This document shows, piece after piece, positions 1-64,000 of a stretch of 64,000 nt of DNA. Made by a program: the position numbers and the translations under genes. The notes under the pieces are model-generated. The model saw only the letters and a program-made list of their open reading frames with translations. It was not told the DNA's origin and did not search any database. Location of the stretch: positions 1-64,000 of the forward strand of contig JAPEUD010000049.1 of NCBI GenBank assembly GCA_026026165.1, written 5' to 3'. The first letter of the stretch is position 1; every line of letters starts with the position of its first letter. The DNA comes from Sarea resinae (Eukaryota).

Positions 1-1397
1 GTGCATTTGTGGCCATTGGCCAGCGTGGTGTTCGCCGCGGCGCAAGTCTCCTGCGTCGCCGGCTACTCGTCGACGTCGAGATCAGCCGCAACGATGCCGC
101 CTACGAGTGGTTCCTCCACTGGATGTCGCAATATCAGCGAGCCCAACTCTCCAACACTGCCGTCCTAGCCTCTGAACGTGCCGCCGCCGCCGCAAACAAT
201 ACTACGCCTTCTGCTCCCCCGGGCGTCATCGCATCACTCATCCGCCGCTTCACCCCCGGCCTCCACCATCTCTCTATGAAAACACAGAATGTCACTCGTC
301 CCAATGGCTCCCTCCACACGCGCTTCTTCCTCATCCCGGGGCCCGGCAAACACGTCCTCCGCTACAAGAACACATTCCTCGCCGTCGACCGCGCGCGGGA
401 CACGAAGTCGTTCACGCTCGAGTCCGGTTCCCCCTGGGAAACCGTAACTCTCACCACCCTCTACCGCGACCGCCACATCTTTGAGGAGCTCTTCACCGAG
501 GCCCACCAGCTTGCCATGCAGCTTCAGGAGGGCAAGACGGTTATATATTCTGCTTGGGGCACAGAATGGAAACCCTTTGGCAACCCGCGCCCAAAGAGAC
601 CCCTCGGCTCCGTCATCCTCGACAAGGGCATCAAAGACCGCGTCGTCGCGGACGTCAAAGATTTCATGGGCTCTGCCCAGTGGTACTACGACCGCGGCAT
701 CCCATACCGCCGAGGCTACCTCCTACACGGGCCTCCCGGGACGGGCAAATCGTCCTTTATCCAGGCGCTCGCCGGGGAACTAGACTACAACATTGCGCTG
801 ATCAACCTCAGCGAGCGCGGACTCACCGACGACCGCCTGAACCATCTCCTCACCATCGTTCCGCCCAAGACGATCGTCCTCCTCGAAGACATCGACGCCG
901 CCTTCTCCAACCGCCGCGTCCAGTCCGACGAAGACGGCTACCGCGGCGCCAACGTCACCTTCTCCGGCCTGCTGAACGCGCTCGATGGCGTCGCCAGCGC
1001 ACAGGAACGCATTGCTTTCCTGACGACCAACCACGTGGAGCGATTGGACGAGGCGCTCGTCCGTCCGGGGCGCGTGGACATGACCGTGCGTCTCGGAGAA
1101 GCGACCCGCTACCAGGTGGAGATGCTCTGGGAGCGATTCTACGGCGCCGACGAAGATCCCGACGAGCGATATCGACGCGAGTTCCTCGCCAAGCTGGAGG
1201 AAATGGGCTTGATCGAAGACGAAGCCGGACGGTTCAGGGATGAGACGAGAAGAGCCCGGACCAGCACGGCAGCCTTGCAGGGCCTGTTCTTGTATAATAA
1301 GGGCAATATGCGTGGTGCCATTGAGATGGCCGAGGGACTGGTGCCGGGGAGATTACCGGGTCCTGTCGGGGGCGGGGATGAGAGCGTCAAGACTTGA
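1..1397 (+). CDS. BCS1: Mitochondrial AAA chaperone BCS1 (5' end outside the window)
   Basis: BCS1_N motifs (FFLIPGPGKH, PWETVTLTTL), GIPYRRGYLLHGPPGTGKSS Walker A, LLEDID Walker B, VTFSGLLNALDG and RPGRVD. The frame is open to the window start. Confidence 0.96.
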   Translation, partial: AFVAIGQRGVRRGASLLRRRLLVDVEISRNDAAYEWFLHWMSQYQRAQLSNTAVLASERAAAAANNTTPSAPPGVIASLIRRFTPGLHHLSMKTQNVTRPNGSLHTRFFLIPGPGKHVLRYKNTFLAVDRARDTKSFTLESGSPWETVTLTTLYRDRHIFEELFTEAHQLAMQLQEGKTVIYSAWGTEWKPFGNPRPKRPLGSVILDKGIKDRVVADVKDFMGSAQWYYDRGIPYRRGYLLHGPPGTGKSSFIQALAGELDYNIALINLSERGLTDDRLNHLLTIVPPKTIVLLEDIDAAFSNRRVQSDEDGYRGANVTFSGLLNALDGVASAQERIAFLTTNHVERLDEALVRPGRVDMTVRLGEATRYQVEMLWERFYGADEDPDERYRREFLAKLEEMGLIEDEAGRFRDETRRARTSTAALQGLFLYNKGNMRGAIEMAEGLVPGRLPGPVGGGDESVKT

Positions 1398-2110
1398 GGT
1401 GAGTTGAGAGGTGTGGCTTTGTATGATATTCGTGGCTCTGTTGTTGTTGTTGTTGTCGTCCTTGTATATACAGTGTACTATCTACGCATCTCCCCGCCGC
1501 CTTCTTCCAAAATCACGATCATAGAAGCTTTAAGCAAGCAAGGAAGCTGTACAATGCAAGTCACGCCCAACGCACAAACATACACCAGCATACCTCACTT
1601 CCTTGTCTCTATACGCACACACCCCTCAATGATTGTGCTTGAAGCCAATGCGATTCGGAGATGCTCAGTGCTGATAGGGAGCTGCATCCATCATTAACCC
1701 ATTCGTCGAGGCGCCGAGTACTTTTAATAAGGTCCCCCGTCTTTTTTGCCTACCAGGCAACCACGCAAGGATGAAACCCGACCACTGAGTCCCCCACGAT
1801 CGATGCTAGACATCGTGCGGGCTCTCCCTGCAGATGAAGAGGCGCGCTTTCACGCAGGCAAGGTGCAGTATGTCACGTCACGATCAGTTGGAAAAGAGAA
1901 GCTGTGCCGCATACAACATATTCGCTTCTGCACTGCATATCTGCCGCCAATGAGGTTGTGCGGTCGTTGATCTGAGGCAGTCGCCGTCACGTACAAGGCT
2001 TCCCCGCGAGGAGATGTCTATTTAAGTAGGCAAGTCTGCAAATACTCAGGTTGGAGATTCATCAAGTCGTCTACCCTCTCTGAGCTTATTGAATCTCCCA
2101 TCGAGCTTCA

Positions 2111-3333
2111 ATGTCTTCTACAGATGCGGGCACGGCTGAAGAGGCAGCAGATGGAGGGAGTCGTCATAGTCGCGCCTTAATGGCAGCCTATCTGTCGAAG
2201 AACTCGATTGAATTTTCCAGATTGTCAGAGCTAAGGCAAAAAGTCTGCACGTCCCAAGTCCCCCCGTGTCGCAGCCGTTATGCAAAACTGATCAACGACC
2301 TACGCTCCACCAGGAGTGGGCAAATCCCGCAGGAGACGATTACTTCAAACGACAACGCAACCGTGCCGATAGCGCCGATAGCGATGGCCAAATGCGGCTT
2401 TTTCAAATGATGCAGCGAATTGGGGATGAACTGCAAGAATGCACAGGGGCCCTGTCACTCGGAGACCATCTCGACTCCGGGGATCCAATCCAGATCTTGG
2501 ATCTCTGCATGGCTCCCGGAGGTTACACAGCCTGCGCTCTGAAGCACAATCCGTCTGCAACAGCATGCGGCATCACGCTTGCGCCGGAGCAAGGCGGTCA
2601 CAGAATGCTGCTCGATCCCGCCCTCGTCCAGACTCTCTATCTCGACATCACGCTGCTGGCGGCCGAATACGACATCATCGATCCCGTCCCCGGCCGCGCT
2701 CCCCATCACCACCCAGCGCAAGCGGAACTGCTCCCGCTCCGCCCCTTTCTCGAGCAGCAGTTCCAGCTCGTCTTCTGCGACGGCCAGGTCCTGCGCACCC
2801 ACGCCCGGGCCGCCCATCGCGCCCACCTCGAACCCACCCGTCTCACGCTCTCGCAGCTGATCCTGGCACTGCAGCGCGTGGCGCGCGGCGGCACGGTCGT
2901 GATGCTGCTGCATAAAGTGGAGGCGCCGCACACGGCCGCGCTGCTCGCTCGATTCGACGCCTTTGCGTCCGTGCAGCTCTTCAAGCCGAGGCGCGTCCAT
3001 GCCATTCGCTCGTCGTTTTACCTCGTCGCCAAGGACGTCCAGCCGCAGTGTCCCGCGGCTCGGGCGGCTGTGCTGGCGTGGAAGGAAGCGTGGGCGCGGG
3101 CTACGTTTGGGCCCGTGGGACTTGACGACGACGATGACGACGACGGCACGACGGCGGGACTCGACAACGACAACGACAACGACGGTAGGACGGCAGACGA
3201 CAGCATCCGGAACGCAGACGAGCGCCGCATCTTGGGCATGCTCGAGGCTTTCGGGCCGCGGCTCGTCGAGCTGGGTCGGCCTGTCTGGCGCACGCAGGCC
3301 ACGGCGCTGAGCAGGATGAAATTTGCCAAGTGA
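2111..3333 (+). CDS. FtsJ/RrmJ-like SAM-dependent methyltransferase domain protein, 2 exons (2111-2242, 2314-3333)
   Basis: ILDLCMAPGG SAM-binding motif, FCDG, LLHK and FKP...SSFYLVAK. A GT...CTGAT...CAG intron at 2243-2313 joins the two ORFs in frame (LRQK|EWANP). Confidence 0.85.
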
Positions 3334-4491
3334 CTGGCAATCCTACCATCCATGGACACGGCTCGCTTGCATGGGATTGGGCGGCGACTAGTATATTTTA
3401 TTTCAGCTATCTGATGTGGTGATGTGATGGCGTGGTGGTGGTGACCGGCCGGCCGTACTGCAATTGACTTGACGCAGCATTACTATATACAGTCCACCTC
3501 CCCCTCAAACCCATCAGCCAGCCCATCACCCACCCACCCACCGAGCCTCCCTCTCGCAAGAATATCCAAACAACCCAGGACGCCCCGAGAGATATCCTCT
3601 GCCCCATCTTTCCTTCCATTTCCCCTTCACCGCAAGGAAAAAGGGGGGGGTTTGATCGAATCGAGTGTTGAAAGCTAGGTAAACTTCCTGGGTCGAAAGA
3701 TAAGTCGAGAGGGTCTGGAGGGTGCTGGTCCTATGTGTACGTAGGGAGGGAGGGGTGTGTGTGTGTCCACATGGCTGTTTGTCTGTCTGCTGATAGGTAG
3801 ATGAGGGACAGGCGTAGAGGGTTACCCATATATAACGATATTGATCATTGTCTGCGATGGCACGGTGGCTGGCGGATGGCGGATTAGTTGTTGTTGTTGT
3901 AGTTGTAGTTGTAATTGTAGTTGTAATTGTAGTGGGAAATGCGAGTGCGTGAGATGGTGTGGCGTGTCTCTGTGCCATCGTCAAGAATGAGCATCGACAT
4001 CTTTCGACGAGTCAGGTTAGAGGGGACGATAGACGGCATATACTGTACCTCTAGAGGTGGTTCAATATGGTGGTGTTGCTGTACAGGTCGGCGTCACAAT
4101 CATTTGGGTATCGGCGAGTTGTAGAGTGGACAGGTAGGTAGGTAGGTAGGTATGTGGTAGACAAAGAGACAGATAGGCAAGGGTTAGACATAGGCAAGTG
4201 GAATACGGAGGAAATGATGTAATATTCCTGACGGGACTAGATACAGGAAAACCTCCATCGCATCGCATCGCATCCCATTCTGAATCAATGCTACGGTGCC
4301 ACACCCGTCCCTCAAGAACTACTCATCCGCAACCGTCGCCATCCATGATCATCAGAAGTCAGAATCTAGCTAGCCAGCTCAGAGACAGCAGAGCAAGAAT
4401 AAACTGATCAGGCCGAGTTCATTTGAATAGCGAAGCACAAAGAGAACGAACAAGGCGGGGCAAGGCGTGGCAAGGCACGATGGAAGTGAGA

Positions 4492-4998
4492 TCACTGTCG
4501 TCCGCTGGATGTGCCATCCTCGGGACCGGGGAGGCCTTCTTCGTCGCCGGGCTCGCCGTAGCCGCCGGTGCGGGGCTTGGCGCCGCGGGTCTTGCTGCCG
4601 ATGATGTTGGAGCTGTCGATGGCGTCGGCGTCATCTGCTTCTGTGGGGTTGTTAGCGGGGGTGGATCAAGGGAGTCGTAAGTCAAAGTAGATCAGAAGAT
4701 CCGAGAGGAGAGAATTGGTAGGCGACAATTATATGACGAAGAAGAAAGAAGCCTCAATGACTGCAATGGAGGGATTGAGGAGTAAGATATGAATGCACTT
4801 ACGCAACTGCTCGTCCGAGTTCGAGAACTTGGGCTGATACGGGTCATCGAGGGGAGCATCGTCCTTTTGCACGGGGATGTGCGATTGGCCGGTGCGGCTG
4901 GCGTAGGAGTCGTCCTGCACGCTGCCAGAGGGCACGTCGCCGCCTGTGGCGTCGTTCTGCTCCTCGTAGGCGTCTTCGGCTTGGCGTTGGGAGGACAT
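4492..4998 (-). CDS. Small acidic hydrophilic conserved fungal protein, 114 aa (CHZ/histone-chaperone-like region suspected); exons 4998-4803 and 4640-4492
   Basis: A GTAAGT donor and CTAAC...CAG acceptor give ...SDEQLQADDADAIDSSNIIGSKTRGAKPRTGGYGEPGDEEGLP...*. The IDxSNII..RTRG-like motif resembles CHZ-domain proteins (recall). Confidence 0.75.
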
Positions 4999-6204
4999 GA
5001 TTGCTGTGAGTTTGGTAGGGGGTTTGAACGGAAGATAGTGTTTAATGGAGAATTCTGGAAGCTGGAGCAGTGGGAGAATCTGAAGGGTTGGGTGGATGGA
5101 TGGAGAGTGTCGAATGGTGGGATAAGAGAGCTTCTTGTAGACCGCCCGAGAGAGCTGGAGCGAGAGTCGATGAGCGTACCTACGAGTCCAAAGCTGCCGT
5201 CACTCGGCCTCAGAGAATCAATATTAACCGTCAGCATCATCGAGACGAGCGCAGCACCTCCACCCGCCCCATCACCTCATCACCGCATCACCTCATCACC
5301 TCATCACGGCCGTCATCGACACCAACATCAACATCGTCATCATCTCGCACATCATTCCACTCTTCGTTCCGTTTCATTCGCAATAGGTACAGAAGGTCGA
5401 TAGGAGAAAGGCTTCCTAGCACGACGGACAAAGCGAATATCGCGGTGTTGATGTCACGTCCAGACGTCCTAGCGCGCGCCAGCCGTTCGCACGAAACCGC
5501 GTTAGGAATGAGCGCATCTAGGCGGGCGCGGGTAGGATCTCAGATCGCTTTCGCTTCGGCGATAGTCAAGATATGGATCACCAGGGCTAACCATCTGCAT
5601 CTTGGCTCTCCACGCGTAGTCAACACGTTGAACCTTGATGAACGATTAGGTAGTAGGCCAAGGAAGGGAGTCGATCTTCAAGGAGAGTGGAGGTGATAGT
5701 TCACGGTAGCACGAAAGTGTAAGCCACACCACTGCACTCTAAGGAATGAGATTGCGGGAACCGAAGGTTTGCGAGCGAAATGGAAGAAACTAGAGGGGTC
5801 CGAGATCGTGCGTCAAGGCGCACACAATGGAAAACGGAAAACGTGGAATGGCGCAACGCTAGGGCTTGGATGTGGGGAGATGGGTCATATTACCGAGATA
5901 CGTTCATCCATCGTTGCAGCGCGGCCGTCCCCTGACATCAGCATGGATTGATGGTCCCACAGCAGAGGAGATGGGTCCGGTCCATAAGTAATGCTTCATC
6001 ATCGCTATGGAAGGCGGCTGCCCGAGGACTGGTCAGCATCGTCAGAGATGCTGCTACGACACAATGGCAGAAGCAGAGTACATATCGTTCATCCATCTGC
6101 AATCGATTCCCATTGTCAAATGTGTGACAGGTCTATTCGCGGTAGTATTGCTAATCTATACAGACGCTCGCCATGTAGCTCCCAGCCGGTACTGCACCGA
6201 CCCG

Positions 6205-7672
6205 CTATGCCGTGTCATCTCCCTTGCCCGAAAATTCCCTACTCTCGCCAATATCACAGACATCAAATACGCCCTCCTGCGCAATCCCCTTTTTCCGCAA
6301 GGCATCCTTTAACAGCCGCGGCGGCTCAAGCACATCCTCCTCCGTCAAGACCCACGTACCCCAGTGTATTCCCATTGCGCGTCCACACCTCGTATCTGCA
6401 AAGATATTCACGGCATCCATGGGATTAGCATGCATCGGCGACATGATCCAACGCGGGTCATAAGCACCGATAGGGATGAGACCGAGATCGAAGGGGCCAC
6501 GAAGGGCGCCGATTTGGGCAAACGCGGGGCAGACAGGATAATTGTGCTCGGAGCCGTAGTCGTCTGTTCCGGCGGGCAGTTCGGGCACGGCGCGGTAACC
6601 GGTGTCGCCGCCAAAGTAGACGGATTTGTCGCCAGAAGTGACTGACCACGAGGCCCAGAGAGTGTGACCTCTATCGAAGGGCGTGCGGGCGCTGATATGT
6701 TGGCAGGGAAGGCAATTGATTGTTGCTGTGATAGCATCAGGCAAGGACGTAGGTGTAGATCCACGGGCCTTGGTGCCTGATGGCTCCTTTACGGTTGTTT
6801 GCGGAGTAGTTTCGTCTTTTCCCTTGGAAGGTGTCGAAGAGAGTTGAACATCCCTGGATTCCCACCAGTCTAGCTCCGTGACGTTGTGGATGCCACAGTC
6901 AACGAACCATTTCTTGTTCCCTAAAGGCACGAAGAATTGAGCATTCGGATGTGACTCTTTGATTTTCGTGACCGTCGGATGCGAAAGGTGATCGTAATGA
7001 TTGTGGGAGATGACGACGACATCAATAGAGGGGATGTCTTCGATTTGACATGGAATGTCTGTGTATCTCTTCGGGCCCAGGAACGAGAATGGTGAACATC
7101 TCGGAGTAAACACAGGATCGAAGAGGACGCGAAGCCCGCCGGGAAACTCGACGAAGTAGCATGCATGGCCGAGCCAAGTTGCGCGAAGAGTAGGTGTCTG
7201 GCGAGATGGAAGAAAGGTAGGCTTGCGGACTGGGACGGTTGGAGGTGTCGTGTCTGGCGATTTAAGCTGACCTGTCAGTTTTCGCCTTTGATTTGTTAGC
7301 ATTGCAATTTCTTTGCTATAGTCGACGGTACATGCCATAATAATGCCGTGCCGATCTTCCAGGGCTGCAGTTCCTGCCAGCTGTCCCACTGTACGCGTCA
7401 ACCTATGTCGAAGACAATGATGCACGTCAAACTCCAATTACCGGATTTGTGAAGCCCTTTCCGCCCTTTAGATGATGAGCCTTCGTGGCCGCATCTTCAG
7501 GGACTGCTCCAGTGAGAGCTGGCGCAGAGATAGTGGCAGAATAAGCCACAGCCGCAGTGAGGGATGAAGTTGACATTTTGCTCGAAGACTGGACCGGAAA
7601 GGTGGGGTATCTCCTATGCTGCCGCGCGCGGCCTAAGCTGTGGTTTCGGAGACAGTGGCAGAGAGAGCGCAT
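6205..7672 (-). CDS. NAPE-hydrolysing phospholipase D-like metallo-beta-lactamase (FMP30-like); introns 7389-7441 and 7286-7335
   Basis: TWLGHA, FDPVF, SHNHYDH (HxHxDH), ELDWW, YFGGDTGY, IPIGAY and IHWGTW motifs. The start is either ATG 7672 or ATG 7576. Confidence 0.92.
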
Positions 7673-8602
7673 AGGAAAAGCCTTGGGCGGAATGAGACGG
7701 GCTTTTGAAGAGAATCGGTCACAAAAGATGGTGACGCGTCAGATGACAAGGAAAGCGATTATTGTGACAAAAGAGAGGATGCCTAAGTCGTGGCGGTGAT
7801 ATGAGCGACTGCTGTCAGCAATTAGGTCTTGAATTTGTATTGTCTGTCGACTTTGTTGTTACCTCATCATGTTGATCTGCCAAGACGGGCAAACGGTACG
7901 TCTTCAAAGCCGGCTCCGGAGTAGTACGCTGTAGTATGTACTGAAGTACAAGCTAGAATCAGCATTGAGCAAGCTTACCTACCAATCTGCTTTCTTCTCC
8001 CGTGAGTCCTCATTTCTGGAACGCTTTTGTCGCAACCTTGAGTCTAAAGTCTCATTCGAAATAGGGGGAAAAGGTACTGAAGTGCTCCAGAACATCTCAT
8101 CCGCGGTGCTGGTTCTCAGGGATCAGAATTGGGAACCTCAATTGGAAAGGCACAACAATGTCCGCTATGGATTACCCTAATTACTGCCGTTGCAATGACT
8201 ACTTCGTAATCTATTATTGTATCTAGCTATCTTGGCTTTTTTATACGAGTGAGACATTGGCCATGAATTTGCAAAGCCGAGGAGCATCTCCACTGTACGC
8301 CGCATGGTCGGGAGATGCCGTTGAAGGAAAAGGAAAGTTGGGGAAAGGCCGAGGCTGGAATGAAACAGACGCCGGAGCTAGGAAAGACGGATCATCGCAA
8401 GCGGAGGAATTGCGTGATAGATGGAAATATGTGGACTTTAAAAGCTCAGAAGTGTAATTATCAAAGACGAGTCCGTACAACACTGGAGTACAAAGACCAT
8501 TCGCGACTGCCGGGACAGACAAGTTCGCTCGCTGATGTTCTTGCGCTTGTACTATTACCAGTCAGGGTGTCGTTCAATTAGTTGGTCGCATCATCGCACT
8601 AC

Positions 8603-10214
8603 CTATTCAGTATTCCCAGCCTTGCCCCTTGTTTTCTTGGCCTTTGCTTCACCCTTAGTCGCGGCAGGAGCAGCAGCCTTCTTTCTCCCGCGCTGGGGCT
8701 TTACCGGCTCTTCGAAATCCTCTTCTCCAGACTCCTGGTCGGGTTGCGTGGCGGCGGAGGCATCAACCGTGGCAGCATCCGGTCCAGCCTCAATATCGCT
8801 GTCATCCTTAACGGCTTCCTTCACGGCGCTTTTCCGCTTTCTACCAGCAGCCTTAGCCTTTTTGGCCGCGAGTTGTGTTTCTTCATCAGAGTCAGCCGAT
8901 TCGTCAGCCTTTTTGCCTCTCTTAGCCTTGGTATTGGCCTTCTTGGGCGCAGGCTGTTCAACTGCGTCCTCTGCTGCAGCTTTGGCAGGCCTGCCGCGCT
9001 TCTTTGGTGCGGGCTTCTCCTCGGCAGCTTCAAGAGCCTCTTCCTTTACGGCCTTCTTCGGACGACCACGCTGAGCTGGGACACTGTCCTCAACAGTTTC
9101 TTCCTTGGCTGCTTTTTTGGGTCTTCCACGCTGTTTTGGAGCACCTTGCTCGTCCTCTTTGACCGTCTCCTTCTTAGGCCGACCCCGCTTCGGTGCTGCT
9201 TTGGACTTCTTGGGGGAGCTGCTCTCCTGCGAAAAGATTTAGTATATACGACGTAACATGAAGCTTAGGTCGGTCGAAATAGAATGAATGACAAGCAGAG
9301 AAGAAAGTATAGGCAGGCGTCATGGCAAGTCGGCCGAGGGACCTAACAGGACAACGACGCCGAACAAATCAAAGCAGACAATGTGTTGGAAAACTCAATA
9401 TTGGAGTGATGAAGACATTATCAGAACGAGAGCCATAACCTTTTAAGGTACTTACTTCATCATCCTCGTCTGAATCGTCAGGGTCAAAATCTTTAGTCTT
9501 TTTAGTCTTTTTCGCCTTGACACGGAAACTCGTGGCACCGGGACGATTCATCTCAACATCCTATCGATGATGAGCAAAGCGTGCCGAAACATCGAACGCC
9601 TACTTACTCCACGCCAATCCGCGTCATCCACATGACCTTGTTCGACAGCACGAGCAACCTTCTCCTGCAATTCAGAAGGAATCTCGTCGTAGCCATCGAT
9701 CATGTCTAGGTCGCCATCGATATAATCAATGAGTTTTGCAATCTGCACCGGTGTAACGCAGCCCCTGCAAAGGTTAGCGTCTCTAATACTCTGAACGGGA
9801 AGGCCGATGAGAACTCTCACCAATGCTTCCAGGACCAACTGCCATGTTCTCCGATATCGACCCAACTACCATAGCGAAGTTCGCCCTTCGGGATTTTTTC
9901 TTTTGCATCCAGGCATTCCCTGTTTTTACATCCCGCACGATTGCTTGAAGCGAGCTCTGAAATAAATGAGCAACATACGATAGTGAGTGAATGCGAGCAG
10001 AAGGGCCAGGCATGAAGTGCAGGGAACTGGCCGTCAAAGAGAGGGAATCAGGTCTTAAAACCGAACGCCATCTAGACCTTGAAGAGCCCCCGTAAAGTAC
10101 ATGATAAAAAATCAGGAAACCAACAGAAGGGGGTCAATGGTAGATCTGAACATGATGTAGATGAAGTAAGGAATGAGGAAGCAGATACTCACCGACACGA
10201 TAGCCCGTCGGCAT
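8603..10214 (-). CDS. PARP-type zinc finger (zf-PARP) protein with a K/E/A-rich disordered tail, 5 exons
   Basis: Spliced N-terminus MPTGYRVELASSNRAGCKNRECLDAKEKIPKGELRYG...WKHWGC matches the zf-PARP pattern, followed by IDGYDEIPSELQEKV...GHVDDADWRG. Confidence 0.88.
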
Positions 10215-10908
10215 GATTGCTTGCTATCAAGTCAAGCTAAGCCTGACTACATAAATGTCAGTTTCGGGGTTGTGGTGACAGAGACAAAGTGGATTGCAGC
10301 TCCAAAGGTTGAAATCACCAGGAAACAGATAGTAAACACAGCAATCATAATACAATTGCAGCGGACTGCCTTGCGAAGATGCAAAACTCACCCGCGTGAC
10401 TGAGGGATTCCTAGAGGTGATCCAATGACGAGAATCGATGAAAGGGTCCGTACTGGCAATAGGAAGAGGTGTACGATGCGGAACCTATGTCGGGTATCGT
10501 GATATCAGAAGTTCCAAGCCGGTGAGGTGAGCGACTGGAGGTGAAGTGAGAGATGGATCCAGCTGTCGACGTCTGTCGTGGTACGTACCTGGTCCTCCTA
10601 ATCCTCTACGGTTGACGAACGGCGTCAAGGAGGACGAAGTACGGAGTACGGAGTACGCAGTACTCATATTCATCCATACTCGTACTCATATCCATACATC
10701 ATCGACATTTTTTTGTCAAACGGCGAAAACAACCAACCCGCGCCCCTCTGTCGATTTTCAATCCACGATGCTGCAACGATCTATCGCTTTCTTTGAGCCG
10801 AACAAGAATCTCTCCGTCAATACTCTTCGACTATAATATCATGTATATCTATTCGGGAACTGCTCACATGAAGCTCCTTCTCAACTCGAGAGCCTCGGGT
10901 CGATAGCC

Positions 10909-13894
10909 ATGCACGAATGCCTCACCACAAACGCCCTCGCGCGCATCTTTCAGCGGGAGCTGCATGGCCACAATGGCCACAATGGCCTCATATCGGTCGC
11001 CGACTTTCTCGTCCCTTCTCTGGCTACCTTGCCACTCCGGCGGCCAACGCCCTCTAGATTGTTCCGAGGCGGACGCCATGCATCCACCGTCGCTGGCAAT
11101 AATTCCCCATTTCTATCCCCGAGGGTGTTCAACATACTGCTTGAGGGTGTCGTGGAAGAGCGTGGGAGTGCCGAAGGCAAGAGATTGTGGGATCTTTGGT
11201 GCCGAGATCCGTCTCTAGATCTGCAGGGGCGTCATGAAGCTGGCGGCGTGCTGAAGATCGCCGATTCCAAGGGGAGATTTCTCACTCGTCTCGAAAGAAA
11301 CAACAAACGAATAGCACAATCATGGAAAGGTGTAAGGACAGATGCACAGACGGAAGATGCTGCTGAAGAACCTCGAGGACTGCCTCAGGTCGAAGAGGTC
11401 GCAAAAGGCGTCGCTAACATGCGTTCTTTTCTCCCGCCTGGTCCTTCCCGTGCTGATCCTAATGCGTGGATCGAGAGCCTTGAGAGATTTCTTCCTGTTC
11501 AACTCCGGCAAGAAGGGGTTCGAAATGAAAGTCCGCAAGATGAAAGTTTATTCAAACTTGAGACACTTTTGCGACAAGCACGACAACAGAGAAACATCGA
11601 TGTGCTAAGCTATCTCGGTGTTCACCAGGATCGTTGGGATGCCGTGATCTGGATAGTGAAAAGCCTAATGGACAATTCGGTCGAGGGTGACCTTCATCTA
11701 CGAGACGAGCGGCTGCCAAGTCTACCATCGCTACCCGATTCAAACCTGGAAGCATTGACTCTCAAAGGCGCAATATGGGCAGAAAAGCCGGAGAGATTAA
11801 GGGGCTCTCATAGCTTCTTAGGCCTCGATTACTTGACAGACTTGGAAAGTGAAGCTGTTGGTGGGCGACGTCGGGGTGGAGAATATGTCAAACGCCGCGA
11901 CGCACTGGCTCTGATCTGGCAAAGTCTTGGACACATGATCTTGGCTGCTGCGGATCTTCCGATGGACCTACGAAGTCGCCTTATGTTCAATGTTCGCCAG
12001 ATCATTGCGTATCTGCATCATGTCGATGCGATTCCAGAGACATTGTACAACTACACTCGCAATCCAGATGACATGGCAGGGCTGTCTAGGCCTCCGACCA
12101 TCCATCTTCTATCATCGCGTATATTGACTTCACTATCTGATGCGGTGTGGAGGGCCCACGAAGAGCAGGTCACTAAAGAAGCTGCAGCTGTGGGAGCCCA
12201 GTATACGTACCTGGGACATGAGATCCCTGGAGCAAGATACAAGCTCAGAGTACGGGAGCTCGGACCAGAGATCTGGATGGAACTGGTTCTCTGGTCTTGC
12301 GTCGAGGGGGGCTATTTCGCCGAAGCCAGTTCCATACTCTCCGAGATGCGCAAACGCAAAGGGGAGAAGAAATGGTCTTTGATCAATTGGGAGGCTATCA
12401 AGGATCCATCAGACACGCATCACACCAAATTCGCGAGAGTGAACTGGGATCTGATGCTTTCACGATATGGAGGGGCTGTTGGAGCTCCTGAAGGTTATAG
12501 CGCTGATCCTCCGTTTGTGGAGATGGGCGATCGAACAATCAGCAGCGAGATCGTGGCCGCCGTCGTCGACGGCCTGGTAGACAATATCCACGTAGGTGTG
12601 GGCTTTCGGGGCATCTCCCCTCAGATCGTCATCGACTACATCTCCATCCTCAAGAACATGCTCGAACGGGATCGATTTAGCCTAGGGGGAAATTCGTGGA
12701 ACAGCATCATCATCCGCCTCTTTGAATCCGGTGTTGTAGATCCTGAGATCAACCCCGAGCTGCTGGAGAGGATTGTCGTGCTTGCGCCAATATATCTGAA
12801 GGAATTACAGTCCGTCAATGCTCCTAGTAATGAAGACGTCGAGGATGGCTCGCACTCCTACGTCTTTGACCAGTCTGCCGCCGCTATTGGTCTCCTCCAT
12901 TATACGATGGATGCGTGTATCCAATCTGGCAAGATCCACACCACGCTGCGCATCTTCAATCTCCTACAATCCCACATCGACGCCAACAAGCGCAAGTCGA
13001 TCGATTCATTCGCCGAAAAGCTCCAGGAACAATTAATCTCGCCCGAGGCCGACGGGAGAGATAACGCGCTTGCTTTTTCTGCGCCCAAAACATCAGCGCT
13101 CTACCCACCTTTCCCGCCCCGCATCCTCGCAAACCTCGTCGACCTCCTTACCAAATCGTCCCACTTCGAAATCATCAATCACCTGCTCTTCTCGCAAGAC
13201 ATCGATGGCCCCACCATCCCGGAATACCTCTACGGCCACCCGCTCCTCGCGCCTAAACTAATCAACTTCGCCACCAGAACGCAAAACCATGCACTCCTCG
13301 CGTCCGTCGCCAGCAAGTACGGCTCCCCACTCGGCGCTTCGGCGCTCAGCGCCATGCTCGAATCGCAGATCAAACTCACGCGCTGGAACGCAGTCCACGA
13401 CCTCCTCAGCCTCATGCACAAGACGCCGGGCATCGGGTGGCGCGCACGCGACGTCGCCCTGCTAGCGAGGGCCGTGTTGAGTTTTGACGGGCGAGACGAC
13501 CACCGACAAGCGGGGCATGCCAAAGCTCTCCTGCGATCTCTGCTGTGCGGCAACTTTGGGCCGCCATACCGTCCTCCTTCGTCTCCTTCCGCTACGCCTT
13601 CGCACTCTCCGTATGCGCGTCCGCCACGCCCCTACGCGGTTATCGGCACCCTCGTCGATATCATGCGCTCTTTTGGCCCGCCCCTGAGCTCTTGCTGTCC
13701 CTTGCCCAATAGCTCCTCCTGGGCTTCGAGATACGCTACGCGGAGACCGTGGCGTGGGAGTAAGAGAGCGGCAGAGGGAGACAAGGAGAGGCAGTTGTGG
13801 ACCAAGGCGATGAATGCCGTGAGACCTAACATTGCCACCGTGAGGATCATCATGGAAGCAGCATTACGCGAGACGTCGGCGATACCTTCTTCGC

Positions 13895-13926
<32 letters not shown>

Positions 13927-14178
13927 GCTCCCCACCCCTCCACCTCGCATTCCAGCTCCTCTTCTGCCCCACCACCATCAACGCAAGAAACGCAAGACTC
14001 CACCTCCTCTCACGACCAGCCCCATGCCCACCCCCACGACCACCAAGACCACCAGCAAGAACAAGAACAAGAAGACATCATCAACTGGGGCGCCCAGACG
14101 CTCGAAAAGATGCTCGTGCCGCGCGCCGACATCGCCGCCGAGATCAGGGGTTACGCTCCTCGTGTGCCCGCCGCCTGA
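10909..14178 (+). CDS. Large conserved hypothetical protein (helical-repeat/PPR-like, probably mitochondrial); appears internally rearranged (see findings)
   Basis: 1089-aa uninterrupted ORF with an Arg-rich N-terminal leader, conserved-looking blocks (RPPTIHLLSSRILTSLSDAVWRAHE, LRVRELGPEIWMELVLWSCVEGG, DIDGPTIP, PNIATVRII) and a (TCA)n poly-Ser tract near the end. Confidence 0.8.
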
Positions 14179-14937
14179 GCCTTTCGTCGTCGTCGTCGTC
14201 TAGCGACCACGCTCATCACAGCCACGGCCACAGCCATGGCCACAGCCAGGGTCAGGGGTCGCATCATCGCTGAGTCGGCTTCCGGCTGCGGCTTTGGCTT
14301 TGGCTTTCATGGGAACCTAGGGGCGCGTGGCCGGGGTTTGGAGGAAAAGAAAAGAAAACAAGGGGTGAAGAGCTGAACGGCGCGGCTATCATCTTGTCCA
14401 GTGTATATATATGGAAGGTATATATTGATGGGATGGATCAAATACCTACCTACCTGCCTGCTTACCTACCCATCTGTACTATATACCAACCAATCAAATC
14501 AAATCAAGTCAAAACAACCGCAGCCTCTACCGAGTAATAGTAAATGAATGGTACAGCCTCCACTCTGTAGACCACTCCTACTCCTCCTACTCCTACGCCT
14601 ACTCCTATTCTAACTCCGACTCCCAACCATAAGAAAGGTACACCGATCATCTCATCATCTGTAGATAACAGCCATCTACCCATCTATCAACCCAGCCAGT
14701 ACTGATCTATCACATCCATCCATCCCTAATACCTCTCGCCCGATCAATAGTCTGATGCTTTCTCTACTCACACCCCCTCGGCGGCCGTCTTTCTCAATTC
14801 TCTCCATCAAACAGGCAGGCAGGCAGGCAGGCCACGGCACATTTTGAACTTTGGAAATTCATTATTCTAGGGCGGTAGTAGTAGTAGTAGTAGTCTTCAA
14901 CTGATCCTCTCTACCCCGAAACCCAATCGACCCAAAC

Positions 14938-15011
14938 CCCCTCTCATCGAGGGTAAGGAAATGAAATGAGAAATCCCCTCTCATCGAGGGTAAGGAAATG
15001 AAATGAGAAAT
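14938..15011. repeat. Perfect tandem duplication of a 37-bp unit, followed by degenerate GAAAT repeats
   Basis: CCCCTCTCATCGAGGGTAAGGAAATGAAATGAGAAAT occurs at 14938-14974 and 14975-15011. Confidence 0.9.
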
Positions 15012-15509
15012 GAGAAATGGAAATGGAAAGGGAAATGGAAACGAGAAGAGAAGAGAATATATGAAAATGGAGAAGAAAAATCCCGGCAACACTTTTGGTT
15101 TGGTTTGGCGGCGCTCTTCCTTTGCAAGAAACGATGAATATTCTCGGCCCGCTCCCCAAATCATTTTCGTCCTCTCTCCCCCCCATCTCTTCCACGAGAC
15201 AGACGGGGAGACATGCACACCGATCTAGGCCGTTCACATCATCAATCTTCGTGATAGATGCCCCATCCCATGATCGCTGATCCCTCGCGCGTGCTCTGGT
15301 ATAAGCGACAAGCATTAAACTCTGAAAATCCGAGCGAGCACGGAAGAGAAAGAAAAAGAAAAATCTTGGTGATGCGGTGGTAGAGAAGAAAAAGAAATCA
15401 CACCCCGTCTAAATCGACGCCGAAAATCGCCATTTGCCCCCGTTCTCCGTCGGTTCCTTCTCTATTGAATTTTCTCCCATTATATTGTCATAACGTCGTC
15501 TGAAGAAAA

Positions 15510-17698
15510 TTACCTCCCCTTGATCGACTTCCTCGCCACACTGGAACCCTTCATATTCTTGCCTAACGAGCCCTTGGCAAGCGGGCTACCCCCACCAGGA
15601 CTGCCACTCTTACCCCACTTCCTCTTCCTCATCGGGGTGATGGGGCTATTAGCCGCCGCGAGTCTACCTCCTTTGATCGGGCCGCGGTTGGCATAAGGCA
15701 TACCGCTGATCGCGTTACTAGCCGGGACATCGCGTGACTGAGACCGCGAAAGCAGAACCTTGTGGCGGGTTTGATTCCGACGGAAAGCAGTGACAACGCC
15801 TCGGTCAAAATGATCGAGGAGCTGGGCCGTGCTGTCGCGGCTCGGAGTGGTAGCGTCGCCGCCTCGAGCCGGGGTAGAGGCTGGATGAACAATCATGGAT
15901 GTGGCTGGCGACGTTACTAGACCATCGTGATTCTCTTCGCCCTCACTGTCTGTTGATCCATCCCCGAAATCAATGAAGTCGTGTACATTCCAGAGGTCTT
16001 CGTCTTCAATGTCGTCGTCCTCTTCTTCTTCCATGATCTGACCATCGGACCCAACACTCTTAAAAGGATAGAACGCTTCGGGAGGTCCAAGCACCTGTCC
16101 GCCGAGGAGATATTCACTGCCCGGTTCTCCGTGGAGCAAGCCGCCCATCATGAGGTTCGCCCCAGATCCGACGATAGGACTAGTAAGATCTTGGCTGAAG
16201 TCGCTGCGATCATTGTCGCTGTCCTCACCAAGGCTTTGAAACGGAGTGCCCGGACTGGTTCTCATGCTGCCATTTCCCACGATTCCAAAGAGGTTGGCAT
16301 CTTTCTTGGTCGGGATGCGAGCAGGATAGATCACCATTCGCTTGCCTGTGCTGTCAATGACGGCGATAGGCTTGCTCGGATCGGCAACCCAAGAACCCAT
16401 AGACGGTCCGACGCGGCGAGACGTTGGGGTGGCGATTGCTCTGCGGAACGGTACTGGTGTAGTCTCACTGCCCGAACCAGACGACGAGCTTGAGACACGA
16501 CGAAGGACTGATCGCGGGCGAGCAATCGTGGCAGGCGGAGGCAAATCCTCGTCGGTCGTATCACCTTCCTCCGCTGCAAATGAATTAGTATGAAAAGTAG
16601 GCAAAAATCAATGTACATACACGCATAGACGTCGTCTTCATCATAAGATTCGTCGGCCTCACTGCTCTCATCATGACTTGTCTCAATCTCACGGTCGCTC
16701 TGCCGGAAATCCCAGTATGAGCCTTCACCATCGGTGACCGTTGAGCCATCGTCATCGGCGTCTTGGTCGTTGTCGGTCACAAGTCGAAACCCAGGGCCCA
16801 GTCTCTCTTGTTGCATGAAGAGGTCCGGGAAGATGCTCTCGTCCTCCTCAGAGCCAACGGTGCTGGTCGAGTCCGAGTACTCTCGAGGCTCCTCCTGGAA
16901 GCGAACCCGTCGAGACGCTACGCCAGCTCCACTTTCACCATCCGATGTCGTTGGAGCATTCATTGCATCGAAATCATTAGCCACGTTGAAATCAAAACGA
17001 CCGAACTGCTCGTCAAAGAAGGGAACATTGTCAAGGAAGAGGCCTCCGTCGAGGTCGAAGTCACCCCAATCACTGGAGGCCGTGGAAGTGCTAGTACGTC
17101 GTTGCCGATGAGCGCCTCGCGTCGCCAGTCCACCCTTGAGGGCTTCTTCAGAGTCAATGATGACCTTCTCTTCGAGCCTCTCGACGTCTGAGTCGTTGTC
17201 CGAGTCGCTGATCAGGTCTACTCCCTGATAGGCTTCGTCATCATCAGTAGTGGCCTCGGTTTCGGTCCTATCACCCTTGCCACCTGTATTTGATCTCTTT
17301 CTGCGAGGTCCCGATTTAGTGCATACAGTATCTTCCCCGTCGCTTCTCAGTCCAGAATCGGTAGAAACTCTGCTGTATCTCCGTTTCTTGCCATTTGCAG
17401 GCGTATCGAGTCCCGCCCCGTGGGTTTTTGCTGGATATTTATGCCCACGAGACGGGACCATTGAGTCCGGCTCGTCATCGTCATCACCCGCCTCATCGTC
17501 GTCTGCTTCGTCACTGCCGTCTTCGGCTGATTCTTCATCGCTTGAAATGCCGCTGCTCTGACTTGCGGTCTTCGTCTTCTTTTGTGCTTGTAGCCCTTTC
17601 TGGGCGGTTTTCCTATTACCAAGCGTTTGGTGGTCGTCGATCAGAGAATGCATGTCAGCCCTGACCGAAGAGGAGGATCGAGCCCGTGTAGTTGTCAT
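15510..17698 (-). CDS. Acidic, largely disordered nuclear protein, putative Ifh1/Crf1-like ribosomal-protein gene co-regulator; intron 16574-16620
   Basis: Two long ORFs are joined by a GTATGT...CTAAT...CAG intron. The motif SEEGDTTDEDLPPP resembles the Ifh1/Crf1 forkhead-binding motif (recall). Also GSWVADPSKPIAVIDS and FDRGVVTAFRRNQ blocks. Confidence 0.7.
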
Positions 17699-19911
17699 TT
17701 TGGAGGTGTTCTGCTGTTGTTTTCGGTTGATTTGTTGTACGAGGGTTAAGATCGATCCAAAGGATTTGGAATGTCGGATAAGGGTATGTAGAGGTCAGGA
17801 GAAGGAGGGAAAGGATGCTTCTCTCTATCGGTATGAATCGTCGCTCGACGATGTGCGATTATTGTTGTATCTTTGAGAACTCGATGCGTGCCGGCAAGGA
17901 TGTGCACACGAGTCTAAAATCGTCGTCCGCTCAATTGAGAAAGGCGGAAGAACTTGCTGGAGACGTACGACAACCTGATCAGGTCCGAGGGAATCGTTCG
18001 TCTTCAATTGCAGGCGGCTGAATTGGGATTGCAAGCACGATATGCTCTGGACAATCGAGTTTGTAATCGTCGTAGAGTTGTTGAAATTCTCGTTGGCTGG
18101 CCGGACTGGAGGGCGTGCAAGGAAACACACGCCCTCCAGCGAGGGATTTACAGCTCAGCGACTGCCTGCGGCATGTTTCTCGACGATGATGGATATGGAG
18201 GGGGTCTTCTGGGGAGGCCGATTCTGTAGTTGTAATTGGGGTTGACGGTGATGTCTGTTTGGGTTGGAGGAGAGAAGAGAGAGAGAAGAGAGCGAAAGCG
18301 AAGAAAGTGAGAGTGGGCATATGTATGCGGCGTATCGGACGGTTCGCTCATACCTTAATCGTGTTGGCGACGAAGGACTTTGATCCAAGTCACTGCTGTC
18401 GCTCGGTCGGGCAGTGAATGCATACAATTCTGGACGCCGGACACTTTCGCCTAACGAGCTAACGGGGAGCTATGGAGTCCAACTATGACCAGTCAGGGAA
18501 ACAAAAGCAAAAAATCACGGCAGAAGAGCGGTATCGTCGCGTATCGAGCCCGTATCGACAAGTACTCCGAGTACTCTGAGTACCTCCTCCATCGACGACC
18601 GTGGGCGGCCCTGGGCGAGGATTCGTGTCTTGATCCTTTCACCGCCGCACGCTGCTCTTTCAATCTACAATACATACCAAGGTATCAATCCATCTGGCGA
18701 TGCAGGCCCCCCTCGTCCGTCATCGTACGTGTACATGATAGTCTCGCGAGGTAGAAGAGAGTAGCGGAGAGAGAGGGTCCTGGCGGCAGAGCAGCAGAGA
18801 AGAGAAGGCCCGCCATCAGGTAATGAGAATGCTGGGAAGACACCCGTAGGAGTACAGCGTCTGGACCGTCGAACAGTCGGCATACCATTTGTCTTCTCTC
18901 TCCACTTCGTCCCCATCGCTCTGGCCAACAATTGACCACGTCTCCCATTGACCAATTGACTCTCGATCGGACCTGTTCTCCACAGACGACCTCACCCAAC
19001 CGTGATAGGGAGATGGCATTGCTATGGGGACGGCACGTCAGCAGCACTCTACTCTATCCAAGGCACATACGCCGTACTGCACGACCTTAGGCAGGGACAA
19101 CGCTGCTCTCACGTAGCCTCATCCCCACTGGAGAGAGTGCCTTGCTGTATTCGTACTGTACGGCTGTACGTGCTTCCTAAAATACCTCTCTGCCCCCGTC
19201 GAGTACCGGCAGAGTACTTGGCCTACATCGATACGTACTCGGATGCACGGTGGGGATCCATGGATCCCTCACCCTTGCTTGCAGGGCCGACTATGACTGC
19301 ACGCCTCAAATCTCTGTACCTGCTAACCTCCATCGTGTCTAACCCCCTAGTGACTTGGTCGTCAGCCGCATTGGCAATGGCAATGGCATCTGTACGGAGT
19401 ACAGGCTCGAAATCTGTCAGATGGTCGGAAACCGTGGCAAAGATGAGTATGCCGTCTGGCTCATCGACGAGGATCGAGTCACATCGGGATGAGTCAGATA
19501 AGGGTCATACCATCTGATCTCGACGATCAAAGAAGGAGAGCAGAGGAGAGAGATTCCGTCTGCTTGATACGTTTGCATGAAAACGGGCGGAGGATCGAGC
19601 CCTGATGAGTGATGCACGGGACAGGATAGGACAGATAGAGGGGTACCTTACGGGGGGTTCCCTGGGATCAGATGTACTCCGTGAGCAGAGTACACCAGCG
19701 TTCCGGGTGCATCGGGAAACCGAAGAAGAATCGAATCGATGGGCGGATCTTGGGGCGGCGTTTCGCTCGAGGTGCAGCGCGCGCCAGTAAGGTAGCCAGC
19801 GGCTCATGGATCTCAGTAGTATTTGATGTACTTCAACTAAGGTACGTTCCTCGCGCAGTGACTTGGGTGCAAGTACCCAAGATGTCAGTCGTGCGACAAA
19901 TCTCGTGCTCT

Positions 19912-19923
19912 CGCTTGCTTGCT

Positions 19924-19958
<35 letters not shown>
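19912..19958. repeat. (GCTT)n microsatellite
   Basis: About 10 near-perfect GCTT units. Confidence 0.9.
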
Positions 19959-21405
19959 GTTGCTGCTTAGGTGCTTGCTGGAGAAAAGGCGAGAAAGGCG
20001 GTGTGCTGCCTGCTGCCGTCTGCATGCACACCAGACACTTACATCCATCCATACAACGGCAGGTACTCCATATCCATCAAATCATCGATGATCTATCCAT
20101 CAAATCTAGGCATTCATCTCCACGAAGAGAAGACCAAGGTACCCTAGAAGTGGATTGATATATATCAGGAAGCAAAGCGAAGCCGCTGTGCACAATTGGG
20201 GACATTATCGACATCTGCCCAGGTTCTTCTTTTTCTTCTTTCTTTCTTTCCTTCCCCGAGGCGGGGCAGGGGGGCGTCGCGGGCGCAGCGACAGGGCCAG
20301 GCAGTACGATTGGCAATCGAGAGCCCTCCTCTATCGATCGCAACGGAACGTACCGTATCCATCGCATCGCTAACGGCTATTTTTCACGAGCAGTGACTTC
20401 GGTTAAAGCTGCCCACTTACCTCTCGCTACCCTGGGCCGTCCTGCCCTGTCTTCCTCCTCTCTCCGGGCCATATATATCGTGTTACACAAAAAACTTGAT
20501 TCTATTCTTCCTCCACAACGACGGTGCAGAGCGGTTCAGGCTGCCGACTTAAGGGGACTTGCTCTCCATCTACACATTCACACCACGTAGCAACAATGAC
20601 CCTGACCATGTCCCTATCCCTACATCCATCTCGACATACATAGTACTTCCCTACCTTATGCATCCATCCATGGACATCAAATTCCTTCCTCAAGTCGCTC
20701 CAGGCAGGCATTCTTATTAGCTTTTGCCCATCTGCCGACAGAAACACATGGGTATGTCAGCGATGAGAAGAAAAGGAATCGGTCGGCGTCTCTATGCACT
20801 ACGCATTTCCGTCTCTTTTTCCCCCTTTGACCACCTGATGATACCAATCTTGAAACGTCTTTTCGGTGCGCAACATGTATGGCGGAAACCTTATCTGCTT
20901 GGCGGGCATCGCTGTGGCGCATCACATGACCAGGGCGTCAGGGCGTGCCTCTGCGGCGCCGGCACGGACATGGATGCCTCTGTTGGGGGACCTCATGAGG
21001 AAACGTGGTGGCTGTATGAGGGCAGGGAGAAGGGTGAGGGGGTTTCACGGCATGCTACTGGAGTGCCTGGACCTGACATGGCATCTATCAAGGACTTCTC
21101 CGTACCTATGGAGAACAGTTCTCCCCATTGCGCGTGATGATTACGAGCGATCCATCGGATAGTAGTATTGCTCGTCAAGCTAAAAACAAAAAGCTGAGTA
21201 GGTATGGTAAGGTAAGGTAGGTATTTAATCACATCAGAGAAAGATTCCAAGGGCAAACACCCAAGTAGAAAAGATTGATCCTACGCTGCCCGGTGCCATG
21301 CCATGCCATGTCATCATCGGTTCCGCTGCATCTAGAGCAGCATCGCCGTTCCGTCATATTGTCTCATCTAAACATACAGGAATACCATCGCGAGCCCGAT
21401 CCGGC

Positions 21406-22078
21406 TTAATACCCGCGTCTAACGTCCGTCACCGGTGCCCCAGTGGCATGCGAAGCAGTAGTAGTGCCCGTCGTGCCGGTGGTGCCGGTGGTGCCCGTCG
21501 TATTCAAGGGATTGGCGCGGTGGTCACGGTCCGAGTCAACGGTGGGGTCGACCTTGTTCGCCAGATTCGAAGAGTGCGGCCCGTGGTTCGTCGAGACGCC
21601 GTTGGAGACGCCGCTGCCGCTGCCCACACCGTGGCCGTAGCCCGTGGATGTGCCTGGTGCAGTCGTACTTGTTGTCGTGGTTGTGGCGCCTGCAGGAACC
21701 GTGGAATGGTGGAGGCCAGTGGTGCCGCGCGTGGCGGAAGCATCTTGGTCCGCGGGGGACACACCCGCATTGTGGCTCTGGTAGTTGCCGGTCTCCATCT
21801 CGGAGACGCCGCGCTGGGCGATGGCTTCGTTCTTCGTGTTCGTGTCGCCCGAGGCGGAGTCGAAGACTTGGTTTATGTTGCCACGGATGGCTTCACCCGC
21901 ACCCTGTTGAAGATTGTCAGTAAAGGTAGAGATGTCTAGAATAGGAAAGGGAAGCAGAGTAGAGAATTACATGAATGCCCGTGAGGCCAGATTTGATGGC
22001 GCCCATCGTATCTCTTCCGACGGTGGAGGCGCCGTGCGTCTTGCCTGTCGTGCCTGTTGTATTGTTTGTGCTAGACAT
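21406..22078 (-). CDS. Gly/Thr-rich hydrophilic fungal stress-type protein, 201 aa; exons 22078-21971 and 21903-21406
   Basis: GIH|GAGEAIRGNIN...NEAIAQRG and the GPHSSNLANKVDPTVDSDRD motif typical of fungal hydrophilic stress proteins. GTAATT...CTGAC...CAG intron. Confidence 0.82.
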
Positions 22079-22852
22079 GATGATCGTTGATGGTTGAGAA
22101 ATGGGGAATAATATGGTGATTATCTTTGCTGGTAGGTTTCTTTTCTATTGAAAATTTAAGGTGAAGTCGTGGGATAATGCGATGCGATCACACTGTTTAT
22201 GTACGCTGGCTCCGTGAAGCGGTTCCTGGCCGGACCACAGCTCTACCCACCAATGACGTCAGATGCCGTCAGATGCGCGTAAATGGGATGACGAATTTCC
22301 AATGTCCAGGGAAGAACAAGTTTCTCTCTAATGCTAGAGCCGATCGAGGAGAGATCGGAGCCGTGTATTCCTCATTCGTATCGTGCGTGATGGCAAGATG
22401 ATTTGATGATTTGATGATGTTGCGCTGTGGCATAGCGTACGGATATCTTGGGAGGCATAATCAGAACTCTCGACTGAAAACATCAAATCTCCCAGTAGGT
22501 AAACAGCCACCGGCAGCCAAATAGATCCACATTCAAGTCTGCAATCAATCAACGTCTGAGAGAATTCCCCCCCCCCCTCCCCTTTGAGGCTTCACGTCTA
22601 CAGTGAACAAAGAGACTCAGATGAATACAATAGTGTGGTATACGGTGACTGTGCATATGAACACTAGCCCATGGTAAAAAGGGCCATGACGAGACTCCCT
22701 CCGTATGTGCATCTGCTATGAGCCGTATGAAGAAAACAATGCTAAGAACGCCGGCCCGGCTCAAGGACCAGAACAACACCAGCACTAAAGCTCAGGTGAA
22801 AGAGAAATGAATGCACAGTCAATGAGCACGTCGTCGTCGAATTTCCAGCCCC

Positions 22853-25720
22853 TTAAAGTCTCCCAACTTTCCTCCCAAACGGACTGGAATAATCCCCACC
22901 ATCATCCTCGCTGCTACTGCCACCGGTCCCAAGGTCCCAACGCCTCGTCGTCAATTTTCGCATCTTCTTCGCACCGGTCCCCGTCGTTCTCGGAGTCTTG
23001 ATCTTGGAATGCCTGGTTTTCTTGGTGCTAGAGGGTGGCGCCTTGAGTTCCATCTTAGGCGGCCCGACGAGATGGTGCTCTTTATGCTCGGGTGAGTGTG
23101 ATGGAGAAGGAGAATGGGGAAAGGGAGAGCGAGGACTGCTCATGTTGCTGCTGTTCAGATCCATCTCCCTCAGCCCGCGCGCGAGTCGGTTTTCCATCGC
23201 CAGAGTCAAATCCCCTTGCTCGCTACCGTCAAAGTCCGCATCCTGGTCTTCAAAAGTAGCCGAACTACTCAAGAACCGATTCTTTACTGGCGTTTTCAAT
23301 TCTCGAGTCTTTTTGGCGACCGTCTTCTTAGTCGGTGACCGGGAGTGTAATTCGCGTTCGAGCGCACTGAGTCTACGGACGAGTTCTTCATTTTCGTGCT
23401 CGAGTTCCTGGATACGCTGATCGGCGTTTATTTCGGGATCTTCGTGGACTTTTTGGATGTACGTTAGTATATTAGATCTTCGTCATATATTCTGGCTGAG
23501 GGAAAATAAAGGGCTTACTTTGAATGGTTTGGGTGAGGATCTCGAGTTTCTTGTCTAGATGCTCGTCGTTGCGGTCCGCCTGCCCCAGACTTTAGCTGAT
23601 GCCTCCTTTGCACCTTTCGAACAGGACTTACCTCCGCATTCCATGCACCCTTCCACCGCACTCTCTCCTCTTCAATTCGTCTCTCCATCTCCGCCACACA
23701 TTCATCCCTCACTTCTTGCTCCATGGCCACACAATTATCTTCAGCAGCTTTCCATGCAGCTTCGGCCTCCTTCCTCCTCGTCTTCTCTTCCGAAAGCCTC
23801 AAATTTAAAACGTCAACCTCTTCGTTTAGTCTCGTCATTTCCTGCGTCGCATATTCGAGCTCCTCTATTGACACCGACGACGGAGTGGTTCGTCCACTAG
23901 CTAAAGAATTCTTGCATGCAGTCGTTCCAGAGAAGATAGTGCTAGTCACGGAGGGGATGCGTGGTACCGTCACCTCTCGAGCGAGAGCAGAGTATCGTAG
24001 GATCTGCGATGTTGCGTTAAAGTCGCCAACAGGATCTGCTGTGACAATCATTATGGCTTTCTGAGGCGTGCGATGAGAGGACGTCGTATGGTGAGAAGTA
24101 GACGAGGCTGAAGGGAATGAATTGGAAAAGAGCAACTCAGTGAGCTTGCATTGCCTGAAGGGCACAACGGCGGGCTGTGACAAAATGTTAGACGAAATAG
24201 TATACTATATTGCTGGGCAGGTGCTTACTCTACTCCCATCGTGTGTGTCGGATTGCATCTGTAGACATTGACCGAGATACATCAGACTCTCATTGATTTT
24301 GCCAGCTTCCGCAAGCGTTGCACCAGCTGTTTTTGCATTCCGAGCCCGCTCAGAACCTGTCATAGGATTAGTACATAAGTTACTGTTATGTAAGAAATAT
24401 CGCTGCTGCCTACCAGCTAGATCCACAATAGTCAAGGTGCTTCCAGTCCAAGTATTCATACCGTTCGTCTTTCTCTTTTTGACTTCAACGCAGAAGAAGC
24501 CGTGACTTCTCGAGCTGACTGAATTGCTGGACGTGCCGGCCACCCTTCTCTCCATTAATCCCGTCTCCAGCACTAGGAGAGCCTCTTCTAGACTTCCACA
24601 GATGAGTTTTCGTAGTCCGGCAACAACTTTCCGATCTGGTGATAATTCTGTAGACTTGAAGAGTAGTGGCCGTCGGCGAAGGTCTTTTTGGTTCTTCGAC
24701 GAGACAGTAGACTCCTGTCCACAAAGAAGATCGAAAATTCGGTCGTTGTAGACTTCATACATTGAGATGATAACCGCATATTCTGCTCGTTCATCTACCG
24801 CCAGACCCAAGTCTGTGATATCCGGAAGTTTTGGTAAAGCCGAAAGTCTGGGGGCTAGGTGGCGTCTCGGCGCGCTCAAGAAAGACAATTCCTTTTTTAA
24901 TTCAGATTTTAGTTTTGCGACGCTTCGTGTTAAGATATTTGTTGTGGAATTGTGCAAGTGCTTTTCGCCAGGAGAGTTCCGAGTAGTAGAGGGTACAGGC
25001 CCATGGACGAAAGATGAGAGGGGGAATTATTGCCTACCATTGCTGGTGTTGCTGCCCTTGATCCACCGCGTTCAGCTGGTATCTCGCCGTAGGAACCTTC
25101 TAGAAATGCCGCTGCTGACATGAGATGCGCCTCTGAAGCGTCTGCGGCGGCGAGCGAGGATGTAACAAAATCGTTGCTGGCAGGTACCAGGCGATCGTCG
25201 AGCGACCGGAAGAGCACATCGAGAGACATTTGAGTAAGGCCACGCTGAGACTTTGAACCAAGAATTGTGTGACTCTGTATTGGATTAGCAGATATCATCA
25301 TGTCTACGAGTCTCGGTGTTAGCCAACCTTTCCCGAGCCCGTTACTCCCAGCGTAGCCAAGAGCCCGTCTCTACCTTCTCTACCATCGGGACCAAGGATT
25401 CCTTCAATCAATGGGACCACGCCAGCACCTTTGAATATGTCGAGCTGCAGGGCATTTTCATCGAAAACCTTTGTAAAAGCGAATTTCTCTACAGCTCGTT
25501 TGCGAGACTCCAGTGGCGGTCGGATGGTAATGTGTGTCGGCAGGTCATCCTCGCTATTACCGTGTTTTTCTTCTACAGTCAAGTATCGCTCCGGTAAGAT
25601 GGGAAGCTGTGGGTATAAAGACGCGGATTGCGGTATTTGGTTCGCGTACGCTGGCGGTGGGCGTAAACGCAGATAGACTTGGAACAATGAGTTCGCCGAC
25701 GGCTTTGGTGGCGGGTCCAT
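22853..25720 (-). CDS. Kinesin-6-type motor (Klp9/KIF20-like), multi-exon
   Basis: VYLRLRP, FAFTKVF, GVTGSGK|SHT P-loop, YEVYNDRIFDLL, SSRSH switch I, DLAG|SE switch II, INESLMYLGQC and VPFRQCKLTELLF, followed by a coiled-coil tail. Confidence 0.93.
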
Positions 25721-26181
25721 TGCCTGCTAACTTCGCGCGACAATGTATTCTTCTCTGATTTCCTGTGATTTGGGACCAGCGGAATGACCTTCTTCGAGAT
25801 CCAGAGGTTATTGTTGTTGTTGAAAGAATATCGGTGAAAATAATAAGATGTCGGTCACACAACACATGGACGGATTGGCTGTTGACGGTTTCGACTATTC
25901 GAGATCGGTTGCCATAGGCAACGACTGGGACCGACCGATCGCTTCACCGAGCACATGATACTGGCTACCTTACTACGAACCTACGAGTAATCAGGTCAAA
26001 ATGAATCAATGAAGTAGATAAGTCGGTTTGTTGTTGCCAAATCTATTGATACAGCGCCACGTATGATTGAAACCTCGACCTGCTTGTGCGCCCTGACGCC
26101 CTGAATGCCGTCCCACATTGAACGAATTCCGAATCCATCCATGCGCCCGCGATCCTAGCACCGGCTCCGTGGGTATGCTGC

Positions 26182-29100
26182 TCAATCATGCATAGCCTCA
26201 TCATGCTTACCATTTCCACTCCTCTGGCTTGCTTCATTCTGTGGTGGGTCTTTTGCTACCGAATTGTCGATGGCATGGCCAGAAGTTACCAAATTCGGGA
26301 ACATATGCGTGACGGTCCTCTCCTTTTCCTTTTGGTGCCTCGTGTCCTCTTCTACTTCTTCCTCCTCCTCAACCTTCTCTTCGATGGTGTCTCCACTATC
26401 GTCATTTTCATCGTTCTCGTCCTCAAGCTCGCTTAACTCGCTCTCATCATCGGCACTGTCGTGAACACTGCCTGGTCTGCTTTCGTCCACCTTCTCTTCG
26501 TCTTCTCCCTGCTCGGCGAGTACCTCAGAGTGTGCAGCGAAAGTTTCGGGGGACTTGGAAATGGTAGCCTCTGCCATCCTTGCCGATCTAATCGTGGCTG
26601 GAGGGGCCAACGGCTTCGAAGAAGCAGCTTCGGCTTTGCGCTGGAGTTCTTTCCTTCCAACACCTTTCGTCCGAGGCTTGCTACCTTGATCTGCTTGGGG
26701 TGGTGTCTGTTCCGCAGCCGAGCCATCGGTGCTCATGAGCAAGTTGTTGAGGCTCATCATGTCCTTCCGTCCTAGATTAGCTGTCTTTTCCTTGATCTGA
26801 GGTACTTCCTCTTCGTAGAGACGAGCATATGTGTCCGCGATGAGATCGTCGATGAGTGTGGATTTCATTAGACCGTTGTTCAATCTTTTCAACTCGACTA
26901 CCTCGCGAAGGGTATCTAAAGCTGGGCTTGATGTGGTGGGGAGCTTGCACCAAGCCTCAAGACGCGCAGAGCTTGCTTGAAAGTCCTCGTGATTGATGGA
27001 TTTGAAGACCGTGTCCTCGTGTCCTGTTGGAATTTCGCCAACCCGACGTAAAACCTAAAGCCTGCTTAGTTCGGAACTGCAATAAGGGTAAGATTTGCAA
27101 AGCCCCTACCTTGAGATAAACCGTACAGGCTGCCTGCCAGACTCTCGTGTGATTCATGTATTCAGACGGCTTCTTTCTAAGACGCTTGACCAGTGCTTCT
27201 AGACTCGCTCGGTCGCTGAGCTGTCCGAGTACACCAACGAAGAACGTCATATAGCGTGAGGTGTACACGAAGTGTCTGCCGGGCCGTTCATGTTCCGGCT
27301 TCCAAACTTGCAATGCCATGGTCTTGGTAAAAATCTGCTGCATGAACTCATGTTTGGCACCCATTGCTGAAGTTATTTCCTCGGGAGCTTCATCATGGAT
27401 AATGTATGCAGCCTGTCGAGTATGAGCAAAAGATTATAGAACAGGACTTCGGAATATACCCTTGCAACCATGCGATGATGCCAATTTGATTTGTCTGCGC
27501 TTCTCAACGTCTTCAAAATCTGCAAAATGTATGGTACCCAGCTGTCCATCTCCGTCGATGCTGGGAATTTACTGGCATAAGGTGTAGCTTGCAAGATCCC
27601 GCTCCCTTCTTCAGGCTAATTCAGCGTTAGGTCGTTTTGAGGCAAGAAAAAAAAAGGATGGGTTTAAGCCCTTACCGTGATATCTTTTCTCTGAACAAGC
27701 TTATTGACAATAGACACGATCTTATAATGAGGCTCAAAGATACGATCTTGTCTGCTATCTCTGCGGATTGGAAGAGTATCAATAGCCGCGAGAAAGGCAT
27801 TGATAACCTCGTACACGTCTACAGTTCGACGTGTACGAATCGTCTCATCGTCGTTTTTCTGATACATCTTCCACAGGCTTTTGCCAAGCATGTAGTGGTT
27901 CCTGCTCGTGAGTTTAGCACAACAAATATTCTCCAAGCGCAGAGCATGACACACTTACATCCAGTAGTTAGGCCTCTCTACTAGCGCACGCTTGAATAGT
28001 TCGCTCGAAAATCTCCAAGCAGAATATGTGTCAAATTCACGGAATGGCTGCTTCTTGTACATACCCTGTGGACCGCTGTAAAATTTGGTGAAGTCGTCTA
28101 GCCAGAAGGCCTCCATTGAAAAGGGCGGGCGAGAAGAGGCATAGATGCGAAACCCGAAATCTGTATAAAACTCAGATAGCTTACTGACCGTTTCAAATGA
28201 CGTATCAGCAGAGCAAATTGCTAGAGCCAGGGCCTGTGTATAGCAGTGTACGGAACTTCGTTGCAGTTCATGCAGCTCGCGCTTGTTATTATTGATCTTG
28301 TCTGCTGACCAAAGCACATCCTCCTCAAGCTTGCAGTCAAATGTCTGAGCAAGACGATACCAAGTCTCCCAATTCTGCATACCAGCCTCCAAATCAAACC
28401 GGAAGAAAGCTTTTATAAAGTCAAGCTCATCGGCCTGGCCTTGTGCAATACGCTTTTGAGACCGAACTTTGGAGAGATTCAGATATCCCAGCATGAAATA
28501 CCACCCTTTCCTTGCGACCGCACAGCTCTCCGCTGTCACTGGTACAACAGGGAGGTCGCCAATACCCTGAAGAGCGCGATACAGGTCAATAGGATTGATA
28601 GGCTCCTTTAATTTGGTATTGATGATACGTCTGTTGAGCATCATGGCTGGTATCGGCCTCGGAGCTGAAATTATCGACTGCATACTGTCTATGGCAACCT
28701 TCAGTTCAGTCTTTAACAGATCCTTGACGTTGACTCTTCTGACTTGCGACATCACAAAATCCACGATTTGAATCGCGGTTTTCTTATCTAGAGGATGAGG
28801 ATGACATCCGTGCTCCTGCAGCTCAGCTATATTTGGAAACAATTTCAGGCCGTAGTAATCGTAAAGCACCTGGGCCAGATCAGACTCCCAGTTCTCACTT
28901 TTGTTCAGCTGCAGCAACTCGTTCTTCATTAGCTTCAAGAAAATCTCATTCCCTACTTCACAGAATGAACGACTACCAACAGCGAAATGAATCGAGCGGA
29001 GGTAGTCGAGGCGATCTTCTTCTGGAGTACGAAATTCGACTGAGTTCTGAGATATACCCTCTTTCAGTAGGTGGTACTGAATTAACCAGGCATGCACCTG

Positions 29101-32100
29101 CATTTTTCGTAATTTGTCTCGAAAAGTTTTGAAAGATGGGACAGCAGGGCTTGGCGTTTGACCGACTGCAATAGAATCAGTGTAGAAGTTGAAGACATGC
29201 AATAGTCTTGACAGCTTGGCTATGGCAGCCATAGAGGACTGAAGATGTGAATAGTGGATGCACTCAAAGCTTGTTGGTTCTCGCAATGCCATTTCCAATG
29301 ACTTTTCCAATACAGTCTCAAGAGTTCGCAACCACTTGAGCAAGGTGAATTGTCTGTGCGGTATGGGGCTCTCTAGGTACGTGGGCTTGCTTAATTCATC
29401 CATAATAGCTTCGAGAGTCCGAAGATAACAAGAGAACACCTTTGGGGGATATGATATCGCTGCGTAAGCTTCTCGGAGCTTCCTCCATAGAAAAACACGC
29501 AGCGAGGCACTCCCGCTTGCGAGGAACTTTGACATCTCCTGGAGTAGGGGATCTGGAGATGTATGAGCTGAACTGGCGACTCCTTCCGCAAGGGCTTCTC
29601 GACCCTCCGCGTTTTCTGGGGCTTCTCCGCCTTCTGGTGATGATTCCCCACTGCAGCCGCCAATGCTTGATGAATCGAGCACGGGCTCCAAGCTCTCAAT
29701 GACAGCAATTGGATCGCTTTCTCCTGTGCTAAATAGACCAAGGAAAAAGTCCATTGTTGTCAACCTTGAGATCTCGCGATCTGCTGCAGCAATTGATATT
29801 TCAGGCATCACCGCATTGTTTTGGAGCTCAATAAGGGGATCCCCGGCCATCCTAAGAAGACGCTTGAGATCTTCTAAGCATAACAGTATGTGCTCACGGG
29901 AAACACTCTTCGATAGGCCGGCATAACATGTTGAGGCCCACAGGTAGCGCAAAGATAGGAAATCTTCCGCAAAAGATTCATCGGGATCAACTTCTCGTAG
30001 ACTGATGAAATCACTAGCAAGCGCTGCCCACCGTCGTAGGCGCTGCTCTTGCAGCGCACGACTATCTTGGTCGACTTCGCTACTAGGATTCGTTATACTT
30101 GAGAAGATATCGAGATGAAGCTCAAATATTGTTTGAACCATTTCAATATCGGCAATATCGGATAGGGAAAGTTGGTATTTGTCGCCGTTGGCCTGTGCAC
30201 CGAATACCCTCTCGTTCAATTCGTTCAAAGCGATCTCTTGGGTCTTGTAGATGTATTCATCTAAGCCGATAAGAGCTTGTACTACGGTCTCTTTCAGACT
30301 GTGCGGCCAAAGGTGTTGCAGGTAAGTCGAGGACCCAATACCTTCCAGATGCGCCGTCTCCTTGACACCAATAAGAGATTGAAGCCATAGGAATCCGATT
30401 TCTTTCAAAGAGAGCCAATCGTTGTTCACCGTCAACACGAAATCAAGTAATCCATCTTCTCCAGATAAACAAGGCTTGCTGATTATCTCTCGACTCGAGG
30501 TTTTGGCATGCTCCAGAAACGCAGTCATTCCCGGGTTTCCCGAGCTGCTCAAAGAATCTTCAACGCTGGTACCTTGGAGGAAGGCCTTCACTTTCTCATC
30601 ATCCAAGGTTCGCAAAATCTGATAGAAGTCGGAAACAGAATCACCCGGCTTAGTGTTAGACGTCTGCAACCCATCGTGGCCTTCATCCACGAGCGATCTC
30701 AGATCTTGCACATTTCCTAACGATTCAACTCCTACCCTAGCAAGAAGCCCAGAAATGGTCTCAAACATCCAATGATCTGCTTGTGTGAATCGCTGCAGTT
30801 TCTCTTCATATTGCTTTGCAAGATTGATAGCTTGAAGTTCTTCGGATGGCCCACCTTCGGCAAGACTTTCACGAGCTCGCAGCCTCTTGCTTCGAACACG
30901 GCCTCCGTCCATGGATTCATTTATCCCAGCGGTGTCAGAGGACCTCTTTCTCATTGGCAGGACAGGACTAGTGACTTCTGAGGTCGCCTTGTTTGCTATC
31001 GAGATGTCACCATCCTTCACAGCAGAGCTAGGGATTCTGTCCGCTGACGGCTTAGAACGTGTCTCCGCAGGATCCACAACCTTTGGTGTGGACTTAGATG
31101 CGGAACCGTTTCCATGAGCGAGTAACGTCTGTGATTCTGGTGTTGGCGTTTGATTTCCAGAGCGGGGCTGCTTGTTTATGCTTGAACCCGCCCCTGGAGT
31201 CATCTCGCTGGTCTCGCCACCGGGTAGGCTGATCGAAAGACTAGCACCCGAACCCGGATCAATGGCGCCACAATACTCACCACCGAGCTGGTGAATAATG
31301 GCTTTACCTACGGCTGCCCAAGTTCTGGCAATAGGTTTGATTGTATGCCGCCTCGGCTGTCGGCCCAATGGGGTCTGTGCAGAACTATCTCGAGCGATTT
31401 GCGAAGATAAGAGGGACAAAAACGGGTATGGATCCATATGTCGTTTGAGTATCATGGAAAGCTTCTTCTTTTTCAAAGTCGACATCGGTGGTTGACCTAG
31501 CGAAAGCTCATCGGAGATATCTTTCAAAAGCTGATCCTGGTCAACACTGGCGCATGATTCAGCAGATCATGTGTAACGTACATCTCTCAGTTCCTCTCCG
31601 GCAAATCCTTCCTCCAGTCCCAAAGGCTCGAGCGTACCATCAAAGTCTCCGTCGTCCCCTTCCAGAACGGCTTCCAGACAGAATCTTGCGATCCGTCTGC
31701 TGCCTAAGAGACCACCGACTCTCGAGACCCGGCGCCAGAGTTCAACGTCAGTGTCATCTTTGTCAAGAGCTTCGGAAAAGCGATCCAATATGGTCTCAGT
31801 GGAAGTCTCGATTTCTTTTCGCGGTATGACCAACTCTTCGCCTTTCTCAGTAGCTTCCAGCTGCATGTAAGATAGGTTTAGCTTTAGGCAATCCAGCAGG
31901 AACTGGCCTTCGTTCTTATATGCTAGATAAAGGATTTGGGGTAGAGTGCTTGGCGTTCCGTCCGCGTTGGTAATGAGCACAGGTGTTTCGGGGCCTTGAA
32001 TTGAGGAAGATATTACGGCGTCATTGTCCGCTAGATGCCCATAGATTTTCAAACGGCGCGCCTCCGAGAGAGACTCGGGATATTTAAATATCTCGGACTC

Positions 32101-32400
32101 GAAAAGTGAGGTGTAGGCGTCCGCGGCTTGGTCATAATACTCGGGTCCTTGAGAGTGGAATTTGAGCGCATTTTGGTACAGCTTCAGCGCCTCCTCAATC
32201 TGATATCGTCTGGATTAGGACAACTATGTGTAGGTCTACATAGGCGGGACAACATACCTGAATCTCCTTTGTATCGTCGACCTCATCATCAGTATCCTCG
32301 TCGGGCTCAATGTTCAAAGCCGTGAAAGCAGACTAGTGATGCGACAACGCAGTCAGCAATGCGTTCAGCAGACCAGATCATGCGAATATAGACTGACCAT
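26182..32400 (-). CDS. HIR3: Histone transcription regulator 3 (HIR complex, Cabin1-like), multi-exon; the first coding exon is the ATG only
   Basis: M|SAFTALNIEPD...DDTKEIQ|IEEALKLYQNALK N-terminus, RRIARFCLEAVL, WETWYRLAQ, DKSNWHHRM and WKPEHERPGRHFVYT. Confidence 0.93.
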
Positions 32401-33179
32401 AATGGGAGATGGCAGGCTCCAGATGGATATGGACAGTGATCAATAGACATCAAAGGACTGTGCTAGATTGCCTTGTCGGATGGGGAAGAGCAGAGTAGAG
32501 GTAGAGTAGGTAGCAGATGGGAAGTAAACTTCCTCTGGTGAGATTTGGTGAATCAGAGCATGTCCATCGACACGTCCTGTCTCGGCGATTCACCGTCTCC
32601 ACACGCTGACTTCAAGTCTTTGTTTGTGCTGTGGTGAAGCCGAATGCAGTTGATGCGTGACGGATGGAATGATTGATCGATACCATATTGATATCAGATT
32701 GAGAGAGCTATCTAAGGTAAGGTACCTGACCTTATGGGAGCTCCGCGTTTCGCGTGCTACGGTACATGGTAGGTCACTGTGCTTGGTACTGTCCACGGGT
32801 ATTCACTGTATTTGCTGTACGAGTATTCATCCTGGTACTCGTACACGAACGACAGCACTACGCAGTAGGACTCAACAGGGGCAGGGGACAAGGACTGCGA
32901 CTTACGATTACGACTGCGGATACATTATAATTCGATGGTCAACCATCAACTGTCAACTGTCAACTTGAAGCTTTCGCAACGTGTGCAACTCGATTGTAAT
33001 ATCCGGCCATATTCATCTTCCTAAAACCAAGACCTTACTCGTCTCAACTGCAGCAGGATCGTTGCCAAAATCTGCTCCAGTTCGCCCACAATTGGCAACT
33101 GCTTCAAGCCTTCGTACCATTGGAGACACCTCTCCATCTTGGACGACGTGCTCACAGAGCCCGGGCCTCACTGTGCGCA

Positions 33180-35752
33180 ATGGTCGCCCCAGCGGTGCCC
33201 GAGTATGTGTTCTTCCCACTTCGCCTTCATGAGCCATGTCTGCATCCTGGATGCGGTGGCAAGATGTCGACCAGACCCCTCCATGCCCTCGTGGGGACTG
33301 CAGCTGTCTTACCCCTCGCAATTGGGATACCAGAATAGTCTACGGAATTGACTGACGGGCCCTTTCGTACAGGATCTTCGAAGATGAAAGTCATAGCGTT
33401 GTCGAAGCTAGAACAGAGTCACTTCCGACGCTCCGCGAACTTGGACCTCCCGACCTAGTACATCTGGTGAAACAATCAACGAAGTCGCATAACAAGGTAT
33501 GCTTTCTCAAATGTCTTGCCTCTGTGTATACAGGGGCGAGCCACCGATGCATCTCCCTCTGCAAGTCCAGACGATGGGTCAAGAAGATCTAGCTAACATC
33601 CCCTGCATGAAAGCAGACTGGTGTCTACCATCATGTTACTGGCATTGATGCCTCCTCCTCAGCGAGCTTAGCAGCTTATGTCAACACTCTGACCTATACC
33701 CCTTCCGATAAATCGCACAAGGTCGTCTCTGGCCTCTACTGGTACAATTCGACCTTTCAGCCCTTATATATGCCTTGGCCCTAACATTTCCCTAGCTGCT
33801 ACAATGCATTCTCGAGATTGGACATGCGAGTACAAGTTGAGATACCTGGCACCGTCAAGAGCTATTGCATAGATGAGAGAGGAGAGCAAAGGGTTGCTAC
33901 CGACGACCTATGGCTGGAGACATACCTCTGCGGTGTGCTTCGAGCATACTCTTATGCGGATGACGGAAATGGTGAGACTATTAAAAAGATCATGGGCACT
34001 AGAAGATTCAATCCTATCACGAGTACGGAGGCGGAGCACAAGTTCTTGGATGCGGCGGAGCGATTGTTCTTCAAGGGTATGTTGGTCAAACAAATGTCGA
34101 GGACTTGGACTGTTCACTAATCAATATATCTGAAAGGCTGGCAATTGGGTTCAGACCCAGAGATTCAGGTTCCAAACCTTGTTTCGAATCATTTGACTAC
34201 TGGGCTGCTGAGTTATATCAATACGACTGGCCGCTATACGTCTGGAATCAATCTTTTCGAGAAACTTCGGACCAGGGATATCGAGATTAGCTCTCTTCTT
34301 GCTCGAGTCCTCCTTGCTGCAGATGAGGAGGTTCGCGCAATTGCTCTGTTATATGAAGCCGTCCAAGATTTGCCTATGGACTATTCTCTCCTCGATTGTC
34401 AAGCAGCATTCTGCAAAAGTAAGGGTAGGGGGGATCTAGCCTTAGAGTGCGCAAAGCGAGGTGTGATTGCTGCGCCAAGCGAGTTTGGGACATGGGCCCG
34501 CCTGACTGAGATATATGTGAGCATGGAGCAGTGGGATCTCGCGCTCCTAACCCTGAATTCTTGCCCTATGTTCACCTACCAAGATAAGGATGCACCACGC
34601 ATGCCGGAGCCCTCTCGCACGCTCTTCCCCGTTCTTCCGGAAACCATGTTGGATGAACTCGACGACACTCATACCGATATGGAGCTTGTCCATCCAACGT
34701 TGCGGAAACTCGCTGGAGCCGGCTTCAAAGGAACGTTTCATAAGGCATATAGCCTTTTGACGGAGATTACGTCGAAGATAGGATGGGACCAATTACTCAA
34801 GATCCGAAGCCAAGTGTTTGTGATGGAGGAAGAGTACAGGAGCGAGAAACAAGGAGGACAAGGCCAGCAGCGGCGTCGCAGTGCTAGCACAACGGCGCTA
34901 AGAGGTACCCCAAGTCCAAGAATCAATGGAGATGGCGCACATCTCGAGAGCCATGAGGACCAAGACGGCGAAGGATCATCTGTAGCCGGAACGACGGAGG
35001 TAGAGACAGATGGAGAAGCGGAGACAGGTGAAATGGCCGCGGACCGATCTATTGAAAAGCCCGGACATACAATCGCCTCGGAAGTGGTCAAGTCCGGCAG
35101 CGAGGATGTGAGTTTTCCTTCCTTCCATACACGCATATTCTAATTCCAGAATAGCCCGATCCGTCGCACGGGAACTACACCCAGTTTCAGAATAAGCGGC
35201 TGTGCGAGCGCTGGCTCGACAATCTCTTCATGATATTGTATGAGGATCTGCGAATTTACACGATCTGGCGCACCGAGATGGCCCAATATCGACAACAACA
35301 ATTACAGTACAAGAAGTCACCAGAAGAGTGGGAGATTCTTGGCGAACTTGCTGAACGATTGCATCATTTCGACGAAGCTATAGAAGCATATCAAGCCTGC
35401 TTGAGTATCCGATTTTCACCGAAGGCCATGAAGGGCGTATTGAAGATGTTTGCGAAGCTTGGAGACACAAGACAAATGCTGGGCGCGCAAATCAGACTTA
35501 TTGCCTGGCAATATCGATGGTATTCTGAGGTAAGTCTTTCCATCTCATTTTTACACACCGGCGCCCTTTTACTAATTCACATAGTTCTCCCCCGACTTAC
35601 TCTACACCATTCGCAAACTCATCGAGGACGAGGGCGCAGTCAAGGTCCGCAGCATCATCCAAGCGACGAACCTCCCACAACCTATATTAGACCTTACGCA
35701 CCACTATGCCGCCTTATGTGCGGCTTTTAGGAGTAGTGGCAGCGATGGCTAG
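33180..35752 (+). CDS. ChAPs-family exomer subunit (Bud7/Bch1-like), multi-exon
   Basis: LRELGPPDLVHL, GIDASSSASLAAY, CCYNAFSRLDMRV, LALLTLNSCPMF, GWDQLLKIRSQVFVMEEEY and KRLCERWLDNLFMILYEDLR. Confidence 0.93.
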
Positions 35753-36279
35753 CTAATCCTAGAGCTATGTCGTAGAAGCGTGAACCACAATGAGCCATCG
35801 AAGCAACTTTGGCCTACCAGACTGAACTCTCATGAGGGCAATGACAGGCAACGATGGGCACCGGAGAAGGCAGCGGTCGTGCTAGGGCCGAGAATGGGCA
35901 ATGATATTTCCTTTCGACGTTTGACTCTCAACTGCTCTATTATTTCTCGATTATTCGCTGGCTTGCGATGCGATACCTTGCCTCGTTGTACGATAGGCAT
36001 CCAGAGGGATTTTGTACGGTAGTCAGTCGACCGCTACACCTCATCTCATATGTAACAGTAAGACACGAAAGATGCAAAATGACTGAAAAGATTATCTTTG
36101 ATGCTTCCCACTCGGACCATTCATAAATGATGTGCTGTTGTCCGGACAGTCGCCAGAGCCGGGACTCCGGAGGATGTGGCCTGATCGTATCATCTTCATA
36201 CACCACACAGCCGATGCGGGGAGTCTGAACGGAGCTTTGTAGAAGCCTTGGGGACGCAGATGCAGACGCAGATGCAGAA

Positions 36280-37776
36280 ATGAGTCGTAGAAAGATCTTG
36301 ATCCTGATTCTTCTCTCCCTGCTCATTCCATTCTCACCAACCATCTACTACCGCTTCATGTCGACCGTAACTTCCAAACTCTCCCCATCGCCCTCGTTGA
36401 GCCGGGGTGCTATCGTGGTCGGCTCGGGTCTCGCGGGACTCTCCGCCGCGTCGCAGCTCATCACCCACAAGGTCCCCGTTCACCTCCTCGAGAGAGCTCC
36501 CAAGCCCGGCGGAAACTCGATCAAGGCCTCCTCGGGCATCAACGGTGCACCGACGAGGTTTCAGCCGGTCGCTGACAATGCGTTCTACGATGATACCGTG
36601 AAGTCGGCCGGCAGCGCTCTGGCGTCTCTCCGCGAGCAGCGAGAAAGCCTCATCTCTACATTGACGAAATCCTCGGCCGCCGCCGTAAACTGGCTCGTCG
36701 ACGACAAGGGCATCGACCTGAGCCGTGTCGCTCAACTGGGAGGCCACAGTCTCCCCCGGACTCATCGTGGTTCGGGGCAAACGCCGCCTGGTGCCGCCAT
36801 CGTGACCACACTGCTCAAGTCACTCAAGGACAATGAACTCTTTCATCTCGATACGGGATGTCAGGTCACCAAAGTCTTGCACTCGGGCTCCGAAGTCCAA
36901 GGTGTCGAATACACATGCGAAGGCGGTGAAACCAAAGTGCTGCACGGCCCCGTCGTCTTCGCCAGCGGTGGCTTCGCAGGCGACGCAGAAGGCCTGCTCG
37001 CAAAATACCGTCCCGACCTCGCCGGATTCCCATCAACCAACGACCCACGCGAGGGTTCTCAGAAGCTTCTCACCGAAGTTGGCGCCCAGCTGCTCGACAT
37101 GGACCTCGTGCAGGTACACCCGACGGGATTCGTGGATCCGAAGACTCCTAATGCACCCCTCAAATGGCTTGCTGCCGAACTTCTACGAGGTGAGGGTGGT
37201 CTGCTCCTTATGAACGGCAAACGCTTCGTCAACGAGATGGAAACCCGCCAGCACATCACTGACGCCATTCTCCGTACTCCCGCCGTCGACGAGTCCCCAC
37301 ACCAATGGGACGTGCAGGTTGTCCTAGACGAGGGCTCCTACAGCGCCGCGCCATCGAACATCGACTTCTACATCTTCAAGGGTCTCATGCGCAAGACGAC
37401 GGTCGCTGAGCTCGCTGACTCTGCTCTGGCCGCTATCCAAGATTATGCCGACGCCGCCGCGGGTAAAAAGGCCGACACTTTTGGTCGCAAGACGTTTGGC
37501 GAGTGGAGCACCAAGAAGATCACGCCCGAGACCGTCGTCTATATTGCCCGGGTCACGCCCGTGGTACATTTCACAATGGGAGGAGTCATAATCAGTGAAA
37601 ACAGTGAGGTTCTGAATGCGGAGGGCAAACCCATCAAGGGTCTCTGGGCTGCGGGTGAGGTGACGGGTGGGATCCACGGGGCGAATCGTCTCGGGGGCTC
37701 CTCACTATTAGAATGTGTCGTCTTTGGTCGGATTGCCGGAGATCAGGCGGCTGCTTTTGTGAACGCGAAGAAGTGA
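36280..37776 (+). CDS. FAD-dependent soluble fumarate reductase (Osm1/Frd1-like), intronless
   Basis: VVGSGLAG FAD motif, GGNSIKASSGING, LGGHS..RTHR, QVHPTG, LRGEGG, HFTMGG and GANRLGGSSLLECVVFGR, with an N-terminal hydrophobic segment. Confidence 0.95.
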   Translation: MSRRKILILILLSLLIPFSPTIYYRFMSTVTSKLSPSPSLSRGAIVVGSGLAGLSAASQLITHKVPVHLLERAPKPGGNSIKASSGINGAPTRFQPVADNAFYDDTVKSAGSALASLREQRESLISTLTKSSAAAVNWLVDDKGIDLSRVAQLGGHSLPRTHRGSGQTPPGAAIVTTLLKSLKDNELFHLDTGCQVTKVLHSGSEVQGVEYTCEGGETKVLHGPVVFASGGFAGDAEGLLAKYRPDLAGFPSTNDPREGSQKLLTEVGAQLLDMDLVQVHPTGFVDPKTPNAPLKWLAAELLRGEGGLLLMNGKRFVNEMETRQHITDAILRTPAVDESPHQWDVQVVLDEGSYSAAPSNIDFYIFKGLMRKTTVAELADSALAAIQDYADAAAGKKADTFGRKTFGEWSTKKITPETVVYIARVTPVVHFTMGGVIISENSEVLNAEGKPIKGLWAAGEVTGGIHGANRLGGSSLLECVVFGRIAGDQAAAFVNAKK

Positions 37777-38220
37777 TCAAGGGCGGTGATGTGAAGACGG
37801 CCTCAACAAGCGGAGAGAAGAGATATACGAGAGCTCTCTACTCTTGATAGGAAATATTCTACTCTTGGAAATTACAATACCATCAATCAAACCATGGCTT
37901 TGAAATGCACAATCACACCCATCTCCGTCAAGTGTCTACGCAGGATGCAGGACGACACAGTATTATTCTTAGCCCTCTCGCAACCTCTCGGCCTCTCCAC
38001 TGATACTCCGAGTAGATCTTGACAATGCGAACTAATCCACATGCAAGCTAGCTCGATCGCTTCACCCCTGCGGGACCCCCCTTACCTGATCCTTACAGCA
38101 ACGTTACCTGAACGACTTCCAACAGCAGCAGCAGCGAACGGGCAGTGAGCGAACAGTGAGCGAACAGTGACGGGGTGTCTTTCCTGAAGCGACGGACGGA
38201 CGTGCCTGCACTCGGCTGCC

Positions 38221-38991
38221 TGCACTGCACTGCACTGCACTGCACTGCAGGTGCCCTGGAACAACCCCCTAAGTCCTCGCTCGCTTCTTCGTCATTATTC
38301 GCTCCATCGACGGCTGCAGGTGTCCAAGAAGTACGAAGTGACATGTCGCTCGCGTACCTACTTGGCTGACGCAGTACGAATACACTGCGTACGAATTCGA
38401 GAGAGAGAGAGGTCCGGAGTACCTTGAGACACATACTCGGAGTACCAAGCTACGAGGCAATGGAACCTTCAATTGCAAGCACAAGCAGTGGGAACTTGGC
38501 AACCCCAGGCCCAAGCCCAAGCAAGCAAGCAAGCAAGCAAGCAACCGGCCAGGGAAGCAAGCAAGCAGGCAAAGCAACCCAAGGTACGAGAGTACTACTG
38601 GGTAGCTCAGTTGGAGCTCCCCCCTCCCCTCCCCTCCCGTCGCTCGCTCGTCCCTCTCTACAGAGTACGGAGTAGTATCTCGCGCACCTTGCGCACCCCT
38701 TGGCCCAATTCCCCCTCCCCCCCCCCTTCTTCCATCCCATCCCATCCCATCCTATCCCATACCCAACCCAGCCCAGCCACCACATTTCCATGTAGACTCC
38801 ACTCCCCTCGTACTTCGTTTCCTGGAGATGGACAGCCCAGGTCTAGCTCTCGTCGGTAGGTAGCTGATCAGCCATTACGGCACTCCCAATTCTCCGTACT
38901 CCCGTGGACCGCACCGCACCTGGAGCACCGCACCGCGCGCCGCGCACCCAAGCCCAGCGAGCTGACTGACTGACTGACTGACTGACTGACC
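38221..38991. repeat. Microsatellite-rich upstream region: (TGCAC)n, (AGCA)n, (CCCAT)n, (CTGA)n
   Basis: Visible tandem runs at about 38221-38248, 38519-38543, 38733-38750 and 38962-38990. Confidence 0.85.
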
Positions 38992-39204
38992 GGCCTACCT
39001 TACCTCCCTCCCATCTCTCCCATCTCCCATCTCCCATCTCCTCTTCCCATCTCCACCTCTCATTCCCTTCCTTTCACTTCCTACAACCACACCTCTCCCT
39101 CCTTCCTTCTCTCCTTCTTCCTCCCAACGAGTCATCACCAATTCAGCACTCTCGAAGCCCGAACCCCAGCTCCGCAGCCCACCACCCACATACAAGCCAT
39201 CAAC

Positions 39205-40192
39205 ATGTCCACGCGCAAGAGAAAGCAAGACGCCGAAGAAGAGCTCCAGGCCCTGCCTTCCGACGAGAGCGAAGAAGAAGAAGAGTAAGACCCCGTCTCC
39301 CATCTCGTCTCATCTTCTTACCCGTCGCGTACTTGACGTCATCCACATCATGTGTATCTCTTGTGCCATTCATCTTGCTTCCTGTGCCTGTCTCAAGGGA
39401 TCCATCTGCTTCATCATCTAGCTATCTGGCTACCTTGCGCTACGCCACGCCACCCGACTGCCTGCATGGCTAGCTAGCTAGATCTTTCCTTAGACAAATC
39501 CATGGGTCAATTGAACTCAAATGTGTCGATACGGCACCGTTCCTGCTCCACGTTCTGGTCCTTGAACGCGTCGTCTTCATTTTAGACATAACGTCTCTGT
39601 TTTGGGGCAAGAATTGCACATGGGTTCCGCGCCATGATGGCGGTAATGGGTGCCCGAATTGCGACTAACTCGGTCTTTGCACATCAGATACGAAGACTCC
39701 GAGGGCTCCGTTGTGTCCGAAGAAGGCGATGAGGAAGACGAAGATGAGGAACCAGAGGTAGAGGAGGAGGGCGAAGAGAACGGGGCCGACGAAGGTGAGT
39801 TTGATTTCTTTCTAGCTATCATCTATTCTGCTTCCGCCCAGCAGACATCAATGTCGCAACGAAATGAAACTAACGATTCTCTTCTTCCAGCGCCCCCGAA
39901 AGCCAAGAAGCGCAAAACAGACCCAGCCCCGGCAGCCGATGATGACGAGGGCGTGGAAGTGATTGACGATGAGGAGGATGCTGAAGCTGGCGAAGACGAC
40001 GACGATGCTGCCGAGCCCGAAGTCGAGGAAGAGGATGATGCTGAAGGAGAAGAAGAAGAAGAGGTCGGAAACGGAGAGACAACGGCACCGAAGTCCGCCC
40101 CCGCTGCAGCGGCTAAGAGCGCTAAGGGTGGAGATGTACCGAAGGAGGCGGATCTGGAGGAAGTTGAGGTGGATGATGGAGAAGAGGAGTAA
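39205..40192 (+). CDS. Very acidic, disordered nuclear protein of unknown function; exons 39205-39284, 39688-39794, 39891-40192
   Basis: MSTRKRKQDAEEELQALPSDESEEEEEYEDS..., NLS-like RKRK and PPKAKKRK, canonical splice sites. Confidence 0.8.
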
Positions 40193-40619
40193 GTGGGCCC
40201 ATTATATGGGGTTTTGGCGATAGATGGACCGGTTGGCGGTCGGGGGTAGGATATGTTTTGTATTATTTGCTGCGATTTGTTTCTTATTCTGTTTGTACCC
40301 GGTAGCTCAGGTAGTCAGGGAGTCTGATATAAAAGAAGTATAAAATCTATGAGTGATAGAGAAAGAAATATCGTTCCGACGTCTGCCATCATCTGTCAGG
40401 TCAAGAGAAGTCTTTCAGATCTCCCAGCCCTATTGAGCAGCGACCCGTGGAAAGAGCGCCCGCTAACCGGCGCTAACTGTTGTCAGGAGAGGTTGCCAAG
40501 AGTTCCGGATTGTTGACGATCCATGATTTTATTAACACGAGTGATGCTGGTCCGCACTTTCAAAGCTTAGCTTGTTTGTGTAGTACACGAGACTTGGGAT
40601 ATGCCTGTTAGCATAGAAT

Positions 40620-40900
40620 TAGGGCAGAGAATAATTAATAACACTATTGCAAAAGGCCTACTTTTTTAAGCTCCTGCTGTTTGTATATTTCTTGTTACCT
40701 CAGTTCATGTGTCGAGGATCTAATATCTACATGCAATACCTTATTCTCCACTATTTTTACTTAGCTAAAGACTATAAGTATATACCTACTATGTTGAAAT
40801 TAATAGCGTTAATAGGTCTACCTAATTTGCAAGGTATTAACAGGAAAGCCAGTAGAGCTGCTATTGTACTCTATTACAAGCTGCAGCCTGTAGACCCTAG
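40620..40900. repeat. AT/TpA-rich tract, probable RIP-mutated repeat relic
   Basis: Abrupt AT enrichment with many TA/TAG/CTA and few CpG, unlike its flanks. Confidence 0.5.
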
Positions 40901-40990
40901 CTGTCTGGGCTGCTTGTGTCCTCTCACACCACACCCACGAGGCTGCTATGATTCCATGCCTGTGATTTATACAGCGCCTTAGACCACCGT

Positions 40991-40996
40991 TATATA
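40991..40996 (+). promoter_or_regulatory. TATA-like box about 29 bp upstream of the 5S rRNA gene
   Basis: TATATA at the position known for upstream TATA elements of dispersed fungal 5S genes. Confidence 0.55.
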
Positions 40997-41019
40997 CTGC
41001 AACAACGCATACATCTATC

Positions 41020-41138
41020 ACATACGGCCATAGGTTGTAGAAAACAGAGGATCCCGTCCGCTCTCCTGTACTTAATCTACAAACCGGCGGATTAGTAGTT
41101 GGGTCGGTGACGACCAGCGAATACCCGCTGCTGTATGT
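41020..41138 (+). rRNA. 5S rRNA gene (dispersed copy)
   Basis: 119 nt, ACATACGGCCATAG...GATCCCGTCCGCTC...TTAGTAGTTGGGTCGGTGACGACCAGCGAATACC...TGTATGT. The 5' and 3' ends pair and a T-run Pol III terminator follows. Confidence 0.96.
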
Positions 41139-41358
41139 TTTTGGATTTTTTGCATCCCTTACGGACTCGAAAACTTAGGAGCATTGATGGCGGGCTTATC
41201 AATCAGATCTTATCTGTCGATCGTTGCTGTGTACCTCGGCCCAGGATAAGGCGACGAGCAATGTAGCCCGGTGGACTTATATGCCCCTCTTATTTAGACT
41301 ACCCTATTGACCCGTTCAATTCCTCCTTTGTTAAGCCTGTGCTCGATGTTGAAAGACA

Positions 41359-43092
41359 ATGTCCTTTTGCCGCTCTTTACTGAATGCTGGGGGGAGAGCT
41401 ACAAACAGTCTCAGAAGTAATGGATCATATTGTTGCCGGCGGAGAGGCTTCTCAACCGCCGCACCAGACGCATCCACGCTACCTTTGACAGGAGTCAAAG
41501 TGCTGGATATGACGAGAGTGCTCGCTGGGGTACGCCGTGTCCTAAATCTATTGCATTCGGGCGCCCCAAATCTGACGAGCGTTTGTGCTAGCCATACTGC
41601 ACGCAGATCCTCGGTGACCTCGGGTACGCAGCATGAAGCCCAGTACGAACCGCCTCTTCGAGGTTGGCCGCTTCAAGCTCAATCGCTGACTTGTTGAAAC
41701 TGCTAGAGCCGATATAATCAAAATTGAGCATCCCACGAGGGGCGACGATACTCGAGCTTGGGGTCCACCGTATGCAGAACCCATCGATGGCAAGCCCACG
41801 AAAGGACCCGGGGAGAGCGCGTACTTCTTATCCGTTCGTGCCGTGCGACGATCTTCGAGGACAGCCATTCTGATTATTTTCTAGGTCAACAGGAACAAGA
41901 AATCCGTTGGTCTCTCCTTCGCTCATCCTTCGGGTGTCGACATCCTACACCGGCTTGCAAAAGACTGTGATGTCCTCGTGGAGAATTACCTACCCGACAG
42001 CCTAAAGAAATACAACATGGACTACGAGACACTCCGGAAGATCAACCCAGGTCTAATATACGCGAGCATCACGGGCTATGGTCAGACGGGGCCGTATAGG
42101 AACAGGGCGGGATACGATGTTATGGTAGAAGCGTGCGCCTTCCCTTGGGGTCCTAGTGAACATTACACGCTGACTGACATCTAGGGAGATGGGCCTGATG
42201 CACATTACCGGCTCTCGGGACGGCCCGCCAGTGAAGGTCGGAGTGGCGGTGACAGATCTGACCACAGGACTTTATGCATCTAACTCAATAATGGCGGGCT
42301 TGCTATATCGAGCTCGGACGGGCAAAGGCCAGCATATCGACCTCGCCTTGAGCGACTGCCAAGTAGCAACTCTTTCTAATCTTGCTAGCTCAGCTCTGAT
42401 TAGCGGCCAAAAGGATTCTGGGCGGTGGGGAACAGCACATCGTATGTTATGCTCTCCGTTCTCCATATCTAATTCTCTGACACAAAGTGCATAGCATCTA
42501 TCGTGCCCTATCGGGCGTTCAAAACCTCTGACGGTGACGTATTACTCGGCGGTGGGAACGACCGCTTATATGGAGTTTTGTGCGATAAGCTAGGTAAACC
42601 GGAGTGGAAAACTGACGAAAGATTCATTACCAATGCGATGCGCGTGAAGCATCGCAATGTTCTCGAGGAATTGATAGAGGCCGAGACGACGAAGAAAACG
42701 ACCAAGGAGTGGTTAGAGATCCTTGATAACAGTGGCATGCCATATGCTGCCATCAATGACATCCAGGGCACCCTCAGTCACGAACATGGTATGTATCCAC
42801 ACGCCGTGCACGTCTTGTGCAGCTTCCATACCATGGCTCTGTCTACTCTCTTCTGACTCGCTTTCCCCTTGCTGCGGCAGTCCTCGCCCGAGACATGGTT
42901 ACATCCATCACGCACCCCACCTGTGGCGATCTCAAGCTCGTCAACACCCCTGTCAAGTATTCGGAATCGCAGCCCAGCATTCGCACGCCGCCGCCCACCC
43001 TGGGGCAACATACCGACGAAGTCTTGCGAGAAGTCCTGGGGATGAGTAATGAGGATATTCAAGGATTGAGGGGAGAAGGCGTCGTCGCTTGA
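41359..43092 (+). CDS. CoA-transferase family III (CaiB/BaiF; SUGCT-like), mitochondrial, multi-exon
   Basis: LTGVKVLDMTRVLAG|PYCTQILGDLG, GDDTRAWGPP, VNRNKKS, ASITGYGQTGP, GYDVMVEA and PPTLGQHT, with an Arg-rich presequence. Confidence 0.94.
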
Positions 43093-44215
43093 TTGCCTCC
43101 TTCCCTCGAGCCGAGCGTGAAGAAGTAGAGACATATCACCGAACATTCCTCACCTGCCATCGGCTATATGTACTATGAGGTCTGGTCATGGGTAGAAATC
43201 GTCGTAGAGTAAGCACTTTCTGTACAGATCAAGGCCTTCCTACCTTACCCAACTATCCTCTGGAGAAAGAAGAGAAAAGTATGTAATCATCTCAGCACCG
43301 TACATGACCATCAAAACGTGGCCCGTCATGGTCGGAACTCCACCTACTCTCGTGCTTTGTACTACTCTGTGACCTTGTTGATAACGAAACACTCCGATAA
43401 GGGCACGCGCGAGATGTGCGTGTTTTAGCGCCATTCATCGCCCATCCAGATGGAGGCCACCTTTCGGCCTCGACCTCTGGGAGAGTTTTGGGTTCAGCGA
43501 ATGGAATGCTGGAATGCTTCAAGACGACGGCAAGATGCTGTAGCTTCCTCGCTTCACCCACCATCAGCCCCCGCATCTTGCTTCTTACCATACATAGATA
43601 GCCATGGGGTTGTCTCTACTAGGTGGGCGTTAGGAAGCGACGGCCTCTATCTGCATCTCGACTACCTACTCGAGTATGAGCGGACGTGCGCCGGCGCCGC
43701 TATGAGATCCATCTCGATGAGATGAATTGGGCATGGCCGCACTTGCTATACTTTCGAGGCTCTGGCTCTTCTCGTCGCATTATTTTCCTTGGTAAACACA
43801 TGGTGTCGTCTGTGGTCTGTGATGCGGTGGTGTTGTCACTACCTCGATTGTCATTGTTCGCACGCCTCTGAGCCTTTATCGCGTTGTGTGGCGAAAATAC
43901 GCACAAACGGCGCACACCATGATGAATCAGATTTCCGGGCTCTGTTGCCTTGTCATCACGGCTATCCCATTTCCATAATTCTTCATGATATCCTTTGTCT
44001 TGATTGATGCCGCCTGGTGATTGTTTCTCCACAAAAAGCGTTTCACGAAGCGCTTATTCTCGTTTCTAGACTCGGTGCCGTCAAATATATAACATTCGCG
44101 CCCCAGATACCGATTGCCCACACTTCGTACAGAGTCTCCTGTGGCTTTGAAGGCGAAATCTCTCCTCTCCTCGAATTCGATCAAACGCCCGTGTGAAATC
44201 GATCGCAGCTTTACC

Positions 44216-47200
44216 ATGGGCGAGCTCAAGTCAGCACGATCATGGCTGCGTCGGCCTGGAAAGTTGCCTCAGAGCCATGGCCAACCTTCAGAACCACCAT
44301 CCCAGAATGCAATTCTTCGCACCACGATACTTGTCCGCAATGTCCATTGCGCGTCTTGCATCGCCTATGTCGGAGAGGTCCTCAACACTTTCCGATCTTC
44401 CATCCATCATCTCGATGTCAATATCGTTACCCATGAAGTTCAGATCGAACATACATCAGAGGTATCGGCCTATAATATTTGCCGGACACTTACAGATGCT
44501 GCATTTGAAGTCTACGGTGCGAGTACAACCGACGCCGCTGGTAATCGCATCGCCGAGCTCGATGTCGCCAGGGAAGAGAGCAGAGGATGGCTAGAGCAAG
44601 CGACAGACTACCTTGGCCATTCCCCTCGACTCACGCCCCGAGGGTCTGTCGCATCAGAGTCTAGATCTCATCCTGGTCGAAGCCAGCAGGAGAAGAGGCA
44701 GAAACATATTGAAAATTGCAAGGCTTGTCAATCGGAGGAGAAGATGGCCTTAGACGAGAGAGAGTCTTCCAGCACATCAGACGACCGACACGTCTCACAA
44801 GCTCCTACTCTACAAAAACATGCTAGTGATGAAAAGCGGTTGCTGGGGGATGAACTGAGGCAATACAATTACTCGTCAGCTCGTCGTGATACTGGTATCC
44901 CGGACAACTTAGTTCCCCCACAGGAGTCTCCTGACGAGAAAATGCATCAAGGAGACGGTACTTCCGCGCCAGTCATTGTGATTGACTCTCCAGAAAACCA
45001 AGCCGCACAGCCAAGATATGAAGCTGTCATAAGCATCGGCGGTATGACCTGCTCTTCCTGTACTGGTTCTGTCACAGACGGCCTCCGGGAATTCGCATGG
45101 GTGAAGGACATCAATGTCAATCTATTGACAAACAGTGCCACCATTATCTTCGAAGGCGCAAAGGAAAGGACTGATGAAATCATTGGAAGAGTCGAAGATC
45201 TTGGCTATGACTGTACATTACAGTCTTGTGAAGCCCTAAGGTTGCAGGACCATGACAGAAAACGCACACCTTCGACTGATGTACCTTTTGCAGAAGTTAA
45301 TCGAGTAACTTTGAGCATTGGAGGCATGACTTGCTCATCATGCACAAGTGCCGTTACCAGAGCTGTCCAGGAGCTTCCTCGGATCAAATCTATCAACGTC
45401 AGCCTCCTCACGAATAGCGCATCTATTACTTTTGAAGGGCCGAAGGAATTTGTGAATGAAATAGTAATGAAGGTCGACGACCTTGGATACGAATGTTCAG
45501 TTGATGGCGAGGTTAAAAGAGATGGACAGATGGAGGAGGGAGGTAAATCCAAGAACCAAGGCGATGTTTTCATGGCAACACTGAGCATCAAGGGAATGAC
45601 TTGCGCGTCATGTGCTGGAGCCATTGCTCAAACAATCAAGGAACTATCGTATGTTCGGTCAGTTAACATAGCTCTGTTGACAAACAGTGGTATCGTCGAA
45701 TTCGAACGACGGGAAAATGTTGATGCCATCGCGGAGAAAGTGGAAGACCTTGGATATGAATGCAAGGTGGAAGAAATCAAGTCGCTAGATCTAGGGGACC
45801 TCTCTGAAGACCCTCAAAGAACGACCATGATTGCTGTCGATGGTATGTTCTGCCAGCATTGTCCGCCGAGACTTTCGGAGGCACTGCGGTCTACATACGG
45901 CGGAAATGTTACCATTGCGAAGCCGCCCACTCTCAAGGATCCGATCATGAAGATTACATATACTCCTCACCCGCCCGACTTTACAGTTCGCAATATCATC
46001 AGTACATTAAGCTCTGTTAGCGACCCCTTCTCTGCCACTGTTTATCATCCACCAAGCATTGAAGAGCGTTCTCGTGCTGTGCAACTTCACGAACAACACC
46101 GGCTTCTTATCCGTCTAGTTCTAAGCATCGTGTTTGCAATACCAACCTTTCTTGTTGGAGTGGTTTGGATGGATTTAGTATCGTCCTCAAACAGCGTGAG
46201 AAAGTTTTTCGACAAACCGATATGGTCCGGTTCCGTTACTCGCTCGCAATGGGCGCTTTTCATCCTTGCCACGCCGGTCATGTTCTTCGCTGCGGATGTC
46301 TTTCATATCCGAGCTATCAAAGAGATTCGAGCTCTCTGGCGACCAGGCAGCAAAGTTCCGATACTACGAAGGTTCTATCGATTCGGAAGCATGAATCTTT
46401 TGATGTCGGCTGGGACGTCTGTTGCATATTTTTCATCTCTCGCCATTCTCATCGTTGGTGCCACTACTTCTGGCAACAAACGTGTTTCAACCTCGACTTA
46501 CTTTGACTCGGTCGTGTTCTTGACAATGTTCATTCTCATGGGAAGGTTCTTGGAAGCCTACAGCAAAGCAAAGACTGGCGATGCCGTGGGATTGCTTGGG
46601 AAGCTGCGTCCTAGCGAAGCGCTTCTTGTGAGCTCGAATAGTAGAACAGGATCTTCGGAAAGCCAGGACACGGCGAAGAATCCTTCGTCGACGACAATAC
46701 AAACCATACCTGTGGATCTTCTCGAAGTTTCTGACAGGGTTCTTGTTCCACATGGTACCTCACCTCCTGCCGACGGTATTGTGGTAATAGGGCAGACGCA
46801 ATTTAACGAAAGTTCTTTGACCGGAGAGTCGAGGCCTGTACCGAAACCAATTGGTGAAAAGGTTTTTGCTGGGTCCATCAACATTGGAAATCCAGTTACC
46901 GTGAAAGTTACGGAAATCGGCGGCACTTCTATGCTTGATCAGATTGTCGCCGTCGTACGCGAAGGGCAGACCAAGCGTGCTCCTGTGGAGAGGGTTGCAG
47001 ATGTACTAACTGGATATTTTGTCCCTGTCATAACTCTTCTTGCAATACTGACATTCGTAATTTGGCTTGCTCTTGGTCAGTCTGGAACTCTTCCTCGCGA
47101 TTATCTAGACGTCGACACTGGCGGTTGGGCGTTTTGGGCTTTGGAATTTGCGATTGCGGTTTTTGTTGTTGCTTGTCCCTGTGGAATCGGACTCGCTGCC

Positions 47201-48421
47201 CCAACTGCATTGTTCGTGGGGAGTGGATTAGCTGCGAAGTACGGCATTCTCGTCAAGGGTGGCGGCGAAGCATTTCAAGAAGCTAGTAAGCTTGACGCGG
47301 TGGTTTTCGACAAGACGGGCACATTGACTGAGGGGCTGGGAGTGAAGGTTACGGATGAAGAAATCCTGGTCGAAGCAGAAGACGCGAAAGTTGTCTGGGC
47401 CATTGCAAGATCTTTGGAGGAATCTTCTGGTCATCCGATCGCCCAGGCTGTCGTCGACTATTGTGAGACAAAAGAGAAAGTTATTATTGATTCGGCAGAT
47501 ATCGAAGAGATTCCAGGATGTGGCCTTCGGGGTAGCTTTCAGCTCAACAACGTCCAGTACGAGGGGTATATCGGCAACGAGCCGTTCATCAACCGTCTCT
47601 CTGGAATCGAAACGGAAACCAATTACTGGGCCACCTCTCGTTTATCAGCGTGGAAGTCCCAGGGCAAATCTGTTGTGCTCGTGGCCATCCGCAAGCAAGA
47701 CTCGAGCGCCATCCGTGATGACACACCCTTCACCCTTTCCGCCATTCTCGCTACCGCAGACCCCCTACGTCCCTCGGCTACCCCTGTCATTCGCCGTCTA
47801 CAGCAAATGGGCATAGCCGTCTATCTGCTCAGCGGCGACAATGTCACCACCGCCACGGCCGTTGGCTCCAGCGTGGGCATCAAGCCCGAGAACGTCATCG
47901 CGGGAGTGCTACCACACGAGAAAGCCGAAGTTATCCGTCAACTCCAACGAGGCAGCCTCAACCTATCCAGGGCCCCTTCAGTTCCAGGGTCGGAAATGCA
48001 TACACAAACCAAGACCGTAGCCATGGTCGGCGATGGCATCAACGACGCCCCCGCCCTAGCCGCTGCTACCATCTCCATAGCCATAGGCTCGGGCTCCGAC
48101 ATTGCTCTCTCCAGCGCTTCCTTTATTCTTCTCACCTCCAATCTCTCTTCCCTCCTTACGCTCCTAAGTCTCTCCCGCACCGTCTTCCGCCGGGTCAAAT
48201 TCAACTTCGCTTGGGCGCTGCTGTACAACACCCTGATGATTCCGTTGGCTGCTGGGGTTATCTATCCTGCACGAGGCCATCCCAAGGTCGGCCCGGTTTG
48301 GGCTAGTCTGGCTATGGCGGCTAGTAGTGTTAGTGTTGTGGCGAGTAGTCTTGCGCTGAGGATCAAATGGAGGGGAATAGGGTTCAGGGAGGAGAAAGTG
48401 GGGACAGAGGAGGGAGCGTGA
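44216..48421 (+). CDS. Copper-transporting P1B-type ATPase with five N-terminal CxxC heavy-metal-associated motifs, intronless
   Basis: HCASC, GMTCSSC twice, GMTCASC and GMFCQHC; TGES, transmembrane CPC, DKTGT, GHP, GDGINDAPAL, and YN...MAASS (P1B-1 signature). Confidence 0.96.
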   Translation: MGELKSARSWLRRPGKLPQSHGQPSEPPSQNAILRTTILVRNVHCASCIAYVGEVLNTFRSSIHHLDVNIVTHEVQIEHTSEVSAYNICRTLTDAAFEVYGASTTDAAGNRIAELDVAREESRGWLEQATDYLGHSPRLTPRGSVASESRSHPGRSQQEKRQKHIENCKACQSEEKMALDERESSSTSDDRHVSQAPTLQKHASDEKRLLGDELRQYNYSSARRDTGIPDNLVPPQESPDEKMHQGDGTSAPVIVIDSPENQAAQPRYEAVISIGGMTCSSCTGSVTDGLREFAWVKDINVNLLTNSATIIFEGAKERTDEIIGRVEDLGYDCTLQSCEALRLQDHDRKRTPSTDVPFAEVNRVTLSIGGMTCSSCTSAVTRAVQELPRIKSINVSLLTNSASITFEGPKEFVNEIVMKVDDLGYECSVDGEVKRDGQMEEGGKSKNQGDVFMATLSIKGMTCASCAGAIAQTIKELSYVRSVNIALLTNSGIVEFERRENVDAIAEKVEDLGYECKVEEIKSLDLGDLSEDPQRTTMIAVDGMFCQHCPPRLSEALRSTYGGNVTIAKPPTLKDPIMKITYTPHPPDFTVRNIISTLSSVSDPFSATVYHPPSIEERSRAVQLHEQHRLLIRLVLSIVFAIPTFLVGVVWMDLVSSSNSVRKFFDKPIWSGSVTRSQWALFILATPVMFFAADVFHIRAIKEIRALWRPGSKVPILRRFYRFGSMNLLMSAGTSVAYFSSLAILIVGATTSGNKRVSTSTYFDSVVFLTMFILMGRFLEAYSKAKTGDAVGLLGKLRPSEALLVSSNSRTGSSESQDTAKNPSSTTIQTIPVDLLEVSDRVLVPHGTSPPADGIVVIGQTQFNESSLTGESRPVPKPIGEKVFAGSINIGNPVTVKVTEIGGTSMLDQIVAVVREGQTKRAPVERVADVLTGYFVPVITLLAILTFVIWLALGQSGTLPRDYLDVDTGGWAFWALEFAIAVFVVACPCGIGLAAPTALFVGSGLAAKYGILVKGGGEAFQEASKLDAVVFDKTGTLTEGLGVKVTDEEILVEAEDAKVVWAIARSLEESSGHPIAQAVVDYCETKEKVIIDSADIEEIPGCGLRGSFQLNNVQYEGYIGNEPFINRLSGIETETNYWATSRLSAWKSQGKSVVLVAIRKQDSSAIRDDTPFTLSAILATADPLRPSATPVIRRLQQMGIAVYLLSGDNVTTATAVGSSVGIKPENVIAGVLPHEKAEVIRQLQRGSLNLSRAPSVPGSEMHTQTKTVAMVGDGINDAPALAAATISIAIGSGSDIALSSASFILLTSNLSSLLTLLSLSRTVFRRVKFNFAWALLYNTLMIPLAAGVIYPARGHPKVGPVWASLAMAASSVSVVASSLALRIKWRGIGFREEKVGTEEGA

Positions 48422-48719
48422 GCGTGAGCGTGAGCCTGGGGAGGCGAGGTGGGCTGGGCTCCCTACTCATCATGACCTTGACGTTTCAGAGGCGGGATTT
48501 GATGACTTGACACGAAATGCTATGACATGACATGAATAGGCGTTAGTGATATCCACAGTTTCAATCCAATAGATCTTCATCAAATTAGCCTATCATCGAG
48601 TCTGAGGCGGCTGTCATCAATATCGTTACTGGGTACACGCGCCAAGCCAGATTCCGTAGGCAGTCTTAAATTCTGCTTTCAATCTTCATTCACCGGCTAG
48701 CTATCCACTGTCGGCATTC

Positions 48720-51020
48720 ACTGCACGCCCAGAAACAAAGCTCAGATTGAAAGTGAATCCGGAATTATTTTAGATAGCTAATGCTTTGTTCTTCCAGTCC
48801 TATTTCTAGACATTGCTTAAGCTTAATTACAGCTTAGGAAAAAAAACCAATCGAGAGAAACTTTTTCACAACTTTTTCACTGTTATGCAGGCTTCCCTTC
48901 ATTATAGCGCGATAGCGGAATTGGCAAGGAACTTTGAGTTCCTTTAACAATATAAGATCCTTGGGACTGGACTTGAGAGCGATTCTAGAGGGCACAATAT
49001 TAGCTCAACTAAAATCAATCCACTTGTAGTTAAGACCTAAGTGATAGGAAAGCTTTATATAGTTAATGCTTCTATATATATCTTTGCTTTTAGCGTCTAG
49101 CTTCTTACTAGGCTATGTACGTCCTCTATCTCTTATTTTATTATTACTACTAGCTTACTATATTTCTATACTTCTCCTCTATTAAACACCTTACTTACTA
49201 GTGCTATTAACTCTAGGACATGATACTAAGTATATTGTTATAACTATATCTAGCCTATAGCTAACTCTACTAAGAGCTTTATAGTCTACCTAAGGTATAT
49301 AAAGTCTACTATTTATTCTATAAGAATAGTAACATATAGGACTTAGATCAATAAGTATCTAAAGAATGTTCTAGGTGTAGAGGCTACTAAGCTAGGAAAC
49401 AGCTCTAGCTACCTAAACGCTCTACGCCTAGGCACTGCCTAGGACTATACACATTTACCCAGAACTTAAGACAGGCCAGCCTTCGCCACAGGTCAAGTCC
49501 GACGGTCGCTTGGCCATACACATCAAGCGTTCAAGAGCGGCATCATAGAAACATATGTCGGGGACACCGTGCAGGAGTATTACAACGATCGTGCCAAGCA
49601 GCAGTACGAGACTGTGGAAAATACGGGCCCCGTCGCACTTCGCCAGTTCTACCATTGTAATCTTCATCTTCACGAAACGCTGGTCGCTTGCAGTCAGTGT
49701 CGAGACTTCCAACGATGGCGCCACCATTCGCGTCAAGACAGCCGAGAGCCGTGCCAAAGATTCGTCGAACAGGATCCTGGCGGTCCTTAACGAGCACCCA
49801 TGGGGCCCAAAGTCCAAGATAAAGGAAGAAGTTAAAGAAGAGGCCTCTAGATATAGACAAGGTAAAACGACTTAGTTGCACAGCTAAGAAAAGATTACTA
49901 GGAGGTAGATGATAACAGGTATAAAGAAGACGATTTCGTTAAGGCAGATAGAGATATAGAACAGCTAGCTGATTATATCCTCGAAGAGTAAATCAAAAGG
50001 AGAGCTACTTAGTGTAACGCCTACTTTTCCTATGTATATTTTACTGATTAGGTCTACTAAGAAGCTTTAATCATTTAAGGTGCAAGCACTCTACCTCTAC
50101 TAAGAGAATTACCTGCTATATCAAGATACTAAAGCTTAAGCAGGAGGTAAGCTAGCCTAAGATGAAGAAACACGAGAAGGGAGAAAAACTCAATCGTACC
50201 GCCAAAAAGGACTATAAGCAGTTGAATGATGACAAGTATGATGAATATAATAGATTTGTGGTGTCAGATGGCCGTTTATCGAAAGCTTCAAAGACTTAGC
50301 AATGACTAAAGAACGACGAGTCGTCAGACGGAATCTCAATAAAATATATCTTTAATATTTACTGGCAAGTCATTACTGCCGGTAGAGGCCCTTTCCACAC
50401 ATTCGCGCCTCTCCCGCCGCTACTGCCGAGGGTCAGGAGCGCTCCACGCCACCACTACCTAGATGCTTTTCTATGATATCGCTTCTTACTCACCGAGTCG
50501 TCTGGGATTTGAGCCTCGAAACTGCCGATGACCGGCAAGTTTTTATAGAAGGCCTTGTCAAATCGCGTCGTCTGTTAAATCCATCTGACTGGGTAGTCTC
50601 TGTGGTCCCTACTTTATAAGAAGCAGCGACTCTAAAGCCACACTCACCGCAGGTCGCCATCTTTGCAGTGCCCTTGCCCGGTTTCATTCTATCTAAATTG
50701 CATCTTCTGTTTCAAAGCCTCTCAATCAACGGCTGATGACCAATGACTCGCACTCGACGGTCAGAAGTTGCGATTCCCTGCAGTGCCCGCACGCAGCTTT
50801 GTTATATCTAAACTGTGTATTCGCTTCAAACTCTCAGTAACCAGCAGCTCTTAAGGAATAAAGCACTCTAAATGACTATTTTCTGCAAGCTATATGAACA
50901 CTACACTCAGGTCAAGGTAACGAATTCTACTATACTTAAGTTCTTTAATTCTAAGAGAATAGCTACTATAAAAGAGGTATTTTAACTAGGTTATTAATTC
51001 TAGACTAGATAAGCTCTTTA
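48720..51020 (+). mobile_element. Degenerate RIP-mutated element containing a tyrosine-recombinase-like pseudo-ORF (boundaries approximate)
   Basis: Extreme TpA enrichment at 49000-49450, 49850-50170 and 50850-51020. Frame +3 reads ALRLGTA*D...VRRSLGH...ETYVG with TAG/TAA stops. Confidence 0.7.
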
Positions 51021-52206
51021 GGGGGGTTTTTCATTGTCATGCGCAATGCAGGATAGATGCCCGGTCGATCTATCTCGATAAGGCCTTTGACCAAGTGCCA
51101 TGGACTCGCCTGCTTTGCGATCGCCGGTGTCGAACAACCTGCTCCGCCCTAATTACCTTCTCAGCGGTCGATGATGGAAGAGCACGGGAGACAAGTGGAA
51201 GATAACAACACCGATCCGGAACCTATCTGCCGACAAAGGGGACAATAACACTTTTGAGTTGTCTTCTAAAGCAAAATCCTACCAGAAGTATCACGAAGAG
51301 TAGCCGCTATTCTATAATCAACCTTCTAGAAAGAGGGACCCAAGACGTCCCACGGTTCATTGTCGTTGTACAGAGGCATTCCAGCAATTTTAGGACTCGG
51401 GGGCGGCTGGCCGCCGAGGCCATAGCGAGAGCAGCAGCTCTGCCAAACGTTGGTCCGATCAAGATATGCTAGCCCCCTGCCTGAACCAAAGCGTGTGCGT
51501 TGCTCGTCGAGACTATGTTCAGCCCGAGCTATATATACTGTGGGCCGCGATACCGAGGACAATCAAGACGTTATAGGACAACTTCTATGTGGCAGGGTAG
51601 ATTTGGTTTCATATTTAGTTAACAGGGATGGGTCACGGGTTTGCAGTCACAGGTCACTTGAGTCCCTATGGCGGTGGTATAGTTTAGGGAGAGGCATTGA
51701 TTTTCTAGAGTATCTTTTCCTTTTCACCAATACCAAATTGACAGAAGAGATACATAGATGGAAGTGGATGCATAGTCAGTAAGACTAGCCACATGAAGGC
51801 ATTGGCCATTCATTCTTTGTAATGTCCAGCATAGCATACCTCGAAGACGTAGGTAGCAAACGATAAGGATACTGGGAAATTCTAAGAGCATTCTTTGACT
51901 AGTACGATGTCGCAGCCAGCAAGTTCGTCAGCCTTAGGCTTTGACGAAGCGTGATATCTTCAGTTTCGAACGAACGCTTTGTCAGCCAGTCAGCCAGACA
52001 TCCATATCCATCCAGCCAGTTGCTGCTCAAGCAAAAAACCATCCGACCATTCCATCCGCGATGAGAACTCCCCCGCCAGCCAACCAGGGCCTGAAAACTC
52101 CAGAAAACTCCAAGAAAACTCCGTGTACCGTGTGCCGTGTAGCGTGAAAGCGAAATGCGAGTGAAGAAAAAAGTCATGTCATCAAGACAGTCATACGCTC
52201 ATCAAA

Positions 52207-54492
52207 TCAATCATATTCTTCTCCCTCGTACTCGTCATCGACGACATCGCCAAGAGCCTCGCCCGTCATGTCATCCACGGCGTCATCGACCTCATCATCG
52301 TCATCTTCGTCTTCGTCTTCTTCCTCTTCTTCGACACCAGCTTTAGCTCCCACAGGACCAGGCGTGCTTTCCTTTCTCTGATCCGCCGAATTGAGCACCT
52401 CTTCATCTTCCTCTCCACCAGCCGTCGCACCAGCACCGGCGGGACTCGGCGCCGTACTGCCTGCAATACTTCCTTCGCTGCTTGCCGATTTCTTGGCTTC
52501 TTTATCTCCGTACAGGCCATCCAGAACCGCATAGTTGATCTTTTTGCTGTAGGCACGGCGCTGAAGCATACTCTTCATTGCTTCTACCGGCGTACTGGCT
52601 GCGCTGTCCGCACGAGACATGTCGCCCATGCGCCCCTTCCTCTTTCGCCTCTTCACCACCTTCTTGCCAGCACCCTCACCTCCTTCGGCCTCTTCGCGAC
52701 GTTGCCGGAGCATTTTCGCCTGTTGAGCGCGTAAGTAATCTCGATTCTCGTGCACCCAGATTCGCTCCTTGATAGCAATTTCGGCCGGGGAGAGAAGACA
52801 GTTAGCAACTTCCGGATCATCTGCGAACTCATCTTCCGGGATGACCTCAGTGTCAGGAACCGGGCCATCCTTTGCACGTGCACCTCCTGCTGACGTTTGG
52901 GACTGAGATTGGCGCTGAGAGGCGGCGAGAGCGGCAGCGCGTGTAAGAGAGGCTGAGTACGCGGCGGCGTGTTCTTGCGTTGTCGGATCCGAGAGGAGGT
53001 TGGAGATTTCAGATTCAAGTTCGTTCTCCACCGCAATGTCGGCGGCGGTAATGGGCGGGGGTTGGGCGCGAGGGGAGGAGGCACGTGGTCTGCCACGCTT
53101 TTGCTTTTTGGGGGCCGGTTGGTCTTCGGAAGTGTTCTCAGGGTCCGGTGTGGTTTCTTCGGGGGTATTCTCTTTAGACGACGCGTTTAGTTCGGTAAGG
53201 GCGGTGGATGTTGCAGCGAGTAGACTTGGGTCTATGGGTATTGAGGGGATGGCGAAGCCGTCTGCATCGCGGCGGACGGGAAGCGGCTCCTGGCCCGCTG
53301 TACCAGCAGTGGGTTCACGAGATTGCTCCCTCTCGGATTGATCATTCGCTGGAGGGGCACTATCCTCTCTATTCTCCTGCCGCTTACGTTTCTTTGACTT
53401 CCCTACTCGTTGTTCGTAAAAGGCTGGCGGGTCATGCCTCTTTTCGAGATCGATTGTTCGAAATTCGTTGACGGTCAACCCGCTACTGGCTGTGACTTTG
53501 AACTCCTCAAGACGTTTATTGATGGTCAAATCAGTCACCTTGACAACATAGACAACCTCTCGTACCGTCCGGCGGAAGTTATTCATCCGGGCTGCTAGGA
53601 TGAGACAGGCGCCGCAGATACCCGCTGGTCGACGGCCGGTCACCATCCAATCACGATTCATTCGTTGGACGATCCGGGTGGCATCTTGGGCCACTTTCAT
53701 CGTCATATTCCCGAATTCAAGCTTTCGGGCAAATCGGTAGACCAGATCTTCAGGCTCAACGGCATTGACGTCCACTTGTTTGTATTCGAGGTCTTTCAAT
53801 AAAGCTTTGTAGATCTGTCCCAGCTTGAATACATTGACCTGTCTTGCATAAGCAAATAGTCACAATTGATCGAGCGTCGAAGACTTACGTGTATGACATC
53901 GGCAAAATCCATCAGCATGAAATGATTCGGTTTCTGTCTTCGACAGGCGATATAGATGCAAATAGCGGCGACATGTCTCGTGATGCGACCTTGGATGAAA
54001 TTGTTGCCGGCAGCGAGCTTGAAGACCTGAAAGGCTTGGTCCTGGGTCGACTGCGGGATTTGAAGAGCAGCACATAAGTTGTGGATCTCACCTCGTCCTA
54101 TGACATCTTAGCTTGCGATCAATTCAATCGATTTCATACCCACCATTTGACTCGGTAATCTCTCGACTATCCATGCCCCCAGCTCTCTTGAAAGCACTTC
54201 CCATACTCCTCGCATGACTCTGATCGGCACCGACATAGCTACCCTGAACCACGGCCGCACCGGAAGAAGACTCGCCGAACTGGACTTCTGAAACAATATT
54301 CGAGTCGCTGACGACCGTACCACAGTTCACACAGACGCGTTTGTCATCGATATCTTCAAGTTTCGGGTCGGTACATGATGGGTTCGGACAGGCGTTGCGA
54401 GAGCGGGCCTTTTGCTGCAGTCGACGGTTGGGGGGATGCGTCTTGAGGCTTGCCAGCCGCTGCACCGGCTTAGCGATGCGAGCGGTGGACAT
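52207..54492 (-). CDS. BRF1: TFIIIB subunit Brf1, 3 exons
   Basis: CPNPSC...CVNCG Zn ribbon, IVSEVQFGE, NFIQGR, DWMVTGRRPAGICGACLILAARMNNFRR, DPPAF, KERIWVHEN and SKKINY. Confidence 0.96.
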
Positions 54493-54964
54493 GATGATGG
54501 TGTCTTTCTTTGATGTTGTTATGGCCACTCTCAAGGTAGAGTCAGCGTTGAGGATGTGAGAAGGTGAGGATGTGATGAGAGGATGCGCAAGGCTGGTGCT
54601 GCAAATCTTTGTGGGCGAGGGCGTGTGGTGGGGGCGGGTGGTGCAAGCGGTGGAAGAGTCGATCGCTTAGCGGATGAAGAAGCGACGATGGTGAGTCGTA
54701 GTGAGTGAGGATTGAAGGCTCTCTGTTCGAATCCGGCCGTGTTAGCAATTCAGCACCAGTTCATCGCCAATTCATCACCAATTCATCAGAACCTAGCCAT
54801 CCCTCACCCGTCCCTGAACAATTTTCCATCATAAGTTCATCGATGACCACAAAACAAATAAGTCAGAGCGAAGGCATCTAAGAGACAACAGAGAGACCGG
54901 GCTTCATGATCAAATCGACTGCTCATGCTCGTCGATAGCAAGCAATTTAGTCTTATCAAAAAGT

Positions 54965-55001
54965 CACGTGGCTAACGTGTCTCGGTCGCGAATATACGCG
55001 T
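54965..55001. promoter_or_regulatory. Candidate E-box (CACGTG), SCB-like (CGCGAA) and MCB (ACGCGT) sites in the divergent BRF1/MUS81 promoter
   Basis: GTCACGTGG...TCGCGAATATACGCGTC lies 100-135 bp upstream of the MUS81 ATG. Confidence 0.45.
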
Positions 55002-55099
55002 CAACCACAGAACAGCCGGCCTCGGCCATGACGATGCTTACACGGCAATGTGACCACTACCACCTAGACACCATCCAGAGAGAGTAACATCTTGCCAAC

Positions 55100-57334
55100 A
55101 TGGCTGCGGATTGTGCTAACCCTCTTCTCCTCGAATGGCTGGGCGAATGGATGGAGACGGCCCGACAACGCAATTCCAAGGGCGTCACTACGTAAGACAC
55201 GGAAACCTCTGTTGATCTTCATCTTACCCATATCCAGATATAAGAAAGCTTATGACTCGATGAAAGCGTGTCCGCTGACCTTCAGCCATCCCTCCGAAGC
55301 CCAGCAACTTCATGGTGTGGGCCCGAAGCTTTGTGAGCGCTTGGCGGAGAAGCTGAAAGCTCACTGTGCGGAAAATGGTCTTCCCATGCCAGAACCACCG
55401 GCCAAGGCACGAGGTATACAAATTGTAATTTCTTCCGTTGATGTTACTAACTTTCTAGGTCGAAAGCATGGCAGCGATGAAGATGGTACTGCAGGGCCGG
55501 CGAAAAAGACTCGGAAACCGAAGCCTTACGTGCCGACTCTTCGTTCGGGGGCATATGCTTTGATCATCGCATTATCTTCGATCGACGAAAACTCACCGCA
55601 AGGCCTTACAAAACCTCAGACTATTGAGCTCGCACAGCCTCATTGTGATTCATCTTTTACTGCACCAAGTGATCCGACGAAGTTCTATACGGCTTGGAAC
55701 TCGATGAAGACGCTACTGGACAAGGACCTGGTGTACGAGAGAGGCCGACCATTGCGAAAGTATGCCTTGACCGAGGATGGATGGGATGTTTCGAAGAGGA
55801 TCAAGGCCACTGCCACGGGAAGCACGAGTACCGATAGACTTACTAAGTCCAAACGTCAGGTCAGTGATAAAACATTGTCGCAAGCGTTATTTCATTCAAG
55901 ACATGCATCAATCAATTCTTTCTTACAGTTCCATCTCTAATACATGTACTAATAGCCTACAGCCTCTACAGTCACAAGCGCAGGACAGTATCTCAGCGAC
56001 TGCTTCTGGTGCATCAGCCGCGCGTCAAAAATTTCCCCCACCAAACCCCAAGCTCTACAGTATTCCAAAACCAATTCCAATTGATGATACTTTTCGAGCC
56101 ATTGACGACTTTGACGAAGCCTTTACTCCAGAACCTCAGAGGAGAGGAGGGGACGATGAATTTGCCGCTATATTCTCAGACCCACCGGAACCCTTGCCGG
56201 GAGGAAATGCCACCCAACAACCAACACTTAACGCTACCAACACTCATAGAACGACTGTGCCAGCTATCGATAAATTTCCTCCAGACTTCCGGCCCATAAT
56301 CTTACCACCATCATCTTTCAGTGTACAGCTAATTCTCGATAACCGAGAAGTACGATCTACGACAGACCGCGACTACATCAGCGAAGAGCTCATCAAGAAA
56401 GGTGTCAAACCAATAACGCGGTCTCTGGATCTCGGCGACGCTCTCTGGGTAGCTAAAGCAGACGATCCAAGCCTCCTATCTCGACATGGAGAGGAAGGTG
56501 ATGAGATAGTGCTAGATTGGATCGTCGAGCGGAAGAGACTCGACGATCTAGTCGGTAGTATCAAAGACGGTCGATTCCAAGAGCAGAAAGTAAGATATCA
56601 ATTTCACTTCTCTGCTCATTCAGATCTGACGAGCATCCCCAATTAGTTCCGACTTCGCAAATCCGGTATCAAAAACGTCGTCTACATCATCGAGGAAATA
56701 ACCCTAAGCCAAGAAACAGCGACGCGCTTCCAGGAAGCCGTCGACTCCGCCATCGCATCCACGCAGGTCGTCAACGGCTATTTTGTCAAGAAGACACAGA
56801 AGCTAGATGACACGATCCAGTACCTCGCCCGTATGACGACCATGTTGAAGACGCTCTACGAAGTACGCACCCTTCCCCCTTTCCCTGACCATCCCAGTTC
56901 CACTCATCCAGCCTAACAAACCCCAGAACAAACCCCTACACATCATCCCCACGCGCATCCTCTCTCCGCCAACCTATCTCCCTCTCCTCACCCACCTCCG
57001 CACCACGACGCCCCTCCCAACCCATCCCCACATTACCTTCCCAGCCTTCTCCTCCCTCGCCAGCAAATCCGAGTCCTTGACCCTCCGCGACGTCTTCCTG
57101 AAGATGCTGATGTGCACGCGCGGCCTGACGGGCGACAAGGCGCTCGAGGTGCAAAAGCACTGGCCCACGCCCCGGGCGTTCTCGCAAGCGTTTGGTAGAT
57201 GCAAAGACGACAAGGAGAAGAACGAGATGGTGTGGAAGGTCTGTGGTGGCTTGGTGGGGAGGCGGAAAATCGGGAAGGCGCTGAGTGGGAAGCTCGCCGA
57301 GGTTTGGGGCGGCGTGGGTGCCGCTGGCACGTGA
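55100..57334 (+). CDS. MUS81: Crossover junction endonuclease Mus81, multi-exon
   Basis: [34 protein letters not shown] winged helix, [25 protein letters not shown] (ERCC4 ERKxxxD) and C-terminal HhH. Confidence 0.96.
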
Positions 57335-58021
57335 GGCGATTCCCCTGGTCGGCTTGTTTGCTGGCCGGAGCGAATGCAGGCGTTTGTTTTCATTGGGGGC
57401 CTAGTTTGGCTGGGCTGGGTAGAGAAAGCTAAACGCGCGGGTGCTCACGGTCTCGACGATGTTTATGATGTTGCGCGGTCCCATTGCGTTGGTCATGGAA
57501 CCGTACGTCGGTATATATGCGTCCACATATGAATGTATCCTACAATCCTACAAGCATGCACGCATACATGCATGCATATATAGAGCTAGGCCCGTAATTC
57601 AGTTAGAATGGCCATTTGATACTACCTTTTCTTATCTACCACCTCCAAGCCAGACGCTTATCCACGCTCCCCTTTTCCCACCTAGCCTCTTTTCCTTTAC
57701 TTCTTCCGTGACTCCGGCCCCGCGACTCCTTCTCTCCATCCTTCTGCTCCTTGGTCCCGAATATAACTACAATCCAATATATATACAGCTAAAGAAATGA
57801 TCCCGGAAACGAGAAACGAGAAGCCAGAAACGCAAGACGCAGAATGCAAGACGCGGGGGAAAGGGGGGGAAGGTGCAGTGTTCGTCGATAAAAGGGGTAG
57901 ATGTAGGGTAATAGATGAACTATGATATAGCCGCAGAAGCCTGCAGGCGACGAGCATTGAGCAGTGGGGAACGGGCAGCGAGCAACGGGCGGGGATCCAG
58001 GCCATTGTCACTTAGGCCGCA

Positions 58022-60073
58022 CTATCGCAGCTCGACGGCCGCATCGACGTCCATATCCATATCTACATCTACATCCAGATCGACGGCCTGACCCGCGATG
58101 CTGGTGGTGGCGACGGCTACAGGAGAGGGGTTTTCCGTCGCTAGGGAGGTGGTGGGATCATTGATGGGCGCGGATGTGGGGGTTGTGTCTGTGCCTTTCT
58201 CTTGCCTCTTGGGGCTGGCGTTGGTTTTGTTTTCTTCGTCGTCACTTTTGGAGGTGTCTTGGGCTTGGGCTTGGGCTTGGGCTTGGGCTTGGGCGTTGGC
58301 GTATGCGTTGGCGTGGGCTTTTTGGCGTTGCGCGAGGGTGGAAACGTCGCGCGCGTTTATCCACCTGCTCCTGCTCGTGCCCGCGCTCGTGCCGGTGCTG
58401 GGTTTGGGATTGTGATTTATCTTCTCTGCACCATTCGCTTTTGCCTTTTCGAGTCCGTCCTCCGCCGCATTTTCCCCGTCTTTCTTCTCCTCGTCGAGAT
58501 CATCGATACCGTTGACAGGCCTGGCACCAGCAGCGCTAGCATCGGCATCGGCATCGGCATCACTGACCACCCAGCTATGGCTGAATACCGCGAGGTTATC
58601 GTCGACGAGGTACGGCAGGTCGTCTTCTTCGGGCGGTAGCGGGATGCCGGCGCCTGGGGCGGGGTAGGGCGACGGGATGCTGTAGGCGTAGGGAGAGAGG
58701 GCGTCTTTGTCGCCTTCAGCCTCGTGGTCGTTCTCGACGTCGTCCTCTTCGGCTGTGTTCAGGACGTTTGGTGGACCTTGGATATGAGGCTTAGTGGAGG
58801 AGGAAGCGGGTTCTGTGGAGTCGGGGGCTGCAGCTGGAGCTCTAGTTGTAGTTGTAGTTGTAGTTGTGGTTGTAGAAGTGGGAGGCCCCTGCGAAGGAAA
58901 AAGCGGCAGAGACGGCTGCAAGCTCGTAGCATGCACTAACAGCTCTACGAGATGCTGATATGGTAGACTATCGAAATACGCCCTCCTCTCCTCCGGCGAC
59001 GCCCACTTCTCTCCAGCAAGCACTCTTCCCTGAAGCTCGAGTGGCTCGCTCCGACATGCCGCACAGAGCCACTCCTTGTCTTTGTCCAGCACCACCTCCT
59101 TGGCTATCGGCGGCCGGTGGCAGAACTGGTGGTACGGCGTGTTGCACAGGTCGCAGAAGACGATCTGATTCGAAGCCGGACTGGGGCCGCGCAGACAGAT
59201 CTTGCAGACTTGCGGTCTCGCGCGACGGTAGGCACGACGGGGTTTTTGAGATGGTGATGGCGGGAGGTTGGTAGTGGGTGAGAAGGGGGGGGGCCGGTGG
59301 ACGTGACGGCCGGATTTCGTACGTGTGGGCAGCGGCGTGTAGTCTGAGAGGTCGGAGGCCTGAGAAGAAGAATGAGTTAGCTAAGGTAACATGTGAATCA
59401 AGGTGGACGGAGCGGGTTGGGATGCAGTGGTGGTTCGGATGGAATAGCGCACATCGTCTTCGGAGTCTTCGTCGTCGTCACTGTCTTCTCTTTTCCGCTT
59501 GCCGCCTCTGCCACCACCTCGCGCGCTTCCTCTTCCTCGCCCTCTGCCTCGACCCCTCCCTCGACCGCGTCCTCGTCCTCGGCCGGGACCACTTCCGCGC
59601 CCAGTACTCTCGCTCTCATTCGCGCCTACGTCAGCGCTTGCGCCCGCAGTATTAAACGTCTGAACCGTGATCGAACCCGTAGCCCCCGGACTGGCCATCC
59701 GACCCATTCCCCTGCGCCTGCCTCTTCCGCGCCCTCCAGTTCTTGGCGTCGTTTCTGGGGCCGGGTCCGGCATGTTCTGGCTCGTCACCATGCCCTTGAG
59801 GACTGCTTCACGCGCGGCTTCCCATCCTGGCGGTTTGTGTCCGTTTGCAGAGAGCCGGTTGAGTATCTCGGTTGTGGAGGCTGAGAGCTCGGGGAACGCT
59901 GAGCGGCCGGAGGAAGAAAGGTAAAGAGGAGTGATGGAGGATTGCGTCTCGTGCTGGGACGAGGGTTGTTGTTGTTGGGTTTGCGATTGTGGTGGCGCTG
60001 GTTGCGATGCATCAGTGGTTGTGGTGGTGGTAGTGGGATTGGGGTCCGGAGGGGGTGGATCTGGGGGTTGCAT
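58022..60073 (-). CDS. PHD-finger protein with GR/RG repeats (resembles S. pombe Phf1/Phf2 type), 2 exons
   Basis: The spliced frame gives TRTKSGR...CKICLRGPSPASNQIVFCDLCNTPYHQFCH...WLCAAC (C4HC3), with a GRGRGRG tract upstream. Confidence 0.85.
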
Positions 60074-60601
60074 TGTTCCTTTTTGCTCCTCAATGTGCGA
60101 CTGATATTGGCGACTCTGATGGGACTGTAATGAAAGCGTTGATGTTCGAATTGAAGCCGCAATGGATGCAAATTGTTGGACGTAAGATGGTCCAGCCGAA
60201 TTGTCGAGTTGTCGAATTGTCGATGATGTCGGCAAGCTACTCTAGTCGATTGGCGGCGCGTCACTTTAGCGGCGCATACAGTCAACACAGACTGTGCACT
60301 GCATAACGCCAGTCTGATATCAATCTAACGCTCTTCGAGGATTTCCCAGATTTCCCTCAAGGGGTCGATGTCAATCTCTGAAGATGTTCATCTACATGGG
60401 TTGACATGCATGGATCACTTATATCCAAGGCAGGCAAGCCTTGGCTCTCTCCTTCAGGAAAGGTCAACAGGGTCGTCAAAGAGCTCTCTATTCGAATTGA
60501 ATTGCAGGGCTGTTGCTCCTCGATGATCCGTAGATCCCTCTGAAAACATTGCCCGCATGAGGTGGATTTATCAAAACGCTCAAGGCCCATTTTTCAGCGG
60601 C

Positions 60602-61072
60602 CTAATCTACATCCCCGCTCGTCTCCTCCATCTCCCCATTTGACTTCATCTCCTTCAGCACCCCCTCGGTGATCCGAAACCCCTCGACCGCAGCAGGCAT
60701 GCCGCAATACACAGCGACTTGCAAGAGCGTCTCCCGGATCTCTATCTCACTGGCTCCGTTCCTGACCGCACCCCTGACATGCGTGCCCAGCTCCACGGGT
60801 CGATTCAAGGCACACAGCATGGCGATATTCAAGAGCGATCTCTGCTTGCGCTCCAGCCCCGGCCGCGACCACACCCAACCCCATGCAGAGCCGGTGACGT
60901 ACTCCTGCAGCGGCGCGGAGAAGGGCGTGGTGTTGGCGAGAGAGCGGTCGACATAGGGGTCACTGACGACGGCACGGCGGACTGAGAGGCCATTCGCATA
61001 GAGTGTGCGTTGGGCTGTGGCGATTTCGGCGGGGGAGGGAGTCGGGAGGTGGGTGGGTAGTTGAGGAGACAT
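60602..61072 (-). CDS. Carboxymuconolactone decarboxylase (CMD/AhpD-like) family protein, intronless
   Basis: GLSVRRAV...YVDR, AWGWVWSRPGLERKQRSL, ELGTHVRGAVRNG and EIRETLLQVAVYCGMPA. Confidence 0.92.
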   Translation of the reverse strand: MSPQLPTHLPTPSPAEIATAQRTLYANGLSVRRAVVSDPYVDRSLANTTPFSAPLQEYVTGSAWGWVWSRPGLERKQRSLLNIAMLCALNRPVELGTHVRGAVRNGASEIEIRETLLQVAVYCGMPAAVEGFRITEGVLKEMKSNGEMEETSGDVD

Positions 61073-61729
61073 CGTCGTAGGCGTTGGATATGGTAGGATC
61101 GATATAAGTCGATGTGCTTGACTGCTGCGCGAGGAAGGCAAGATATTAGCGGCGCGTCAGCTTACAATAGCGGTAGAAGAAGATTCGAGAGCAGTAAGGG
61201 CTTACACGACAATGAAGCATTGAAGATCAAATACCTTTGTTTCTTGATTCAGGCCGTTGGCTTTATTTGGTGGGTGATAGGTAATATCTAGAGAACTATT
61301 GCATTGTTTCTTTTCCAAAGGATGGAAGAGGAATAATAATGTTCAGTCTATTTCCAATTACCCCGGAAGCAAACAGAGACTCCGCTGCCCCGCAGCAACG
61401 GCTGAGATGCCCGAATGAGTGAATGCATGCAGCCACCGCATCATCTCATCCTCTCCGCCGCCGTCCTCCCCAGACTTCCACCCCATCGCTATCGATAATT
61501 CTGCCGAGAGCAACGATACGCGGCGCGGGGACCAGCGAGACCGGAAGCGGTGAGAGTGAGATCCGGCAGAACATCTCACGCGCTCCGATCTGGAGGACCT
61601 CGCCTCGCTTGTCTATCCGTCTATCCCGCCCCACTCTATCAACGCACCACGAAGAACGAGAGAAAGCTTTGGAGCAAAAGGAAGACTAAAAGAGAAAGCC
61701 AACAGCGCCAAAAGAGGGCAAAAAGATAT

Positions 61730-61842
61730 TGATGGGAGTGGGACTCGAACCCACGCTCAGTTACCCGAACCAGGAACTTGTGTGTTAGACAATGCTAAGG
61801 TGGACCTTAACCTGGCGCCATAACCAACTCGGCCATCCCACC
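61730..61842 (-). tRNA. tRNA-Leu(AAG) with a 29-nt intron (61776-61804)
   Basis: GGTGGGA/TCCCATC acceptor stem, TGGCCGAGTTGG A-box, CCAGG-TTAAGG anticodon arm, long variable arm and GGTTCGAGTCC B-box. The intron contains CCTTAG, complementary to the anticodon loop. Confidence 0.95.
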
Positions 61843-62803
61843 GTTGATTGGTGAAGGAGAGGGCTTAAGCGTCCTATGACCCAACCTCCCGTGCTGCTGC
61901 TCACTTCATAAGGCCTCCAAGGTACCTGGTAAGCAGCGAAATGATCTGCCCCCTAGCTAGCTTCTCCACGGCCGCGCACCTGAACCTTCCCAATCAAGAA
62001 GTCATCAGGCGCCACATTCGTACAAAAGCCAAAGCCAGAGAGAAAATATGCAATCAAAATGACCTTGGAGCGCCACGACATGCGTGACAGCTTCAGGCTG
62101 TCGTGGGTGCCTTCTACATACTATGTAGTAGCTTATCAGCGACCAGGACTGCAGGGACACATCATTCATCGCACGATTGACGAGATAGTCATCAATCAGC
62201 CGTTTCTCCTCGTCGCTGCCTGTCCCGGAACGGTTGCTCATGCATGTGCTGAATTCCCGAAGCGCCGGGTCAGGGGGTTGCCCCACAAACTTATCGCAGT
62301 CCCTGTCTTGAATTTCCAATCAGCTCTTGCGATGTCTATCTCAGGGGCATCGAAGTAGCTCAATATGTTCATCTATTCCGTCTTTATGCAGCAATTATAT
62401 GAGGTTCTTTAATTTGATACCCGGAGGGTCCGCGCGCTTATCTGTTCTGACAGTGGAACAATCATGACCCAGCGGGGCGGGCCGAGCGGACTTCCCGTCT
62501 GGGAAAACCTTCTATTTGTATACGCCATCGCCAACATATGCCTTCATGGGTGATGCTTCGCCGTATGGGGGTGGGGCAACAGATGTGAAGTCCAGGGGTG
62601 TTGCGTTGCTCAGCCGTGTTTGGGCTTGCAGAATGGTGGCAGTGTTCACAGCGCCTGACGATGGGTGCATTTTTCATGGGTTGTGCTGTCGAAAGGTCAA
62701 GGACCTTTATCTCCTTCTGATTTTACTCTTGCCCTTTTTAACTCTTTGCTTCCTATCCTCACAGTTGTTTCTCTCTGTACACCGCGTTAGGACGCCAGTC
62801 AAG

Positions 62804-64000
62804 ATGTCGAGTGTCGCCACATCTGCTGTAACGAGACCCCTTCTTCACAGCGAGGAGACATGTCAGCCCAGGGAATCGCAATCGAGCTCTTATTACCCCG
62901 CCCCTGAGACCGCGCCTGTCCAGGATGATGATACGTTATCACAGTCGAGCTTCACTACCTCTGCAGCAGAACCATCGCCTCTTCTCAGCCAGAGCACATT
63001 CCAAACTGAAAGATCGCAGCAGCTTTTGCAAGCTATCCATGAGCTCTCGAGCTCTGGCGTAAGCCACGAAATTGATTTACCCCAAGTAAGTACTTATGGG
63101 AAGAGCGAGGTGGCACAGAAAATAATCGGTAATATCTCAGCTCGTGATCGTAGGCGATCAATCGTCTGGGAAATCTTCACTCTTGCAGAGCCTTACTGAT
63201 ATACCCTTCCCGGTCGCGGAGAGCCTCTGCACTCGATTCGCAACACGTATCATTTCGAGGCGATCCCCCAGTCAAGAAGAAATCACAAAGATCTCAATTC
63301 AAGAGAACGGAGCAGGAGGGATGTTCGATTTCCGCAGGCCGGACGGATACAAAGAGAGATACAAGAATTTCAATCCAGTATGCTCGAACATAACCGGAGA
63401 AGACTTTCGGAGATTTGTTGAGGAGGTAAGTGTAAAGTGCTTTCAAATTCTCGTATCAGTGATTGAAGAGACTAGGCCGCAGAGCTCATGGGTGTACCAA
63501 AACTGGGAGCTTCACCCCAGGCCCCTCCCTCCGCAAAAAAGAACAGCATTTTCCCCCGCACACGCAACTTTTCGAGAGATGTCCTGGTTATCGAAATATC
63601 AGGTCCGGATCGTTCACCTTTTCAGATCGTTGATGTTCCTGGATTGTTCCACACGGCCTTAGGAATGGTGGAGACCACGGATATCGCAGTGGTGACGGAC
63701 ATGGTGTCCCACTTCATGAAAATGGAGCGAAGTATAATCGTGTAAGCCTGCAATCTCTATGGATTGGCTTGACCTGTAACTGACCTCCAAAGCTGTGTAG
63801 CCAACGGAGTGTCCGAACTGGCAAACCAAATAGTTTTCCAGCAGGTCCTGTCAGTAGGACATGATCCCAAAGGGGCCCGCACCGTTAGAGTCATCACGAA
63901 ATGTGATGCTTCCCAACACGTTGACCAGGCAAGTTTTGTCAGACGGCAGAGGCTAGTCAGTTGTCTGATTTCTCCTAGATCATCAGACTTGCGCAAAATG
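62804..64000 (+). CDS. Dynamin-related GTPase (Mx-like fungal type), multi-exon, runs off the window end
   Basis: IDLPQ|LVIVGDQSSGKSS G1, CTRFAT G2, DVPG G3 and TKCD G4. Confidence 0.92.

What the first reader, a model, noticed from the sequence alone, without database searches (positions are those of the whole stretch)
11097..13760. Apparently scrambled gene: two internal segments reciprocally swapped, frame preserved
Seen: segment A (11102-11271, 170 nt) and segment B (13712-13755, 44 nt) are each preceded by CAATA (11097-11101; 13707-13711) and followed by GGGAG (11272-11276; 13756-13760). Each pair of pentamers is in the same codon phase and both lengths are 2 mod 3, so exchanging A and B keeps the 1089-aa ORF open. 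After exchange the N-terminus reads ...RHASTVAGN-SSSWASRYATRRPWRG-RFLTRLERNNKR, a continuous Arg/Ser-rich leader. The C-terminus reads ...SFGPPLSSCCPLPN-NSPFLSPRVFNILLEGVVEERGSAEGKRLWDLWC...IADSKG-SKRAAEG...PNIATVRII. From my recall of Pezizomycotina homologues (not a search), the FNxLLxxVVExxGSxxGxxLWxxWC motif lies near the C-terminus just before PNxxTVRII. Segment A also grades from C-rich to G-rich, matching the flanks at 13.7 kb. The genomic block order would be 1-4-3-2-5. Inference: a fixed in-frame rearrangement, a pointer-guided scrambled gene unscrambled at DNA or RNA level (ciliate-like; I know of no fungal case), or an assembly or in-silico artefact.
Basis: partly seen in the sequence, partly recalled or inferred. 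Interest (0 to 1): 0.85.

Follow-up and report, generated by a model that had tools for sequence, protein, structure and literature searches.

The report
Helix pair relocated within fungal gene
In this fungal gene a short two-helix piece that relatives carry near the protein's tail sits near its head instead, and because a distant fungus has the same intact layout it is an old, working rearrangement rather than a scrambled gene awaiting repair.

Summary
The displaced motif is real. ORF 10909-14178 (1089 aa) carries FNILLEGVV..GS..GK..W..WC at residues 74-98. Of 104 other family proteins, 101 carry it at 0.61-0.88 of their length, 2 gave no hit and 1 has it N-terminal.

It is not an artefact. 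An independently built contig from a public run (depth 351) covers 10600-13883 with 0 differences and no joints.

It is not a gene waiting to be unscrambled. Xylona heveae XP_018185259.1 aligns collinearly with the as-is protein (residues 13-988, 33% identity, E 5e-151). It has the motif at residues 73-99 and none at the C-site. The motif is the best conserved part between the two proteins (15/27).

The CAATA/GGGAG "pointers" are chance. Eleven frame-preserving 5+5 pairs exist in the real sequence, and 61% of codon shuffles give at least one in-phase pair.

Whether segment B was swapped in return cannot be decided. A one-way move of exactly 57 codons fits as well.

Best reading: an old, fixed, selectively kept non-cyclic permutation of one PPR-like helical hairpin, tethered by flexible linkers in both layouts. 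It is a modest curiosity.

The parts
10909..14178 (+). Single-exon ORF of 1089 aa (P0001). It is a member of a ~1000-aa fungal helical-repeat (PPR-like) protein family, in a permuted segment order.
   Evidence: ORF; 67 homologues, best 43-44% identity; collinear with Xylona heveae P0069 over residues 13-988; alpha-solenoid model, PPR proteins as best PDB fold matches.
10909..11100 (+). Block 1, residues 1-64: the genuine N-terminus, Arg/Ser-rich and presequence-like, ending in R-H-A-S-T.
   Evidence: Aligns with the homologues' N-termini. 28/64 residues are identical to P0069. P0069 is the best of 107 family proteins for this block, score 79 against 61 for the next. pLDDT is below 50. The mitochondrial presequence reading is an inference.
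11101..11271 (+). It holds the two-helix PPR-like hairpin; the core motif is at residues 74-98 (11128-11202).
   Evidence: Motif HMM hit at residues 69-101, iE 1e-17. The canonical position is C-terminal in 101 of 104 other family proteins. AF2 gives helices 71-85 and 87-98 with pLDDT 92/93/84, between stretches below 50. 15/27 motif residues are identical to P0069.
11272..11454 (+). Low-confidence linker (residues 122-182) between the relocated hairpin and the first conserved helix of the body (DPNAWIESLERFLP).
   Evidence: pLDDT is below 50 for residues 110-161. 16/61 residues are identical to P0069.
13712..13755 (+). Segment B (residues 936-950, SSSWASRYATRRPWR). It lies just upstream of the place where relatives carry the hairpin. 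Its origin is undecided: native there, or exchanged.
   Evidence: Its counterpart in P0069 (…SQHTQIKPW) is at the same place. A profile of the canonical upstream flank finds nothing. Score comparisons are inconclusive.
13756..13809 (+). C-site (about residues 950-967): the gap where canonical orthologues have the hairpin, just before RPNIATVRII.
   Evidence: Alignment. The motif HMM gives no hit here. The model has low-confidence loops at 942-953 and 961-966.
11097..11101 (+). CAATA pentamer ('left pointer', N-site); chance match.
13707..13711 (+). CAATA pentamer ('left pointer', C-site); chance match.
11272..11276 (+). GGGAG pentamer ('right pointer', N-site); chance match.
13756..13760 (+). 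GGGAG pentamer ('right pointer', C-site); chance match.

Best explanation
The gene is read as it stands. It encodes a PPR-like, probably mitochondrial, alpha-solenoid protein. One two-helix hairpin with its short flanks (about 57 codons) has been moved from its ancestral place near the C-terminus, just before PNxxTxRII. It now sits about ten residues after the presequence-like N-terminal block.

The move happened once, in a common ancestor of this fungus and Xylona heveae, and has been kept by selection since. It is tolerated because the hairpin is a small self-contained element held by flexible linkers in both layouts. It can therefore plausibly reach the same docking surface on the body from either tether.

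Shown:
- the displaced position of the hairpin;
- read-level support for the DNA order;
- the shared order in a second species;
- conservation of the motif at the new place;
- a confident hairpin between low-confidence linkers in both layouts.

Inferred:
- a single origin;
- docking at the same site;
- mitochondrial location;
- the mutational route. The simplest route is a three-break, in-frame transposition, or a duplication of the hairpin followed by loss of the old copy.

No DNA- or RNA-level unscrambling is involved.
For: (1) DNA order is real. The run X1 contig (3665 nt, depth 351) covers 10600-13883 with 0 other letters, 0 gaps and no joints. X1 may be the source sample, but its contigs come from a different assembler. 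The 5-nt repeats are also far too short to mislead an assembler.

(2) The same order occurs in an independent genome. An exhaustive phmmer search of residues 1-200 against 1.84 billion representatives gave 33 hits. Only P0069 matched in one stretch (query 17-200 to 16-189, E 6e-11); the other 32 matched the motif to their C-terminal part. P0069 is Xylona heveae XP_018185259.1. BLASTP of P0001 against P0069 gives one collinear HSP, 13-988 to 10-955, 336/1008 identical, E 5e-151. P0069 has the motif at 71-101 and none at the C-site.

(3) Constraint holds at the new place. The motif is 15/27 identical between the two, against 252/698 for the body and 361/1089 overall. P0001's motif scores as well as those of canonical orthologues (iE 1e-17).

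(4) Both ORFs are intact. No other Xylona protein appears among the 9 hits of P0069, so no canonical paralogue is seen there.

(5) A single origin is not rejected. Both proteins fall in one 10-row group (support 81/90) of the careful 46-row tree, and 22% of 200 bootstrap trees join them. The AU test gives p 0.636 under LG+G4, where the joined tree is 3.94 lnL better than the free quick search. It gives p 0.366 under LG+C20 PMSF, where the joined tree is 1.80 lnL worse. P0069 is the best of 107 family proteins for two regions outside segment A that flank the break points: block 1 (79 vs 61) and residues 901-935 (56 vs 40).

(6) The hairpin is a tethered module. In the AF2 model of P0001 (pLDDT 76.4, pTM 0.77), helices 71-85 and 87-98 have pLDDT 92/93/84 between stretches 1-65 and 110-161 below 50. 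In the AF2 model of canonical P0003 (73.1, 0.74), helices 851-865 and 867-877 have pLDDT 94/93/91 between 835-844 and 890-909 below 50.

(7) Fold class. PPR proteins (plant mitoribosome PPR, PPR10, designed PPRs, yeast Rmd9p, human mS39) lead the Foldseek list. PPR_2 weakly matches the hairpin of P0007 at 808-831.
Against: P0001 and P0069 are not sisters in the best trees, though the separating branches are weak (63/74 and 61/77). Both are long branches, so joining them could also be an attraction artefact.

No RNA data exist for either gene here, so translation of the as-is order is inferred from conservation.

The contig evidence may come from the same sample as the window, and contigs cannot show rare variants.

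Pfam gives no PPR hit for P0001 itself at E up to 1, and Foldseek TM-scores are low (0.14-0.22).

The rest of this genome could not be searched, so a canonical paralogue elsewhere in it is not excluded.
Confidence: 0.85

Rival explanations
1. True reciprocal exchange. Segment B originally lay in the N-terminal leader and changed places with A in one four-break event, for instance by serial template switching at 5-nt microhomologies. The result was then fixed.
For: The exchange as drawn keeps the frame. B is Arg/Ser-rich like the leader. Ungapped scores of B are higher against the homologues' N-terminal 80 aa than against their C-site flank, in 56 vs 15 of 81. That test is biased by the doubled target length and by composition.
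Against: The pentamers are at chance level: 11 alternative frame-preserving pairs exist, and 61% of shuffles give a pair. The event predates a 33%-identity divergence, so junction microhomology would not be expected to survive. B's counterpart in Xylona is at the C-site, and its leader has nothing B-like. A three-break move of exactly 57 codons (11101-11271) explains the same data with one break fewer. No relative places B at the N-terminus.
Confidence: 0.2
2. Two independent relocations. The window's lineage and Xylona each moved the hairpin to the same N-terminal spot.
For: The best ML trees do not make them sisters. Their overall identity of 33% is lower than P0001's identity to some canonical proteins (42-43% to P0099).
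Against: The branches that separate them are weak, and AU tests do not reject a clade (p 0.636 and 0.366). The spacing from R-x-A-S-T to F-N is identical, and the C-site is equally emptied. P0069 is the top match for block 1 and for residues 901-935 among 107 proteins. A rare four-junction change arising twice at the same positions is unparsimonious.
Confidence: 0.1
3. Programmed unscrambling. The genomic order is a scrambled template that is reordered at the DNA level (ciliate-like, pointer-guided) or the RNA level to give the canonical protein.
For: Nothing beyond the existence of the pentamers and the absence of RNA data.
Against: The pentamers are at chance level. No joints appear in the contigs. 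The as-is frame is open over 1089 codons, and its order is conserved in frame in another class-level lineage with the motif under constraint. There are no splice-like signals at the junctions. Ten other genes of the window show ordinary collinear Pfam matches. A full-text search for 'scrambled genes', 'fungi' and 'unscrambling' listed 4 papers, all on ciliates (listing only).
Confidence: 0.01
4. Assembly or in-silico artefact of the window.
For: None found. The only caveat is that X1 may be the source sample.
Against: A contig from another assembler covers all four junctions with 0 differences at depth 351, like its neighbours at 329.5 and 340.6. 5-nt repeats cannot mislead a k=31 graph. Xylona heveae has the same order.
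Confidence: 0.01
5. Dead or dying allele. The rearrangement inactivated the gene, and the ORF is open only because the event is recent.
For: The hairpin now lies close to the presumed presequence and could disturb import. There is no expression data.
Against: The order is shared with a protein only 33% identical, so it is old. Both ORFs are intact and the hairpin is the best conserved part. The Xylona proteome shows no other family member.
Confidence: 0.03

Closest known systems
Non-cyclic permutations of proteins (order of segments changed while both termini stay). PMC2096629; passages read.
   Same: The same segments appear in a different linear order. The terminal blocks (1 and 5) are unchanged, and an internal element has changed places with the ~800-residue body.
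   Different: The cases in that paper are found by structure, between proteins without clear sequence kinship, and the paper asks whether such permutations arise naturally at all. Here the two orders occur among clear orthologues and are visible at sequence level, and the permuted order is conserved in two lineages.
Circular permutation, e.g. saposin/swaposin; models 'permutation by duplication', 'fission and fusion' and 'cut and paste'. PMC3320104; passages read.
   Same: A fixed genomic rearrangement gives a functional protein with reordered parts. Duplication followed by loss of one copy is a plausible route here too.
   Different: This is not cyclic: the N-terminal block 1 and C-terminal block 5 keep their places. 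No two-hairpin intermediate was found among 105 family proteins.
Scrambled genes of ciliates (Oxytricha, Chilodonella), reordered at pointers during macronuclear development. Recalled; listing only.
   Same: The order of coding segments differs from that of the orthologous protein.
   Different: There are no pointers beyond chance, no eliminated spacers and no second DNA form. The 'scrambled' order is itself an intact, conserved reading frame.
PPR and PPR-like mitochondrial helical-repeat proteins of fungi, e.g. Rmd9p and Aep2/ATP13. features and folds are leads only.
   Same: Long alpha-solenoid of helical hairpins. The relocated element has the look of one PPR unit (PPR_2 match at the hairpin of P0007, 18.2 bits). 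The N-terminus is presequence-like.
   Different: Pfam finds no PPR in P0001. A PDB profile search gave nothing relevant at E up to 1: two ATP synthase epsilon chains at E 0.12 and 0.14. The family has no name or tested function.

Membership tests
Ciliate-type scrambled gene (pointer-guided unscrambling) | Matching pointers at the ends of segments that must be joined, beyond chance expectation | tested here: not met
   Left 5-mer matches: 2 found, 3.5 expected. Right: 16 found, 10.9 expected. There are 11 frame-preserving pairs in the real sequence. 60.8% of 1000 codon shuffles give at least one in-phase pair.
Ciliate-type scrambled gene (pointer-guided unscrambling) | A second, reordered DNA (or RNA) form of the same gene | tested here: inconclusive
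   No joints and no other order in the contigs of X1, but contigs drop rare variants. No RNA run is listed.
Ciliate-type scrambled gene (pointer-guided unscrambling) | The scrambled form is not itself the expressed reading frame | tested here: not met
   The as-is frame is open over 1089 codons. Its order is conserved in Xylona heveae, with the motif 15/27 identical.
Circular permutation | Cyclic order kept: the N-terminal part of one protein equals the C-terminal part of the other, and vice versa | tested here: not met
   Blocks 1 and 5 align with the homologues' own N- and C-termini; only the hairpin has moved.
Non-cyclic permutation among orthologues (intragenic relocation of a segment) | Homologous segments in a different linear order in otherwise collinear orthologues | tested here: met
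   Motif at relative position 0.06 in P0001 and 0.07 in P0069, against 0.61-0.88 in 101 of the 102 remaining family proteins. A non-collinear second HSP appears in 28 of 67.
Non-cyclic permutation among orthologues (intragenic relocation of a segment) | The arrangement is real in the genome and heritable | tested here: met
   Independent contig at depth 351 with 0 differences. Same order in a second, separately sequenced species.
Reciprocal segment swap (order 1-4-3-2-5) | The second segment (B) is homologous to what relatives have at the first site | tested here: inconclusive
   The N-terminal linker is not conserved. A profile of the canonical C-site flank finds nothing. Score tests are biased and ambiguous.
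Pentatricopeptide repeat (PPR) proteins | Pfam PPR models above the curated threshold | tested here: not met
   P0001 has no PPR family at E up to 1. Of 8 homologues scanned, only P0007 reaches PF01535 (28.5 bits, cut-off 25). PPR_2 on its hairpin scores 18.2 bits against a cut-off of 30.
Pentatricopeptide repeat (PPR) proteins | Solenoid of antiparallel helix pairs resembling solved PPR proteins | tested here: inconclusive
   Foldseek's best PDB matches are PPR proteins (E 6e-4 to 1e-3, prob 0.98-1.00), but TM is only 0.14-0.22, and importin- and HEAT-like solenoids follow closely.

The most novel reading that the evidence does not exclude
The genomic order could be a template that is reordered in a minority of nuclei, or at the RNA level, to give the canonical protein. 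That would be a first programmed unscrambling in a fungus. It is not strictly excluded, because no RNA data or raw long reads were available. A milder and likelier novelty (about 0.1) is that the same hairpin relocation arose twice, independently, in two fungal lineages.
Probability: 0.01. Interest if true: 0.95.

Novelty: new variant of a known kind. Interest (0 to 1): 0.33.

Why it matters
This is a clean, sequence-level example of a natural non-cyclic permutation between orthologues. One helical hairpin of a ~1000-residue solenoid has been moved across ~850 residues and kept under selection in two lineages. The structure-based literature read here treats natural cases as rare and doubtful (PMC2096629).

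It suggests that this hairpin is a tethered docking module whose place in the chain is free. That is testable, and useful for engineering repeat proteins.

It may also serve as a rare genomic change marking a clade that includes Xylona heveae and this fungus.

It does not open a new mechanism of gene expression. The exciting reading (unscrambling) is very unlikely.

Tried and rejected
- Own genome search: no whole genome is held for this window. Paralogues elsewhere could not be sought.
- RNA evidence: no RNA holder listed.
- Runs X2 and X3 of the same study held next to none of the words, and nothing could be laid.
- Shorter fragments of close relatives: 1510 candidates, none at E up to 0.001.
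- Metagenome contigs: two scans, with the N-terminal alignment A4 and with P0001. 534 and 234 pattern matches, none confirmed by tblastn.
- Earlier findings of this scan: nothing by place, sequence or words.
- First strict regex for the motif found it in only 10 of 67 homologues. It was replaced by an HMM.
- Relic of the motif at the C-site: 'AEGDKERQLW' looks by eye like 'AEGKRLW', but the HMM gives no hit there at iE below 1, in the protein or in any of the six frames. Rejected as unsupported.
- Nucleotide repeats of A or B elsewhere in the window: only chance 10-14-mers.
- Origin of B: the profile of the canonical 42-aa upstream flank gave no hit. Ungapped score comparison was inconclusive and biased by region length and composition.
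- PDB sequence profile: only two irrelevant hits, E 0.12 and 0.14.
- AU test with the mixture model on 46 rows did not finish in two calls. The careful 19-row search did not finish either. Both were replaced by 19-row quick trees.
- Complex prediction of the hairpin (residues 61-125) with the body (162-1000): no verdict, score 0.00, controls not run, alignments not used. It says nothing either way.
- Model coordinates are not given to the script box, so the docking site of the hairpin in the two AF2 models could not be compared.
- A paper search on Xylona heveae genomes listed nothing bearing on this gene (listing only).
Full report
**Observation.** The window holds one long ORF, 10909-14178 on the + strand, 1089 aa (P0001).
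CAATA is at 11097-11101 and 13707-13711. GGGAG is at 11272-11276 and 13756-13760. Segment A is 170 nt and segment B is 44 nt.
- Both segments start at the second position of a codon, so exchanging them would keep the frame.

**Is the motif misplaced?** Yes.
- A search of 5.8 billion proteins gave 67 homologues of about 1000 aa. They come from lichen-forming and other ascomycetes (named ones include Toensbergia, Hypocenomyce, Vezdaea, Sclerophora, Lepidopterella and Cenococcum), with at most 43-44% identity.
- In the sequences read in full, FNILLEGVV..GS..GK..W..WC lies at about residue 840-880, just before PNLQTxRII.
- BLASTP of P0001 against the 67 gave the main HSP from about residue 111-398 onward. 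In 28 of 67 it also gave a second HSP from P0001 residues ~12-139 to the homologue's C-terminal part.
- A motif HMM built from homologues only hits P0001 at 69-101 (relative position 0.06, iE 1e-17). It hits 66 of 67 homologues at 0.71-0.87; P0058 gave no hit.
- With 37 more family proteins collected later, 35 have the motif at 0.61-0.88, P0100 gave no hit and P0069 has it at 71-101.
- P0001 has no second copy at the C-site, and no copy exists in any frame of the 64-kb window.
- Block 1 (residues 1-64) is a genuine N-terminus: it aligns with the homologues' N-termini (H.C..L.R.F…FL.P).

**Are the 'pointers' meaningful?** No.
- Homology fixes the break points only to within tens of bases.
- Within those limits the real sequence has 2 left and 16 right shared 5-mers (3.5 and 10.9 expected). 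These give 27 combinations, 11 of them frame-preserving.
- Of 1000 codon shuffles of the three regions, 60.8% give at least one in-phase 5+5 pair. 22.3% give at least the 7 observed in-phase pairs.
- The C-to-G gradient of A is within about 1.5 SD of the ORF's own variation.

**Is it an artefact?** No.
- One public run (X1, possibly the source sample) holds all sampled words of 10600-14400.
- Its contigs, built independently from the reads, include one of 3665 nt at depth 351. It covers 10600-13883 with no difference, gap or joint, and so spans all four junctions. Neighbouring contigs have depths of 329.5 and 340.6.
- The contig ends at a serine-codon repeat (13884-13938), not at a junction.
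- Repeats of 5 nt cannot mislead an assembler.

**The decisive result.** An exhaustive HMMER search of residues 1-200 against 1.84 billion cluster representatives gave 33 hits.
- In 32 of them the best stretch is the motif, matched to the target's C-terminal part.
- One, P0069, matches query 17-200 to its own 16-189 in a single stretch (E 6e-11).
- P0069 is XP_018185259.1 of Xylona heveae TC161, 1047 aa.
- BLASTP of P0001 against P0069 gives one collinear alignment, 13-988 to 10-955, 336/1008 identical, E 5e-151.
- Xylona has AFNVILGGIVDLHGSKEGKRLYDIWCQ at residues 73-99, with the same spacing after R-Y-A-S-T as in the window. Its C-site (…GPPLEKLCPNLLSQHTQIKPWSND…VVPNLTSVRAIM) has no motif.
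- So the 'scrambled' order is the normal, intact reading frame of a separately sequenced fungus whose protein is only 33% identical.
- By region, identity between the two is 28/64 in block 1, 15/27 in the motif, 252/698 in the body and 361/1089 overall. The hairpin has therefore been under constraint at its new place.
- No other Xylona protein is among the 9 hits of P0069.

**One origin or two?**
- In a FastTree of 101 rows, a careful IQ-TREE of 46 rows and quick trees of 19 rows, the two are not sisters. They sit in the same poorly resolved group (81/90). The group also holds canonical proteins of Sclerophora, Vezdaea, Caeruleum and Watsoniomyces, and lies next to Candelaria.
- The branches that separate them have support 63/74 and 61/77, and 22% of 200 bootstrap trees join them.
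- AU tests do not reject a clade. Under LG+G4, p is 0.636 and the joined tree is 3.94 lnL better than the free quick search. Under LG+C20 PMSF, p is 0.366 and the joined tree is 1.80 lnL worse.
- Outside segment A, P0069 is the best of 107 family proteins for block 1 (79 against 61) and for residues 901-935 upstream of the C-site (56 against 40).
- I take a single old event as most likely (about 0.85 against 0.1 for two events).

**Swap or one-way move?**
- The data need only that the hairpin left the C-site and entered the N-site.
- A move of exactly 57 codons (11101-11271), from between R949 and G950 to between N64 and G122, is in frame and needs three breaks instead of four.
- B's counterpart in Xylona lies at the C-site as well.
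- Attempts to place B by homology failed both ways.
- I favour the one-way move or duplication-then-loss (about 0.6-0.7), but this is not settled.

**What the protein is.**
- Pfam finds nothing in P0001. One homologue passes PF01535, and its hairpin weakly matches PPR_2.
- Language-model neighbours include PPR, ATP13/Aep2 and MNE1 clusters (leads only).
- The AF2 model of P0001 (pLDDT 76.4, pTM 0.77) is an alpha-solenoid. Its best PDB fold matches are PPR proteins, with low TM-scores.
- The Arg/Ser-rich block 1 ending in R-x-A-S looks like a mitochondrial presequence (inference from general knowledge).

**Why the move may be tolerated.**
- In the P0001 model the hairpin (helices 71-85 and 87-98) has pLDDT 92/93/84, between stretches below 50 (1-65 and 110-161).
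- In the model of the canonical P0003 the same hairpin (851-865 and 867-877) has pLDDT 94/93/91, between low-confidence loops 835-844 and 890-909.
- In both layouts it behaves as a small, well-defined element on flexible tethers.
- That it docks on the same surface is my inference.

**Context.** Ten of the 20 other long ORFs scanned gave ordinary, collinear Pfam matches: BCS1, FtsJ, metallo-beta-lactamase, ChAPs, FAD-binding, Cu-ATPase, BRF1, PHD, MUS81 and kinesin. The other ten gave none. Nothing suggests a genome-wide habit of scrambling.

**Comparison with what is known.**
- The case is a non-cyclic permutation, not a circular one, since both termini stay in place.
- Circular permutations and their routes (duplication, fission-fusion, cut and paste) are well described (PMC3320104, passages).
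- Natural non-cyclic ones are treated as rare and uncertain in the structure-based paper read (PMC2096629, passages).
- A full-text search for 'scrambled genes', 'fungi' and 'unscrambling' listed only four ciliate papers (listing).

**Verdict.** This is a real and old relocation of one helical hairpin, conserved in two lineages, and the gene is read as it stands. It is not a scrambled gene and not an artefact. Interest is modest (0.33); novelty: new variant of a known kind.

Noticed in passing
window 13884-13938: A run of serine codons (TCA repeats, about 12 Ser) in the C-terminal low-complexity tail of the ORF. The public run's contigs break exactly here. It is followed by a His/Gln/Pro-rich stretch.
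   Followed up: no
window 10950-10985 and 14200-14260: CATGGCCACA-type short repeats encode HGHNGHNG near the start of the ORF. Similar CACGGCCACAGCCATGGCCACAGCC repeats lie just after its stop. A contig from elsewhere in the run matches 14215-14248 with 3 differences, so this looks like a dispersed microsatellite-like motif.
   Followed up: no
window 55068-56646: A MUS81-like endonuclease gene is read in two overlapping frames: HHH_8 plus winged helix in one, ERCC4 in the next. This probably reflects an intron between them.
   Followed up: no
window 27955-32214 (- strand): Two adjoining long open frames (1203 aa and 215 aa) have no Pfam match at E up to 0.001. They may be one large uncharacterised gene.
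   Followed up: no
window 44093-48421: A Cu-transporting P-type ATPase with four HMA domains in one 1442-aa open frame. Ordinary.
   Followed up: no
P0100 and P0058 (family proteins): These two family members gave no hit to the hairpin HMM at all. They may have lost the hairpin or be mis-modelled. If real, hairpin-less forms would bear on how dispensable the element is.
   Followed up: no
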